A DNA stretch of 64,000 nucleotides, taken from assembly GCF_035685885.1 (NCBI RefSeq), contig NZ_DASRZX010000007.1, positions 2,085-66,084 of the forward strand, read 5' to 3'. A model generated the notes under the pieces. It was not told where the DNA came from. It searched no databases and was given only the letters and a program-made list of their open reading frames with translations. Positions 1 through 64,000 of this stretch are shown here, in pieces (within the stretch, counting starts at the first letter, position 1; every line of letters begins with the position of its first letter). A program made the translations under genes and the position numbers. The DNA comes from Dyella sp. (GTDB lineage: Bacteria > Pseudomonadota > Gammaproteobacteria > Xanthomonadales > Rhodanobacteraceae).

Positions 1-1
1 T

Positions 2-511
2 CTCACCCAGGCTCGCTTGTGCCTTGGACAGCGACAACCGCGCAGGCATGTGCGCGGGATCGATTTCCAGTGCGTGCTGCAAGGCGGCAACGGCCTCGCC
101 GGTATGCGTCACCCTCGCCAGGGCTTCGCCGAAATTGAACCAGGCCGGGGCGGAATCAGGTTGCAGTTCGCACGCGCGACGCATATGCGTGAGGGCCTGC
201 TCGATACTGCCGCGCTCGAACAGCGCAATGCCGATACAGACATGCAGGTCCGAGTCGTCGGGCCACACGGCGAGCACGCGCTGGAAGCAGTCGATGGCCT
301 GCACGTGATTGCCGCGACGCTGGGCCACCATGCCGAGCATCCGCATGGCGGCGGGCTCGCCGGGCGCCAGCGCGAGCACGCCGGTCAAGGATCGTTCCGC
401 CGCCTCGAAGTCATGGCGTGCCCATTCCTCGCGTGCTTTCGCCAGCATGCGCTCGGCGGTTCCTGAAAGCGGTTGCCGTGGCGTGCCCTGCGCTGGCCGA
501 ATTTCTGTCAT
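2..511 (-). CDS. TPR-repeat protein, N-terminal part; runs off the window start
   Basis: Translated by hand (not in ORF track): MTEIRPAQ...AMRMLGMVAQRRGNHVQAIDCFQRVLAVWPD...AWFNFGEALARVTHTGEAVAALQHALEIDP. Shows repeated TPR A/G/L/P periodicity. No stop before base 1. Confidence 0.8.
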   Translation of the reverse strand, partial: MTEIRPAQGTPRQPLSGTAERMLAKAREEWARHDFEAAERSLTGVLALAPGEPAAMRMLGMVAQRRGNHVQAIDCFQRVLAVWPDDSDLHVCIGIALFERGSIEQALTHMRRACELQPDSAPAWFNFGEALARVTHTGEAVAALQHALEIDPAHMPARLSLSKAQASLGE

Positions 512-566
512 GTCGTCACCGGCGATGGTGGAGTCAGCAGACTATACAAAGGCATGCATGGGCTGC

Positions 567-593
567 AAAAAAAACGCCGGGCAGAGCCCGGCG
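567..593 (-). terminator. Rho-independent terminator after the Oar-type TBDR
   Basis: Minus strand: cgccgggc-tct-gcccggcg stem followed by 8 T. Confidence 0.85.
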
Positions 594-619
594 CGGGGAG
601 AGGAACGTCTGCAGGTTAC

Positions 620-3600
620 TCAGAAATCGTAGGCGACCGAGAATCTCACGTAGCGCGGCGAGAGCGTGTCCTGCACCCGGCCGAAGTCGGGATTGGGACT
701 GGAGGTGGTGCCGTAGAAGTCGTTGTAGAACACGGGTGTCTGCTGGTCGAGCAGGTTGAACACGGCCAGGTTGAAATCGAGCTTGTGATCGGCCCAGCCC
801 GGCTTGTAGTCCACGTTGAGACCAACCTGATGCGTCCACGGCAGGCGACCCAGCGAACCCGGCGGGACGGGCTCGCCGCCACACCAGTAGTAGGTGTGCG
901 AACCATGCAGCGCCAGCTGGTTCGGCCCGTAACCGCCGCGGCAGAGCACGGGCGTGCCGGAGGCGATGTAGAGGTTGGCACCGAGCGTCCAGTCTGGAGC
1001 CACCTGATACGCGCCGAAGAGCTTGATCTGGTGCCTGCGATCGTTGGGCAACACGCCGGAGGAATACTCCATGCGCTCCGGGAAGTCCCAACCCGTGGTA
1101 AGCGATTCGTAGGAACCGCCCTGCTGGGAATACGTGCTTACCGGGCCTTCGTCATTGCCCCAGGTGCGCGAGAACACGTAGTCGAGCTTGGCGAACCATT
1201 TGCCGTCCCATGCGTGCTCCAGCGAGAGGTCCAGCGAGTAGTAGCGGCGCGTCGGTCCCTTCGGGAAACCCTGGTCCTTGGCGGACAGCGTCACTGGCAC
1301 CAGGGCACCGCTGGGTGATTGCATCCACAGGTTGCTGGTTTCGCCGGGATTGATCAGCACGAGACTCTGCGCCCACTGGCTGCAGGTATCGGCCGTCATG
1401 TACGCATAGCCTTGCGCACGTCCGGCCGCGCATTCGATCTGGATATCGTCGAAGTCGTCGATGATGCGGTTCATGCGCTGATAGGTACCGGTCGCGCCGA
1501 ACACCCACTGCGTTCCCAGCATCTGGAACTGCTGCTGCATGCCCAGCACGTAGTTGTCCGAGTACTCCGCCTTGATGTTGCGCGATGCGGAAACGCGAGG
1601 ATCCTTCGGCTGGCCATACTCGCTGTCGATCGACACGCCCGTCGATGGATTCTGCGGCAGCGGCGTGAACCCGATGGGCGCGCCCGTGGTCGGGTCGATG
1701 CCGGTGTAGGTGCCATAGATGCCCGCGTTGGTCACCGGCGCGGCGATGGACAAGGCGACCTGCTCCGGCAGTGCCAGGTAATAGCGGCCGGCGTTGCCGA
1801 ACACCTTCAGAGAGGAGTCGCCATGCACGTCCCAGCTGAAGCCCAGGCGCGGCGCCCATTGCGGCGTGGTCAGGCGGATATAGGGCACGCCCGAGGCGTC
1901 GTAGTTGGTGAACTGGTCATTGCGCAAACCCAGGTTCAACAGGAAGGTCGGCGTGACCTGCCAGTTGTCCATCACGTACTGGGCGCGTTGCTGGACGCGC
2001 ACGGAAGCCACGCTGATGTCGGTGTGCTTTTGCACGAAGTAGCAGCGGACGGTTCCGGTGGAATCGGGATGGCACTGGGTCGACGGCGCGACGTAAGGCG
2101 GCACGTTGGGGTCCACACCGAACACCGGCGAGCCAGGATCGCTCTGGCCGTAGATCCATTGATATCCCGGACCCGGGTTCACCGAGCCATCGTTCAAGTC
2201 TTCGGAGTTGATGTTGTCGATGCCGACCTGGAAGTCGTGGTCACCCAGCTTGTAGTCCAGATTCAGGCGATAGTTCGTCACCGATTCCTTGTGCCGGGAA
2301 TCGGTAATCGACGAGTTGATCTGCGAGTTCGAAATACCGCCCGGCGGCACGAACGCCGGATCCTGCACCGAGCTGCTGGCGATGTGCGGCAACAGCGGGT
2401 CATAGCCCGGATACCCCGGCTGCGCCGTGTAGTACGAGCCGTGCATCTTGCCGGCCATCGCATTCAAGGTCAGGTTGTCGGTGATGTAGGACGTGTAGTT
2501 GGCCGACCACACCTTGAAGGTGGTCCGGTTGATCTGGTCAAGACTGTTGAAGTCACCCGTCTTGAGGGTGTCGTAGTCAAAGTCGTAGATGGTGCCAGCG
2601 GTCTTGTGCGAGTTCTGCACGTAGCTCGCGCTCAGCACGTTGCTGTCGTTGATGTTCCAGTTGAACTTGGTATAGAACTTCGGGTCGTGCACCTTGAACG
2701 TTTCTTGCGTGCCGGTGCTGCTGAACTCCGAGGTGCTCCGGTAGTGGGAGTCGTCCTGCTCCAGGCCGATGTAGAAGAACAGCTTGTCCTTGATCAGCGG
2801 ACCGCTGACGTAGGCGTCGTAGATCGTTTCGCTGCTGCTGTTGTTCTTGCGATAGACGGCGAGGTCGCCGGGGCGGTTGCCTTCACTGGTCACCAGCGGA
2901 TTGGCGTAATAGTAGTTGTCCGGATCATCGCGCAGGCTGCCCGGCTGCCACAGGGCGCGCGCACCGAAGTGCCATTCGTTGTCGCCGCTCTTGCCGATCT
3001 GGTTGATCACGCCGCCGATGGAGCGGCCATAGCGGGCGTCGTAACCGCTGGTGAAGGTCTGCTGCTGCTCGATGGCGCCATAGGGAAGCGAGATGCCGCC
3101 CTGGTTGTTGAGCAGCTCGGTGGTGTTCATGCCATCGAGGTAGTACGCGTTCTCCGCCGTCGATGCGCCACCGAACACCAGGTTGGGCGTACCCAGCGGG
3201 CCGGTGCCGATCTCGGGCGAACCCAGGTTGACGCCCGGCGCCAGCAGGGCAATGTCCTCGGCGGTGCGCTGTATGGGCAATTGCTGCAACTGCTTGGCGG
3301 TGATCGTGGTCACCTGGTTGGTGGTGCTCACGTCGATGGGCGGCAGCGAGTTGCCGGTGACGTTGATCGTGCCGAGCGTCCTGGCATTCGCATTCGCGCC
3401 AGCGGTCGGGACGGCGAAGTCCACGGCCACGGCGCCTGCGGCCACCGGGCTCACGCCGCTGCGCGTATCCACGACCTTGCCGTCCTGCAGCAGTGAAACG
3501 GTGTAGGTGCCTACCGGCAGCGTGACCGAATACTTGCCGGACGTCCCTACATCGACGGTGCGGTTGAAGCCCGAGCCGCCGGTGATCTGGACCGACTCGC

Positions 3601-3757
3601 CCGCCACCGCGGGTACCGTGCCGTAGATGGTGCCGCTGGTCGCCTGTCCCCATGCATTGCCGGCGAAGCCCAGGACGATCGAGCTGATGGCAAGCGGCAA
3701 CGCCTTGCACTTGAGGACATGCTGGGGACGCAACGCGCGCAAAGATTTGCCCTTCAT
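620..3757 (-). CDS. Oar/OmpA-like TonB-dependent receptor with N-terminal carboxypeptidase-regulatory-like domain
   Basis: Signal peptide, QATSGTIYGTV N-domain, plug motifs (ENAYYLDG; YDARYGRSIGGVINQIGKSG), APRLGFSWD, C-terminal aromatic YDF. ATG at 3757 has GGAG upstream; the ORF track start (GTG 3769) is an alternative. Confidence 0.9.
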   Translation of the reverse strand: MKGKSLRALRPQHVLKCKALPLAISSIVLGFAGNAWGQATSGTIYGTVPAVAGESVQITGGSGFNRTVDVGTSGKYSVTLPVGTYTVSLLQDGKVVDTRSGVSPVAAGAVAVDFAVPTAGANANARTLGTINVTGNSLPPIDVSTTNQVTTITAKQLQQLPIQRTAEDIALLAPGVNLGSPEIGTGPLGTPNLVFGGASTAENAYYLDGMNTTELLNNQGGISLPYGAIEQQQTFTSGYDARYGRSIGGVINQIGKSGDNEWHFGARALWQPGSLRDDPDNYYYANPLVTSEGNRPGDLAVYRKNNSSSETIYDAYVSGPLIKDKLFFYIGLEQDDSHYRSTSEFSSTGTQETFKVHDPKFYTKFNWNINDSNVLSASYVQNSHKTAGTIYDFDYDTLKTGDFNSLDQINRTTFKVWSANYTSYITDNLTLNAMAGKMHGSYYTAQPGYPGYDPLLPHIASSSVQDPAFVPPGGISNSQINSSITDSRHKESVTNYRLNLDYKLGDHDFQVGIDNINSEDLNDGSVNPGPGYQWIYGQSDPGSPVFGVDPNVPPYVAPSTQCHPDSTGTVRCYFVQKHTDISVASVRVQQRAQYVMDNWQVTPTFLLNLGLRNDQFTNYDASGVPYIRLTTPQWAPRLGFSWDVHGDSSLKVFGNAGRYYLALPEQVALSIAAPVTNAGIYGTYTGIDPTTGAPIGFTPLPQNPSTGVSIDSEYGQPKDPRVSASRNIKAEYSDNYVLGMQQQFQMLGTQWVFGATGTYQRMNRIIDDFDDIQIECAAGRAQGYAYMTADTCSQWAQSLVLINPGETSNLWMQSPSGALVPVTLSAKDQGFPKGPTRRYYSLDLSLEHAWDGKWFAKLDYVFSRTWGNDEGPVSTYSQQGGSYESLTTGWDFPERMEYSSGVLPNDRRHQIKLFGAYQVAPDWTLGANLYIASGTPVLCRGGYGPNQLALHGSHTYYWCGGEPVPPGSLGRLPWTHQVGLNVDYKPGWADHKLDFNLAVFNLLDQQTPVFYNDFYGTTSSPNPDFGRVQDTLSPRYVRFSVAYDF

Positions 3758-4036
3758 GACGATGTGCACTCCACTCTGTTGAAACGCCGGGTACTGCGCC
3801 TTCGTGACTGGTGGCAGCCCTGTTGCATCATCGCCACGTGGGCGCAGGCAACACGACGTCCAGACAACAGGTCATGCAAACCCGACATGGGCCTGCTGAC
3901 CGAACAAGGGCATGGCTTGGCAGAGTGCGGCGACAGCGCGGCACGACATGACGGCGCGAATCCATCGCGAGGACGGACCTGCGCCGGGTGACGATGCGCT
4001 ACGAACGGCTCTCCCCAACCAGCTCATAAGTGCGCG

Positions 4037-4107
4037 TTCGAGCGTAGTCTTCGTCAGGCGCGAGCCGCCAATGAAAAAACATCGGCTCACCATAACTGGG
4101 GGTTATG
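4037..4107 (-). promoter_or_regulatory. LysR-type activated promoter module, copy 2 (upstream of the TBDR)
   Basis: Perfect palindrome CATAAC-N5-GTTATG (4091-4107, T-N11-A), CGCCAATGAAAA (4066-4077) and minus-strand -10 TACGCT (4041-4046). Spacing is identical to the copy at 6844-6914. Confidence 0.75.
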
Positions 4108-4315
4108 GGATGCGACGCGGGATGGCCCGAATGACACTTGGAGTACTTTTCCTCTTGTTGTAGCGCCGCAAAACCTGCACGCCAAAACAGCGCGTTGCGT
4201 TCGGCAACGCTCGGAACCAGCGAGGAAACATCACGTATCCAAGCGTCGCGGTGCATGTGCGCACGGCGCGTCGTGCGTGCCTGCATACGCGACACGAGCG
4301 CCCGTCTACCGCTGG

Positions 4316-5521
4316 CTATTTCCAGATGTTGACGAACACCGTGATGATGACGGCGTTGGTGAAGTCGATGAGGAAAGCACCGACCACAGGCGCTACCAGG
4401 AAGGCGCGCGGCGCGGGACCAAAACGTTCGGTAAGCGAACTCATGCACGCCATGGCGTTCGCCGTCGTGCCGAGCATGAAGCCGGTGAAGCCGCTGGCCA
4501 TGACGGCAGCATCGTAGTCGCGCCCCATCAGTTGCAGCAGCGGCCAGCAGCACACGGCCAGCACCAGCACGGTCTGCAGCGCGAGGTTGAGCAGCAGCAG
4601 CAAGGCGAGGCCCGACAGGTCCCACAGATGCAGGTCCATGAGGGCCATGACCAGGAACAGCGAGAGGCTGATGTGACCGATCAGCTCCATGCTGCATGTC
4701 GACAAGCCGAACCAGCCGCGGCGATCGTCGATGTTGCGGATGACGGCGCCGGCCAGCATCGCGCCGATGTACGCCGGCAAGGTCAGGCCAAGCATGCCCA
4801 GCCCCGTGCTGATCCATGCACCGATGCCCATGGCAATCAGCATGAACACCACGCTCTTGAGCGCCGCGTAGGCCGGGTCGACCAGGCGACTCTTCGCCGA
4901 CAACGCGGCCGACGGCTCCTCCACGCCTGTGTCGGCGTTTGCAGCCACGGCGGGATACAGCCCCAGCCGCTCGATGAGCATGGCGCCCAACGGCGAGCCC
5001 AGGATGGAACCGCACACGATGCCGGCCATCGCATTGGCCAAGGCCACGCTCTTGGCGCCCTGCACGCCGGCGCTGGCGAACAGCGGCGCGAAGGCCAGCC
5101 CGGTGGCAGGGCCGCCCGCCAGCGTGGCCGATCCGGTAATCACGCCGAACAGCGGCGGCAGACCGAACGCCTTGGCCATGCCGACGCCCAGCAGGTTCTG
5201 CACCACCGCCAGGCCGCTGGCCAGTCCCAGGAACAACAGGATCTGGCGACCGCCGACCTTCAGCAGCGTGGTGCTGGCGTTGAAGCCGATGCCGGTGAAG
5301 AACGCGATCATCAGCGGCTGCTCGAAACCGGTGTCGAAGCGGACAGGCGTGATGCTCCAGTGCCTGCAGGCCAGCATCAGCAACGCCACCAGCAAGCCGC
5401 CGATGACCGGCGCAGGGATGCTGAAGCGCGCGAGCAGCGGCACGCGTCGCCGGATGGCATAGCCGACGAGCAGCAGCACGCCACCGCAGGCCAGGGTCTG
5501 TATCGAATCGAGTGTCAGCAC
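4316..5521 (-). CDS. gltS: Sodium/glutamate symporter (GltS/ESS family)
   Basis: 401 aa polytopic membrane protein with IPAPVIGG, FFTGIG, LAGGPATG, GFMLGTTANAMA and FLVAPVVGAFLIDFTN motifs typical of GltS. Confidence 0.9.
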   Translation of the reverse strand: MLTLDSIQTLACGGVLLLVGYAIRRRVPLLARFSIPAPVIGGLLVALLMLACRHWSITPVRFDTGFEQPLMIAFFTGIGFNASTTLLKVGGRQILLFLGLASGLAVVQNLLGVGMAKAFGLPPLFGVITGSATLAGGPATGLAFAPLFASAGVQGAKSVALANAMAGIVCGSILGSPLGAMLIERLGLYPAVAANADTGVEEPSAALSAKSRLVDPAYAALKSVVFMLIAMGIGAWISTGLGMLGLTLPAYIGAMLAGAVIRNIDDRRGWFGLSTCSMELIGHISLSLFLVMALMDLHLWDLSGLALLLLLNLALQTVLVLAVCCWPLLQLMGRDYDAAVMASGFTGFMLGTTANAMACMSSLTERFGPAPRAFLVAPVVGAFLIDFTNAVIITVFVNIWK

Positions 5522-5686
5522 GCGCGCGTACCCAGGTCGACAGCGAGGAAGAGTCTATAGGCAACACTCATCAAGCAGCGCCGTCCTCACCTGCCAAATC
5601 CACTCGCACGGCACAGGCCCGCTGGCGCACGGGGGAAGCGGCCATGGATGGCCACGGTTTTGAGGAGCGAGGAAGGCAGGCCGTGC

Positions 5687-6730
5687 TCAATCCGCGAAGC
5701 AGGCGACGAGGTTGTCCGCGATCGATTCGACGCCCATCGTCACCGGGTCCAGGCAAGGCAGCCCGAACAACGCGCTGACACGCTCGCAGGTGGCGATGGC
5801 TTCCTGCGCGGGCAGGCGCGAAGTGTTGAGCGCGATGCCGACGGGTTTCACCGCGGGGTTGGTCAGGCGTGCGGCGGCGAGGTTGGCCTCCATGCAAGCC
5901 ATCAGTTCCGGTATCGGATAATCCCGCAGCCCACGCATGTGACGCCGCGTCGGCTCGTGGCAAAGCACCAGGGCATCGGGCTGCGATCCATGCAGCAAGC
6001 CCAGCGACACGCCCGCGTAGGACGGGTGGAACAGCGAACCCTGGCCCTCGATGAGATCCCAGCCGTCATCGGCACGCGCAGGCGAGATCGACTCGGCGGC
6101 GCCGGAAATGAAATCCGCGATCACTGCGTCGACGGGAATGCCCGCGCCGGCGATGAGGATGCCGGTTTGCCCCGTGGCCCGGAAATCCGCCGGAAGCCCG
6201 CGCCGACGCAGCGACTGCTCCAGCGCCAGGGCGGTGTACATCTTGCCCACCGAGCAGTCCGTACCCACCGTCAGCAGGCGGCGTCCCAGGCGGCGCGCAC
6301 CGGTGCCGACCGGAATGCCCGGCCGGGGGGCACGCGCATCGAACAGCGCACGTCCGTTCCGGCGCGCGGCTTCCACGATCTCCGGTTGATCGCGCAGTTT
6401 CTGGTGCAAACCCGATACGACGTGGAGACCGGCGTCCAGCGCCGCGATGGCGTCGGCAATCATGGCGTCATTCATCACGCCGCCCGCGTTCGCCACGCCG
6501 ATGACCATGGTGCTCGCGCCCGCGGCCTTGGCCCGGACGATGTCCATGTCAGGCAGATCCAGCGTCACCGCGCAATCGTCGCGACGGTGCTGGCCCAGGC
6601 ACCAGTGCGGGCGCCAATACGCCAGCCCCCGGGCCGTCTTGATCGCCAGGTCATCGTTGGCACTGCCCAGGTACAACAGGTACGGCGGCCCCCACTGGGC
6701 GGACGCGGCCTCTTCGCCTTGGTCCGACAT
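5687..6730 (-). CDS. dgcN: DUF1611 protein, DgcN-like D-glutamate N-acetyltransferase
   Basis: GTDCSVGKM P-loop, ATGQTG, DFISGAAE, EGQGSLFHPSY and LGLLHGSQPDALVLCH motifs. True start is near 6730-6736 (GGAG RBS), not the ORF-track start at 7480. Confidence 0.8.
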   Translation of the reverse strand: MSDQGEEAASAQWGPPYLLYLGSANDDLAIKTARGLAYWRPHWCLGQHRRDDCAVTLDLPDMDIVRAKAAGASTMVIGVANAGGVMNDAMIADAIAALDAGLHVVSGLHQKLRDQPEIVEAARRNGRALFDARAPRPGIPVGTGARRLGRRLLTVGTDCSVGKMYTALALEQSLRRRGLPADFRATGQTGILIAGAGIPVDAVIADFISGAAESISPARADDGWDLIEGQGSLFHPSYAGVSLGLLHGSQPDALVLCHEPTRRHMRGLRDYPIPELMACMEANLAAARLTNPAVKPVGIALNTSRLPAQEAIATCERVSALFGLPCLDPVTMGVESIADNLVACFAD

Positions 6731-6843
6731 CGGCAATGCTCCCTGTTTGCGGATGGTCTCGCGCGCGTCGTGGATTGCGACTGCGTGGTTGCCGCACGGG
6801 CGGCCTTGTCGTGCACGGGCGCCGGCAGGTCCCTGCCCACGCC

Positions 6844-6914
6844 ATCGAGCATAGTCATCGGCCGATCCGCGTCGCCAATGAAAAGTTGAACACGAGGCAT
6901 AACCGTTGGTTGTG
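6844..6914 (-). promoter_or_regulatory. LysR-type activated promoter module, copy 1 (dgcN/LysR divergent region)
   Basis: CATAAC-N5-GTTGTG (6898-6914), CGCCAATGAAAA (6873-6884) and minus-strand -10 TATGCT (6848-6853). The palindrome centre lies about 65 bp upstream of the inferred start site, the usual LTTR position. Confidence 0.75.
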
Positions 6915-7021
6915 GATGCCGTACGATCTGGACACGGGCACGCCGGCGGTTTCGCGGCATTTGTTCGGACAAACCACTGGATGCCGGCCATGGCCGCATC
7001 GAACCGGATGGGGAACGGCCT

Positions 7022-7921
7022 ATGCGTCTCCGTTACATCGAGCTGTTCCACGCTGTCCTGAGCACGGGCAGCCTGACCGGCGCGGCGAATCTGCTGAACG
7101 TCTCGCAGCCTGCCGCGAGCAAGGCGCTGCAGCAGGCGGAAAGCCACCTGGGCTTTCCGCTGTTCAGCCGCGTGCGCGGCAGGCTGCAACCGACGCAGCA
7201 GGCCTTGCTGATGCGCCATCACATCGACCGTGTCATGCGCGACCTGTACGACCTGCGGCGCCTGGCGTTGAACATCACCCGCCCGGAGAGCCATCCGCTG
7301 AGGGTCACCTGCACACCCGCCCTCGCGCAGGTGCTGGTGCCCGACGCAATCGCCCAGGTGGGAAAGGCTTACCCGGAGACGACCGTCGAGCTGTTTACGC
7401 AGCACTCGGCGGTGATGTGCGAGTCGCTGATGCTGCGCGAGGCGGACATCGGCCTCACCCTGCAGGACATCAGCCATCACGGCCTGAAGCAGGAGCCGCT
7501 ATGCCGCGGCAACATCATGGTGATCGCGCCACCGGGCTGGTGGCCAAAACGCGAACTGGACCGGCCACTGCCGATCAAGGCGCTGGCCGACCAGCCGATG
7601 ATCGGCATCACCGTGCAGGATGCGCTGGGCGCGATGCTGCAGAACCACCTGGCCAAGGTCGAGCCTGCGCCGCGGACCAGCGTGTGGGTGCAGACGTATC
7701 AGCTGGCGTGCTCCCTGGTTGCACGCGGCGGCGGACTCGCCCTGGTCGACCCATTCACCGCGCAGTGCAGCAGGGAGCCGGTACAGAAGCGCGCGTTGAA
7801 GCTGCAGATGGATGTCGTCCTGTACGCCGTCTATCGACCCGACAGTCCGCTCAACAGCGTGCAGACGCGTTTCCTTGACTACGTGCGCGAGCTTGCCAGG
7901 AAGATCTTGTCGAACGATTGA
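7022..7921 (+). CDS. LysR-family transcriptional regulator (DgcR-like by context)
   Basis: 299 aa; N-terminal HTH (GSLTGAANLLNVSQPAASKALQQAE...LGFPLFSR); divergent from dgcN. Confidence 0.92.
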   Translation: MRLRYIELFHAVLSTGSLTGAANLLNVSQPAASKALQQAESHLGFPLFSRVRGRLQPTQQALLMRHHIDRVMRDLYDLRRLALNITRPESHPLRVTCTPALAQVLVPDAIAQVGKAYPETTVELFTQHSAVMCESLMLREADIGLTLQDISHHGLKQEPLCRGNIMVIAPPGWWPKRELDRPLPIKALADQPMIGITVQDALGAMLQNHLAKVEPAPRTSVWVQTYQLACSLVARGGGLALVDPFTAQCSREPVQKRALKLQMDVVLYAVYRPDSPLNSVQTRFLDYVRELARKILSND

Positions 7922-7973
7922 GATCGACCATCGGTTGTCTACCGCGCGCGTCACTGCCCATCGCATGGCCGCG

Positions 7974-8007
7974 AAAAAAGGGCCGGCAATGCCGGCCCTC
8001 TTTCTTT
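7974..8007. terminator. Bidirectional terminator between the LysR gene and dcp
   Basis: aaaaa-agggccggc-aat-gccggccct-ctttcttt. Confidence 0.8.
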
Positions 8008-8023
8008 GACGCCTGTCGAAGGC

Positions 8024-10225
8024 TTACTTCTTCTGCGGCGCTTCCTTCAGGCCACGATTGAGCAGCATCGGCTCGATGGTCGGGTCCTTGCCACGCCAGT
8101 CCTTGTACATCTTGCCCAGTTCCTCGGTGTTGCCGCGCGAAAGGATCATCTCGCGGAAGCGGTCGCCGTTCTCGCGGGTCAGGCCGCCCTTGTCCACAAA
8201 GCCCTGGAAGGCATCATCGGCCAGCATCTCGGTCCACAGGTAGGCGTAGTAACCGGCGGCATAACCGTTGCCCCAGATGTGCTGGAAGTAGCTTGAGCGA
8301 TAACGCGGCGGCACGTAGCTGAGGTTGATCTTGGCCTTGGCCAGCGCATCGGCTTCGAACTTGTCCGGGTCCTGCTTCGGCATATCGGCGCTCAGGCTAT
8401 GCCAGCTCATGTCGAGCAGCGCGGCGGAGACCAGCTCGGTCATGTCGTAGCCCTTGTTGAAGGTCTTCGACTTCTTGATCTTCTCCACCAGCTCGGCCGG
8501 CATCGGCTCGCCCGTCTTATAGTTCTTCGCGTAGTTGGCGAAGATCTTCGGGTCGGTGGCCCAGTGCTCGTTGAACTGCGACGGGAATTCCACGAAGTCG
8601 CGCGCGGTGGCCGCACCCGACAGGCTCGGATACTCGGAGTTGGCGAAGATGCCGTGCAGGCCATGGCCGAACTCGTGGAACATGGTGATCACGTCGTCGA
8701 ACGACAGCAGCGCCGGCTGGCCCGGCGCGGGCTTGGTGAAGTTCGCCACGTTGAACACCACCGGCTTGGTGCCCATCAGCTTGGACTGGTCGACCAGGTT
8801 GCTCATCCAGGCGCCGCCGTTCTTGTTGTCGCGCTTGAAGTAGTCGCAGTAGAACAGCGCGAGCGAGCTGCCGTCCTTGTCGAACACTTCGAACACGCGC
8901 ACATCCGGCTGCCACACCGGGATGTCCTTGCGCTCCTTGAAGGTCAGGCCGTAGAGCTGGTTGGCGGCGTAGAACACGCCGTTCTGCAGCACGTTGTCCA
9001 GTTCGAAGTACGGCTTGATCTGCGATTCGTCCAGATCGTACTTGGCCTTGCGCACCTGCTCCGAATAGTGGTTCCAGTCCCACGCCTCGACCTTGAAACC
9101 GCCCTTCTGCTGGTCGATCACGTCCTGGATGTCCTTGGCCTCGCGCTCGGCGCGCGCCGTGGCGGCCGGGGCCAGCTTGTCCATGAAGGTCAGCGCCGCT
9201 TCCGGCGTCTTGGCCATCTGGTCTTCCAACTTCCACGCGGCGTAGCTGGAGAAGCCCAGCACCTTGGCTTGCTCGGCGCGGATCTGCGCAATGCGGCCGA
9301 TCATGTCGCGCGTGTCGTTGGCGTCGCCCTTCTCGGCGCGATCCCACGAAGCCTTGAACAGCTGCTCGCGCGTGGCGCGATCATTGAGGCTCTGCAGCGC
9401 CGGCTGCTGCGTGGTGTTCTGCAGCGGGATCACCCACTTGCCGTCGAGCTTGCGCGCCTTGGCCGCTTCCACTGCCGCAGCGATGTCGCCATCGGACAGG
9501 CCATCGAGCTTGGCCTTGTCATCCACCACCAGCGCGCCGGCCTTGGTGGCGGCGAGCAGCTTGTTGGTGAACTGCGTGCTGAGCGTGGACTCTTCCTTGT
9601 TGAGATCCTTCAGCTTCGCCTTGTCGGCGTCGGACAGCTTGGCACCACCACGCACGAAGTTCTTGTAAGTCACTTCAACGAGACGCTTGGATTCCGGATC
9701 GAGCTTGAGCGAATCGCGCTGCTCGTAGATGGTCTCGATGCGCTTGAACAGCTTGTCGTTCATCACGATCGCGTCCTGGTGCTCGGCGAGCTTGGGCGCT
9801 TCTTCTTCCTGCACCTTCTGGATCGTGTCGTTGGTGTTCGCGCCGCTGACGGCATTGAACGCCTGCATCACGCGCTGCATCAGCTGGCCCGACTTCTCCA
9901 TCGGGATGAAGGTGTTCTCGAAGGTCGGCGCATCCGGGTTGTCGGCGATCTTCTGGATCTCCGCCAGGTGCTGCTTCATGCCTTCTTCGAACGCAGGCTG
10001 GTAGTCGCCATCCTTGATCTTGTCGAACGGCGGCGCCTGGAACGGCAGCGTGCTGGGCTCGAGGAACGGGTTCACGGCGCTGACCTCCGGCGTGGCGGCC
10101 GCAGTGGAAGCCTTGGCAGGCGTGGTGCTGGCCGGGGCGGGCTGCGCGGCTTGCTCGTTGGACTGCTGCGAGCAGGCGGCGAGCGCGATGGAAGTGGCAA
10201 TGACGAGAGTGCGGAGACGAAGCAT
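8024..10225 (-). CDS. dcp: Peptidyl-dipeptidase Dcp (M3 metallopeptidase), predicted lipoprotein
   Basis: FHEFGHGLH zinc motif, RDFVEFPSQ, YYAYLWTEML; lipobox LAAC after MLRLRTLVIA. Confidence 0.9.
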   Translation of the reverse strand: MLRLRTLVIATSIALAACSQQSNEQAAQPAPASTTPAKASTAAATPEVSAVNPFLEPSTLPFQAPPFDKIKDGDYQPAFEEGMKQHLAEIQKIADNPDAPTFENTFIPMEKSGQLMQRVMQAFNAVSGANTNDTIQKVQEEEAPKLAEHQDAIVMNDKLFKRIETIYEQRDSLKLDPESKRLVEVTYKNFVRGGAKLSDADKAKLKDLNKEESTLSTQFTNKLLAATKAGALVVDDKAKLDGLSDGDIAAAVEAAKARKLDGKWVIPLQNTTQQPALQSLNDRATREQLFKASWDRAEKGDANDTRDMIGRIAQIRAEQAKVLGFSSYAAWKLEDQMAKTPEAALTFMDKLAPAATARAEREAKDIQDVIDQQKGGFKVEAWDWNHYSEQVRKAKYDLDESQIKPYFELDNVLQNGVFYAANQLYGLTFKERKDIPVWQPDVRVFEVFDKDGSSLALFYCDYFKRDNKNGGAWMSNLVDQSKLMGTKPVVFNVANFTKPAPGQPALLSFDDVITMFHEFGHGLHGIFANSEYPSLSGAATARDFVEFPSQFNEHWATDPKIFANYAKNYKTGEPMPAELVEKIKKSKTFNKGYDMTELVSAALLDMSWHSLSADMPKQDPDKFEADALAKAKINLSYVPPRYRSSYFQHIWGNGYAAGYYAYLWTEMLADDAFQGFVDKGGLTRENGDRFREMILSRGNTEELGKMYKDWRGKDPTIEPMLLNRGLKEAPQKK

Positions 10226-10336
10226 CAGGATTCCCCTGCGGGTGAAAAAATCGAACCCGCAGCCTAACCACACCTTGGCTGGGGTGCCAAGGGCTGGAAG
10301 TCCTGGCCTCATTCTTGCCTTTGCCCGTCGTCTCCT

Positions 10337-10420
10337 TGCGGGAGCGCACCCTGTGCGCGACTCGCTACGCCGCGACGCATCATCTTCGTTGGGTCGTCGC
10401 GCACAGAGTGCGCTGCCACA
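10337..10420. repeat. REP doublet, degenerate copy
   Basis: tgcgggagcgcaccctgtgcgcga ... tcgcgcacagagtgcgctgccaca; inverted arms similar to those at 21463 and 47478. Confidence 0.75.
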
Positions 10421-10429
10421 ACAACAACC

Positions 10430-10780
10430 TCAGGCCTGGCGCATGTCCCGCAGCTGCCAGCTCGGGCCGATCAACAAGTTCAGCCGATGGCGCACGACGT
10501 TCATGGGCAGGTCGGTGATCAGGTCCACGTCGGTGCGCAGATCGTGCACTTCCGCCATCACCGTGGCACTGGGGTCGGTGACCGCCAGCGCGGGATCGAC
10601 GTCGTCAGGCTCGTCCTGCATCGCGCGCCAGCGCTGGAACAGCGTGGCCGTGCGCAACGATTCTTGCAACGCAGCAGCAAAATCATTCGGACCGGCGCCG
10701 TCATAGCTCAACGAGGGGACGGGGCCACGTGCTTGGGCAAGATCGGCAATGGAAAGGTAGTAGTGGCTACGCGCGGCCAT
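10430..10780 (-). CDS. Small hypothetical protein (116 aa)
   Basis: MAARSHYYLSIADL...VRHRLNLLIGPSWQLRD; high GC3 codon usage; directly downstream of bioD. Confidence 0.7.
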   Translation of the reverse strand: MAARSHYYLSIADLAQARGPVPSLSYDGAGPNDFAAALQESLRTATLFQRWRAMQDEPDDVDPALAVTDPSATVMAEVHDLRTDVDLITDLPMNVVRHRLNLLIGPSWQLRDMRQA

Positions 10781-10830
10781 GGCGGCACTCCGGGATCGAC
10801 AGTCGCATGCAAACACGCGACGCGTGAAGA

Positions 10831-11502
10831 TCACTCCAAGATGGCGTCCAGATCCAGTCGTGATGCCGCCTCGTGCGGCGGCGCGCCATGCGGCAGCACG
10901 CCCAGGCACGGCGCCGGCAGCATCCGGCGCAGCGTCGTCAGGTTCTCTTCCACGGCCGCCATGTCCGGATCGATGAGATTGCCGATCCAACCCACCAGGC
11001 GGCAGCCGTCCGTGGCGATGGCGCGCGCTGAGAGCAACGCATGGTTGAGGCAGCCCAGGCGCATGCCCACCACCAACACCACCGGCAGCTGCCACTGCCT
11101 GGCGATGTCCGACGCCAGCAATCCGCGCGACAGCGGCACCAGCCAGCCACCCACGCCCTCCACCAGCACGGCGTCGTGCATGTCGCGCAGGCGCAGGAAC
11201 GCCTCGTGCAGCGGCGCCAGGCCGATCTCCACACCGTCGTGCGCCGCCGCCAGGTGCGGCGAAAGCGGCTCGCGCAACGCGATGGGGTTGATCCATTCGT
11301 AGGGCATGAGCGCGCTGCTTGCCGCCTGCAGTGCGAGTGCATCGTCGTTGCGCAGGCCTTCGGCGGTTTGCGTGCATCCGCTCGCCACTGGCTTCATGCC
11401 GCATGCGCTGCGGCCTGTCGCGCGCAGCGCATGCAACAGGGCGCACGTGGCGTGGGTCTTGCCCACGCCCGTATCAGTGCCCGCGATGAAGAACGTCGAC
11501 AT
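10831..11502 (-). CDS. bioD: Dethiobiotin synthase
   Basis: FIAGTDTGVGKT, MKPVASG, EGVGG, LGCLNHALLS. Confidence 0.95.
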   Translation of the reverse strand: MSTFFIAGTDTGVGKTHATCALLHALRATGRSACGMKPVASGCTQTAEGLRNDDALALQAASSALMPYEWINPIALREPLSPHLAAAHDGVEIGLAPLHEAFLRLRDMHDAVLVEGVGGWLVPLSRGLLASDIARQWQLPVVLVVGMRLGCLNHALLSARAIATDGCRLVGWIGNLIDPDMAAVEENLTTLRRMLPAPCLGVLPHGAPPHEAASRLDLDAILE

Positions 11503-11606
11503 GCGCCTGTCCCCTGTTGACCGCAACCATCGTTCTGCGGGCGGCGTTATGCCGCAGTGCAGCGCGTCGGCGCATAATACGTTCTTTGACAGCGAGGCCC
11601 ATGCCC

Positions 11607-12098
11607 ATGTTCGACGTATCCACGCAGGCCTATGCCAGCAAGCGCGAGCACTACGAAGACCTGTGCAGCCAGGCGCGCGGCCTGCTGGAGGGCGAGCCGA
11701 ACGTGATCGCCAACGCCGCCAACTTCTCGGCGCTGCTGTATCACAGCTTGCCGGACCTCAACTGGTGCGGTTTCTACCTCTACGACGGCACCGAACTGGT
11801 GGTTGGCCCCTTCCAGGGCAAGCCGGCCTGCATCCGCATCGCGCTGGGCCGCGGCGTGTGCGGCACCGCGGCGCAGACGCGCCAGACCCAGGTCGTGCGC
11901 GACGTGCATGATTTCGACGGCCACATTGCCTGCGACGCAGCATCACAGTCGGAAATCGTGGTGCCGCTGGTGCGCGCCGACGGCAGCCTGTTTGGCGTGT
12001 GGGACGTGGACAGCCCGTCCATCGCGCGCTTCGACGACGAAGACCGCGCCGGCATGGAAGCGCTGTGCGCGGTGTTCATGAAGTGCGTGAACGGTTGA
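11607..12098 (+). CDS. msrC: GAF-domain free methionine-(R)-sulfoxide reductase
   Basis: ANAANFSALLY, NWCGFY, GPFQGKPAC, GRGVCG, HIACDAASQSEIVVP. Confidence 0.85.
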   Translation: MFDVSTQAYASKREHYEDLCSQARGLLEGEPNVIANAANFSALLYHSLPDLNWCGFYLYDGTELVVGPFQGKPACIRIALGRGVCGTAAQTRQTQVVRDVHDFDGHIACDAASQSEIVVPLVRADGSLFGVWDVDSPSIARFDDEDRAGMEALCAVFMKCVNG

Positions 12099-12109
12099 GA
12101 CTTTCGCTC

Positions 12110-12130
12110 GTCGTCCCAACGAGGGACGAC
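12110..12130. terminator. Hairpin between convergent msrC and engB
   Basis: gtcgtccc-aacga-gggacgac. Confidence 0.55.
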
Positions 12131-12146
12131 AAAGCCTTCTCGGGGT

Positions 12147-12782
12147 TTATTCGCGCGGCGTATTGAGCAAGGTCATCACCGCCGCGCGTGCTTCCTCCAC
12201 GCCCGTCGGCGTCTGCGAGGAGAACATCTGCGCCGTGGCGTGCGTGCCGCCGGCCACCAGCTCCTTTCGCAACGCGGCCAGGGCCTGCGCCGCCTGGTTG
12301 CGCGAAAGCTTGTCCGCCTTGGTCAGCAGCACGTGGCAGGGCAAGTGCGTGACGAAGCAGAAATCCAGCATCAGCCGATCGAATTCCTTCATCGGATGGC
12401 GGATATCGGTAATCAGCACGATGCCGCGCAAGCTGCGGCGTTGGTGCAGGTAAGCGTCGATTTCCTGCTTCCAGTGCTCGCGCAGCTCCGGCGGAACCTT
12501 GGCGTAACCGTAGCCCGGAAGGTCGATCAGGCGTGCCGCAAGCGGCGCCTCGCCTTCGCCCTGTGCCAGCGGCGGCAGCGAAAACGCGACCATCTGCTGC
12601 GTGCGGCCAGGCGTCTTGGACGTGCGCGCCAGGCCTCGATGCGCTGTCAACGCATTGAGCGCGCTGGACTTGCCCGCATTGGAGCGTCCGGCAAAAGCCA
12701 CTTCGGCGCCGCTATCGGGCGGAAGCTGTGAGATTCGATGGGCGGCGAGTACGAACTGGGCGCCCTGCAAAGGATTGGACAT
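12147..12782 (-). CDS. engB: Ribosome biogenesis GTPase YihA/EngB
   Basis: GRSNAGKSS (G1), DLPGYG (G3), TKADK (G4), SKTPGRT. Confidence 0.95.
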   Translation of the reverse strand: MSNPLQGAQFVLAAHRISQLPPDSGAEVAFAGRSNAGKSSALNALTAHRGLARTSKTPGRTQQMVAFSLPPLAQGEGEAPLAARLIDLPGYGYAKVPPELREHWKQEIDAYLHQRRSLRGIVLITDIRHPMKEFDRLMLDFCFVTHLPCHVLLTKADKLSRNQAAQALAALRKELVAGGTHATAQMFSSQTPTGVEEARAAVMTLLNTPRE

Positions 12783-12892
12783 GGTTTGACCGACTAAGGT
12801 GGCGCGGAGATAATCCGTCAGTTTCTGCCAGTTGCGGACGTGCAGGCCAGCGCGAGCCGTGCAGCCATAGCAGTTTTTCGGGAGACAAGTGT

Positions 12893-13672
12893 ATGAGTTT
12901 TCGGCCCGCCGGTTTCCGGCCCGCTGTTGTTGGTTATGCCGTAGCTTTCGTCTTTGCGCTGTCTTCCAGCGTAGTGCTCGCCCAGGAAGCCAAGGCTCCC
13001 GCCGCTGCGGCCAGTGCCGCGCAGCCGGCCGCGGCCGCTCCCGCCGCCGAAGCGGCCAAGCCCGCCGAGGCTACCGCCGCCCTCAAGCCCGGTGACGCCG
13101 CTGCCGGCGCCGGCAAGGCTGCCGCCTGTGGCGCCTGCCACGGCATGGACGGCAATTCCAGCGACGCCCAGTACCCCAAGCTCGCCGGCCAGCACGAGTC
13201 CTACATCGTCCGCCAGCTCACCGACTTCAAAAGCGGCAAGCGCCAGAACCCGATCATGCTCGGCATGTCCACCCCGCTCTCCGAGCAGGACATGCACGAC
13301 ATCGGCGCCTATTTCGCCAGCAAGAGTGCCCTGCCCGGCGTCGCCGACCAGGCCCTTGTCGAGCGCGGCGAGCAGCTTTATCGCCAGGGCGACACCACCA
13401 AGGGCGTGCCCGCCTGCATGGCCTGCCACAGCATCGACGGCCGCGGTAACCCGGGCGCGATGTATCCGCAGCTGACCAGCCAGCACGCGCAGTACATCGA
13501 AGCGACGCTGAAGTCCTGGCACGACGGCACCACCTGGGGCGATGACGCGCACGCGCAGATCATGCCGGGCATCGCCAAGAAGCTGGACGAGAAGGACATC
13601 ACCGCCATCGCCAGCTACATTGAAGGCTTGCACGCTGCCGACGGCGCCTCGGGCGCATCGGCCGCCAAGTAA
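12893..13672 (+). CDS. Dihaem cytochrome c4
   Basis: Two CxxCH motifs (CGACH, CMACH), YPKLAGQH, signal peptide; divergent from engB as commonly seen. Confidence 0.92.
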   Translation: MSFRPAGFRPAVVGYAVAFVFALSSSVVLAQEAKAPAAAASAAQPAAAAPAAEAAKPAEATAALKPGDAAAGAGKAAACGACHGMDGNSSDAQYPKLAGQHESYIVRQLTDFKSGKRQNPIMLGMSTPLSEQDMHDIGAYFASKSALPGVADQALVERGEQLYRQGDTTKGVPACMACHSIDGRGNPGAMYPQLTSQHAQYIEATLKSWHDGTTWGDDAHAQIMPGIAKKLDEKDITAIASYIEGLHAADGASGASAAK

Positions 13673-13680
13673 GCTGCTTC

Positions 13681-13708
13681 GACACGCCGGCCCGATGGCC
13701 GGCGTGTC
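13681..13708. repeat. 12-bp GC-rich intergenic hairpin
   Basis: gacacgccggcc-cgat-ggccggcgtgtc; no U-tract. Confidence 0.6.
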
Positions 13709-13741
13709 CGTTCCAAGCCAGACAAAGTATCGAGGACCACC

Positions 13742-14626
13742 ATGCTGAAGCGTTTGTCGTTCCTGTGTGCCGCCCTGCTCGCGCTCGCCGCCTGCAGCAA
13801 CAACAACGACAACGCCAGCACTGCGCAGCCGCCGGCTCCGACACCGGCACCGGCAGCCACCGCGCCCGCGACCCAGCCGACGCCCGCTGCCACCGCGCCG
13901 GCCCCGGCTGCTGCTTCCACCGCCGCTCCCGCCCCGGCCGCCAGCGCCGCAGCGGCGGAAGCACCGGCTGCACCAAGCCCGACCCCCGCCACACCGTTCG
14001 TCGACAACGGCAAGTGGGTGGAAGGCAAGCACTACGTGCGCATCGAACCGGCTCAGCCCAAGCTGACCAATACCGACAAGATCGAAGTTGTCGAGGTGTT
14101 CTCCTACGGCTGCCCGGCCTGCAACCAGTTCCACCCCACCATGAACAAGCTGGTGCAGGAGCTGCCGTCCACCGCCGTGGTCGCCTATCTGCCCGCCTCG
14201 TTCATGCCGCAGGAAAACTGGCCGATGCTGCAGCGTGCCTTCCTCGCCGCGCAGGCGCTGGGCGTGGCTGACAAGGCCAACGATGCAATGTACGACGCCG
14301 TGTGGAAGACCAACGAACTCAGCGCGCTGAAGGCCGGCGGCAATGGCCTTAAGCCGGCCTCTGCACTGCCGACGATCGATGACGCCGCCAAGGTCTACGC
14401 CAAGTTCGGCGCCGATCCGCAGGAGTTCGCGGCCGTGGCCAATTCCTTCACCATCAACACCAAGGTCAAGCGCTCCGACGAACTGGTGAAGAACTACGGC
14501 GTGGAAGAAACGCCGACCATCATCATCGACGGCAAGTATCGCCTCACCCCACGCGCCGCCGGCAGCTACGAAGATACGGTGGAACTGGTGAAGTGGCTGG
14601 TGTCCAAGGAAGCGGCCGGCAAGTAA
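13742..14626 (+). CDS. dsbA: DsbA-family thiol:disulfide oxidoreductase, lipoprotein with Pro/Ala linker
   Basis: EVFSYGCPAC, ETPTIIIDGKY cis-Pro loop, lipobox LAAC. Confidence 0.88.
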   Translation: MLKRLSFLCAALLALAACSNNNDNASTAQPPAPTPAPAATAPATQPTPAATAPAPAAASTAAPAPAASAAAAEAPAAPSPTPATPFVDNGKWVEGKHYVRIEPAQPKLTNTDKIEVVEVFSYGCPACNQFHPTMNKLVQELPSTAVVAYLPASFMPQENWPMLQRAFLAAQALGVADKANDAMYDAVWKTNELSALKAGGNGLKPASALPTIDDAAKVYAKFGADPQEFAAVANSFTINTKVKRSDELVKNYGVEETPTIIIDGKYRLTPRAAGSYEDTVELVKWLVSKEAAGK

Positions 14627-14667
14627 GCCGCGCCATCATCCAACACGATCACCCGAGGTTCCCCTTC

Positions 14668-15318
14668 ATGTTCAAGCGTTTCGCCTCACTGCGTGCAATC
14701 AGCCTGTTTGCCGGCCTGCTGCTGGCCAGCGCCTGCACGGCCGGTTCCAATGAGCCTGCGCCCTATACCAACGGCACCGAGTACGTGACGCTCGACGGCC
14801 CCGCCCATCGCTACAGCAGCGAGGGCAAGGTGGAAGTGGTCGAAGTGTTCTCCTATGGCTGCATCCACTGCGCGCACTTCGCGCCGATTGCCGAACAGAT
14901 GCGCAAGCAGCTGCCGCCGGGCGTGGTGTTCAAGCTGCTGCCGGCCGCGTTCAACGACCAGTGGGTGCCGTTCGCGCGCGCCTTCTACGCCGCCAAACAG
15001 CTGGGCGTGCTCGAGCAGACGCACCTGGCGCTGTTCCAGGCCAAGTTCGACAACCACTATCCGATCTCCACGCTGGACGAACTGGCCGATTTCTACGCCA
15101 CCCACGGCGTGAAGCGCGAAGACTTCATGCGCATTGCCACCTCCGACGAAGTCACCGCGCAGATCCGCAAGGATGCCGCGCTGGTGCAGGCGTGGCAGGT
15201 CGATGGCACGCCCACCATCGTGGTCAACGGCAAGTACCGCAGCGCCAACATCAAGACGCTGGATCAACTGTCCGCATTGACCCAATGGCTGGCCAAGCGC
15301 GAGCTTGCCGGGAAGTAA
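14668..15318 (+). CDS. dsbA: DsbA-family thiol:disulfide oxidoreductase, second paralog
   Basis: EVFSYGCIHC, GTPTIVVNGKY. Confidence 0.88.
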   Translation: MFKRFASLRAISLFAGLLLASACTAGSNEPAPYTNGTEYVTLDGPAHRYSSEGKVEVVEVFSYGCIHCAHFAPIAEQMRKQLPPGVVFKLLPAAFNDQWVPFARAFYAAKQLGVLEQTHLALFQAKFDNHYPISTLDELADFYATHGVKREDFMRIATSDEVTAQIRKDAALVQAWQVDGTPTIVVNGKYRSANIKTLDQLSALTQWLAKRELAGK

Positions 15319-15439
15319 ATCGTTGCGGGGGAAGGCTTTCCGGAACTTTCCCCGCATTCACGTGCAGGCGGGCATGCTTGCGCACCCGACAGAACCGCCG
15401 ATGGCGCCTGTCATCCTTTCCCAATAACCTGCCCGCCCG

Positions 15440-16249
15440 ATGAATCGCGCCGACACTTCCGCCCCCGCAGCCCCCGAGCGTCGCCTGCGCCTGCTCAGCT
15501 GCAACATCCTGGCCGGCGCCAGCGTGCAGCGTTACCACGAATACGTCACCCGCAGCATCAACGCGGTGCTGCCCGGCCGCAGCAAGCTGGACAATCTCGA
15601 TCGCCTGGCCGAAGTGCTGCCGCAGTTCGATGTCATCGGCCTGCAGGAGGCCGACGCGGGCAGCCTGCGCTCGGGCTTTCTCAACCAGACGCGCTACCTC
15701 GCCGAAGCGGCGGGCATGCCGTTCTGGAGCCATCAGCCGAACCGCCCCATGGCGCGCCTGGCGCATTCGGCCAACGGCCTGATCAGCCGGCTGGAACCCT
15801 CCAGCGTGCTCGACTATCCGCTGCCCAGCCGCATTCCCGGTCGCGGTGCATTGCTGGCGCGTTTTGGCGAAGGCCCCGATGCGCTGGCCGTGATGATCGC
15901 CCACCTGTCGCTGAGCGCGCCTGCGCGCGCCAAGCAGCTAGGCTTCATCGGCGAGGTGATGCAGGACTATCGCCATGCCGTGTTGATGGGCGACCTCAAC
16001 ACGGATCTGCACAGCACCGAGATGAAGCACCTGTTCGCCAAGTCACCGCTGGTGCCGCCGGAACGTGTGACGCCCACGTTTCCCAGCTGGAAGCCGCGGC
16101 GCGCGCTCGACCACATCCTTACATCCGAGGCGATCCAGCTCGACAAGGTCTGGGCGTTGCCGCAGGCTTTCTCCGATCACCTGCCGCTGGCCGCGGAAAT
16201 CCGCCTGCCGGGGCACGTCGCACCACAACCCCACCGACTGCGCCGATGA
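15440..16249 (+). CDS. Endonuclease/exonuclease/phosphatase (EEP) family protein
   Basis: LLSCNI, IGLQEAD, HLSL, MGDLN, LDHIL, SDHLPL. Confidence 0.9.
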   Translation: MNRADTSAPAAPERRLRLLSCNILAGASVQRYHEYVTRSINAVLPGRSKLDNLDRLAEVLPQFDVIGLQEADAGSLRSGFLNQTRYLAEAAGMPFWSHQPNRPMARLAHSANGLISRLEPSSVLDYPLPSRIPGRGALLARFGEGPDALAVMIAHLSLSAPARAKQLGFIGEVMQDYRHAVLMGDLNTDLHSTEMKHLFAKSPLVPPERVTPTFPSWKPRRALDHILTSEAIQLDKVWALPQAFSDHLPLAAEIRLPGHVAPQPHRLRR

Positions 16250-16680
16250 AGCGAACGCTTGCCCTGATCCTGCCCTGGCTGTTGCTGCTGGTGATCGCTG
16301 CGCTGCCGCTGCTGCTGCGCTACGGCCTGGTGGAATCGGCCGAGCTGGCGCGCGTCTGCGATGCAGGCAAGACGCTGGCTTGCGAGGTTCGCCACATCAC
16401 CGTGCTGGGTTTCATCACCGGCAATATCGGTGGGCTGCGCATCGGCGTCTTCGGCTGGGTGGCGCTGGCCGCGATGCTGCTGGCGCTGTGGCACGTGCGC
16501 GTGTTCACCGCCTGGCTTGCGGCGGCCACGGGTCTGTTCGCCGTGGTGCTGTACTGCTTTGAACCCGGCGCGCTGGCGCTATTGGTGGGCTGCCTTCGCC
16601 TGGTGCGCGCGCAGGCGAACGGTGTGGACCCAGCGGATCAGCACGGCGCCACCCAGCGCGAGATTGGCGCCCATCCATAG
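16246..16680 (+). CDS. Hypothetical membrane protein
   Basis: ATGA overlap with the EEP gene; 3-4 hydrophobic segments. Confidence 0.7.
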   Translation: MKRTLALILPWLLLLVIAALPLLLRYGLVESAELARVCDAGKTLACEVRHITVLGFITGNIGGLRIGVFGWVALAAMLLALWHVRVFTAWLAAATGLFAVVLYCFEPGALALLVGCLRLVRAQANGVDPADQHGATQREIGAHP

Positions 16681-18198
16681 CCACGCCGCCGGATTGAGCC
16701 CGACGTCCTGCACGACGGTGACGGCGGCCAGCAACGGCAAGGCGCAGGCCAGCAGGCGTTCCTCCGGCGAGGGCATCCCGCCTTTGTCCGCATCCAGCAT
16801 GGTCGCAACGAAGTAACCCAACGCTGGCGGCCAGAACAGGCCCAGCGGGAAATCACGGTAGCGGCCGTCGAACACCAGCAGCAGCCCGTACAAGGTGAGG
16901 ATGAACATCCACGCGTAGCGTGCGCGACGGTTCGGCGCCTGCCGCGGGCGCTCGCCCGCCAGCTGCGCACCGATCCAGCGCGCGAGCCCCATCGTGGTGA
17001 TCAGCGCCAGCGCGCACAGCGCCAGCGATACGGTCCATTCGACCGCATCGCGGCAGGCGTAGGACATCTGCCTCAACTGCCACGCCATCGCAGTGCCCGC
17101 GGCAAAGCCCGACAGCGCCATCGCGATACGCGCGCGACGCAGCCGCCATTCGCGCCGCCACCAGCCGGCCAGCACGAACAACACCGCGCCCGCGACGCCC
17201 GCCGCCCAGCCCCACAGCCAGCGCGGCTCTTCGACCACCGCGCCCTGCATCGAAAACTTCGGGCGCGCATGCACGTCGAAGATGCCCCAGTAGCCGCCGA
17301 CGGTGCCTTCCTGCTCGCGTTTCCACGGCTGGTCGAAGGCTTCGATCACGTTGTAGGGCATGTCGACGCTGCCGGCGTAGCGCAGGAAGTCGCGCATGTA
17401 GCGCGCCTCGTTCACCACGCTGGCTGCGGCGCCACGACGCTGCTTGCCTTCGCTGGGCCAGCCTGTTTCGCCGATCATCACCGCGCGCCCGGGAAACTGC
17501 GCCTTGGTGTGCGCATAGACGTCCGCCACGTGCTGCAGCGCGTCCTTCGGCTCGACCGGCTCGTCTTCCCAGTACGGCAGGATGTGGATGGTGATGTAGT
17601 CCACCACTTTGGCCAGCTCGGGATAGCGCAGCCAGAATTCCCACACGTCCGCGTAGGTCACCGGGACATGCGTATCGCGCACCGCATCGTGCAGCTCGTT
17701 GATGTAGCGCGCGAGTGCTTCGGGTGTCTGCTCGCCACGCAACAGCACTTCGTTGCCGACGATCACGCCGCGTAGCACGCCCGGGTTCGCCTTGATGGTG
17801 GCGATGCCCTTGCGAATCTCGTTTTCGTTGGCGACCGGATCGCGGCCGATCCACACGCCGAGCAGCACCTTCATGCCGTAGCGCTGCGCGATGGCCGGCA
17901 CCGCGTCCAGGCCGAAACCCTGCGAATACGTGCGCACGCAATCGAAGCGCTCGGACAATGCGCGCAGGTCGGCATCGATGCGCTCGGGACTCACGAAGGC
18001 ACGAATGTTGAGCGGTGTTTCGCCCGGCTTGCGGAACGGCGCATAGGACACGCATGCGATGCGCGCGCTCGGCGCATCGGGCAAGGACACCGGGCGACCC
18101 ATCTGCCACCACCAGAGCGCACCGCTGAGCGCGGCCACGATGAGCATCAGCCATGCGATCGGCGCGACTCGGGACGATGGCGAGGACGATGGCGGCAT
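16579..18198 (-). CDS. Membrane-anchored GH17 beta-glucanase/transglycosylase (periplasmic beta-glucan synthesis type)
   Basis: CVSYAPFR, CVRTYS, VGNEVLL (acid/base Glu), IGETGWPS (nucleophile Glu), YNVIEAFDQPWK; C-terminal TM bundle. Confidence 0.85.
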   Translation of the reverse strand: MPPSSSPSSRVAPIAWLMLIVAALSGALWWWQMGRPVSLPDAPSARIACVSYAPFRKPGETPLNIRAFVSPERIDADLRALSERFDCVRTYSQGFGLDAVPAIAQRYGMKVLLGVWIGRDPVANENEIRKGIATIKANPGVLRGVIVGNEVLLRGEQTPEALARYINELHDAVRDTHVPVTYADVWEFWLRYPELAKVVDYITIHILPYWEDEPVEPKDALQHVADVYAHTKAQFPGRAVMIGETGWPSEGKQRRGAAASVVNEARYMRDFLRYAGSVDMPYNVIEAFDQPWKREQEGTVGGYWGIFDVHARPKFSMQGAVVEEPRWLWGWAAGVAGAVLFVLAGWWRREWRLRRARIAMALSGFAAGTAMAWQLRQMSYACRDAVEWTVSLALCALALITTMGLARWIGAQLAGERPRQAPNRRARYAWMFILTLYGLLLVFDGRYRDFPLGLFWPPALGYFVATMLDADKGGMPSPEERLLACALPLLAAVTVVQDVGLNPAAWLWMGANLALGGAVLIRWVHTVRLRAHQAKAAHQ

Positions 18199-18404
18199 GC
18201 GCTTCCTGCTGGCTGGGTGCGCCGGACGCGGCGCCTCGTGGGCCGCAGATTCTATCAGGCCATTCCGCACGTCCATGTGCGCCGGTGCCCGGCCGCCGTT
18301 TCACGCCACGCTCAGCGGCCGTTGGCCATGCTGCCGGGCCGCGCATTGCATGTCGTCCCCGAGGACCGCGAAGTCGTTCGCCGCGGGTTGGAAAAGGAGT
18401 GGTC

Positions 18405-20480
18405 ATGTCCCTGTCTGTGGCACCACGGCGTCTTGCCGGACGCCTGTTCATCGTGATGGCCGGTCTTGCGCTGGCTTTTGCCGCCAGCGCCGCCGAGCCC
18501 ACCGCCGCGCAACGTGCCGCGTTCAAGCAGGCGTATGCGGCCGCCCAGCAGGGTGGCGATGGTTGGCGCGCTCAGGCCAATGGGCTGCAGGACTATCCGC
18601 TGTATCCGTACCTGGAGGCAGCGGCACTCACGCACGACATCCGGCAGATCGACCGCCCCCAGGTCGAGGATTACCTCAAGCGCAATCCGGGGCTCATTCC
18701 CGCCACGGATCTTCGCCGCGACTTCCTCGCCGAACTGGCGCGTCGGCAGGACTGGGACAATTTTCTTGCGATGTACCAGCCCGGCCAGGGCGACACGCTG
18801 GCGTGCAGCGCACTGCAGGCGCAGCTGAGCAAGGGCACGCCGCTGGATTTCGACCGTGACCTCGCCGCGCTTTGGGCCAAGCCCAAGCTGCCCAGTACCT
18901 GCGACCCGGTGCTGAGCGCTGCGCACGACCAGGGTCTGCTGACCCCGCAGCGCCTGTGGGATCGCATCGATCGCGCAGCGGATGCGGGCCAGCCTGGCTC
19001 CATCAACGCCATCGCCGGCTGGCTTCCAGGCGAGGACGCCGAGTCCGCCCGGCGCATCGCCTCGGCGCTGAGCGATCCGGCCGCGGCGAGCGTCGCCGCC
19101 AACCAATGGCCCGACACGCCGCGCAACCGCCAGGCTGCCACGCTGGCGCTGGAACGGTTGGCCCGTCGCCAATCGGTGACCGCCGACATCGCGTGGCAGA
19201 AGCTGCAAGGGCATTTCGCGTTCTCGCCGGAACAACGCAACCGCGTCGAATACGCCATCGCCCTGTTCCATGCCACCGACTATGACCAGGGCGCCCTCGC
19301 ACGGCTGGCCGCGTTGCCGGCCGCGTCGCAGACCGACACCAGCCGCGAGTGGCGCGTGCGCGCCGCGCTGGCACAGCAAGACTGGCGCGCCGTGCTCGCG
19401 GCCATCGACGCCATGCCGGCCGCGCAGCAAAGGGATGGCGAATGGCGCTGGTTCCGCGCGCGCGCGCTGACCGAACTGGGACGCCAGAGCGAAGCGCAGC
19501 AGGTACTGACATCGCTGGCGACAGAGCCGACGTTCCACGGCTTCCTCGCGGCCGATCGCCTGGACGCGCCGTATGGCATCTGCCCGAACACGCTCAACGG
19601 CGATGAGCAGCGCGAACAGGCGCTGCTGGCCAATCGCGCGCTGCTGCGTGCGTTCGAGCTGTATGCCGTGGGCCTGCCCCGACAGGCGCGCCGCGAGTGG
19701 ACGCAGGCAATGGACGGTGCCGACGCGCAAACGCTCAGGCTGGCGGTCGATCTCGCCACCCGCCGGGGCTGGTACGACCGCGCCGTGTTCACCTTCAACA
19801 CCGGCGACGCGCTGCGCTATTACGAGCATCGCTTCCCGCTCGCCAGCCAGGACGGACTGGTGCCGCAGGCACAGGAAGCGGGTATCGATCCTTCGTGGGC
19901 TTACGCGATCCTGCGCGCGGAAAGCGCGTGGATGAGCGATGCACGTTCGGGCGCCGACGCGCGCGGCCTGATGCAGCTGCTGCCTTCCACGGCCGCCCTG
20001 GTGGCCAAGCGCAATGGCATCAGCTGGGGCGGCGGCGACACCTTGTTCGACCCGGTGACCAACATCATCCTCGGCACACGCTACCTCGCACAGATGGCCG
20101 AGCGTTTCAGCGGTTCGATCTGGCTGGCGAGCGCCGCGTACAACGCCGGCCCGGGCAAGGTTGATCAATGGCTGGAAGCACGCGGCACGCTGCCCGCCGA
20201 CATTTTCGTCGCCACCATTCCGTACAAGGAAACGCGCGAATACGTGGCGCGCGTGATGTCCTTCGCGGTGATCTACGACTGGCGCCAGCACGGCAACGCG
20301 GTGCCGCTGTCGCAGCGGCTTACGCCGATCGGCCAGGGTTTCAGCCTGCCGGACGCGCGCAGCCAGCGTAAGCTGGTAGCCTGCCCGGCCGTGACGACAC
20401 CCGCTCCCGCGGAAGCATCCAGCGCCGCGCCGGCCAGCAACATGGCGCCTCCGTCCGCGGCATCGAGCGGCACGCATTGA
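18405..20480 (+). CDS. slt: Soluble lytic murein transglycosylase
   Basis: YPLYPYLE N-terminus; AILRAESAW, ARGLMQLLP, AAYNAGPG and IPYKETREYV motifs; GGAG RBS. Confidence 0.92.
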   Translation: MSLSVAPRRLAGRLFIVMAGLALAFAASAAEPTAAQRAAFKQAYAAAQQGGDGWRAQANGLQDYPLYPYLEAAALTHDIRQIDRPQVEDYLKRNPGLIPATDLRRDFLAELARRQDWDNFLAMYQPGQGDTLACSALQAQLSKGTPLDFDRDLAALWAKPKLPSTCDPVLSAAHDQGLLTPQRLWDRIDRAADAGQPGSINAIAGWLPGEDAESARRIASALSDPAAASVAANQWPDTPRNRQAATLALERLARRQSVTADIAWQKLQGHFAFSPEQRNRVEYAIALFHATDYDQGALARLAALPAASQTDTSREWRVRAALAQQDWRAVLAAIDAMPAAQQRDGEWRWFRARALTELGRQSEAQQVLTSLATEPTFHGFLAADRLDAPYGICPNTLNGDEQREQALLANRALLRAFELYAVGLPRQARREWTQAMDGADAQTLRLAVDLATRRGWYDRAVFTFNTGDALRYYEHRFPLASQDGLVPQAQEAGIDPSWAYAILRAESAWMSDARSGADARGLMQLLPSTAALVAKRNGISWGGGDTLFDPVTNIILGTRYLAQMAERFSGSIWLASAAYNAGPGKVDQWLEARGTLPADIFVATIPYKETREYVARVMSFAVIYDWRQHGNAVPLSQRLTPIGQGFSLPDARSQRKLVACPAVTTPAPAEASSAAPASNMAPPSAASSGTH

Positions 20481-20493
20481 GATTGGGGATTCC

Positions 20494-21438
20494 GTGACAC
20501 AACGAACCGCGCAACTGGTGGTACTCGGCGGCACAGGCTTCGTCGGAACGCATCTGGTGCCGCGACTGGCAGCTGATGGACACCGCATCCTGCTGCTTTC
20601 GCGCAATCGCGAGCGACGTCGCGAGCTGGGCGTGCTGCCCAGCGTGCGTATCCGCAGCGTCGACATCTACGACGGCAATGCGCTGCGCCGGCAATTCGAA
20701 GGCGCGGATGCGGTCATCAACCTGGTGGGCATCCTCAATGCCTCCGGCAACCAGACCTTTCAGCGTGCGCACGTGGAACTGACGCAGCGCGTGATCGCCG
20801 CGTGCCAGGCCGCCGGTGTTTCGCGCCTGCACCAGATGAGCGCGCTGAAGGCCGGCCAGGGACTGTCGCAGTACCTCAAGACCAAGGGCGATGCCGAGGC
20901 GCACGTGCGCAACTCCTCGCTGGACTGGACCATCTATCAGCCCAGTGTGATGTTCGGCAACGGTGGCGGACTGGTCGATCGCTTCGACCGATTGTTGCGA
21001 CAGATGCCGATGTTGCCGTTGGCACGCGCCTCTTCACGCCTCGCACCGACCTGGGTAAGCGACGTGGCAGAAGCTTTCGCGCGCTGCGTCGGTGACAACA
21101 AGCTCGGCATCGACCGCAGTTTCGAACTGTACGGACCCGAAGTGCTCACGCTGGGCGAGATCGTCCGGCAGGTACGCGACACCACTGGGCTACGCACACC
21201 CATCCTCGACTTGCCTGATGGCCTTGGCCGCCTGCAGGCACAGATCGCCGGCATGCTGCCGGGCAAGCCGTTCTCGCTGGACAACTTCCAGACACTGCGC
21301 ACCGATTCGGTGGGCAAGACCGATGGCTACGCCGCGCTCGGCATCGTGCCGCAACCATTGTCCCCATGGTTGCCGGTGTTGTTGAACGAGCCTGCGCAAC
21401 AGCGGCGACTCACCAACGCCCGCACCAGCCGCGGCTGA
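20494..21438 (+). CDS. NAD-dependent epimerase/dehydratase, NDUFA9-like SDR
   Basis: LGGTGFVG Rossmann motif, AVINLVGIL, YLKTKGDAE. Confidence 0.85.
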   Translation: MTQRTAQLVVLGGTGFVGTHLVPRLAADGHRILLLSRNRERRRELGVLPSVRIRSVDIYDGNALRRQFEGADAVINLVGILNASGNQTFQRAHVELTQRVIAACQAAGVSRLHQMSALKAGQGLSQYLKTKGDAEAHVRNSSLDWTIYQPSVMFGNGGGLVDRFDRLLRQMPMLPLARASSRLAPTWVSDVAEAFARCVGDNKLGIDRSFELYGPEVLTLGEIVRQVRDTTGLRTPILDLPDGLGRLQAQIAGMLPGKPFSLDNFQTLRTDSVGKTDGYAALGIVPQPLSPWLPVLLNEPAQQRRLTNARTSRG

Positions 21439-21462
21439 GCACATCCGGCCACACACGGCCCT

Positions 21463-21631
21463 TGTAGGAGCGCACCCAGTGCGCGACCGCGGCGTTGCGT
21501 GAACCAGGATCATCGCCGGTGATTCGTTCCCACACGCGTGGCCGAGGGGTTGTTCACCATAGAACGCGACTGATCGCGCCTAAGTCGTCGTCCCACGATC
21601 CCGCCGATCGCGCACTGGGTGCGCTCCTACA
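21463..21631. repeat. REP doublet (REPIN-like) with ~120-bp spacer
   Basis: tgtaggagcgcacccagtgcgcga (21463-21486) and its exact reverse complement (21608-21631). Confidence 0.85.
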
Positions 21632-21662
21632 GGGCGGGCGCGCGCATGGCAGAATCCCGGTC

Positions 21663-22892
21663 ATGCGCATCTATCTCGTCGGCGGCGCCGTTCGCGACAA
21701 ACTGCTGGGAAGGCCCGTCGTCGACCATGACCATGTCGTGGTCGGCGCGCGTCCCGACGAGCTGCTCGCGCAAGGCTATCGGCCGGTGGGCAAGGATTTC
21801 CCGGTGTTCCTGCACCCGAGGACCGGCGAGGAGTACGCGCTGGCACGCACCGAGCGCAAGACAGGCCACGGTTACCACGGCTTCGCCTTCCATGCCGATC
21901 CGTCGGTAACCCTCGAACAGGATCTGGCACGTCGCGACCTCACCATCAATGCGATGGCCGAGGCCGAAGACGGATCGCTGGTGGATCCGTTCGACGGCGC
22001 ACGTGACCTGAAGCAACGCCTGCTGCGCCACGTCTCGCCCGCCTTCGCCGAAGACCCCGTGCGATTGCTGCGCGTGGCAAGGTTCGCCGCGCGCTTCGCG
22101 CCACTGGGGTTCACGGTCGCGCCAGAAACCATGGCATTGATGCAGCAGATGGTGCAGGCCGGCGAAGTCGATCATCTGGTGCCCGAGCGGGTATGGCAGG
22201 AGACACGCAAGGCGCTGGGCGAGGCGCAGCCTTCTGCCTTCCTGCGCGTGCTGCGCGAATCAGGCGCGCTCGCCGTGCTGTTTCCCGAGGTGGATGCGCT
22301 CTATGGCGTGCCGCAGCGCGCGGAGTTCCATCCCGAGATCGACACCGGCGTGCACGTGGAAATGGTGCTGGACATGGCTGCGCGTATCGCGCCGGGCAAC
22401 GACGTGGTCGGGTTCTGTGCGCTCACGCACGACCTGGGCAAGGCACTCACGCCCGACGACGTGCTGCCACGCCACATCGGCCACGAGCACGCGGGCGTGG
22501 AGCCGCTGCGCCGGCTGGTGGCGCGGCTCAAGGTTCCCAACGAACACGCCTCGCTGGCCGAACAGGTCTGCCGCGAGCACCTGAACGCGCATCGCGCCTT
22601 CGAGCTCAAGTCCGCCACCGTCTTGCGCCTGCTCGGTTCGCTGGACGCCCTCCGGCGGCCGGAGCGGCTGGACCTGTTCCTTGCCGCCTGCGAGGCCGAC
22701 AAGCGGGGGCGACTGGGGCATGAGAACGACTCGTATCCACAAGCTGACTATTTGCGGCGAGCCCGGGCAGCCGCCGCGGCGGTCAGCTCGGAGCCCTTCG
22801 TCGCCAGGGGATTGCAGGGGCCGGCCTTCGGCGAAGCCCTGACGGCGGCCCGCATCGCGGCCATCGGCGCGGTGGAACGCCCCCAAGCCTGA
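21663..22892 (+). CDS. cca: Multifunctional CCA tRNA nucleotidyltransferase
   Basis: [48 protein letters not shown] domain (HDLGK). Confidence 0.95.
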
Positions 22893-23050
22893 ACGAACCG
22901 CGGCAAGGAAAGCCTGGCGGAAGACAGCCGTTTCTAAGGTTATGGGTTCACAATCGTCCGCGATGCCATGCGCCCCGCCCGGCGTGTATAAAGGCGGGCC
23001 GCTGTCGCCGGACCCACTGGCCTGGCGCCTTACTTTCACCGGAGCACTCC

Positions 23051-25042
23051 GTGCCGACTGCACTCAACTCGACCTCCCCGCTGCGCCAGCGCTTCCGCCC
23101 CCTCTGGTGGCTGGCCATCAGCTATGTGGTGATCGGCGCCATTACCCGCATCGCACTGCTGTCCATGTCAGGCGCCGGGGTGCCACACAACCCGCTGTAC
23201 TGGGCCTACGCATTCGGCGTGGGCCTGGCCTACGACCTGGTGGCGTTCGTCTACCTTGCGTGGCCGCTCGTGCTCTATCTGTGGCTGATGCCGCAGCGCT
23301 TTTATGTCTCCCGCCCAGGGCAGTGGCTGCTGTATGCGGGCGGCGCAGTGCTGCTGTTCGGCCTGATGTTCGTGGGTGCTTCCGAACTGGTGTTCTGGGC
23401 CGAGTTCGGCACGCGCTTCAACTTCATTGCCGTGGACTATCTGGTCTACACCACCGAAGTGATCGGCAACATTCGCGAGTCCTATCCGCTGGGCACCTGG
23501 ATCAGCCTGCTGGCGCTGGTGACGGTGCTGGTGGTGTGGTTCACCCGTCGCGGCCTACGCGCGGAAGACAGCGGGACACGGCTGCTCCAGCGCGGCAAGG
23601 TGGTGCTGGTGTGGCTGTTGATCACCGTGGTGACGGCGGTGGGCATCAAGGGCACCTTCAAGGACCGCACCGACAACGCCTACGTCAACGAGCTTTCCGG
23701 CAATGGCGTGTTCGAGTTCTTCGCCGCATTCCGCAGCAGCCACCTGGACTATTCGCGCTTCTACCGCACCCTGCCCGACGACGTCGCGTTCAAGCGCGTG
23801 CGCGAGCGGCTGCAGACGCCCGATGCCACCTTCGTCAGCGATGATCCGCGCGACCTCACCCGCGAGATCCGTCACGCAGGGCCGGAGAAGCATCTCAACG
23901 TGGTGCTGATCAGCGTGGAGAGCTTCTCGGCGGACTTCATGGCGGAGTTCGGCGACAAGCGTGGCATCACGCCCAACCTCGATGCCCTGATCAACCAGAG
24001 CATGTTCTTCGACAACCTCTATGCCAACGGCACGCGCACGGTGCGCGGCCTGGAAGCGCTATCGCTGTCCGTGCCGCCCACGCCAGGCGATTCCATCGTG
24101 AAGGCGCACAACAACGAGAACCTGTTCTCCGCGGCCAACGTCTTCAATGACCGCGGCTACCAGTCGGATTTTGTCTACGGTGGCTACGGCTACTTCGACA
24201 ACATGAACTACTTCTTCGCGCACAACGGCTATCGCGCGGTGGACCGCAACGACATCGGCAAAGGCGAGACCATCCATCACGAGAACGTGTGGGGCGTGGC
24301 CGACGAGGATCTCTACACGCTGTCGCTCAAGCAGATGGACGAGGCCCATGCGCAGGGCAAGCCATTCTTCCTGCACATCATGACCACCTCCAACCACCGT
24401 CCGTTCACGGTACCGGCCAATCGCGTGCCGCAGAAGAACGGCACGCGCGAGGCGGCCGTGGCGTACACCGACTGGTCCATCGCCGATTTCATCAAACGCG
24501 CGCAGTCCAAGCCGTACTTCGACGATACGGTGTTCGTGATCACCGCCGACCACTGCGCCTCCAGCGCGGGCCGCACCAGCGTGCCGATCAACCGCTATCA
24601 CATCCCGCTGTGGATCTACGCGCCCAAGCACATCCAGCCGCAGCGCGTGAGCCGGCAGATGGCGCAGATCGACATCATCCCCACGGTGATGGGCCTGCTC
24701 AACTTCAGCTACCGCAGCCGCTTCTTCGGTGCCGACCTGTTCCAGCTTGAACCCGGCCGCGAACGTGCTTTCCCCGCCACCTACGAAAAGCTCGGCTACC
24801 TGCACGGCGACGTGCTGACCGTGCTGGAACCGCAGCGCAAGCTGGAGCAGGTCCGTCCCAACTTCGACAACGGCGATGCCGTGCCGAATACGCCCGTGGA
24901 CCAGACCCAGGTGGACGACGCCACGGCCTACTATCAGGTGGCCGCTTACCTCTTCAAGCATGGGTTGATGGTGAAGCGTGCGGATGATGGGAAGCCGGTG
25001 CAGCAGGCCGTTACGCCGGAACCCGCAAAGGCGGCAAATTGA
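23051..25042 (+). CDS. LTA synthase/sulfatase-family phosphoglycerol transferase
   Basis: Five N-terminal TMs; NVVLISVES, GTRTVRGLE (Thr nucleophile), TTSNHRPF, TADH. Confidence 0.85.
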   Translation: MPTALNSTSPLRQRFRPLWWLAISYVVIGAITRIALLSMSGAGVPHNPLYWAYAFGVGLAYDLVAFVYLAWPLVLYLWLMPQRFYVSRPGQWLLYAGGAVLLFGLMFVGASELVFWAEFGTRFNFIAVDYLVYTTEVIGNIRESYPLGTWISLLALVTVLVVWFTRRGLRAEDSGTRLLQRGKVVLVWLLITVVTAVGIKGTFKDRTDNAYVNELSGNGVFEFFAAFRSSHLDYSRFYRTLPDDVAFKRVRERLQTPDATFVSDDPRDLTREIRHAGPEKHLNVVLISVESFSADFMAEFGDKRGITPNLDALINQSMFFDNLYANGTRTVRGLEALSLSVPPTPGDSIVKAHNNENLFSAANVFNDRGYQSDFVYGGYGYFDNMNYFFAHNGYRAVDRNDIGKGETIHHENVWGVADEDLYTLSLKQMDEAHAQGKPFFLHIMTTSNHRPFTVPANRVPQKNGTREAAVAYTDWSIADFIKRAQSKPYFDDTVFVITADHCASSAGRTSVPINRYHIPLWIYAPKHIQPQRVSRQMAQIDIIPTVMGLLNFSYRSRFFGADLFQLEPGRERAFPATYEKLGYLHGDVLTVLEPQRKLEQVRPNFDNGDAVPNTPVDQTQVDDATAYYQVAAYLFKHGLMVKRADDGKPVQQAVTPEPAKAAN

Positions 25043-25051
25043 GCGTTGCCC

Positions 25052-26395
25052 TCAGCGGGTGCGGACGATCTTCAAGTCGCCCTGAGAGGTGATGAGGTAA
25101 TCACTCGCCTCGTCACCGCTCACCAGTTGCACGCGCCCACCGATGGCAACGCCCTGGTAGCCAGGGATGTCAAAAGTGAGCCGCTCATAGATCCATCGGT
25201 CTTTTTCAACTTCCGGTCGCAGGCGCACGATCGAGGTGGAGGCTTTTACGGCCTGCGCCAGAGCCGGGGAGAAATGCGATTGCTTGACGCCAATGTCGTG
25301 CGTACTGCGCACGATGTTGACGCCATGCCAAACGCAAAACAGGGCGTATATCGCCACGATCACTCTAGATACCCGCGGCATCTCGCGCCAGGCAAGCGCC
25401 ACCACGCCGGCGGTAACCGCGGCAAACCCGTAGCCATATTGATTGGCTGCGCCGCCAAGCAACAGCACCGGCCCGAGGGCGGCAGCCCCACCAAGCACGA
25501 ACGCCGCAACCCAACGCCATCCGACGCGCCACAGCGCGGCGACCAGCAAGAGCCAGCCCACGCAGGCCATCTGAATCTGCTGGCTGCCAAAGCCTTTCTG
25601 CAGAAAATCGCCTGCACCAAGGCGGGATGTGAGCACAGGGAACAGCTGGTACTCCAGCCAGCGCACGGGTATCGACGCAAAGCTCCACTGGTAGATCGAG
25701 CCCGTGGTTGCTTTCGAGAAGAGGATGCTGCCCAAGCGCAAGGCGAGATAGATGGCCACGGGGGCGCCAGCGGCGAACATGGCGATTCCCCATGCGCGTT
25801 GTCTTCCCGAAAACCACCACGCAAGAAGGACAAGCACGGGAATGACGATGGCCGCTTCCTTGGACAGCAAGGCGACGGTCGTCAATGCGGACACGATGGC
25901 AACGATGACCCATGCACGACGCGCATGCATGGCGACCAAGCCAATGGACAGGGCACAGCTCAGCCAGATGAGATCGGCAATCGTGCCTACCCAGCCATGT
26001 ATGTAGCTCGCGTAGGGCCCGAGTGCGAACACCAGGGCGCCCAGCAGGGCGATGTGAAATTCCGCGCCTGCACGCCGCAGCAGCTGCGCCAGCAGGCCTG
26101 TGTTGATGGCGCCCCACATCACCAGCACCGCATGGAACGCGTAGGGATGCTCAAACAGGTGGCGCGACAGCACCATCCATAGCGAGAACGTCAGTGGTCG
26201 ATACTGGAAGGCATGAATGTCGCCCCACAATCCATTGCCGAAGAATCCACCGGGTGAATGCGTGGCGTAATAAGCCCATTGCAGCTCGTCATGGCTGAGA
26301 TAGCCTGGATTGAAGATCAGCGGCGACTGCAAAAGCAGCACGCCCAGCACGGCAAGGACAAACAGCGTCCATGGTTTGTTGGTGATCACATCCAT
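25052..26395 (-). CDS. Putative GT-C fold membrane glycosyltransferase
   Basis: 447 aa polytopic protein; first loop GYLSHDELQW, YRPL, LLSKEAAIV motifs typical of lipid-donor glycosyltransferases. Confidence 0.6.
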   Translation of the reverse strand: MDVITNKPWTLFVLAVLGVLLLQSPLIFNPGYLSHDELQWAYYATHSPGGFFGNGLWGDIHAFQYRPLTFSLWMVLSRHLFEHPYAFHAVLVMWGAINTGLLAQLLRRAGAEFHIALLGALVFALGPYASYIHGWVGTIADLIWLSCALSIGLVAMHARRAWVIVAIVSALTTVALLSKEAAIVIPVLVLLAWWFSGRQRAWGIAMFAAGAPVAIYLALRLGSILFSKATTGSIYQWSFASIPVRWLEYQLFPVLTSRLGAGDFLQKGFGSQQIQMACVGWLLLVAALWRVGWRWVAAFVLGGAAALGPVLLLGGAANQYGYGFAAVTAGVVALAWREMPRVSRVIVAIYALFCVWHGVNIVRSTHDIGVKQSHFSPALAQAVKASTSIVRLRPEVEKDRWIYERLTFDIPGYQGVAIGGRVQLVSGDEASDYLITSQGDLKIVRTR

Positions 26396-26457
26396 CGCAG
26401 ACTTGCTTCCTTCAAGGAAATCCTGGCGAGACTGTCGGGCGCCCCATGGGCGATCGC

Positions 26458-27651
26458 CTAAAGCCTATCCCCCTGGTCCGCCTCCAGCAGTTCCGCCGGG
26501 AGCGGGACGACATCCATGTTCCGTGCAAACAGCATGGCCTGGAAGCGTTCGCCCATCTGATCGGGCATGGTGAGTTTCTTTACTTCCTGAGCGAGGCGAT
26601 AGCGCGCCGCTTCGTCGGGTGCCGCTTCGTAAGCCTGCTCGAACGCCGCCTGCAATCCGCTGCCGATGAGGAACTGCGCCTGCGGCATGTAGCCGGCCAC
26701 GCCAAAGCCCGCACTGTTGCCGGCCTCGGCCAGCGCAGTGAAGTCGACGGAGGCAGTGAGGTCGTTGAGGCCAGGCAGGTAGAACGGGTCATTGTGCGAG
26801 CGGTGGCGGTAATAGGCGCGCAAGGTGCCGTCGTTGCGTTCGGGCAGGTAGAACTCGCGGCGCACGTAGCCATAGTCGATGAAGAGCATCAGCCCGGCAC
26901 GCAGCGAGCCGCCGATGGCCTGCATCCAGTACGGCAATTGGGGCAGTACTTCGGAACGGTAGCCGTTGGCGAATTCCGTTTCGATGTCGCGCTCCACATG
27001 GCGCACCGCCCCCGACACCAGCGCGTCGGCAGGACGATCCACGCGCATCAGTCGACCTTCGCCGTCCAGTGCAACGTATTCCTCGTAGACCTCGCCGTCG
27101 CGCAGCGCGAAACGCGTGGTGGGCAATGCGTCGATCACCTCATTGGCGAACAGCACGCCTTGCCAGTCCTGTTCCGGCGGGCGATCGAGCCATTGCACGC
27201 GCGCGAAGATGTCGGCAGGCAACGCCGTCGCAAGTCGCTCCCGCTGACGCTCGCGCAGGTCGGCGCTGGGTTCGAGGATGTAATAGTGGCCCGGCAGAGA
27301 GCTGGCCTCTGCAAACGCCTTCAGCGCCGCTTCGGCGAATGCACCGCTGCCGCCGCCAAGCTCAAGGAAGTCCGCGTCGCTGCCGAGCAATGCCAACACC
27401 GGGTAGGTCGCGTTCACCACGCAACGGGCGAACAGCTCGCCCAGCTCCGGCGCGGTGATGAAATCGCCTGCTTCACCGAACTTGGTCTTGCCCGCGCTGT
27501 AGTAGCCAAGGCCCGGCGCGTACAGGCAGCGCTCCATGTACTGGGAGAACGGCATCGCGCCATGCGAGGCGATTTCCTCGCGCAGGTGCGTCAGCAGCCG
27601 GTCGGAATGGGCGCGTTCGTCGGCGCTCGGTTCGGGAAGTTGGGAAGACAT
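26458..27651 (-). CDS. SAM-dependent methyltransferase, MidA/NDUFAF7 family
   Basis: YMERCLYAPGLGYY, GDFITAPE, ELGGGSG, ANEVIDALP, IDYG, DLTASVDF. Confidence 0.9.
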   Translation of the reverse strand: MSSQLPEPSADERAHSDRLLTHLREEIASHGAMPFSQYMERCLYAPGLGYYSAGKTKFGEAGDFITAPELGELFARCVVNATYPVLALLGSDADFLELGGGSGAFAEAALKAFAEASSLPGHYYILEPSADLRERQRERLATALPADIFARVQWLDRPPEQDWQGVLFANEVIDALPTTRFALRDGEVYEEYVALDGEGRLMRVDRPADALVSGAVRHVERDIETEFANGYRSEVLPQLPYWMQAIGGSLRAGLMLFIDYGYVRREFYLPERNDGTLRAYYRHRSHNDPFYLPGLNDLTASVDFTALAEAGNSAGFGVAGYMPQAQFLIGSGLQAAFEQAYEAAPDEAARYRLAQEVKKLTMPDQMGERFQAMLFARNMDVVPLPAELLEADQGDRL

Positions 27652-27689
27652 GCGCGTAGGCCAGGCAGGAAACGCGCAAAGAATAACGC

Positions 27690-27737
27690 ATGCCCCGCCG
27701 CAGCCTCGGGGGAGGGAGACCGGCTGCGGCGGGGCAT
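27690..27737 (-). terminator. 16-bp stem hairpin after the TBDR
   Basis: atgccccgccgcagcc ... ggctgcggcggggcat. Confidence 0.6.
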
Positions 27738-27751
27738 CGGCCCAGCGGGGC

Positions 27752-29944
27752 TTAGAAGCTGAAATCCTTCTGCACGGTCAGGTACAGCCCGCGCCGCGGC
27801 GCGAACTGCGGCGCGCCCACGCCAACGCCCGTGCCGTCGCGCAATTCATAGGTGCGATCCAGCGCATTGATCAGCGCCAGTTGCGTCTTCAGCTTACCGA
27901 GGCTGCCTACGTTGAAGTCGTGCGCCACGTTGAGGTTCAGCTGGAAGTAGTACGGCAGCGAGGCACCGTTGGGCACACCACTATCCTTGCGCAGGCCGCT
28001 GCCGAAGAGGTAGTCGGCACCCACGCGCGTGGCTTCGCTGAACGAGTAGGTGATGCCACCGGACGAGGCCAGCTTCTGGTCGTGGTCGAGATGGATCCAG
28101 TTGTCGTAGATGTACGCCAGCTCGTCTTCGTCGAAGTTGTACTGACCGGTGATCACGCGCTTGCCCATGGCCCGGCTGAACGAAAGATTGAAGTACGCCG
28201 AGACGGGACCGTTGTCGTAGTTGACGGTGAGTTCCGCGCCCCGGATGCGGCCAAAGTCGTAGTTGAAGTTGGAGTAGATCAGCGCCGCGCCGAACTGGCC
28301 TTCGTCCTGCAAGCGGCTCACCTTGCGGTAGTAGCCGTCCAGACCCACGGTGAGGCTGGAACCAAACTGCTGCTGGATGCCGAGATCGAAATAGTCCGAG
28401 CGCTCCGACAGCGGAAGATTGTTGCCGCCGCTCGGCAGCTCATTGGTGGTTCCGTTGAAGCGGGCAATGTTGCTGTCGTCGATCACTTCGGTCGCCGGCG
28501 GCGTGAAGTAACGCGAGTAGCCCGCATGGATCGTGGTGCTGTCGGTCGCCTGGTACACCACGCCAAGGCGCGGGCTCAGCTGGCTCTCGGTGCGGAACAA
28601 TTCGTAGCGGTCGCCACGCACGCCGTAGTTCACCGTCCACTTGTCGCCGATGCTCCATTCGTCCTGCAGGTAGGCCGACCAGGTGCGCGCCAGCAGGTTG
28701 GTGGCATCGTAGATGCCGATCGGCGTGGTGCTGGCCTGCGAACCATCCGGATTGGCCGGGAACACCAGCGAGTTGTTGCTGATGTTGCCGCGCTCGAACT
28801 CACCGTAGATGCCGTAGCGCAAGGTGTGGCTGTCGCCCAGCGGCGTGGCGAAATCCGCCTGCAGCGTGCTGGCGCGGTTGGAGCGATTGATGGTGGAGGC
28901 AACGCCATTGAACATCAGATCGCCCACTTCGTCGGGCAGGAAGTTCACTGTGCTGTAGCGCTGGCCCAGCGACATCTGGTAGTTCGTCTTGCCCCACTTG
29001 CCCTGCAGCGAGAGCACGCCAAAACGCGTCTGCTCCTTCTGCCGCTCGTTGAGGTCGGCCGAGTTGAAATCCGTCTGGTCGAGGTAACCGAACTGCGGCT
29101 CCTGGTTGGGATTGTTTGGAATCTCGAAGCGGTTGTTGGTCGCGCCGAACATGAAGCTGATGCGCGTGTCGTTGTTGATCAGGTAGGAGATATCGCCAAA
29201 GCCCTTCACCTGGTTGGTGTGGTCGTGGATGGGCGTGCGGCTGGACGTCGGGTTTTCGATGCCGACATCGTTCTCCAGATAGTTGGCCGTGACGAACCAG
29301 CTCCAGCGATCGCTGCTGCCCCATAGCGAGGCGTTGGGGTTGAGCGTGCCGAACGAACCACCCGTGATGCCGATACTGCCGCCGTTGCCCAGGTCGTGGC
29401 CGCTCTTGGTGTCGATATCCACCACGGCGGCGGTGCGCAGGCCGTACTGCGCCGGCAGCGCGCCATCGAGCAGTTTCACGCTCTGGATCGTGCGTGCGTC
29501 CAGCGTCTGGCCGAAACCGGAGATCGACTCGGGAATGATCACACCGTTGATGCGGTACTGCAGGTTCGCGTGGTCGCCGCGCACATGCAGGCCGCCGTAG
29601 GAATCCTGCACCACGCCCGGCGCCTGCAGGATCACCTGGTTGAGTGGCGTCGAGTCGCCCAGCGGCAACTGCTGGATCGCCTTCTGGTCGATCACGTACT
29701 GGCTGCTGCCGGTATCGGGCGACAACGAATTGCGCGACTGGTCGAGCGCCGCGCTGACATCCACGGCGCCAAGCTGCTTCACCTTGGGCTTGTTGCGGGC
29801 GCTGGTCGTGTCGGCATCGTTGCCGTCACTGGCAGCGCTGGTGGCGACGGTGCTGGTATCCGGCGTCGGGCTGGTTTGGGCAAAGGCGGCAGGGACGGCG
29901 CCCAGCGCGACAGCGAGGCTCAGGGCAAGCAGGGAACGTTTCAT
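27752..29944 (-). CDS. TonB-dependent receptor, putatively zinc-repressed
   Basis: Signal peptide; plug (APGVVQDSYGGLHVRG, LPAQYG); SPRLG; C-terminal DFSF. Confidence 0.88.
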   Translation of the reverse strand: MKRSLLALSLAVALGAVPAAFAQTSPTPDTSTVATSAASDGNDADTTSARNKPKVKQLGAVDVSAALDQSRNSLSPDTGSSQYVIDQKAIQQLPLGDSTPLNQVILQAPGVVQDSYGGLHVRGDHANLQYRINGVIIPESISGFGQTLDARTIQSVKLLDGALPAQYGLRTAAVVDIDTKSGHDLGNGGSIGITGGSFGTLNPNASLWGSSDRWSWFVTANYLENDVGIENPTSSRTPIHDHTNQVKGFGDISYLINNDTRISFMFGATNNRFEIPNNPNQEPQFGYLDQTDFNSADLNERQKEQTRFGVLSLQGKWGKTNYQMSLGQRYSTVNFLPDEVGDLMFNGVASTINRSNRASTLQADFATPLGDSHTLRYGIYGEFERGNISNNSLVFPANPDGSQASTTPIGIYDATNLLARTWSAYLQDEWSIGDKWTVNYGVRGDRYELFRTESQLSPRLGVVYQATDSTTIHAGYSRYFTPPATEVIDDSNIARFNGTTNELPSGGNNLPLSERSDYFDLGIQQQFGSSLTVGLDGYYRKVSRLQDEGQFGAALIYSNFNYDFGRIRGAELTVNYDNGPVSAYFNLSFSRAMGKRVITGQYNFDEDELAYIYDNWIHLDHDQKLASSGGITYSFSEATRVGADYLFGSGLRKDSGVPNGASLPYYFQLNLNVAHDFNVGSLGKLKTQLALINALDRTYELRDGTGVGVGAPQFAPRRGLYLTVQKDFSF

Positions 29945-29978
29945 GAGGTTTCCGGTGGGGCGGCGTTGTTATTTCGAT

Positions 29979-29990
29979 ATGTTATAACAT
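29979..29990. promoter_or_regulatory. Zur-box-like perfect palindrome overlapping a -10-like TATAAC
   Basis: ATGTTATAACAT, 35-46 bp upstream of the TBDR ATG. Confidence 0.6.
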
Positions 29991-30133
29991 TGCCACTGCC
30001 GCCGGGGCCACGCCTGCCCCAAAAGTCATGGTCCGCCGCGCCCTCCAGCGCACCCACCGCAAGATCAGCCCACCTTCACGGCGTGCGCCTAGACTGCCCC
30101 CATCGACTCCTCGCCTCGTGTAGCCCTGGAATC

Positions 30134-30766
30134 ATGAGCAAACCCTCGTCCCAGCTTCCGGCCGTCATCACGGACCACAGTCGCGTCACCCAGGCGATCC
30201 TCGACTTCGTGAGCCAGATCCCCGACAGCGATGTGGCGGGCGCCCGGGACCCGGAGAAGGAAGCGCAGCGCCTGGCCACGCGCGCGGCGCAACGAGCAGG
30301 GCTGACGGCCGGCTCGCTGGCGCTGCCGCCGGGTCCGCTGGGCTGGCTGACCGTGCTGCCGGAACTGATCGCCATCTGGAAGATCCAGGCGCAGATGGTC
30401 AGCGACATCGCCGCCGCCTACGGCAAGCACTCGGACCTGGGCCGCGAGCAGATGTTGTGGTGTCTGTTCCGCCATACCGCCGCGCAGGCGTTCCGCGACC
30501 TGGTGGTGCGCGTGGGCGATCGCCTGCTGTTCCGGCGCCTCAGCTACAGCGTGGCCGAACGCATCGCCAAGACCGTGGGCATCAAGGTGACCCAACGCGC
30601 GGTCGGCCAGGGCATCAGCCGCTGGCTACCGGTGGTCGGCGCCATGGGCGTGGGCGCCTACGCGTACTACGACACCGGGCAGGTCGCGCGCACGGCCATC
30701 GCCATGTTCAGCTCGCCCATCGAGACCGAGCAGACCGACATGGAAACGGCGACGCCCGCGGGGTGA
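30134..30766 (+). CDS. EcsC-family protein
   Basis: ALPPGPLG, PELIAIWKIQAQMVSDIAAAYG, RWLPVVGA. Confidence 0.75.
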   Translation: MSKPSSQLPAVITDHSRVTQAILDFVSQIPDSDVAGARDPEKEAQRLATRAAQRAGLTAGSLALPPGPLGWLTVLPELIAIWKIQAQMVSDIAAAYGKHSDLGREQMLWCLFRHTAAQAFRDLVVRVGDRLLFRRLSYSVAERIAKTVGIKVTQRAVGQGISRWLPVVGAMGVGAYAYYDTGQVARTAIAMFSSPIETEQTDMETATPAG

Positions 30767-30824
30767 CGTTGCCGATGCTTTGCGGCAAGCTCGCGGTCCA
30801 GTCGCGTCACGCAGGAGCCCACGC

Positions 30825-31571
30825 ATGAGTCCACGCCACGAGCGTCCTGTCGTCCTCATCACCGGCGCCGGCAAGCGCGTCGGCGCAGTCATCGCGCGCA
30901 CCCTGCATGCGGGCGGCTACGACCTCGCCCTGCACTACCGCCACTCCGCTGCGGACGCTGAACTGCTCACCGCCTCGCTGGAGCGTCAACGCGCCAACAG
31001 CACGTTCACGGTGCAGGCGGAACTCGCCGACGTCGAGGCACTGCCCTCCCTGGTCCAGCGCGTGCTGGATCGATTTGGACGTCTGGACGGCCTGGTCAAC
31101 AACGCGTCCGCCTTTTATCCAACGCCGGTGGGAACCGCAACCGTCCCGCAGTGGAACGAGCTGTTCGCGTCGAATGCGCAGGCACCCTTTTTCCTCTCGC
31201 AGGCCGCCACGCCCGCCCTGCGCGAAACGCATGGCGCGATCGTCAACCTGGTGGACATCTACGCGGAACGCCCGCTGGCAAATCATGCCGTGTACTGCAT
31301 GGCCAAGGCGGCGCTGGCGGCGATGACACATGCACTCGCGCTGGACCTTGGCCCGGATGTGCGCGTCAACGGTGTTGCGCCAGGCGCCGTGATGTGGCCC
31401 AGCGACGGCAAACCCTACGACGACCAGCAGGCGATGCTGGCGCGCACGCCACTGAAGCGGGCCGGCGCACCGGAGGACGTAGCGGGCGCCGTGCTGTGGC
31501 TGCTGCGTGATGCGCCATTCGTGACGGGACAGATCATCCGCGTCGATGGCGGGCGCACGCTGTCGGTGTGA
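30825..31571 (+). CDS. Pteridine reductase (FolM/PTR1-like SDR)
   Basis: ITGAGKRVG, LVNNASAFYPT, YCMAK, RVNGVAPG; near folK and folB. Confidence 0.88.
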   Translation: MSPRHERPVVLITGAGKRVGAVIARTLHAGGYDLALHYRHSAADAELLTASLERQRANSTFTVQAELADVEALPSLVQRVLDRFGRLDGLVNNASAFYPTPVGTATVPQWNELFASNAQAPFFLSQAATPALRETHGAIVNLVDIYAERPLANHAVYCMAKAALAAMTHALALDLGPDVRVNGVAPGAVMWPSDGKPYDDQQAMLARTPLKRAGAPEDVAGAVLWLLRDAPFVTGQIIRVDGGRTLSV

Positions 31572-31694
31572 TTGCGCACCGGCGCGCTGGCTTGGTGTTG
31601 CAAAGCGTCCGCTATCTAGGCCCGCCGCGCACAGGGCGCGCCCCACAGAACGAAAGATGGTGCGTCGCGCAAAACACGAGCGCACCGTCGCAGC

Positions 31695-32552
31695 TTACTT
31701 CTTGGGCTTGAACGCCTGCTCCAGCATCGCCTGGTCGAAGCCATAGCCGACCTGTCCTTCCTCGGCATAGCGATACAGCGCCGCCGCATAAATGCCCTGC
31801 AACGACGCCTGGACCAGCCCGATCAGCGTCAGGCTGACGGCCACCACGGCGAAGGCCACCACAATGGCGGCGATCGACTGCGTGGCGAACGCGCCGACGA
31901 TCAGGCCGAAGCACACGATCATCGCCAGGAACATCAGCAGGCCAAACACCACGCCCAGACCCGCGTTACCGATGATGTTCTCGCCCCAGGTGCGCTTGAG
32001 CAGTTCCGTGCTGCGCTTGATCGCCTCGGTGGGACCAACGTCCTGGCTTGCCAGCACCGGCACCACAAGGAAGGTCGCCACCGTCCACGCCAGGCCGAGG
32101 AAACCGGCGACGAGGCGTCCAATCAGGCCCAGGCGCTCCTGCAACGCGCGCAGCAGCAAGCCGACCGTCGCCGCGATCAACGCATAGCCGAAGATGTTGA
32201 CGATGCGCGCACGCGCCAGCGCAAAACCCGCCGCGAAGCTGGTGGGCTCGCCGCGCAGACGCATCAGCGCGGCACCGGCGAGTGCTGTGTTGAAGAAGAT
32301 GATGACGAAGTACTGCGCCAGGTAGAACAGGAACAGCGCGAGATAGCCGCCCGCGGAAAAGGCGCGCTCGTGTGGACCGACCTCGCCGTGGGTTGCCGCG
32401 AAGGCAAATCCGATGGGGATGAGGAAACTGGCCGCCACCAGCAGGCAGCAAATGCTCGAAGCCAGCGGAAACATCAACAGGGATTTGTCCGACCGCAACA
32501 CCGCGGCGCTCGCCTTCATCAGGCTCCAACTGCGCGAAAACCGACCTGCCAT
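31695..32552 (-). CDS. Conserved membrane protein (DUF6159-like)
   Basis: RFSRSWSLMKAS...DKSLLMFP, FFNTAL, TFLVVPVL, IKRSTELLKRTWGE. Confidence 0.75.
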   Translation of the reverse strand: MAGRFSRSWSLMKASAAVLRSDKSLLMFPLASSICCLLVAASFLIPIGFAFAATHGEVGPHERAFSAGGYLALFLFYLAQYFVIIFFNTALAGAALMRLRGEPTSFAAGFALARARIVNIFGYALIAATVGLLLRALQERLGLIGRLVAGFLGLAWTVATFLVVPVLASQDVGPTEAIKRSTELLKRTWGENIIGNAGLGVVFGLLMFLAMIVCFGLIVGAFATQSIAAIVVAFAVVAVSLTLIGLVQASLQGIYAAALYRYAEEGQVGYGFDQAMLEQAFKPKK

Positions 32553-32642
32553 GACAACCTCCTTGTGATGGATGCGGATTTCTAGCATCCGGGCGTTACC
32601 CGCGACAGTGCCCACGCCAGGCTCCGCGAAAATCGGCAGGCC

Positions 32643-33125
32643 TCAGAGCGCCTCGACCACCAATGGTTCGCTCTCCGCCGGGAACGCCGCCCACAGTTCC
32701 GCCATGGTGCGGCCATTCACTGGATGCACCAGCGTGGGCGCGATATCGGTCATGGGCTTTAGCACGAAGGCGTGCTGGAGTTCCTTGCGTGGAATATCCA
32801 GATGGCCCTCGCCCTTCTGCACGAGGTCGCCGAACAACACGATGTCCACGTCCAGCGTGCGGTCGGAAAAACGCGGCACGTCGCGGCGGCGGCCATGGCG
32901 ATCTTCCAGCGCATGCAGCCACACGTTGAGTGCCTCGGGCGAGAGATCGGTGTCCATGCCCACGGCGAGGTTGATGAAGTCCGCGCCATCGAAACCCACC
33001 GATTTGCTGCGATAGGCCGGCGACACCGACAGCACACCGAAACGCGCGCGCAGTTCGTCGAGCGCAGCACGAAGATAACGATGCGGCTCGAGATTGGAGC
33101 CCAGGCTCAGGTAGACGCGGACCAT
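32643..33125 (-). CDS. folK: 2-amino-4-hydroxy-6-hydroxymethyldihydropteridine diphosphokinase
   Basis: YLSLGSN, FINLAV, DRTLDVDIVL, FVLKPM. Confidence 0.93.
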   Translation of the reverse strand: MVRVYLSLGSNLEPHRYLRAALDELRARFGVLSVSPAYRSKSVGFDGADFINLAVGMDTDLSPEALNVWLHALEDRHGRRRDVPRFSDRTLDVDIVLFGDLVQKGEGHLDIPRKELQHAFVLKPMTDIAPTLVHPVNGRTMAELWAAFPAESEPLVVEAL

Positions 33126-33127
33126 CG

Positions 33128-33487
33128 CTATTGGGGGCGCGTGCCGCGCTCGATGCGCACACCGACGGCCTTGGCGCCGCGCACGGCGCCGGGCTTGGAC
33201 AGCTTCAACCGCACCCATGACACGCCGAACTCTTCGCGAATGATTCCCGCGCAACGTTCCGCCAGCGTCTCCACGAGGCCGAAGCTGGAGGTGCCCACAT
33301 AGTCGATCAGACGCTTGGACACGTCCTTGTAGTTGAGCGTGTGCGCGATGTCATCGCTGGCAGCCGGCACGGTGTTGTCAAACGCCATCTCGATGTCGAA
33401 CGACAGCGTCTGGCGCACGCGGCGCTCCCAGTCGTAGATGCCGATGACGGCATCGATGCGCAGGTCTTCGATGAAAACGATATCCAT
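33128..33487 (-). CDS. folB: Dihydroneopterin aldolase
   Basis: MDIVFIEDL, IGIYDWER, LNYK, LVETLAE, KPGAV. Confidence 0.95.
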   Translation of the reverse strand: MDIVFIEDLRIDAVIGIYDWERRVRQTLSFDIEMAFDNTVPAASDDIAHTLNYKDVSKRLIDYVGTSSFGLVETLAERCAGIIREEFGVSWVRLKLSKPGAVRGAKAVGVRIERGTRPQ

Positions 33488-33690
33488 GGAAAGCAGTGGT
33501 CCGACCTTGGGTGTGGCGCGGCGAAAGGCCGCCGTTGAACGCCTTTGCCGGCTTATTGTAACGGGGGTTTTCCCTTACATGACGGCGGGCAACTCCGTAG
33601 AGGCGTGAACCGTAAACTGCTTGGTTCGCGGCGACGACCGCGAGCGACGGCAACCACCTCGGCCGCCGCCTCGACGCATAGGGATATCAC

Positions 33691-34440
33691 ATGTCTTTTC
33701 TGAACAGGGTCGACCTCCTCTACGGGAATCTCATCCGCCTGCTGACCGCGTTGCTCACGGTGGCGTTGTTGGCCCTCGCAGTCATGGCGTGCTTCAACTG
33801 GCAACGACTCACCGCCATGGAAGAGGTTGACACCAGCACGCAGCCGCAGACGCCACCCAAAATCGCCACGGAAGACGTGGTCAAGCACACCGTTGCCTCG
33901 CAGACGGATTCCGTACCCGATCCCATCGGCGCGAATGATCCCCATCGCGCCGCCTACGATCGCATCGGCAAGGCCCTGGAAACGTTCGCACGCAAGCACG
34001 ACATCTGCGCGGACGAATTCCAGGCCGAGTCACTGCTTTCGACCATCCATGCCAACGTCGACTTCCAGGACACCGACGCACTGAAGGCCGCGTATGCCAA
34101 TGGCCTGGCCGATACCTTCGAGCGCGCGCTCTCCGACCCCAGGATCGAGGCGCTGCTGCCCAGGCCGGCGGATCAGAAAGAGGAGCGTTCCTTTGGCTAT
34201 CCCGATGCCCGGGGCGTTGTCGTCGATATGATCAACCAGTACGACACCCTCTTCTCGCAATCGCTTGCAGCGACCAGCGCTACCCACGGTTACCTGGATA
34301 AAAAGGACAGGCAGGATGCGGCATGGCGCTCGCTGGCACGTATCGGCGGCCCGATGCTGCTGCTGGTTGTCGTCTTGCAGCTGCTGACCTTCGGTCGCAT
34401 CGAGCAAAACACGCGGCGACTGGACAGCCCCAGGGCATGA
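33691..34440 (+). CDS. Hypothetical membrane protein with N- and C-terminal TM helices
   Basis: 249 aa; hydrophobic ends, C-terminal RIEQNTRR; own terminator downstream. Confidence 0.7.
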   Translation: MSFLNRVDLLYGNLIRLLTALLTVALLALAVMACFNWQRLTAMEEVDTSTQPQTPPKIATEDVVKHTVASQTDSVPDPIGANDPHRAAYDRIGKALETFARKHDICADEFQAESLLSTIHANVDFQDTDALKAAYANGLADTFERALSDPRIEALLPRPADQKEERSFGYPDARGVVVDMINQYDTLFSQSLAATSATHGYLDKKDRQDAAWRSLARIGGPMLLLVVVLQLLTFGRIEQNTRRLDSPRA

Positions 34441-34446
34441 AAGAAG

Positions 34447-34474
34447 AGAGAGCCGCCCCGTGGGCGGCTCTCTT
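34447..34474. terminator. Hairpin between the hypothetical gene and tsaD
   Basis: agagagccgccc-cgt-gggcggctctct. Confidence 0.75.
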
Positions 34475-34523
34475 CCATGCGCGAAGCGGTTCGGCCTGCT
34501 GCCGACCACCACGCCGCCGCAGA

Positions 34524-35603
34524 TCACATGGCCGGCGGCAACGTCTCCAGATCCCAGCGCGGAAACACCTGCACCGATGCATCCTGGTGCTGGCCGTGGG
34601 CGAGGCGAATGGCACCGGCCAGGGCGATCATGGCGCCGTTGTCGGTACAGAACGCCAACCGCGGAAAATAGACCTTGAAGCCGTCCTTTTCGCCGGCTGC
34701 CGCCAGCTCCGCGCGCAGGCGTCTGTTGGCACCCACGCCGCCGGCGATCACCAGACGCTTCGCCCCGCTGGCTTCCAGCGCACGGCGGCACTTGATGATC
34801 ATGGTGTCGACGATGGCTTCCTCGAACGCGCGGGCCACGTCGGCGCGGGTCTGCTCGCTCTGGTCGGACTGCTGCCAGGCCAGCAGCACCTGGGTCTTGA
34901 GTCCGGAGAAGCTGAAATCCAGGCCGGGTCGGTCGGTCATCGGCCGGGAAAAGCGGAATATCCCGGGACGACCTTGCTCGGCCAGCTTTGCGAGCGCGGG
35001 GCCGCCGGGATACGGCAGGCCCATCAGCTTGGCGGTCTTGTCGAAGGCCTCACCAGCGGCATCGTCCAGGGTGTCGCCCAGGATGCGGTATTCGCCGATG
35101 CCCTTCACTTCCACCAGCATGGAATGGCCGCCCGACACCAGCAGGGCCACGAATGGCGGCTTCGGCGGGTCTTCTTCCAGCAGCGGCGCCAGCAGATGGC
35201 CTTCCATGTGGTGCACGCCGATGGCCGGAACACCCAGTGCCCAGGCCATGGCGCGGGCCGCGGAAGCCCCCACCAACAGGGCGCCGACCAGGCCCGGGCC
35301 AGCCGTATAGGCCACGCCGCCGAGGTCGGCCGGGGTCAGGCCCGCCTGCGCCAGCGCTTCGCGCACCAGCGGCAGCAGCTTGCGCACGTGGTCGCGACTG
35401 GCCAGCTCCGGAACCACGCCGCCGTAGTCAGCATGCAGCTTGATCTGGCTGTAAAGGGTATGTGAAAGCAGGCCGCTGCCCGGCGCGTCCGGTTCCCAGC
35501 GCAGCAGGGCCACGCCGGTCTCGTCACAGGACGTTTCGATGCCCAGTACCGGCTTATTTGCCGAAGGCTCGTATTGGGGCTTTGAAATTGCTGTCGTTTG
35601 CAC
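34524..35603 (-). CDS. tsaD: tRNA N6-threonylcarbamoyladenosine synthase subunit TsaD; start uncertain
   Basis: [53 protein letters not shown]. Confidence 0.95.
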
Positions 35604-35611
35604 GGTATACT
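35582..35611 (+). promoter_or_regulatory. Probable sigma70 promoter of rpsU
   Basis: TTGAAA-N18-TATACT. Confidence 0.5.
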
Positions 35612-35673
35612 TCGCGGCTCACCGTATTCATAACGGCCTGTCTAGGCGGGTCAGTCTAACACTTGGAGTTTCC

Positions 35674-35889
35674 ATGCCCAGCGTAAAAGTCCGCGAGAAC
35701 GAGCCGTTCGAGCTTGCCCTCCGCCGCTTCAAGCGCACCTGCGAAAAGGCCGGCGTCCTGGCCGAGACCCGCAAGCGCGAGTTCTACGAGAAGCCGACCC
35801 AGGAGCGTAAGCGCAAGCGTGCCGCCGCGGTGAAGCGTCACCTGCGCCGTCTCTCGCGCGACACGTCGCGTCGTACGCGCCTGTATTGA
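35674..35889 (+). CDS. rpsU: 30S ribosomal protein S21
   Basis: [29 protein letters not shown]...REFYEKPT; GGAG RBS. Confidence 0.97.
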
Positions 35890-36003
35890 GCCTTCCCGTC
35901 CGCATCTGCGGACGATCCCGAGGCTCCGGCGCTTCCGCGCCGCATCAGGTAGCTTGGCAGCTGGCGCGTCCATCCGCTGCCGCTGACTTAGTAGACCTAC
36001 ACG

Positions 36004-36035
36004 AGCCGGCGTTGCCCAGAGCAACGCCGGCTTTG
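36004..36035 (+). terminator. Terminator-like hairpin between rpsU and yqeY
   Basis: agccggcgttgc-ccaga-gcaacgccggct-ttg. Confidence 0.6.
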
Positions 36036-36055
36036 TGTGCTTCCAAGGAGATGAC

Positions 36056-36502
36056 ATGACTCTCAAGCAGCAGCTGACCGAAAACATGAAGTCCGCCATG
36101 CGTGGCGGCGACAAGCACCGCCTCGGCGTGGTCCGCCTGATCCTCGCCGAAATCCAGCGGCGCGAGGTGGATGAACGCATTGAACTGGATGACGTGCAGA
36201 CGCTGGCCGTGCTGGAAAAGATGGTCAAGCAGCGCAAGGACTCCATCAGCCAGTACGACGCCGCCAACCGCCAGGACCTGGCCGACGTCGAGCGCGCCGA
36301 GATGACGGTGATCGAGGCCTATCTGCCGGCCAAGCTCACCGATGAGGAGCTCGACGCGCTGATCAGCGCCGCCATCGCCGAAACCGGCGCCTCCTCGCCG
36401 CGCGACATGGGCAAGGTGGTGGCCGTGGTGAAGGAAAAGGCCGCGGGCCGCGCCGACATGGGCGTGGCGTCGAACCGCATCAAGACCCGCCTGGCCAGCT
36501 GA
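36056..36502 (+). CDS. GatB/YqeY domain protein
   Basis: MKSAMRGGDK, KMVKQRKDSI, DMGKVV; AAGGAG RBS. Confidence 0.92.
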   Translation: MTLKQQLTENMKSAMRGGDKHRLGVVRLILAEIQRREVDERIELDDVQTLAVLEKMVKQRKDSISQYDAANRQDLADVERAEMTVIEAYLPAKLTDEELDALISAAIAETGASSPRDMGKVVAVVKEKAAGRADMGVASNRIKTRLAS

Positions 36503-36682
36503 TCACGCCGTTTTCACGACAGCCCACGCGGGCTGTCTCGTGATGGCGTACACGGCCTCCAGGGCACCCTCTGCACGCCCGCCAAAGGGTTCCACTGCAC
36601 CTTATTCACGTTTCTCTCCCTAAAACACGTCGCGTGGCCGGCGCCTTCTGCCAGCCCCCATCGACTTCAAAGGGAGAGAGTC

Positions 36683-36853
36683 ATGCTCAAGTGGGCCATC
36701 ATTTTCGCCATCGTCTCGCTGGTTACTGGCTGGATGGGTTTTGGCGGCGTCGCCGGCGTCACCGGCACCATCGCCAAGATCCTTTTCGCGATCTTCCTGA
36801 TCCTGTTCCTGCTGGCCCTGCTGGCTGTGACCGGCATCTTCCATGCGGTCTGA
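36683..36853 (+). CDS. ytjA: DUF1328 (UPF0391/YtjA) small membrane protein, 56 aa
   Basis: MLKWAIIFAIVSLVTGWMGFGGVAG...IAKILFAIFL; below the ORF-track length cutoff; GGGAG RBS. Confidence 0.9.
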   Translation: MLKWAIIFAIVSLVTGWMGFGGVAGVTGTIAKILFAIFLILFLLALLAVTGIFHAV

Positions 36854-36859
36854 CGCAGG

Positions 36860-37516
36860 CTAGTCGAGCATGCGCTCCATGCGCCGATGATCGGGCACGC
36901 GGCTTCGCTCATTGGACAGCCGTGACCTGCGCTCGCCAGTGATCTTGAAACCCGCGCGCTGATAGAGCGACTCAGCGCGCGGGTTGCTGGCCGCGACATC
37001 GAGCGTCACCCGCCGCCGGCCCGCCTCGCGGCCCACCCCGATCAACTGGTCGATGAGCGCGCGGCCCACGCCATGCCCGCGCAATTCGGGCAGCACGCCC
37101 AGGTGAGCGAGGTAATGCATGTCGCCCTCGGGCGGCCGTATCACCGATTCCACGCGTAGCCCGCGCGAAACCACGCCGGGACTTTTGCGCCACCCGTAGT
37201 AGCCGAAGATCTGCCGGGCCGCGGCCAGCATGAATGGCCACTTGGCATCTGCACCGAAGCCCGCACCGACCGCCACCACGCGCTCCTCCACGGTGCCAAC
37301 CCAGTGGTTGCGCCAGCCGAACTCGCCCGCGCCGTCCACGAAGCAATGATTGAGAAAATCCAGCGCATCGTCGCCTTCGCGTGTCGCGAAGACAAAGTCG
37401 AAGGCGGCGGGCCCGGAGCTGTAGATGAGCGGCACCGCCACGTCGGCATCGGCCGGCACGGCGGGGCGAAAGTGCACCTGCAGCCCTGGCCGCGCCATTC
37501 CGACGATCGTCCCCAT
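36860..37516 (-). CDS. GNAT-family N-acetyltransferase
   Basis: YLAHLGVLPELRGHGVGRALI motif A; LDVAASNPRAESLYQRAGF motif B. Confidence 0.88.
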   Translation of the reverse strand: MGTIVGMARPGLQVHFRPAVPADADVAVPLIYSSGPAAFDFVFATREGDDALDFLNHCFVDGAGEFGWRNHWVGTVEERVVAVGAGFGADAKWPFMLAAARQIFGYYGWRKSPGVVSRGLRVESVIRPPEGDMHYLAHLGVLPELRGHGVGRALIDQLIGVGREAGRRRVTLDVAASNPRAESLYQRAGFKITGERRSRLSNERSRVPDHRRMERMLD

Positions 37517-37664
37517 GCTTGCTGTTCCCCTGGTCCGCAACGCGCGGCAATCGCAGCATAGAGCAAGGGCCCTACCCTGCAGCAGAGGGGATGACGCTCG
37601 CCCGTGGGGGCGGTAGCGGCCACGAGCGCTGCGGAACCGCTCCAGCCCTTACACTAGGCGCCTT

Positions 37665-39395
37665 ATGCGCGGACGTATTCCCGACAGCTTCATTGACGAG
37701 TTGCTTGCCCGCGTCGACATCGTCGACGTGATCGAGCGGCGCGTGCCGCTGAAGAAAGCCGGACGCGAATGGACCGCCTGCTGTCCATTCCATAATGAGC
37801 GCACGCCGTCGTTCTATGTCAGCCCCGCCAAGCAGTTCTTCCATTGCTTCGGCTGCGGCGCGCACGGCAGCGCGGTGAAGTTCCTGATGGACTATGAGCG
37901 CCTGGAATTTCCCGATGCGGTGGAAGAACTGGCGCAGTCCGCCGGACTGACCGTGCCTCGCGAGGGCGGTGACGATCGTGCCCAGCGCGAGGACAAGACC
38001 GATCTCTACACCCTGCTCGACGACGCCGCCCGCTGGTATGAAAACGAGCTGCCCAAGAACAACGACGCGCAGGCGTATTGCAAGAAGCGTGGCCTCGATG
38101 CCGAGACCATCAAGCGCTTTCGCATCGGCTGGGCGCCCGCCGGTTTCGATGGCGTGATCAAGGCGCTGGGCGGCAGCGACAAGCGCATGCAATGGCTCAA
38201 CGAAGCGGGCATGGTGGCCAGCAACGAGCGGGGCAACCGCTACGACCGCTTCCGCGAACGCCTGATGTTTCCCATCCTCGACCGCCGCGGCCGCGTGATC
38301 GCTTTCGGCGGAAGAGTGTTGCAGTCGGATCAGGGGCCCAAATACCTCAACTCGCCCGAAACCCCGCTGTTCCACAAGGGGCGCGAGTTGTTCGCCCTGT
38401 GGCAGGTGAAGCAGGCCAACCCGAGCCTCGCGCGCATCGTGGTGGTCGAGGGCTACATGGATGTCATCGCCATGCACCAGGCGGGCCTGCCGATCGCGGT
38501 GGCCACGCTGGGCACGGCCACGACGCCGGAGCACACCGAAGTGCTGTTCCGCGCGGCGCCCGACGTGGTGTTCTGCTTCGATGGCGACCGTGCCGGCCGC
38601 GCCGCCGCGTGGAAGGCACTGGAGTCGGCGCTGCCGCGGCTGCGCGACGGAAGGCAGGCGTACTTCCTGTTCCTGCCCGATGGCGAGGATCCGGACACGC
38701 TGATCCGCAAGGAAGGCAAGGACGGTTTCGAGAAACGCCTGAAAGCCGCGACGCCGCTCTCCGAATACTTCTTCGGCGAGCTCGCGCACGATGTCGACAC
38801 GGCCAGCCTCGATGGCCGCGCACGCCTCGCCGAACGTGCGCGTCCGTTGATCGCGCGACTGCCGGACGGCGCCTTCCGCGACCTGATGGCACAGGAACTG
38901 GAGAAGCGCACCGGCGCGCGTGCGGTACTCGAAGCCGATGCCTCGCGCCGTCCGGTGCAACGCCCCATCGCCGTGCAACGCTCGCTGGTACGCAGCGCCA
39001 TCGCTTTACTGCTGGCCCAGCCGGGCGTGGCGGACGATGTGCCGCGTCCCTACGGCTTCCTTCGCATGGACAAGCCGGGCGTCGAATTGCTGGCCGAACT
39101 GATTGACCTTGCGCGATCACGCCCCGGCATCAATCCCGCCATGCTGGTGGAACACTTCGCGGAACGCCCTGAATACAGCGCGCTGCAGAAACTGATGGCC
39201 GCCATGGTGGTGGGCGAGCAGGACGCGCAGCGCGCGGAATTCTTCGATGCATTGACGCGCATGGAACAGCAGGCCGTGGACCAGCGCCGCGACTGGCTGA
39301 CCGCGAAAAGCCGCGAGGGCGCACTGGACAGCTCAGAAAAAGCCGAGCTGCGCGAACTGCTGGCCGCCCGCGTGGCACCGGTGAAGGCCGACTGA
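37665..39395 (+). CDS. dnaG: DNA primase
   Basis: CPFHNERTPSF and CFGCG zinc finger, KYLNSPETP, VVEGYMD, FCFDGDRAG TOPRIM. Confidence 0.97.
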   Translation: MRGRIPDSFIDELLARVDIVDVIERRVPLKKAGREWTACCPFHNERTPSFYVSPAKQFFHCFGCGAHGSAVKFLMDYERLEFPDAVEELAQSAGLTVPREGGDDRAQREDKTDLYTLLDDAARWYENELPKNNDAQAYCKKRGLDAETIKRFRIGWAPAGFDGVIKALGGSDKRMQWLNEAGMVASNERGNRYDRFRERLMFPILDRRGRVIAFGGRVLQSDQGPKYLNSPETPLFHKGRELFALWQVKQANPSLARIVVVEGYMDVIAMHQAGLPIAVATLGTATTPEHTEVLFRAAPDVVFCFDGDRAGRAAAWKALESALPRLRDGRQAYFLFLPDGEDPDTLIRKEGKDGFEKRLKAATPLSEYFFGELAHDVDTASLDGRARLAERARPLIARLPDGAFRDLMAQELEKRTGARAVLEADASRRPVQRPIAVQRSLVRSAIALLLAQPGVADDVPRPYGFLRMDKPGVELLAELIDLARSRPGINPAMLVEHFAERPEYSALQKLMAAMVVGEQDAQRAEFFDALTRMEQQAVDQRRDWLTAKSREGALDSSEKAELRELLAARVAPVKAD

Positions 39396-39613
39396 GTCCC
39401 GCTCCGGGAGCACGCGCGTCGCTGCCGCAAAGCCGCTGAAACAACGGCGTTCTAACCCATCAACCCGCAAGATGCGCGCTCGTCCCAGCCTCTTTCCCGT
39501 ATGGGAACGGGCGCACGAAGGGTGCGTGCACTGCGACAAGCGTGCCGACGCCTTCCTATGGGATCATCGACCCCTCTTGAGAGGCATGGCGGCTGGCCTG
39601 GGCATGGACGTAG

Positions 39614-40234
39614 ATGGAACTGCTTGAACGACTGGTGACCCTGTTCGCCGAAAACGGCTACCTCGCGGTGTTCGTCGCGTTGTTGCTGTGTGGCGCCGGT
39701 GCACCGCTGCCCGAGGACATCACCCTGGTCGCCGGTGGCGTCATCACCGGCCTGGGCTACGGCAACGTGCACGTGATGTTCGGCGTGGGCATGGCGGGCG
39801 TGCTGGTCGGCGATGCGGGCATGTTCCTGCTCGGACACCACTACGGCGCGCGCATCCGCCAATGGCGCCTGGTGGCGCGCGTGCTCACGCCTGAGCGGTA
39901 CGCCAAGGTGCAGGAAAAATTCGAGCGCTATGGCAACCGCCTGATGTTCATCGCCCGCTTCCTGCCGGGCATGCGCACGGCAGTATTCATCACCGCCGGC
40001 TCCACCCACCGCGTGTCGTTCCTGCGCTTCTTCCTGCTCGATGGCAGCGCCGCGCTGATCAGCGTGCCGATCTGGGTCTATCTCGGTTACTTCGGCGCCA
40101 ACAACCATGAGTGGCTGGCCACCTGGATCCATCGCGGGCAGAACGGCGCGTGGCTGCTGGCCGGCGTTATCGTGGCCATCCTGCTGGCACTGTGGTGGCG
40201 CCACAAGCACAAGCGGCGCTGCCAGGAAAACTAG
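39614..40234 (+). CDS. DedA-family membrane protein
   Basis: PLPEDITL, GD..MFLLG, FIARFLPGMR. Confidence 0.9.
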   Translation: MELLERLVTLFAENGYLAVFVALLLCGAGAPLPEDITLVAGGVITGLGYGNVHVMFGVGMAGVLVGDAGMFLLGHHYGARIRQWRLVARVLTPERYAKVQEKFERYGNRLMFIARFLPGMRTAVFITAGSTHRVSFLRFFLLDGSAALISVPIWVYLGYFGANNHEWLATWIHRGQNGAWLLAGVIVAILLALWWRHKHKRRCQEN

Positions 40235-40269
40235 GCGTCCCTCCCCTTCCGGAACGGGACGCCCGTGCG

Positions 40270-42942
40270 TTACAGCCAGCGACCGTAGCGTCGGATGTAA
40301 AGCGTCTTCACGATCTGTGTCAGCACGGCATAGGTCAATACCGTCAGCGCCACCCAGCCGAAGTACACCGACGGCAACGTCACGAAGCCGAACTTCGAAC
40401 CAATGCTGGTGAACGGCAGCGCCAGGCCAATCAGGATGACGGCCGTGGTGAGCGCCAGCACCGGCGCCGCGGCAATGCTCTGCACGAACGGAATCTTGCG
40501 CGTACGGATCATGTGCACGATCAGCGTCTGCGTAAGCAGGCTCTCGATGAACCAGCCGGTCTGGAAGAAGGCCTGGTGTTCCGTCGAGTTCGCGCCGAAC
40601 ACGTGCCACAGCAGCCAATAGGTGGTGATGTCGAAGATCGAGCTGACAGGACCGATCCACACCATGAACCGGCCGATGTCGCTGGCGTCCCATTTGCGCG
40701 GCTTGCGCAGGTACTCCTCGTCCATGCGGTCGAACGGAATCGACAGCTGCGAGCCGTGGTAGAGCAGGTCCAGCACCAGCAACTGCAGCGGCAGCATCGG
40801 CAGGAACGGCAGGAACGCGCTTGCCACCAGCACCGAGAACATGTTGCCGAAGTTGGAACTGGCGGTCATCTTGATGTACTTGATGATGTTGCCGAAGGTC
40901 ACGCGACCCTCGATCACACCCTCTTCAAGCACCATCAGGTTTTTTTCCAGCAGGATGATGTCCGCCGACTCCTTGGCGATGTCGGTGGCCGTATCCACCG
41001 AGATGCCGACATCGGCCTCGCGCAGCGCCGGCGCGTCGTTGATGCCATCGCCAAGGAAGCCCACGGTATGGCCCTGGCGCTGCAGCGACTTCACCACGCG
41101 CGCCTTTTGCAGCGGCGACATCTTGGCGAACACCGTGGTGCGCTTGACCAGCTCATCCAGCTCCTCGTCCGACAGCGGCTCAATGTGCTTGCCCTGCGCG
41201 GAGTGCTCCACGTCCAGGCCCACTTCACGGCAGATCTTGCGCGTCACCGCCTCGTTGTCGCCGGTGATCACCTTCACTTCAACGCCGTGGTGGTGCAGCG
41301 CCGCGATGGCGGTAGCCGCACTATCCTTCGGCGGATCGAGGAACGCGAGGCAGCCGATGGCCGTGAGGTTGGCCTCATCGGCGACACCGTAGGCGCGCCC
41401 TTGGGGCGGCTGATGCTTGATGGCCACGACCAGCACGCGCAAGCCATCCTCGTTGAGGTGGCGCGTCATCGCCTTGATGCGGGCGCGCTGCTCGTCGTCC
41501 ATCGGCACGATCTCGTCGCCCGACTTGGCCTGGGAGCAGATGGAGAGCATTTCCTCCACTGCACCCTTGCACACCAGCAGTTCGTTGCCATTGTCGTTGG
41601 TGACCACCACCGACATGCGGCGGCGCTGGAAGTCGAACGGAATCTCGTCGACGATACGGAAATGCTGCGCCACCTCTTCCAGGTCGCGATGCTCCAGCAC
41701 TGCCTTGTCCATCAGGTTCTTCAAACCCGTCTGGAATCGGCTGTTGAGGTAACCGAATTCGAGCGCCTCGTCGGACTCGTTGCCGTGCAGGTCGAGGTGA
41801 CGCTCCAGCACGATCTTGTCCAGCGTCAGCGTGCCGGTCTTGTCCGTGCACAGCACGTCCATGGCGCCGAAGTTCTGGATCGCGTTGAGGCGCTTCACCA
41901 CCACCTTGCGCTTGGACATCGCGATGGCGCCCTTGCCCAGGTTCGCCGTCACGATCAGCGGCAGCATTTCAGGCGTCAGGCCCACCGCCACCGACAGCGC
42001 GAACAGGAACGCCTGCAGCCAGTCGTGCTTGTCGAGGCCGTTGATGATGAAAACGATCGGCACCATCACCGCCATGAAGCGGATAAGCAGCCAGCTCACG
42101 CTCTTCACACCGCGGTCGAAGCTCGTCTGCACGCGCTGGCCCACAACGGAACGCGCGAGCGAACCCAGGTACGTCCGCCCACCGGTGGCGACGATCACCG
42201 CAGTCGCGGTACCACTGACCACGTTGGTGCCCATGTAGCACACGGTCGCCAGATCCAGCGGGTTGTCACCGTTGCCCGACCCCTCCAGCTCGTCGCCCGT
42301 ATGGACGCGCGCTGGCGGCGCCTTTTCCACCGGCAGCGATTCGCCCGTGAGGATGGCCTGGCTGATGAACAGATCCTTCGCGGAAACCAGGCGCAGGTCC
42401 GCGGGTACCATGTCGCCCGCGGCGAGGTGCACGATATCGCCAGCCACCAGCTCGCCGACCGGCACTTCGATGCGCTCGCTGTGGCCATCGGAGGCGCGAC
42501 GCGTGACCGTGGCGGTGTTGCGCACCATGGCCTTGAGCTTTTCAGCGGCCTTGGACGAACGGTATTCCTGGGTAAAGCTCAGGAACACGCTGATGCACAC
42601 CATCACGCTGATGATGGTCGGCCCCGTAAGGTTGGTGCTATCGGTCGCCAGTTGGACGCCGGCGAGCACCAGCAACACCACGATGAACGGGTTCTTGAAG
42701 GCGTGAAGCAGCTGCTTCCACCACGCCGGCGGCCGCTCGTGCGATACCTCGTTGGCGCCATCGCGATCCAGGCGCTCGGCGATCTGGTCCGCGTTGAGAC
42801 CGGCGGCACTGGTATCCAGCGCTGCGTAGAGGGCCTCGTTAGGGCGAAAGGCTTCCTGTGCCACGGCCACGCGCACAGGCGCAGCTGCGGCGACCTTGCC
42901 GGCCGCCTTGCCGGTGACGGTCTGGGTGGAGTGCTTCAACAT
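40270..42942 (-). CDS. mgtA: P3B-type Mg2+-transporting ATPase
   Basis: TGES, VGLTPEMLP, DKTGT, GDGINDAPAL, KMTASSNFGN; M6 motif is atypical (see findings). Confidence 0.92.
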   Translation of the reverse strand: MLKHSTQTVTGKAAGKVAAAAPVRVAVAQEAFRPNEALYAALDTSAAGLNADQIAERLDRDGANEVSHERPPAWWKQLLHAFKNPFIVVLLVLAGVQLATDSTNLTGPTIISVMVCISVFLSFTQEYRSSKAAEKLKAMVRNTATVTRRASDGHSERIEVPVGELVAGDIVHLAAGDMVPADLRLVSAKDLFISQAILTGESLPVEKAPPARVHTGDELEGSGNGDNPLDLATVCYMGTNVVSGTATAVIVATGGRTYLGSLARSVVGQRVQTSFDRGVKSVSWLLIRFMAVMVPIVFIINGLDKHDWLQAFLFALSVAVGLTPEMLPLIVTANLGKGAIAMSKRKVVVKRLNAIQNFGAMDVLCTDKTGTLTLDKIVLERHLDLHGNESDEALEFGYLNSRFQTGLKNLMDKAVLEHRDLEEVAQHFRIVDEIPFDFQRRRMSVVVTNDNGNELLVCKGAVEEMLSICSQAKSGDEIVPMDDEQRARIKAMTRHLNEDGLRVLVVAIKHQPPQGRAYGVADEANLTAIGCLAFLDPPKDSAATAIAALHHHGVEVKVITGDNEAVTRKICREVGLDVEHSAQGKHIEPLSDEELDELVKRTTVFAKMSPLQKARVVKSLQRQGHTVGFLGDGINDAPALREADVGISVDTATDIAKESADIILLEKNLMVLEEGVIEGRVTFGNIIKYIKMTASSNFGNMFSVLVASAFLPFLPMLPLQLLVLDLLYHGSQLSIPFDRMDEEYLRKPRKWDASDIGRFMVWIGPVSSIFDITTYWLLWHVFGANSTEHQAFFQTGWFIESLLTQTLIVHMIRTRKIPFVQSIAAAPVLALTTAVILIGLALPFTSIGSKFGFVTLPSVYFGWVALTVLTYAVLTQIVKTLYIRRYGRWL

Positions 42943-43107
42943 GACTCGCTTCCGTGAAATCGGTGACATCTGGGCCGGACCAGCGAGCCGGGCGGGTATC
43001 CCGCGCGTGACGCTTAGACCTGCGCTACGGACTTCGTCGCAATCGACGCCACGGGACTGGCGGAGGCCAGCCCTTGCGGGGCAGCGCGGGGCGCGACAAA
43101 GCCTTCA

Positions 43108-43338
43108 TCAGTGACTGGATACCAGCTGCAGATGACGATGAGCTTGCGGAGCGGCATGTTCCTGCTTGCGCGCGAGCTGATGGCCACGCGTAGCGTCCGA
43201 AAGGCGGTGGGCTTCGGACGACTCAGACGGCTGCGCCTGCCCCAGCGGGGCCGGCACGGTGATCGTCCAGGAACGGGAATCCGAACGGCGGCCCAGACGG
43301 GCGACACGCAGACGGAAAAAATCGCGAAGGAGCTTCAT
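43108..43338 (-). CDS. Small ORF upstream of mgtA (76 aa), unknown function
   Basis: Strong RBS GAGGAGAAAGG before ATG; Arg-rich N-terminus; no family recognised. Confidence 0.45.
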   Translation of the reverse strand: MKLLRDFFRLRVARLGRRSDSRSWTITVPAPLGQAQPSESSEAHRLSDATRGHQLARKQEHAAPQAHRHLQLVSSH

Positions 43339-43395
43339 GGCCCTTTCTCCTCGTTAACGGCGCCGACGGCGCCGTCAGAGGTGGGCCGGTCTTCC

Positions 43396-43512
43396 CTAGT
43401 CCAGGAAAGCGCCAGCCGACCGCAGGCGGTCGCCGCAGCAGATCAGCTTGTTATGCAATGCCGGCACCCGATGCTCGCGGATGTCGACGTTGCGACTAGG
43501 GTAAACGTCCAT
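43396..43512 (-). other. Candidate 38-aa leader ORF in the mgtA 5' region
   Basis: MDVYPSRNVDIREHRVPALHNKLICCGDRLRSAGAFLD*, AAGG upstream; start and stop regions are complementary (8 bp). Confidence 0.4.
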
Positions 43513-43571
43513 ATGCCTTGGGTTGATAGGACAGAGGCCACTGAGGGCGAAACGCGCCCGGCGGCGCATAA

Positions 43572-43600
43572 ATTGTCTTGCTGCAGTGCGGGAGTGTCAA
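43572..43600 (-). promoter_or_regulatory. Near-consensus sigma70 promoter driving the mgtA leader
   Basis: TTGACA-N17-GACAAT on the minus strand. Confidence 0.7.
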
Positions 43601-43677
43601 CCCTATGGCATGGATTTGGGTGGCGAAAGTTGTTGCGTTCAGGGTCAGCACGAACATATCGCGCAGCAAGGTTGGCA

Positions 43678-43713
43678 CCTCACCCCGACCCTGTCTCCGA
43701 AGGCGAGAGGGAG
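43678..43713. repeat. Degenerate CCCTCACCCC..CCCTCTCC-type extragenic palindrome
   Basis: cctcaccccgaccctgtctccgaaggcgagagggag, directly after the cyoE stop. Confidence 0.45.
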
Positions 43714-43726
43714 AAAAGACCCCGGG

Positions 43727-44635
43727 TCACGCCGAACGCTCGATCACTACGCCCTGATGCTGCACCAGCGGCTCCATCACCCAATGGTCCACCAGCAGGA
43801 ACGCAAACAGCGCCATCAGGTACACAATGGAATAGTTGAACACCTTCATCGCGAAGAACTCATCCGGCGGATTCAGCAGGCGGATCGCGTAATACAGGAA
43901 GCCCAGGCCCAGCACCGCGGCACCACCGAGATAAACCATGCCGCTGTAACCCGTCAGCGCCGGCAACAACGTCACCAGTACCAGCAGGATCGTATAGAAG
44001 AGCACGTGCCAGCGCGTGAACACCACGCCGTGCGTCACCGGCAACATAGGCACCTGGGCGCGCGAATAGTCGTCGCGACGGAAGATGGCCAGCGCCCAGA
44101 AATGCGGTGGCGTCCACACGAAGATGATCAGGCACAGCTGCAGCGCGAACGGATGCAGCGATCCGGTGACTGACGTCCATCCCAGCACCGGCGGAATGGC
44201 GCCGGCCAGGCCACCGATCACGATGTTCTGCGGCGTGGCGCGCTTGAGGTAAGCGGTATAGATCACCGCATAGCCGATCAAACCGCCAAAGGTCAGCAAG
44301 GCGGTCAGCGGATTCACCAGCACGACAAGGACGACCATGGACAGCGCGCCGAGCGCCAGCGCAAACGTGAGCACCTGGACCGGCTTCAGGTGTCCCGTGG
44401 CAAGCGGACGATGCGCCGTGCGTGCCATCACCTTGTCGATGCGCTGGTCGATCAGGTGATTGAACGCAGCTGCTGAACCCGAGGCCATCCAGATGCCAAG
44501 CGTGCCAAACACCAGCGCGCGCCAAGGTGGAATGCCCGGCACCGCGAGAAACATACCGATGACGGCGCAGAACACCAGCAGCGCGACGACACGCGGCTTG
44601 GTCAGCTCCATGTATTCGTGGAAACGGCTCGTCAT
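43727..44635 (-). CDS. cyoE: Protohaem IX farnesyltransferase (haem O synthase)
   Basis: [41 protein letters not shown]. Confidence 0.95.
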
Positions 44636-44637
44636 CG

Positions 44638-45801
44638 TCAGCGCCCGAGGGAAAGGAACATCGCGTCGTCATGACGCTTTTGCGTACGCGCCAGCGTCGC
44701 CAGCAACGTGAACAGCAACAGCGCGGCCACGCCATTGTGCAACGTCGCCACCGGCAACGGCAGGCCGAAATGCACGTTGCTGATGCCCAGCAGCACCTGG
44801 GTGACCAGCACCACGGCAATAGAGAGGCCCTGCGACCGCAGTCCACGGCGGGACACACGATGGGACAGCCACGCCAGGTAGCAGAACACCACCAGCGCGC
44901 CGATGCGATGGGCGATCTGGATCGCACTACGCGCGGCCATGTCGAGCACACCACCCTCGTAGTTCACACCGACGCCGCGCCACAGCACGAAGCCTTCGCG
45001 GAAATCGGTGGGCGGCATCCATTGGCCCAGGCACTTGGGAAAATCCGTGCCGCACGCCAGCGCCGCGTAATTGGAAGAAGTCCAACCGCCCAGCGCAATC
45101 TGCGCCAGCAGTAGCACGATCCCGAACACCACCGCCCTGCGCAAGCCGGCGTAGCTGTCGTCCTGCGCGGCGATGCCACCGAAACGCAGCGCCGCATAGG
45201 CAAGCAATGCGAACGTGGCGATGCCGCCCATCAAGTGGCCCATGACCACGATGGGCTTGAGCAGCAAGGTTACCGTCCACATGCCAAGCATGGCCTGGAA
45301 CACCACCACTGACAGCGCCAGCACACTGATGCGCCACGCGCCCGGCCGGTGCATCCTGATCGCGCAGATCAACGGCAGTCCGATCGCCACGATCGACAAC
45401 AGCAACGACCAGTGATGTTCACCGCGTATGTACATGCCCACGCCTATCGCCGCGCAGACCGCGCCCACGATGACGGCGTAGCGCGCCCAGCGGTCACGCC
45501 AGCTGGCGATCAATGCCAGCGCGAGCACGAGCGTGCCCAGCGTACCGGCGAGGAAACGGTGCACCTGCTCGCGCCACGCCTTGTGCGTTTCGTACGGACG
45601 ATCCGGGAAGGCCTGGTTGGCCTGCGCAATCTCGTGCTGTTGCTCGGGCCAGGCGGCGCGTCCGTAGCAGGTCGGCCAGTCGGGACACGAAAGCCCGGCG
45701 TTGGACAGGCGCACGAAGGCACCGAACATCACCACGCCAAAGGCGAACACCGCGGCGAGCAGCGCGAGTCCGCGCAGCACCTTGGAGGAACGGGCGGTCA
45801 T
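44638..45801 (-). CDS. ctaA: Haem A synthase (CtaA/COX15)
   Basis: [31 protein letters not shown]. Confidence 0.92.
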
Positions 45802-46370
45802 CAGCGGATCACCTTCTGCAGATCCTTGCGCAAGCCGGAAGGATCGAAACCTGCGGGATACAGCGACAACGCGGTGCCGTCGGATTCGACCAGCAGTGCA
45901 CTTACGCTGTCCGGTTCAGACGGGCGGAACGCGGCCAGCGCGTCCATGTCGTCATGGCCCAGCTGCCAATAGCTCGCCATGCCGCTGTCCTTCGCATCCG
46001 CGGGCGGCTGGCCCACGTAAAGCAACCGCAGACGCGGAGCGTTGCGATTGAGCGTGATGCGGGCGGCCGCCATCTTGGTCAGCGTCTCCAGGCAACGGGC
46101 AGCGCATCCGGGACCGGCGAGCGCCATCAACGTGAGCTGCGGCTCGCTTGACCGCCATGCCCACGGCTTGCCGTCGGCCAGCGTGACCTGCAGCTGTTCC
46201 GTCGCGAAGTTGCGCTGCGGCGTCACCGCGAGCCCATTCGCCTTGCCAGAAGGCTGCCAGCCAGTGGCCGTGAGCGTGATCGCGGCGATGATGGGTGCGG
46301 CAAACACCAGCATGATCAACAGCAGTTTCAGTCGGCTCGCGCGCAGCGCGGCGGGTTCAGGCTTGCTCAT
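45801..46370 (-). CDS. Membrane-anchored thioredoxin-like oxidase assembly protein with CxxxC
   Basis: N-terminal TM; GCAARCL; TGATG coupling with ctaA. Confidence 0.7.
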   Translation of the reverse strand: MSKPEPAALRASRLKLLLIMLVFAAPIIAAITLTATGWQPSGKANGLAVTPQRNFATEQLQVTLADGKPWAWRSSEPQLTLMALAGPGCAARCLETLTKMAAARITLNRNAPRLRLLYVGQPPADAKDSGMASYWQLGHDDMDALAAFRPSEPDSVSALLVESDGTALSLYPAGFDPSGLRKDLQKVIR

Positions 46371-47106
46371 GGTGTGTCCGGATTTTCGAAGGGCGGCGTC
46401 GATGCAGCACAAGCAGGATCACCACCGCCGCCACGGCAAAAGTGAACCACTGGAAAGCGTAGGCGCGATGGCGGGCAGGAGGCATCGCGGAAAAATCGAT
46501 GGTGTGTTCGCGCACGTAGATCGACGTGGGGTCGGCATCCATCGCTAGCACCTGCGGATAAACCGTAGCGCCGAGATCGGCGGCGATTTGCGGCAGCTCG
46601 AGATAGACCGTGGTCTTGGGCCAGTGCACCTGACGAGCGAGGGCATTGCCACCCATCTCGAAACCGACGCCCGGTGCCGGCACATACAGGCCCTGCAGCG
46701 TCTGCTTGCCCGTGGGCAGCGCTGGCAGTTGCGGCGGCTGGTCGGTGCCGTTGCCGGGCAGGAAGCCGAGATCCACCAGCAGCAGACGCTTGCCGCCAAG
46801 TGGACGGAAAGGCGCATAGACTTCCACACCGCCGCGCTGGTCATGCTTGGGGTTGTCGAGCAGATAGAGCTTGCCGGCGATGTATTCGCCTTCGACGCGC
46901 ACGCGCGCAAACGCATTGATGGGGGGCTTTGCGGCCACCGCGGCGAAGTCGCGCGGCGACTCGTTTTCCGCTGCGGCATACCGTCGCAGAATGACTTCCT
47001 TCTCGTCCGCGCGGTGCAGCTGCCACACGCCCAAACGTATGAACAGCAAGGCACCTGCCACCGTGAGCAGCAAGGCAAACCACGAAGGGCGGCGCAGCCA
47101 CTTCAC
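46357..47106 (-). CDS. SURF1-family cytochrome oxidase biogenesis protein
   Basis: LGVWQLHRA, LLVDLGFLP, HRAYAFQWFTFA. Confidence 0.9.
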   Translation of the reverse strand: MKWLRRPSWFALLLTVAGALLFIRLGVWQLHRADEKEVILRRYAAAENESPRDFAAVAAKPPINAFARVRVEGEYIAGKLYLLDNPKHDQRGGVEVYAPFRPLGGKRLLLVDLGFLPGNGTDQPPQLPALPTGKQTLQGLYVPAPGVGFEMGGNALARQVHWPKTTVYLELPQIAADLGATVYPQVLAMDADPTSIYVREHTIDFSAMPPARHRAYAFQWFTFAVAAVVILLVLHRRRPSKIRTHHEQA

Positions 47107-47165
47107 GCAGTGGCACCACGCACGACCGCTATACTGCGGATGTCAAAAACGTTCGGACCAATCAC

Positions 47166-47381
47166 GTGGAAACCATCTACAAATATGCGCTGGTGATCCT
47201 GCTGCTGGTGGTGCTGTTCAACCTTGGTCAGGCCCTGTATTTCATGATGACCGACAAGGACGGCAGCAAGCGCACGGTGTGGGCGTTGACCCGCCGCATC
47301 GGTCTGTCGATCCTGCTCATCCTGATGGTCGTACTCGGCATCTGGATGGGCTGGCTGCACCCGCACGGCGTGGGGCAGTAA
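47166..47381 (+). CDS. DUF2909 twin-TM small protein
   Basis: NLGQALYFMM, ALTRRIGLS, GWLHPHG; usual antisense position in cox clusters. Confidence 0.88.
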   Translation: METIYKYALVILLLVVLFNLGQALYFMMTDKDGSKRTVWALTRRIGLSILLILMVVLGIWMGWLHPHGVGQ

Positions 47382-47431
47382 TTGTAGCGTCACGACGTAG
47401 ACAGCGCTTCGTCGCGCACGCGGTTTCCCCG

Positions 47432-47460
47432 AAGGCCCGCCACTGGCGGGCCTTTGTTTT
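47432..47460 (+). terminator. Terminator after DUF2909
   Basis: aaggcccgcc-act-ggcgggcctt-tgtttt. Confidence 0.75.
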
Positions 47461-47477
47461 GGGGCGAGGCCCTTCCC

Positions 47478-47560
47478 TGTAGGAGCGCACCCAGTGCGCG
47501 AAAAGCCGACGGAGCGGTGACGCCGTTGCTCCGCGATCGCGCACTGGGTGCGCTCCTACA
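47478..47560. repeat. REP doublet
   Basis: tgtaggagcgcacccagtgcgcga (47478-47501) and its exact reverse complement (47537-47560); arms identical to those at 21463. Confidence 0.85.
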
Positions 47561-47572
47561 AAGTCTCGGCAC

Positions 47573-47601
47573 AAAAAAGCCCGCCTTCCGGCGGGCCTTT
47601 T
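47573..47601 (-). terminator. Terminator after coxC
   Basis: aaaaaa-gcccgcc-ttcc-ggcgggc-ctttt. Confidence 0.8.
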
Positions 47602-47620
47602 GCTGCGACGCGCAAGCGCC

Positions 47621-48508
47621 TCAGAGGATGTAGACGAACATGAAGAGGCCCAGCCACACCACGTCGACGAAGTGCCAGTACCACGCCACGGCCTCGAAGC
47701 CGAAATGGTGGTCCTTGCTGAAGTGGCCCTTGGCCACGCGCAGCCAGATGATCGCCAGCATGATGGTGCCCAGCGTCACGTGCATGCCGTGGAAGCCGGT
47801 GAGCATGAAGAAGGTCGAGCCGTAGACACCGCTCTGCAGCGTCAGGTTGAGCTCCTTGTAGGCTTCCATGTACTCGTGCGCCTGGAAGTACAGGAACGTC
47901 GCGCCGAGCAACACGGTGAGCGCCAGGAACACCAGAATCTTGCCGCGATGACCCACCTTCAGCGCGTGATGCGCGATGGTGATGGTGACGCTGGAAGTCA
48001 GCAGGATCAGCGTGTTGAGAAGCGGCAGGCCCCACGGCGCGACGGTCTGGAAATCACCGCCGATACGTTCCGGACCACCGCCGCCGTTGGCGCCCCACGA
48101 AGCGGAGTAGTCGTTCCACAGGAACTGGTGGGTCAGCACGCCATGTCCTTCGCCACCGAGCCACGGCACCGCGAACATGCGGGCGTAGAACAAGGCGCCG
48201 AAGAACGCGCCGAAGAACATCACTTCGGAGAAGATGAACCACATCATGCCCATGCGGAACGAGCGGTCCACCTGGCTGTTGTAGCTGCCGGCGAGCGACT
48301 CGCGGATCACCGAACGGAACCAGCCGAAGAACATCAGCAGGATGCCGACGAAGCCAACGGTGAGTACCGTCTTGCCGAAGCTTGCCTCACCCGGAGGCGC
48401 GTTGAGCCAGTGCGCGGCACCGAACACGGTGACGAACATGACGACCGCGGCCACGATGGGCCAATAGCTCTTGGTCGGTACGAAATAAGCGCCTTGCTGC
48501 TGACCCAT
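47621..48508 (-). CDS. coxC: Cytochrome c oxidase subunit III
   Basis: WFIFSEVMFF, LNTLILLTSS, FFMLTGFHGMHV, WYWHFVDVVW. Confidence 0.96.
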   Translation of the reverse strand: MGQQQGAYFVPTKSYWPIVAAVVMFVTVFGAAHWLNAPPGEASFGKTVLTVGFVGILLMFFGWFRSVIRESLAGSYNSQVDRSFRMGMMWFIFSEVMFFGAFFGALFYARMFAVPWLGGEGHGVLTHQFLWNDYSASWGANGGGGPERIGGDFQTVAPWGLPLLNTLILLTSSVTITIAHHALKVGHRGKILVFLALTVLLGATFLYFQAHEYMEAYKELNLTLQSGVYGSTFFMLTGFHGMHVTLGTIMLAIIWLRVAKGHFSKDHHFGFEAVAWYWHFVDVVWLGLFMFVYIL

Positions 48509-48615
48509 GGTGCGACCCCGTGGATATTTCTTGTTTACTTCCGCCCCCGCATTCGCGGGAACTGCAACCCGTCATGCCTTGGCGGCACCACGGACGGATA
48601 CTGCGGGAAAACGCG

Positions 48616-48744
48616 TCAGGAGTACTTCAGGCCCTGCAGCAGCGACAAAAGAAAGATCGCAATGGCGATGGCGCCGAACACCGTGACGGTGCGTCGCACG
48701 CCCCTCTTGCGCATGTCTTCGATCGTTGCGTTGGCCTGCTTCAT
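48616..48744 (-). CDS. 42-aa single-TM small protein between coxA and coxC
   Basis: MKQANATIEDMRKRGVRRTVTVFGAIAIAIFLLSLLQGLKYS*; GGAGGG upstream; not in ORF track. Confidence 0.65.
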   Translation of the reverse strand: MKQANATIEDMRKRGVRRTVTVFGAIAIAIFLLSLLQGLKYS

Positions 48745-48796
48745 CCGACTCGTTTCCCTCCGCCCCGGCACGAGGCCGGAGCGGTTGAACATTCCA

Positions 48797-50422
48797 TCAA
48801 TCTTCGACGTGGCCGTGGGCCAGTTCTTCGTCGTGGATCACCGGCGGCAGCTCGAACGTGTGGAACGGCGCCGGCGACGGCACGGTCCACTCCAGGCCCT
48901 TCGCGCCTTCCCACACGCGGTCCAGGGCCTTCTTCTTCGAGAACCATACGGCATGCACGATCACGCCGACGAAGATCAGCTGCGAGGCGCCGAACAGGAA
49001 GCCGCCGATCGAGCTGATCATGTTGAAGTTGGCGAACGCGACGTTGTAGTCCGGGATGCGGCGCGGCATGCCGGCCAGGCCCAGGAAGTGCTGCGGGAAG
49101 AACAGCACGTTCACCCAGATCACGCTGTTCCAGAAGTGCATCTTGCCCCAGAACTCGCTGTACATGCGGCCGGTCCACTTCGGCAGCCAGTAGTACGTAC
49201 CGGCGATGATCGCGAAGATCGCACCGGTGACCAGCACGTAGTGGAAGTGCGCCACCACGAAGTACGAGTCGTGGTACTGGAAGTCGGCCGGGGCCAGCGC
49301 CAGCATCAAGCCGGAGAAGCCACCGATGGTGAACAGGATGACGAACGCGATGGCGAACAGCATCGGCGTTTCGAACGTCATCGAGCCGCCCCACATGGTG
49401 CTGACCCAGTTGAACACCTTCACGCCCGTGGGCACGGCGATCAGCATGGTCGCGTACATGAAGAAGATCTCGCCGCCCAGCGGCAGACCCACGGCGAACA
49501 TGTGGTGCGCCCATACGATGAACGACAGGAAGGCGATCGACGCGATTGCGAACACCATTGCCTTGTAACCAAAGATCGGCTTGCGCGCGAAGGTCGGAAT
49601 GATCTCGGATACCAGGCCAAAGGCCGGCAGGATCATGATGTAGACCTCGGGGTGACCGAAGAACCAGAAGATGTGCTGGAACAGCACCGGGTCGCCACCG
49701 CCAGCGGCATTGAAGAAGCTGGTGCCGAAGTACTTGTCGGTGAGCAGCATGGTCACCGCGCCCGCCAGCACCGGCATCACCGCGATCAGCAGGAACGCCG
49801 TGATCAGCCAGCTCCACACGAACACCGGCATCTTCAGGAGATCCATGCCCGGCGCGCGCATGTTGAGGATGGTCGCGATGATGTTGATCGCACCCATGAT
49901 GGAACTGATACCCATCAAGTGGACGGCGAACACCAGATAGGCGACCGAATCACCCTGCAGCGACAGTGGCGGATACATGGTCCAGCCACCGGCCGGGCCA
50001 CCGCCGGGCAGGAACAGCGTGGACAGCAGCAGCGCGAACGCGAACGGCAGGATCCAGAACGACAGGTTGTTCATGCGCGGCAACGCCATGTCCGGCGCAC
50101 CGACCATCAGCGGGATCATCCAGTTGCCCAAGCCCACGAAGGCCGGCATCACGGCGCCGAAGATCATGACCAGCGCATGCATCGTGGTCATTTCGTTGAA
50201 GAAGTATGGCTGCACCAGCTGCAGGCCGGGCTTGAACAGCTCGGCGCGAATCACCATGGCGAAGCTGCCGCCGATGAAGAACATCAGGAGCGAGAACACC
50301 AGGTACAGCGTGCCGATGTCCTTGTGGTTGGTGGACATGCACCAACGCACGAAGAAGTTTGACGGCGCGCCGTGATGATCGTCGTGGTGATCGTGGGTGG
50401 CTGCGTGGGCCATGCCTTGCAC
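48797..50422 (-). CDS. coxA: Cytochrome c oxidase subunit I (aa3, A1 type)
   Basis: TNHKDIG, WFFGHPEVY, WAHH, VVAHFHY. Confidence 0.97.
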   Translation of the reverse strand: MQGMAHAATHDHHDDHHGAPSNFFVRWCMSTNHKDIGTLYLVFSLLMFFIGGSFAMVIRAELFKPGLQLVQPYFFNEMTTMHALVMIFGAVMPAFVGLGNWMIPLMVGAPDMALPRMNNLSFWILPFAFALLLSTLFLPGGGPAGGWTMYPPLSLQGDSVAYLVFAVHLMGISSIMGAINIIATILNMRAPGMDLLKMPVFVWSWLITAFLLIAVMPVLAGAVTMLLTDKYFGTSFFNAAGGGDPVLFQHIFWFFGHPEVYIMILPAFGLVSEIIPTFARKPIFGYKAMVFAIASIAFLSFIVWAHHMFAVGLPLGGEIFFMYATMLIAVPTGVKVFNWVSTMWGGSMTFETPMLFAIAFVILFTIGGFSGLMLALAPADFQYHDSYFVVAHFHYVLVTGAIFAIIAGTYYWLPKWTGRMYSEFWGKMHFWNSVIWVNVLFFPQHFLGLAGMPRRIPDYNVAFANFNMISSIGGFLFGASQLIFVGVIVHAVWFSKKKALDRVWEGAKGLEWTVPSPAPFHTFELPPVIHDEELAHGHVED

Positions 50423-50460
50423 CTCTACCTAAATGCGGAAACTGTGGACGAACTGATTGC

Positions 50461-51411
50461 TCAGCCCTGATGGCCCTGGGAAACGGGTGCCTCGATGGCC
50501 TGCGCGGTGGCAGGAGCGGCAGCGGCCGGTGCAGCCGGTGCGGGCTGCTTGGCCTGCGCTTCCTGCTCCGCCAGCCACTTCTCGAACTCGGCCTTCGGCA
50601 GCGCCTTCACCACGATCGGCATGAAGCCGTGATCCTGGCCGCACAGCTCCGCGCACTGGCCGCGGAATTCACCCGGCTCCTTGATGTTGGTCCAGGCCGA
50701 ATTGACGATGCCCGGGATGGCATCCATCTTCCAGCCCAGCGCCGGCACCCACCAGGAGTGGATCACGTCGCCCGCGGTGATCACGAAGCGGATCTTGGTG
50801 CCCACCGGCACCACCAGCGGCTTGTCCACGTTGATCAGGTAAGTGTTGTAACCGTCGACCTTCACCGAGTTCGGATCGAGGCCCGAGTTGAGCTGACGCG
50901 TCTCGTCGCTCTCGCGGTCGAGCTTGGACATGAAGCCGACCTTCTCGATCGCCTTGCCCTTGTACTCGACGTAGTCGTAGCGCCACTTCCACTGGTAGCC
51001 GGTGACCTTGACGGTCATCTCGGAGCCGGTGGTGTCGGCGAAGGTGCGCAGGCCGCCGGTGGCGAGATACGCCAGCACGATCAGGATGATCACCGGAATG
51101 GTGGTCCACACGATCTCGAGCATGGTGTTGTGCGACCACTTCTCAGCCACCGCGCCGCGCGATTTGCGGAAGCGGAACATCGAAATGAACATCGCGCCGA
51201 ACACCAGGATGCCGATGACGACGCAGACACCCAGGGCGACATTGTTGAGGAAATACGCTTCGGGCGACCATTCGGACGCGCCGCGCGTCATGTTCAACTG
51301 TCCTGGCTGCGGATTGGCGAATGCCACGCCGCCGAACATTGCGATAGCGAAGAGTGCGCATGCCGCGACTGCTCGCTTGATACTGCCAGGCCTGATGCCG
51401 CCAGATGTCAT
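50461..51411 (-). CDS. coxB: Cytochrome c oxidase subunit II
   Basis: GYQWKWRY, DVIHSWW, CAELCGQDHGFM CuA motif; start MTSGG inferred at 51411. Confidence 0.95.
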   Translation of the reverse strand: MTSGGIRPGSIKRAVAACALFAIAMFGGVAFANPQPGQLNMTRGASEWSPEAYFLNNVALGVCVVIGILVFGAMFISMFRFRKSRGAVAEKWSHNTMLEIVWTTIPVIILIVLAYLATGGLRTFADTTGSEMTVKVTGYQWKWRYDYVEYKGKAIEKVGFMSKLDRESDETRQLNSGLDPNSVKVDGYNTYLINVDKPLVVPVGTKIRFVITAGDVIHSWWVPALGWKMDAIPGIVNSAWTNIKEPGEFRGQCAELCGQDHGFMPIVVKALPKAEFEKWLAEQEAQAKQPAPAAPAAAAPATAQAIEAPVSQGHQG

Positions 51412-51431
51412 GTCTTGCACCTTTGTTGAAC

Positions 51432-51917
51432 CTACTTGCGCCGCTGTTGGTTGATCTCCGCCAGCAGCACCATGAGTTTCCTTGACAGCTCGGCGCGTTC
51501 TTCTTCGGCAAGGAACGCCCCGATTTCCAGCTCTTTTCCGTGCGACGCCAGCAGCAGACGACCCCTTCCGTGTCCGGCCCGCAGTTGCACGCGCACCCAA
51601 TACGTGGGAAAGCGCGCACTGCGCCGACCTGGCAGGGATTGCACCTCCAGCGACGATTCGTCGAGGGTGATGCGCTCGCTGCGGTCGCCAGCCCGCCAGG
51701 CGACGCCAAGGGCGAACGCCACTGCGGAGGACTCGATCAGTGCGAACAGCGGAGCGAAGACATTCCCCTGCCACGCGCCGAGCACGGCCGTCGTCAGTGC
51801 CAGCGCCGCCAGTACTCCGATCAATCGACGCAGGTCGCGACGGCTGAGGGCGCGATTGGGCTTGAGCCACATGGTCGCGCACGGCAAGCCGGCAGCAGCT
51901 GGTCGAAGCACGATCAT
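51432..51917 (-). CDS. DUF2244 membrane protein
   Basis: LKPNRALS, FAPLFALIE, EIGAFLAEEER. Confidence 0.8.
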   Translation of the reverse strand: MIVLRPAAAGLPCATMWLKPNRALSRRDLRRLIGVLAALALTTAVLGAWQGNVFAPLFALIESSAVAFALGVAWRAGDRSERITLDESSLEVQSLPGRRSARFPTYWVRVQLRAGHGRGRLLLASHGKELEIGAFLAEEERAELSRKLMVLLAEINQQRRK

Positions 51918-52375
51918 GAGGACCCGGCGTGCCTGGAACCCCGGCATGATAGGCCGCGACGGTGTCGATGGGCAAGAATGCCGCAGGGCCTTGATTTGAA
52001 GCGCGCATGAACACCCTCACGCGCGCGTTGCATCTCACGCAACGCTTGCCTCGCCGACCGTTTGTGTTGCACGTCATGGGTTTGGATCGGCACTGACCGT
52101 CGCCATGCGCGACGCGTCGGGCTGGCGCGGAGGGGTGCGACCGTTTGCCACGGGTCGCACTGAGCGAGCGGATTTTCGCGCCAAGGGGTGATCTGCAGGC
52201 ACCTTTCCTTCAATCGCCTTTCCTGGCTCCCCGGCAGCCGGCGGCCGATCCACCTACATATATATGCGCCCGCGGAACACCCCTGCGGCACCGCAGCACC
52301 GCATACGGATGCGTGCGCCCTACCCCACGCGTACAATTCCGCGATTCCCCACCCGCTCCTCTCGGCTAAGCCTCT

Positions 52376-55300
52376 GTGACCCAACCCATTCTCAGCCCCG
52401 AACTGCCCACCGGTGTCGAACCGGCGCGTGCGCGTATCACCGCCAACTGGCTGCGCGACGAGACCGAAGCCGTCAACGACCTGCTGGCCCAGGCCACGCT
52501 GCCGCACGCCGAACGCGAAAAGGTCATCGACCTGGCCGCCGAGCTGGTGACCCGCGTGCGCGCCCGCGCCAAGGACCAGAGCGCGGTCGAGTCCTTCATG
52601 CGCCAGTACGACCTGTCGTCGGAAGAAGGCGTGCTGCTGATGTGCGTGGCCGAAGCGCTGCTGCGCATTCCCGACAAGACCACCGCCGACAAGCTGATCC
52701 GTGACAAGCTGGGCGACGCCAACTGGAAGAAGCATCTCGGCCAGAGCGAGTCGCTGTTCGTCAACGTGTCGACCTGGGGCCTGATGCTCACCGGCAAGCT
52801 GGTGACGCTGTCGGAGGAAACCCGCCACGACTTCACCGGCGCGCTGCGTCGCCTGGTCGGTCGCGCGGGCGAGCCGGCGATCCGTCTCGCGGTGCGCCAG
52901 GCCATGCGCATCATGGGCCACCAGTTCGTGATGGGTCAGACCATCGGTGACGCCCTGGACCGCTGCGCGCAGAAGGAATATGCGGTCTACCGCTATTCCT
53001 ACGACATGCTGGGCGAGTCCGCGCTCACCAGCGAAACCGCCGAGCGCTACCAGCAGGATTACCGCAACGCGATCGCCTCGATCGGTTCGCGCGGCCCGTT
53101 CGCCAGCCACACCGATGCGCCGTCGATCTCGGTGAAGCTCTCCGCGCTGCATCCGCGTTACGAAGTGGCCAAGCGCGAGATCGCCCGCCGCGACCTCACC
53201 GCCAAGCTGCTGGAGCTGTCGCAACTGGCGATGAAGCAGGGCATCGCGCTGTCGGTTGACGCGGAAGAAGCCGATCGCCTGGAACTGTCGCTCGACATCA
53301 TCGGCGACGTGTTCGCGCATCCCTCGCTGGAAGGCTGGAATGGCCTGGGCATCGTGGTGCAGGCGTACGCCAAGCGCACGCCGTTCGTCATCGACTGGCT
53401 GATCGAAACCGCGCGCGCCACCAGCCGCCGCTGGTACGTGCGCCTCGTGAAGGGCGCATACTGGGACGCGGAGGTGAAGCGCGCCCAGGAAAACGGCCTC
53501 AGCGGCTATCCGGTATATACGCGCAAGCCGAACACCGACGTGTCGTACCTGGCCTGCGCGCGCAAGCTGTTCGACGCTGGCTCGGATTTGATCTACCCGC
53601 AGTTCGCCACGCACAACGCGCACACCATTGCCGCCATCTATCAGATGTCGCAGGGTCGGCCGTACGAAAACCAGCGCCTGCACGGCATGGGCACGGACCT
53701 CTACGCCGAGGTGATCGGCAAGCAGAACCTCAACGTGCCGTGCCGCGTGTACGCGCCGGTGGGCACGCATGAAGACCTGCTGCCTTACCTGGTGCGCCGC
53801 CTGCTCGAGAACGGCGCCAACACCAGCTTCGTCAACCGCGTGGTCGACGAAACGCTGCCGGTGCGCGAACTGGTCGCCGATCCGTGCGAGACCGTGCGCT
53901 CCTTCGCCTCCATCCCCCACCCGCGCATTCCGCTGCCGGTGAATCTCTACGGTGAACTTCGGAAGAATTCCATGGGCGTCAACTTCTCCAACGACAACGA
54001 ACTGAAGGCCCTCGCCGAGGCCATCCAATCGAAGAACGGTCCGTGGACCGCCGAGCCGCTGGTGCCCGGCGCCAAGAGCGCCGGCGCCACCGTGGCGGTG
54101 ACCAACCCGGCCGATCGCCGCCAGTCGGTGGGCAGCTATATCGCCGCCGACAGCGCCACGGTGGAGAAGGCGCTTTCCAATGCGGTTGCCGCCCAGCACA
54201 ACTGGGATCGCCTGCCGGCCGCCAGCCGCGCCGCGATTCTTGAGCATGCGGCGGAGCAGTTGGAAGCGCGTCGCGGCGAGTTCATCGCGCTGTGCGTGCG
54301 TGAGGCCGGCAAGAGCCTGCCCGATTCGATCGCCGAGATCCGCGAAGCCGCCGACTTCCTGCGTTACTACGCGACCATGGCGCGCCGCCTGTTTGGCCAT
54401 CCGGAACAACTGCCCGGCCCCACCGGCGAGAGCAACCAGCTGTTCTTGAACGGCCGTGGTGTGTTCGTCTGCATCAGCCCGTGGAACTTCCCGCTGGCGA
54501 TCTTCCTCGGCCAGGTCAGCGCCGCGCTCGCTGCCGGCAACAGTGTCATCGCCAAGCCGGCCGAGCAGACCAGCCTGATCGGCTACGCCGCGGTGAAGTT
54601 GCTGCACGAAGCCGGCGTGCCGGCCGACGTCCTGCAATACCTGCCGGGCGATGGCGCCACCGTTGGCGCCGCACTGACCAAGGATCCGCGCGTCGCTGGC
54701 GTCGCCTTCACCGGCTCTACCGAGACGGCGTGGGCGATCAACCGTTCGCTGGCTGCGCGCAACGCAGCGATCGCCGCGCTGATCGCCGAGACCGGCGGCC
54801 AGAACGCGATGATCGCCGACTCCTCGGCGCTGCCCGAGCAGATCGTCAAGGACGTGATCTCCTCCGCCTTCCAGTCCGCCGGCCAGCGTTGCTCGGCCGC
54901 GCGCGTGCTGTTCGTGCAGGAAGACATCGCCGACAAGGTGTGCGACATGCTCGCCGGCGCGATGGCCGAACTGAAGGTCGGCGATCCGGGCCAGCTCAGC
55001 ACTGACGTCGGCCCGGTGATCGACGAGGACGCCAGGAAGATCCTGGTCGACCATGCCGCGCGCATGGACAAGGAAGCGAAGAAGATCGGCGAAGTGAAGA
55101 TGGACGCCGCCGACACTGGCAACGGCACCTTCTTCGCGCCGCGCGCCTATGAGATCCCGGGTCTGTCCACGCTGACCCGCGAAATCTTCGGCCCCGTGCT
55201 GCACGTGATCCGTTGGAAGGCGGACGAGCTGCCCAAGGTGGTCGAGGCGATCAACGCCACGGGCTACGGCCTCACGCTCGGCATCCACAGCCGCATCAAC

Positions 55301-55531
55301 GACACTGTGGATTACATCCAGAGCCACGCGCGCGTGGGCAACTGCTACGTCAATCGCAACCAGATCGGCGCGGTGGTCGGCGTGCAGCCGTTCGGTGGCG
55401 AAGCACTGTCGGGCACCGGCCCGAAGGCGGGTGGCCCGCACTACCTGCTGCGTTTCGCCGGCGAGCGCACGCTCACCATCAACACCACGGCAGCCGGCGG
55501 CAACGCCTCGCTGCTGACGATCGGCGAGTAA
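52376..55531 (+). CDS. putA: Bifunctional proline dehydrogenase / P5C dehydrogenase (no RHH domain)
   Basis: SYDMLGE, SVKLSAL, VRLVKGAYW, YLVRRLLENGANTSF, SPWNFP, ETGGQN, GQRCSA. Confidence 0.97.
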   Translation: MTQPILSPELPTGVEPARARITANWLRDETEAVNDLLAQATLPHAEREKVIDLAAELVTRVRARAKDQSAVESFMRQYDLSSEEGVLLMCVAEALLRIPDKTTADKLIRDKLGDANWKKHLGQSESLFVNVSTWGLMLTGKLVTLSEETRHDFTGALRRLVGRAGEPAIRLAVRQAMRIMGHQFVMGQTIGDALDRCAQKEYAVYRYSYDMLGESALTSETAERYQQDYRNAIASIGSRGPFASHTDAPSISVKLSALHPRYEVAKREIARRDLTAKLLELSQLAMKQGIALSVDAEEADRLELSLDIIGDVFAHPSLEGWNGLGIVVQAYAKRTPFVIDWLIETARATSRRWYVRLVKGAYWDAEVKRAQENGLSGYPVYTRKPNTDVSYLACARKLFDAGSDLIYPQFATHNAHTIAAIYQMSQGRPYENQRLHGMGTDLYAEVIGKQNLNVPCRVYAPVGTHEDLLPYLVRRLLENGANTSFVNRVVDETLPVRELVADPCETVRSFASIPHPRIPLPVNLYGELRKNSMGVNFSNDNELKALAEAIQSKNGPWTAEPLVPGAKSAGATVAVTNPADRRQSVGSYIAADSATVEKALSNAVAAQHNWDRLPAASRAAILEHAAEQLEARRGEFIALCVREAGKSLPDSIAEIREAADFLRYYATMARRLFGHPEQLPGPTGESNQLFLNGRGVFVCISPWNFPLAIFLGQVSAALAAGNSVIAKPAEQTSLIGYAAVKLLHEAGVPADVLQYLPGDGATVGAALTKDPRVAGVAFTGSTETAWAINRSLAARNAAIAALIAETGGQNAMIADSSALPEQIVKDVISSAFQSAGQRCSAARVLFVQEDIADKVCDMLAGAMAELKVGDPGQLSTDVGPVIDEDARKILVDHAARMDKEAKKIGEVKMDAADTGNGTFFAPRAYEIPGLSTLTREIFGPVLHVIRWKADELPKVVEAINATGYGLTLGIHSRINDTVDYIQSHARVGNCYVNRNQIGAVVGVQPFGGEALSGTGPKAGGPHYLLRFAGERTLTINTTAAGGNASLLTIGE

Positions 55532-55538
55532 TCGCACG

Positions 55539-55570
55539 ACGGGCCGGTGCCAACACACCGGCCCGTTTCA
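55539..55570 (+). terminator. Terminator-like hairpin after putA
   Basis: acgggccggtg-ccaaca-caccggcccgt-ttc. Confidence 0.65.
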
Positions 55571-55582
55571 TCTGGAGGACGC

Positions 55583-56338
55583 ATGCGGATTGCCCGGCTC
55601 CTCGCTCCCTTCCTGCTCTGCATCACCGCAGCGAACACGCAGGCCTGGCCTCAGGACGCCTCCTTTGCCGATCCCTCGCAACTGGGCGTGGTGGTCAACA
55701 CACGGTATCTCGACGCCGCTGGCAAGCCGCTGGACGCCGTGTCGTTCATGCGTCTGGTCAAAGAGGGCAAGTCGTACAGCAGCACACGCGACACGCGCTC
55801 CGGCGCCGCCATGTCGCGCATCGTCGGCCCAGCATCCGGCCAGCGCGGCCTGACGCTTGCTTTCGGGCGCGGCGATGCGTTTCCGCCGTTTGAATTGGTG
55901 GCACTCGATGGCCGCACACGCCGCCTCGGCGATTTCCAGGGCCGCTACACACTGGTCAGCTTCTTCTTCGCCGACTGCGCGCCATGCATCGCGGAAGCAC
56001 CCATGCTCAGCGCATATGCGCGCGAACACGGCGACATGAATTTCGTGGCGATCACTTATGAGGACGCGATCAACGCGAGCCGTTTCGCGAAAGACCGGCA
56101 CTTCGACTGGCCGATCCTTCACGATGGCCAGGGCCTTATCGACGTGCTTGGCGTCAGCGTCTATCCCACCCTGATGCTGCTTGGCCCGGATGGACGCATC
56201 GCTGGCGCGGCGGTGGGCATCGCGATGCGCGACGATCAGGCCAAGCGCCTGGCCGATCTCAGTGGCTGGATCGAGCAATGGAAGCGCGCGGAACCGGTTG
56301 CGCAGGACAACGCGAAAGCTGCCGGCATCAGCCGATGA
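55583..56338 (+). CDS. TlpA/redoxin-family exported thiol-disulfide protein
   Basis: Signal peptide; FFADCAPCIAEAP; VYPTLMLLGPDG; GGAGG RBS. Confidence 0.82.
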   Translation: MRIARLLAPFLLCITAANTQAWPQDASFADPSQLGVVVNTRYLDAAGKPLDAVSFMRLVKEGKSYSSTRDTRSGAAMSRIVGPASGQRGLTLAFGRGDAFPPFELVALDGRTRRLGDFQGRYTLVSFFFADCAPCIAEAPMLSAYAREHGDMNFVAITYEDAINASRFAKDRHFDWPILHDGQGLIDVLGVSVYPTLMLLGPDGRIAGAAVGIAMRDDQAKRLADLSGWIEQWKRAEPVAQDNAKAAGISR

Positions 56339-57842
56339 GTGCCGCCGAATGCGCCTTCGCTGAATCATCTTGCGAATCTGCGCGCTCAACTTCCAGCGCC
56401 GCATCCTCCACCGGCTGCTCCAGCAGCATCTCGCAATCGCGTTCGTAGTTGTTGAGTACCCGCCAGGGCACGGCACGTCCCTGACGCGGCAACACGGGCG
56501 CGCCACGCTGGACATAGCCCGACGTCAGCGAACCCATGATGGTTTCCTCTTGTCGCTCATCCGCCGGCGCGCGCGGAGTGACCACGGCGATGCCACGCTG
56601 GTGCATGTAGCCGAGCAGGCGACACAGATAACGCGCAGCGAGGTCGGCCTTGAGCGTCCACGGTGCATTGGTATAGCCGAAGACGCAGCCGAAGTTCGGC
56701 GTGTCCTGCAGCAACACACCCTTGTAGGTAACCAGCTCGCCCATCACGCGCGACTGACCGTCGACCTGCAGCGTCATGCCACCCAGCGTCTGCATCTCCA
56801 GGCCGGTGGCGGTGATGACGATGTCCGCCTGCAGTTCCTCGCCCGACTGCAAGCGAATACCTCCTTCGGTGAAACGCGCGATGCCATCGGTCGCCACCGA
56901 TGCCTTGCCGCTCTTGATGGCTTCGAACAGGTCCGCATCAGGAACCACGCACAGGCGTTGGTCCCATGGTGCGTAGTCCGGCGTGAAATGCCGCATGTCG
57001 GCGTCAGCAGGCAAGTGCTTGCGTACGCCGTTGATGAGGAAGGCGCGCACCTTGTCCGGCCAGCGCCGCGCAGCCTTGTAGATGAGGCGGGTGAGGAAGA
57101 TGTTGCGCCGGCGCGCAAGGCGGAACACCAGCGCCTTGGGCAGGAATCGTTCGAGCACCGCGGAGATCGTGTCGAAGCGCGGCAACGAGAGGATGTAACT
57201 GGGCGAGCGCTGCAGCATGGTGACATGCGCCGCGTCGGGCGCCATCGCCGGCACCAGCGTCACCGCGGTCGCGCCACTGCCGATGATGACCACGCGCTTG
57301 CCGTGATAGTCCAGGCCTTCAGGCCACTGTTGCGGGTGCACCCGCAGGCCGCGGAATTGCTCCTCACCGGGAAAGTGGGGCAGATGGCCACGGTCGTAGT
57401 TGTAGTAGCCCGTGCACACGATGAGAAACCGACACGTGAGGGCACTGGTTTGGCCGCGCGACTCGTCGAGCACGTTAACGGTCCAGCGCCGCTGCTCGCT
57501 CGCCCATGCCGCGGAAACGACTTTCAGCCCGTACCGGATCTTCGTGTCGACGGCGTACTGCTGCGCGGTCTCCATGACATAGCGGCGAATGGATTCACCA
57601 TCAGCCATGACATCCAATGCGTGCCATGGTCGAAACGCGTAGCCAAAAGTGAACATGTCCGAATCGGAACGCACGCCGGGATAGCGGAAAAGATCCCAGG
57701 TGCCGCCCATGGCCGCGCGTCGCTCGATGATCGTCACGCGCAAGTCGGGATGTTCCATCGCGAGATGACAGGCCATGCCGATGCCCGACAACCCCGCACC
57801 GATGATCAGCACGTCACTGGCAAGCCCTGCATCGTGGTCCAT
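56328..57842 (-). CDS. Flavin-containing monooxygenase, EthA-like Baeyer-Villiger type
   Basis: GAGLSG, GGTWDLFRYPGVRSDSD, FxGxxxHxxxW fingerprint (FRGLRVHPQQW), GSGATA. Confidence 0.9.
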   Translation of the reverse strand: MDHDAGLASDVLIIGAGLSGIGMACHLAMEHPDLRVTIIERRAAMGGTWDLFRYPGVRSDSDMFTFGYAFRPWHALDVMADGESIRRYVMETAQQYAVDTKIRYGLKVVSAAWASEQRRWTVNVLDESRGQTSALTCRFLIVCTGYYNYDRGHLPHFPGEEQFRGLRVHPQQWPEGLDYHGKRVVIIGSGATAVTLVPAMAPDAAHVTMLQRSPSYILSLPRFDTISAVLERFLPKALVFRLARRRNIFLTRLIYKAARRWPDKVRAFLINGVRKHLPADADMRHFTPDYAPWDQRLCVVPDADLFEAIKSGKASVATDGIARFTEGGIRLQSGEELQADIVITATGLEMQTLGGMTLQVDGQSRVMGELVTYKGVLLQDTPNFGCVFGYTNAPWTLKADLAARYLCRLLGYMHQRGIAVVTPRAPADERQEETIMGSLTSGYVQRGAPVLPRQGRAVPWRVLNNYERDCEMLLEQPVEDAALEVERADSQDDSAKAHSAALIG

Positions 57843-57937
57843 GCACCGTTCCCCATGGCAATCGGCAACCGATGAGCGCGGCTAGCTTACGCCCAACGCC
57901 TTTGGCGGCGACAACCGACGTGGATGAGGCGGGATGC

Positions 57938-58201
57938 CTAGATAGCGTTGCGCCCGGCTCCTACGCGGCAACTCAGGGCGTAACCGGTGGAAACGCCTGC
58001 GGCTGCGGCCAGGAACAACATCATCCAGGCGAGCGGATCGGTGAGCACGAGCCAGGGATTCCAGTCGGCCGATGCCACCATGGAGAGCAAGGTGATTGCC
58101 GAAAACATCGCACCGAACGCGCACGACCACGCGTGCAGCCGCGGATGGCACAGGAACGGATGGCGGGCAGGTTCGTAGACGCGGGATTGATCGGGAAACA
58201 T
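57938..58201 (-). CDS. Small two-TM hypothetical protein
   Basis: MFPDQSR...AFGAMFSAITLL...WMMLFLAAAAGVSTG; hydrophobic, but no family recognised. Confidence 0.4.
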   Translation of the reverse strand: MFPDQSRVYEPARHPFLCHPRLHAWSCAFGAMFSAITLLSMVASADWNPWLVLTDPLAWMMLFLAAAAGVSTGYALSCRVGAGRNAI

Positions 58202-58364
58202 GCGGGCGGCGGGGCAATGCACCGAAGGCGATGCACTGCGAAGCCTAGGGATGGCGGACGCCCGCAAACATCAGACAAATCCGATATTCACCCCGGTCGC
58301 GCGCCTACAGCGACACGTGGGTTTCCCACAGGCGCCGACCAGGGCGCGATGCGCTGCCCTGGCG

Positions 58365-59177
58365 TCAGTAAGGCGTGGGTTCAATCAGCGCCTTTTCTGC
58401 GGCGCAGCGTGGGCCGGCATCCATCGTGTTGGCCTGGCGATACGCATCGAGCTCCCGCCTCGCATCGGCCAGGCTTGCCTGGAACGATGGCGAGGCATGC
58501 AGCACCGCTACCACGGCGGCACCGTTCATCGTACCGGCCTCGATCGCACTGAGGTTGTGCACGCCGCATACCACACGGCTATCGGCAAAGGCGCGCGCCC
58601 TGAGCAGGAGGTCGGTGGCCCGGTCTGGTGCCAGTTCCGCCAGCACCAGCCCGACCGCCCATCCGCGGGTGGCATGGCCGGAGGGGTAGTCGAAGCTATG
58701 TGAGAGCTGCAACGTGGACTGGCAGGCCGCGCCCTGGTCGATAAGAAAGGGCCGCTGCCGCTGATTGGCCTTCTTTGCGGGCGCAGTGGAAATCTCCGCC
58801 GCATTGCTGGTCGCGTCGACCAGTGCGGCCAGTTTCGGCAGGCGGGCCGCATCGAGCGGGGCGCCCATGGCACAACTGAAGTCGGCCATCAATTTGGGCG
58901 TGGCGTAATCCACGTCCTCCTGGGCGAGCGTCCAACGCGGCGAGCCTTCCAGGCCACGGGTGGCACGGAAGACCTGGCGGTCCGCTTCGTAGCGCGGCGT
59001 CCCGACCTTGGGCGCCGCCGGAAGCAGCACGGCCGTGCGCAGGTCGGCGACCGGGGCCGGGGCCGGGGCCGGTGTCGTGGAGGACACACCCGGGGACGTC
59101 GCGACGGCTGCGCAACCGGCGATCAGCATCGCGACCGGCAAGACCGCCATCGGAACGGCAAAACGGCGCTGTTTCAT
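58365..59177 (-). CDS. Class A non-specific acid phosphatase (PAP2), lipoprotein
   Basis: KKANQRQRP, YPSGHA, SRVVCGVH; lipobox IAGC; GGGAG RBS. Confidence 0.9.
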   Translation of the reverse strand: MKQRRFAVPMAVLPVAMLIAGCAAVATSPGVSSTTPAPAPAPVADLRTAVLLPAAPKVGTPRYEADRQVFRATRGLEGSPRWTLAQEDVDYATPKLMADFSCAMGAPLDAARLPKLAALVDATSNAAEISTAPAKKANQRQRPFLIDQGAACQSTLQLSHSFDYPSGHATRGWAVGLVLAELAPDRATDLLLRARAFADSRVVCGVHNLSAIEAGTMNGAAVVAVLHASPSFQASLADARRELDAYRQANTMDAGPRCAAEKALIEPTPY

Positions 59178-59300
59178 GGGCACTCCCCAAGGTTGGGCGG
59201 CATGGGCCGTGGTGCATTGCATAAGGCGATCGACCGGCCACCATGATATAGATCAAGTCTGCGTCGGGCCTGTCCGACGCAAGGGATGGGAGCAGTCACG

Positions 59301-60377
59301 ATGACGTCCGTAGCCACGGGCCATCCAACCGATGACTCCGCGGCGGCGCTCCTGAGCACCGACCCGCGCTACACGGCGGCAGAAACGTCGCCGAACGTCC
59401 TCGTGCACCTCACCCAGTTGGCCCTGGCGCGCGGCGCGCGCTGCGACGACTGGTTCGCCGGCTCAGGCCTTTCCCGCGAGCAACTCAACGACCCGAGCCT
59501 CCGCGTGTCCTATCGGCAGGCGCGTTCGGTGATCCGCCGCGCCCTGCTGGCCACGGGCGACCCGGGCCTGGGCCTGGACGTGGGACGGCGGGAGACACTC
59601 GGCAGCTTTGGCTTGCTGGGCCTGGCGATGATGACGTCGGCCACCTTCGGCGACGCCATGAGGGCGGGCATCGAGCATCACCGCGTCAGCGGAAGCCTGC
59701 TGGACGTGAGCTTCGAAGTACTCGGGCCGCTGGAAGTGGCGCTCGCCGCATGGCCGCGCTTCAACGATGCGCCTTTGCTGCCGTTCCTGTGCGAGGAACT
59801 GTTTTCCAGCGCGCTGGCGATCGCACGGGAGCTGCTGGGCCAGGATTTCCGGCCGTCCCGGCTGGAAGTGACCTATACCCGTCCGCCGCATGCCGACGCC
59901 TATGCCGATTACTTCCAGTGCGAGCTGGTATTCGGCGCGCGCTACAACCGCGTCGTGCTCGACGTGCCGTGGCTGGATCATCCGCTGGCCACCCATAATC
60001 CGCTGACGGCGCAGCAGGCGCTGGCGCTTTGCACGCAGCAGCACGATGCCAACGGCGTGCGGCAGGAAATCGTCGCCTCGGTCGAACGCCTGCTGCGCAG
60101 CCATCTGCGCCAACAGCCGCGTCTGCCGGATGTGGCGCGCATGCTGAACATGAGCGAGCGCTCCCTGCGCCGCCGGCTGGCCGAAAGTGGCCGCATCTTT
60201 CGCGAGATCCATGACCGTGTGCGCGCCGAGCGCGCGCTGGAACTGCTGCATGGCGGCGCCCTGAGCGTGGCCGAGATCGGCCTGGAAATCGGCTTCAGCG
60301 ATCCCCGCGAATTCCGCCGCGCCTTCAAGCGCTGGACGGGCATGGCGCCGCGCAGCGCCCGCCAGCACGCCGCCTGA
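59301..60377 (+). CDS. AraC-family transcriptional regulator (OruR-like)
   Basis: LGLAMMTSATFGDA N-domain; C-terminal VARMLNMSERSLRRRL and IGFSDPREFRRAFKRWTG. Confidence 0.9.
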   Translation: MTSVATGHPTDDSAAALLSTDPRYTAAETSPNVLVHLTQLALARGARCDDWFAGSGLSREQLNDPSLRVSYRQARSVIRRALLATGDPGLGLDVGRRETLGSFGLLGLAMMTSATFGDAMRAGIEHHRVSGSLLDVSFEVLGPLEVALAAWPRFNDAPLLPFLCEELFSSALAIARELLGQDFRPSRLEVTYTRPPHADAYADYFQCELVFGARYNRVVLDVPWLDHPLATHNPLTAQQALALCTQQHDANGVRQEIVASVERLLRSHLRQQPRLPDVARMLNMSERSLRRRLAESGRIFREIHDRVRAERALELLHGGALSVAEIGLEIGFSDPREFRRAFKRWTGMAPRSARQHAA

Positions 60378-60462
60378 GCTCTCCCCGGCCAACCCGCCCG
60401 CGCTAGGACAGGGCGCGTAGCACCCGTGCGCCCGGACGATATTGACGCAGTCCCTATCAGCA

Positions 60463-60481
60463 GCCAATAAGAATCATTATC
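60463..60481 (+). promoter_or_regulatory. Fur box
   Basis: gccaataagaatcattatc matches GATAATGATAATCATTATC at 15/19 positions; TTGACG -35 at 60442-60447. Confidence 0.75.
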
Positions 60482-60555
60482 ATTCCGTTATTCATCGACG
60501 GGCGCGCCGCGGCAGCGGCGCGAACAACGCTGCCTTTCCTGTAGGGATACCTCAT

Positions 60556-62664
60556 ATGCCTGCCCTTTTCTCCAGAAGCGCGCTTCTGGCCGCCATGTCG
60601 CTTGCCCTGGCCAGCCAGGCCTTTGCGGCCGCAGCCGACGACACCACCGACGCCAGCAAGAAGACTGACGCTCCCAGCGAGAAGAACAGCGTCAACCTGG
60701 AGGCGATCAACGTCGTCTACTCGACCACCAAGACTGAAACACCGGCCGTGGAAATCCCCCAGTCGGTGAGCACGATTACGCCCGACCGCATGCAGCTGTA
60801 CGGCGTGCAGGGACTGGATGAAGCGGTGCGCTACCTGGCGGGCGCCGTGGGCGGCAGCTACGGCGCCGATCCGCGCAGCGACTGGATCCTGATCCGCGGC
60901 TACGACCCCGCAAGGTTCCTGGACGGCCTGGCGCTGCCCAATGGCGACTGGACGGCGGATTCGCGCATCGAGACCTACGGCCTGGAACGCGTGGAAGTGA
61001 ACAAGGGTCCGTCGTCCGCGATGTACGGCCAGCTGCCGCCCGGCGGCATGATCGAGATGACCAGCAAGCGCCCCAGCCTGGAGGCGCCGCACGAGATCGA
61101 AGCCACTGTGGGCAGCTTCGGCCAGAAGCAGCTGGCCGGCGACACCGGCGGGCAGCTCGGCAGCGACGGCCACTGGCTGTGGCGCGTGGTGGCGCTGGCG
61201 CGCCAGGGCGACTCCAACATCGAGCACTCGAAGGACGACCGCTACTACTTCGCGCCCAGCCTCACCTGGCAGCCTGACGACAACACCTCGCTTACGGTGC
61301 TGCCGCGTTACCAGCGCACGCTGTCCGATGGCGTGGGCGGTTTCCTGCCTTCGCAGGGCACGTTGTATCCCAATCCCAACGGGCAGATTCCGCGCGACGT
61401 GAATCCGGGCGAACCTGGCTACGACCATTACTGGAAGACCGACGAGTCGATCGGTTACGCCTTCAATCACCGCTTCAACGATGTGTGGTCGTTCCGCCAG
61501 GATCTGCGCCTGCAGAACACCAAGGTCGACCATCGCTCCATCGGCAGCCTGGGCCTGCAGGACGACCTTCGCACGCTCAATCGCTACAACTATCCGCTGG
61601 TGGACCACGCGAACGTGTTCGCGGTGGATAACCAGATACAGGCGAAGTTCGACCAGGGCAGCGTGCAGCACGACGTGCTGATGGGCGTGGACTACCTGCA
61701 CAGCCACAATGACTACAAGTCGGGCTTCGGCAGCGCCGCGCCGATCGATATCTTCGATCCCGTCTACGGCCAGCCGATTCCGCCGGCGCCCTTCACGTAC
61801 CACACCAACAGCCTGCTCGAGCAGTTGGGTGCGTACGTGCAGGACCAGGTCACCATCGGCAAGTGGGGCATCGTCGCCAGCGGTCGCGAAGACTGGGTGA
61901 GCAACGATGTGAAGGACCTGATTGCCGGCACGCGCACCAAGCAGGATGACAACGCATTCTCAGGTCGCCTCGGTGTCAACTACACCACCGACCTGGGCCT
62001 CGTGCCCTATGTCGCCTATTCGCACTCGTTCAAGACCACGGTAGGCACGACCTTCGACGGCAGCGCGTTCAAGCCGATCACTGGCGACCAGTACGAAGGC
62101 GGCCTGAAGTACCAGACGCCGGATGGACGCTCACTGATCACCGGCGCCGTCTACCAGCTGACGCAGAAGAATGCGCTGACGATCGACCCCGACCATCTGT
62201 TCTTCTCGCTGCAGCAGGGCCAGACGTGCACACGCGGCGCGGAGCTGGAGGCGAATGTTGCGGTGACCGATCACCTCAACATGACCGCGGCCTACGCATA
62301 CACCGACGCCAAGGTCACCCACGCCAACGATGCCACGCTCGGCAAGCAGGTCGCGCTGGTACCCAAGCAGCAGGCTTCGGTTTCGGCCGACTACAGCGTG
62401 CATGAAGGCTCGCTGGCGGGTCTGGGTTTCGGCGGCGGCGTGCGCTTCATCGGCGATCACTACGGCGATGCGAACAACCAGTTCCGCACCGGCGGATACA
62501 CCTTGTTCGATGCCAATGCGCACTACGACATCGACCATTGGCGCTTCCAGGTTACCGCCGCCAACCTGTTCGACCGCGAATACATCACCGCCTGCAACAG
62601 CGCCATCTGGTGCTACTACGGCTACCCGCGCGAGATCACCGTGTCGGCGCGGTATCGCTGGTAA
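60556..62664 (+). CDS. TonB-dependent ferric-siderophore receptor
   Basis: TKTETP..EIPQSVS, LERVEVNKGPSSAMYG, AANLFDREY, terminal YRW; Fur box upstream. Confidence 0.92.
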   Translation: MPALFSRSALLAAMSLALASQAFAAAADDTTDASKKTDAPSEKNSVNLEAINVVYSTTKTETPAVEIPQSVSTITPDRMQLYGVQGLDEAVRYLAGAVGGSYGADPRSDWILIRGYDPARFLDGLALPNGDWTADSRIETYGLERVEVNKGPSSAMYGQLPPGGMIEMTSKRPSLEAPHEIEATVGSFGQKQLAGDTGGQLGSDGHWLWRVVALARQGDSNIEHSKDDRYYFAPSLTWQPDDNTSLTVLPRYQRTLSDGVGGFLPSQGTLYPNPNGQIPRDVNPGEPGYDHYWKTDESIGYAFNHRFNDVWSFRQDLRLQNTKVDHRSIGSLGLQDDLRTLNRYNYPLVDHANVFAVDNQIQAKFDQGSVQHDVLMGVDYLHSHNDYKSGFGSAAPIDIFDPVYGQPIPPAPFTYHTNSLLEQLGAYVQDQVTIGKWGIVASGREDWVSNDVKDLIAGTRTKQDDNAFSGRLGVNYTTDLGLVPYVAYSHSFKTTVGTTFDGSAFKPITGDQYEGGLKYQTPDGRSLITGAVYQLTQKNALTIDPDHLFFSLQQGQTCTRGAELEANVAVTDHLNMTAAYAYTDAKVTHANDATLGKQVALVPKQQASVSADYSVHEGSLAGLGFGGGVRFIGDHYGDANNQFRTGGYTLFDANAHYDIDHWRFQVTAANLFDREYITACNSAIWCYYGYPREITVSARYRW

Positions 62665-62681
62665 CCCTGGCGATTCGGGCG

Positions 62682-62720
62682 GCCGGCCCTCTCCGCTGAT
62701 AGCTGGCGGAAAGGGCCGGC
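62682..62720. terminator. GC-rich hairpin after the siderophore receptor
   Basis: gccggccct-ctccgc ... gcgga-aagggccggc. Confidence 0.5.
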
Positions 62721-62879
62721 ATCGCTGATCAGATCGACAAGCCCTGGCTGACGTCGGCCAAACTCTGTGGACCGACTGAACCAAAGCAAAAAACGTGGCG
62801 TCGGGCACCGCGCACAGCGCGTTGACCATGTCGTGCGATCAGCTTCCGGAAGTCATCCTGTCGGCGACGCTTCAGGACA

Positions 62880-63590
62880 TCAAAACCGGTCGGTACTCGC
62901 CAGATAGCGCCAACTGCCGGGCTGCAGCCGGGACATGGGAATGCGGCCGATGCGGATGCGCTTGATCGCGAGCACCTTCAACCCGACGGCGTTGCACATG
63001 CGCTCGATCTTGTCGGGCGCAATCCGCTTCAAGGCAAAGCGCAAGTGGGTTTCGTTCTGCCAGCTCACCTTGATCGGTGGCAGCGCGTAATGGTCGAAGC
63101 TGAGTCCGTGGTTGAGCAGAGCGAGGCCATCGGGCGCCAGCTTGCCCGCAACTTCGACCACAAGCTCCTGCTCGATGCGGTCCGAATCCTCTTCCAGACG
63201 ACGCTTCACTCGCCAGTCCTGCGTGAAGACCAGCAGCCCACTGGCGCTGTCAGGCAACGACAGCGGCGATTCCAGTCGGGCGAAGTGACGCTTCAGCAGG
63301 CGCACGCCGGAGGCATCGTCGGCAGAGTGGCTTTCCTCGCCAATCAACGCGCGTGCCTGCTCGACTGTGGTGCCCGCGGGCTTATGGAACACCAGCGTGG
63401 CCGGTTCGGCAGGCTCAAGCTGGGCGTGCGGATCGATCTCGATGTGCTGCTCCAGCACCTTGAACTGCGGCTCCTCCACCGTCACGCCATCCACGCGCAC
63501 CCAGCCACCTTCGATATACATTTCCGCCTCGCGCCGCGAGCATTGCGCCAGGGCTGCGACACGTTTGGCGAGGCGTACGGATTCGGTCAT
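62880..63590 (-). CDS. S4-domain RsuA/RluF-like pseudouridine synthase homolog
   Basis: VRLAKRVA..CSRREAEMYIEGGWVRVDG S4 domain, FHKPAG, KRIRIGRI; catalytic Asp not seen. Confidence 0.85.
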   Translation of the reverse strand: MTESVRLAKRVAALAQCSRREAEMYIEGGWVRVDGVTVEEPQFKVLEQHIEIDPHAQLEPAEPATLVFHKPAGTTVEQARALIGEESHSADDASGVRLLKRHFARLESPLSLPDSASGLLVFTQDWRVKRRLEEDSDRIEQELVVEVAGKLAPDGLALLNHGLSFDHYALPPIKVSWQNETHLRFALKRIAPDKIERMCNAVGLKVLAIKRIRIGRIPMSRLQPGSWRYLASTDRF

Positions 63591-63844
63591 CAGCGTTGCC
63601 TGTGAGTAATGAGCGCCATTATAGGCGTCTGCGAGCTGCAACCACGCCGCGGAAAGAGCGATACCACGCAGGAACCAGAACGGCCAGGCGGTCCATGCCA
63701 TGGCCTGTTTGCCGCAACGCATGTTTGTTCCTCACCCGGAACGCAAACGTCCGCAGCGCTATGACCAATGGAACTGGCCCAGGCCAAAGGCAGACGAAAT
63801 CCTATGCCGTCCCGATGCTGCCGCGCGACTTGAGGAGTTGCACC

Positions 63845-64000
63845 ATGTCACACGGATTCAATGTCGCGCTGCACGTGGTCTGGCTCGCGCTCTTGTCCTA
63901 TTGGCTCTGGTCTGCGCGCCGGGTGAAGACTTCTGTTCAAACCGAGCATCCCGCCAAGCGTCTTGTCGCGTACTGGCTGCCGCTTGCCGTGGCCTTCGCC
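63845..64000 (+). CDS. Membrane protein, probably isoprenylcysteine carboxyl methyltransferase family; truncated by the window end
   Basis: MSHGFNVALHVVWLALLSYWLWSARRVK...EHPAKRL; GAGGAG RBS. Family call rests only on the N-terminus. Confidence 0.55.
   Translation, partial: MSHGFNVALHVVWLALLSYWLWSARRVKTSVQTEHPAKRLVAYWLPLAVAFA

Follow-up and report, generated by a model that had tools for sequence, protein, structure and literature searches.

The mgtA gene in the window analysed here, a 64,000-nucleotide stretch of Dyella sp. DNA, is preceded by a leader that, judged by comparison with its relatives, is real, strongly conserved, specific to the family Rhodanobacteraceae and, it appears, not yet described: a cis-regulatory RNA that contains two uORFs. 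We consider it probable that this cis-acting leader RNA of ~620 nt is a translation-coupled switch with two alternative folds, which controls mgtA after transcription has started. Every feature of the leader lies on the minus strand, and positions are numbered as in the original prediction.

The gene that the leader serves had been named as mgtA, and this proved correct: its product, a P-type Mg2+ ATPase encoded at 40270..42942 (Pfam, NCBIfam; conserved start GGAAGCGAGUC-AUG, with the conserved ATG at 42942), scores 1286 bits against TIGR01524, for which the cut-off is 611. The transcript runs from a 5' hairpin through uORF1, a GC-rich hairpin designated T, the strong SD GAGGAGAAAGGG, uORF2 and a 165-nt spacer to mgtA, whose start lies ~400 nt beyond the uORF2 RBS. 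The M6 segment of MgtA (40753-40770) reads DLLYHG here and NLLYD in the solved E. coli MgtA (8uy7); NLLYD is found in about 53 of the 55 leader-linked MgtAs of the family, and DLLYHT solely in Rhodanobacter sp. ANJX3 (L187). A tie between the leader and an unusual MgtA ion site was rejected, since almost all leader-linked MgtAs carry the canonical NLLYD. A 413-codon minus-strand ORF (39452-40693) overlaps the 3' end of mgtA; it belongs to no Pfam or NCBIfam family, having only a sub-threshold DUF5955 match, and is probably not a gene as drawn, or else has its true start downstream.

Upstream of the leader, a ctaB-like UbiA gene ends at 43727. The near-consensus promoter that had been predicted, TTGACA-17-GACAAT (43572..43600; -35 at 43600-43595, 17 nt, -10 at 43577-43572), is present at those coordinates and is the only sigma-70-like match between 42800 and 43800 (mean of 0.2 in shuffled sequences). 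The pattern TTGAC(N)-17(18)-NANNNT, mostly with GACAAT, recurred in all 118 family loci, at a distance of 52-73 nt (mostly 55-61) from the uORF1 AUG. So constant a promoter (118 of 118 loci) suggests that control is exerted after initiation. The transcript would begin with a hairpin, GGGCG-cguuu-CGCCC (43545..43559), which is present in the MFE fold and has variants such as CGGCG/CGCCG in the genus alignment; family-wide it is 53-92% paired per column, on a poor alignment of the 5' end. About 20 nt upstream of the -35 element, the genus conserves the motif GCAACAACTTTCG (43622-43637), and several other genera carry AACTTTCG at the same place; these motifs may be a candidate binding site for a regulator. 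Further upstream, a REP-like repeat (43666-43717) separates the mgtA promoter from the end of the ctaB-like gene; in the genus it has several to seven matches per genome at 80-92% identity.

The helices, the reading frames and the association of the leader with its downstream genes are conserved within a defined taxonomic range. Over its full length, the leader can be aligned in all 24 genus genomes (80-91% identity), and the nearest relative, Dyella sp. AtDHG13, is 90% identical over 700 nt. In the 24 genus genomes, 70-97% of the positions in each 30-nt bin of 43530-43385 are invariant (mostly ≥90%), third codon positions included; the figure is 3-60% in the 5' coding region of mgtA and in those parts of the flanking leader that vary. 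The leader features are conserved beyond chance. The same region is recognizable at 73-93% identity across most genera of the family. With blastn, matches were found in 202 of 300 family genomes, and 28 of the 30 genera were matched at E ≤ 0.01, the weakest of these matches (E ~0.005) being possibly spurious.

An exact 26-base motif occurs in at least 119 loci; those with a genus name all belong to Dyella, Rhodanobacter, Luteibacter, Frateuria, Dokdonella or Pinirhizobacter. When the order was sampled evenly, the motif was present in 51 of 64 family genomes versus 0 of 336 genomes from 11 other families, and the reversed motif, used as a control, gave no matches. A covariance model built here found the element in 11 of 17 family genomes versus 0 of 133 others, with a single copy in this genome. 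Five family genomes were without the element: three had no mgtA, and two had mgtA behind a different upstream region. A covariance-model search of two genomes with mgtA (L243, G049; L244, G056) found no trace of the leader. The expectation that no known Mg sensor RNA would match held: searches of Rfam 15 with 42500-44200 and with 43300-43580 gave no matching family at E ≤ 10, with asX3 (E 1.8) and veev_FSE and ncS025 (E above 3) dismissed as noise. In the literature, we found no paper linking mgtA to these genera.

The first reading frame, uORF1 (MDVYPSR...AGAFLD), spans 38 codons from the ATG at 43512 to the TAG at 43398-43396 (43396..43512) and is absent from the gene calls of the window. 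It is 36-39 codons long in nearly all of ~140 loci. The distance from AUG to UAG is 108, 111, 114 or 117 nt in 116 of 119 distinct sequences, these length classes having been reached through at least five independent 3n indels; of the remaining three sequences, one is out of frame and two are degenerate. In the diverged copy L245, UGA replaces UAG at the same place. The AUG is invariant, with AGG 4-6 nt upstream in ≥90% of sequences; here the SD-like AAGG lies at 43519-43516. Within the initiation region (43507..43532), GUCC at 43532-43529 can pair with GGAC (AUG-GAC) at 43510-43507, as it does in the MFE fold. These bases are 78-95% paired per column, and they show no compensatory change because the 3' side is invariant. 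A longer, 57-codon ORF from the ATG at 43569 was rejected, not being conserved. The conservation of start, stop and frame through indels supports the view that uORF1 behaves as a translated frame, and the 38-codon ORF of the original prediction was borne out, down to its coordinates.

The peptide itself appears to be moulded by the RNA. Radical changes of residue in uORF1 go with the preservation of base pairs, and invariant loop nucleotides do not hold the encoded residue constant; from this we conclude that the uORF1 sequence would matter mainly as RNA. MgtL-type peptides are recognized by at least four D/E/P among the six residues after the Met (10.1101/2021.02.02.429294). The uORF1 peptide has two of six (DVYPSR), and its variants DDHPSR and DEHPSR have three of six; not being D/E/P-rich, it does not indicate an MgtL-type sensor based on ribosome destabilization, and it is unrelated to MgtL, as had been anticipated.

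We examined the pairing in two alignments, A1 with 50 and A2 with 107 sequences. In the MFE fold of 43566-43330 (z = -2.94), a long-range helix, P1, forms together with the anti-SD:SD pairing of uORF2 and closes a three-way junction. The 5' strand of P1, CCCUAGUC (43494..43501), is complementary to its 3' strand, GACUAGGG (43394..43401), which includes the uORF1 stop codon; both strands are paired in the MFE fold. The core CCUAG/CUAGG can pair in 105-107 of 107 sequences and is invariant. The only compensatory case for P1 is the diverged copy with CCCAG/CUGAGG, in which the cognate strands pair 1-3 kcal/mol better than the crossed ones. The predicted long-range pairing of CCCUAGUC with GACUAGGG thus stands as a complementary, conserved pairing present in the MFE fold; since both strands are invariant, it amounts to conserved complementarity and not to covariation, and the conservation of the strands could have another reason. 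In 10 of 50 sequences, a G-to-A change at the outer P1 position breaks P1 and keeps a competing hairpin (SH), a change that favours SH over P1.

Within the junction, the P2 stem-loop (43455..43493; GCAA/UUGC, GUCG/CGGC, CAUCCG/CGGGUG; loop CNNGCNU) has inner helices that are paired in all 107 sequences, with UG/CG/UA exchanges. The G, C and U positions of its loop are invariant, although the residue encoded there may be E, T, K, S, L or V. The P3h hairpin, CGACCG-ccug-CGGUCG (43417..43432), has a variable loop and compensatory changes, from GC to AU in seven sequences and from GC to CG in two. A long P3 helix (AGCUGA/UCGGCU etc.) suggested by the single-sequence MFE fold was set aside in favour of P3h, the short hairpin having the compensatory changes.

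At the stop codon, the RNAalifold consensus contains the hairpin SH (43384..43417; GGCUGG..CUUUCCU, a loop with UAG, AGGGAAG..CCGGCC). It has 12-15 bp that are 97-98% paired, and compensatory variants (CGCC/GGCG, UUGCC/GGCAA, UCCCC/GGGGA); its folding energy is -16 to -25 kcal/mol in 66 of the 68 distinct versions, and the uORF1 stop codon is always within or beside its loop. The local hairpin originally proposed, CUUUCCU-ggacu-AGGGAAG (43409-43391), is present and is the top of this larger hairpin (43417-43384). The two structures of the stop region are, as proposed, mutually exclusive, because P1 and SH both use 43396-43394. SH and the anti-SD of uORF2 are likewise exclusive, both using 43387-43384, and these shared bases make P1, SH and the anti-SD:SD helix a chain of exclusive choices. 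Covariation, suggested at the outset as a check, is present in the family alignments for P2, P3h, SH, T and anti-SD:SD (92-100% paired, with changes on both sides) and almost nil for P1.

The second reading frame, uORF2 (43108..43338; 76 codons, MKLLRDFFRLR...SWTITVPAPL..., ending UGA UGA), has its SD2 region, GAGGAGAAAGGGCC, at 43339..43352. Facing it is the anti-SD GGCCCACCUCU (43377..43387), whose GGCC also forms the 3' end of SH (four bases). The anti-SD:SD helix is capped by the T hairpin, ACGGCGCC-guc-GGCGCCGU (43357..43375). The latter is the downstream hairpin ACGGCGC/GCGCCGU of the original prediction (43375-43357); it does precede an RBS, but that RBS is uORF2's and not mgtA's. Since the downstream RBS belongs to uORF2 and is held closed by an anti-SD that covaries with it, what the switch would directly set is translation of uORF2 and not of mgtA. 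One T pair occurs as CG in 53, UA in 31 and AU in 12 sequences, and another as GC in 60, AU in 27 and GU in 15. The helix sequestering the SD is itself maintained by compensatory changes: GGCCC/GGGCC becomes GGCUC/GAGCC in 17 of 107 sequences, with none unpaired (CG 88, UA 17, UG 2 for that pair; CG 41, UA 9 in the 50-sequence alignment).

Equilibrium folding of 118 homologues gave a probability of ~0.2 that SD2 is unpaired, and placing a ribosome on the start or the stop of uORF1 in the model left SD2 still ~80% paired, because a pyrimidine stretch of the 5' UTR (CUGUCC) can take the place of the anti-SD. Simple thermodynamics thus fails to yield the opening of SD2 that we propose; on this model, the opening would have to be kinetic or need the 5' UTR engaged.

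The uORF2 frame changes as a coding sequence does: it varies at third codon positions, its indels come in threes, its basic N-terminus is conserved, and nearly all loci retain a TVP motif, mostly as TVPAP. Across the complete family loci that were read, it has 39-86 codons and is conserved only in the first ~40 residues. The peptide is hydrophilic and basic, without a membrane segment. It has no match in Pfam, NCBIfam or the protein atlas and is annotated solely as a hypothetical protein. The 3' end of the frame (…CAUCUGCAGCUGGUAUCCAGUCACUGAUGA, the tandem UGA UGA and a CUGG-uau-CCAG hairpin; 43104-43140) is nucleotide-invariant in the genus, and the middle of uORF2 is variable. Two other readings of this frame were set aside. 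The frames of uORF2 and mgtA match here, but their relation is 0, 1 or 2 elsewhere in the genus, which argues against in-frame read-through into mgtA. In addition, uORF2, which may resemble residues 1-20 of E. coli MgtA, is probably not a split-off N-terminus, as MgtA, with its 890 residues, is already complete against the TIGR01524 and PRK15122 profiles.

Between uORF2 and mgtA, the C-rich spacer (42943..43107, 165 nt) has hairpins at the genus level and is conserved within the genus, not beyond. Sequestration of the mgtA RBS is weak family-wide (0.37 versus 0.44 in shuffled sequences), the RBS being weakly more paired. In 36 of 36 loci, uORF2 and the spacer show an excess of C over G (C minus G of +5.9% versus -2.2% in the mgtA coding region). 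A terminator scan found no intrinsic terminator within the leader; the sole terminator-like site is that of the upstream gene (43736-43721). The T hairpin is followed by UAACGAGG and, without a U-tract, is not called as a terminator.

From these elements we infer the order of events, the Rho step, the ligand and the ON/OFF sign of the switch. Transcription would start from a strong, constitutive-looking promoter, and the first ~230 nt would act as a module with two folds. In the first fold, P1 would close the three-way junction enclosing uORF1, leaving the anti-SD GGCCCACCUC free to lock the uORF2 RBS. In the second, the strong SH would take the 3' strand of P1 together with the GGCC of the anti-SD, weakening the lock on uORF2. 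Ribosomes on uORF1 would have to open P1 at codons 4-7, an unstable P1 would likewise let SH form, and a ribosome at the UAG in the SH loop would cover SH and the start of the anti-SD; uORF1 translation would therefore decide the fold and, with it, the translation of uORF2. Ribosomes translating the C-rich uORF2 would most likely keep Rho from terminating transcription before mgtA. The most likely signal is the cytoplasmic status of Mg2+ or of divalent cations, and the leader could sense it by how stable the folded junction is, by how ribosomes behave on the uORFs, or by both.

The genes found behind the leader bear on this signal. In 37 of 40 sampled family loci, mgtA follows uORF2 at a distance of roughly 130-460 nt. 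In four genomes (L065, L073, L085, L245), a second copy of the leader precedes a CzcB-like adaptor and a CusA/CzcA-type RND pump, so that there are at least four CzcBA-linked copies; the adaptor is a CzcB-type lipoprotein RND adaptor, and the N-terminal third of the pump best matches CusA/CzcA (E 2.6e-80). The most diverged copy, L245:2497-2695 (G052:C26), has a uORF1 ending on UGA and a uORF2 without TVP. Occurring before both mgtA and CzcBA pumps, the module is a portable regulatory cassette for divalent-cation transporters. Sensing of Mg2+ is suggested by the identity of the downstream gene, a reading complicated by the copies before CzcBA-type pumps, as a leader before efflux pumps does not fit a plain Mg2+-starvation signal. 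A bolder version, which we regard as unlikely, would make the module a portable, self-contained sensor of divalent-cation or ribosome status that switches on both the Mg2+ importer and CzcBA-type exporters in response to one signal, with the uORF2 peptide (basic N-terminus, invariant TVP-x-P) acting as a nascent-chain arrest element. If true, this would be a leader of two stages, an RNA switch gating a sensor based on a peptide, an arrangement not described for any cation transporter.

The near-invariance of the nucleotides, third codon positions and the CNNGCNU loop bases included, would also be expected if the P1-P2-P3 junction were a riboswitch aptamer for Mg2+, another ion or a metabolite, which set the accessibility of SD2 and to which the uORF1 frame was secondary or incidental. 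The changes of the encoded residue at the loop (E, T, K, S, L, V), the replacement of VD by AG where GUCG becomes GCCG, a junction architecture like that of known Mg2+ sensors (PMC11552253) and the presence of the leader on unrelated cation transporters all agree with such an aptamer. Against an incidental frame stand its preservation in 116 of 119 sequences through 3n indels, the exchange of UAG for UGA in place, and the invariant AUG with AGG upstream; nor does the junction match an Rfam family. We therefore hold an aptamer with an incidental frame to be a credible though rather doubtful account. Ligand sensing as such is compatible with a translation-coupled switch, and the Salmonella mgtA leader is reported to do both.

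The hairpins could also serve only mRNA stability or translation efficiency, with no switch, if uORF2, and perhaps uORF1, simply encoded a small protein from the mgtA transcript, such as a partner or regulator of cation transporters. Enterobacteria have small proteins that act on MgtA, namely MgtS and MgtR, and uORF2 is conserved at the protein level (RR..W.ITVPAPL) and called as a hypothetical protein in many Dyella genomes. A hydrophilic, basic product without a membrane segment, conserved over only its first ~40 residues in a frame of 39-86 codons, speaks against this, as does its travelling with the RNA module to CzcBA operons; and the uORF2 SD lies in a covarying anti-SD helix, some of whose bases SH also uses, as one would design a start that is regulated. 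Altogether, an ordinary co-transcribed gene seems improbable to us. More improbable still, to the point that we give it hardly any weight, is a transcription attenuator in which translation of uORF1 would determine whether the GC-rich T (43375-43357) forms as an intrinsic terminator. T does covary best of all the helices, lies just after uORF1 and is followed by UUAUUUC in Luteibacter. In most genera, however, the stem has no more than one or two U behind it, and the terminator scan passes T over; T also lies within the anti-SD:SD helix, and we found no conserved partner that could act as an anti-terminator. The RNAalifold pairing GGCG.CCG (GGCG/CGCC) with the 5' arm of T was tried as an anti-terminator and rejected, being broken in several lineages.

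RNA- and peptide-based control in leaders of Mg2+ transporters is understood almost only from Salmonella and E. coli. The element described here, which we favour as a translation-coupled switch, is a candidate new Rfam RNA family and offers a tractable experimental system in culturable soil bacteria (Dyella, Rhodanobacter, Luteibacter). As the module is also found on CzcBA-type pumps, it would link Mg2+ uptake and metal efflux under one signal, and such a linkage lets one ask what these leaders sense, the free ion or the performance of the ribosome. It also corrects the annotation, in which uORF2 is now a "hypothetical protein" and uORF1 is uncalled.

Among known systems, the M-box (ykoK, RF00380) is, like this element, a structured leader of Mg2+ transporter genes; unlike it, the M-box is without a uORF and ends in an intrinsic terminator, and the element has no RF00380 match at E ≤ 10. 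In translational attenuators of the ermC type, a ribosome translating the leader ORF remodels the hairpins in which the next ORF's SD is hidden, as proposed here. Those attenuators answer drug-stalled ribosomes and are without a three-way junction, whereas here the next ORF is itself a leader ORF.

The Salmonella mgtCBR leader contains two uORFs, mgtM and mgtP. Translation of the mgtQ uORF before mgtB remodels stem-loops, and its Asp2 matters (PMC8092293). As in these systems, two short ORFs, or a uORF that remodels helices, would govern an Mg2+ transporter here, and Asp2 of uORF1 is invariant. The sequences, lengths and helices differ; moreover, mgtQ acts directly on the mgtB RBS, whereas the regulated RBS here would be that of uORF2, ~400 nt before mgtA.

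The closest parallel is with the enterobacterial mgtA and corA leaders, in which a three-way junction encloses a uORF and two exclusive folds are coupled to Rho, the reported output of the Salmonella mgtA leader being Rho-dependent termination (PMC11552253). Like mgtL/mgtA (RF01056, Mg_sensor) and corA/corL, the Dyella element is a long leader before an Mg2+ transporter, with a uORF in a three-way junction, a uORF start that adjoins the closing helix, and two exclusive folds. A junction enclosing a uORF and an alternative fold, as in RF01056, are both found here, in the MFE fold and in conserved pairing, and the resemblance is one of design only: the RF01056 covariance model gave no match at E ≤ 10, and there is no match in sequence or structure. 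uORF1 has 38 codons versus 17 and is not Pro- or acid-rich, and the element is found in Rhodanobacteraceae only, also before CzcBA-type pumps. Unlike mgtL/mgtA, it places a second conserved uORF, with an anti-SD lock of its own, between the switch and mgtA. By this analogy, we read the leader as a translation-coupled, cation-responsive element that is analogous to mgtL/mgtA and would have reached the same design without detectable homology, adding to it a second, locked uORF.
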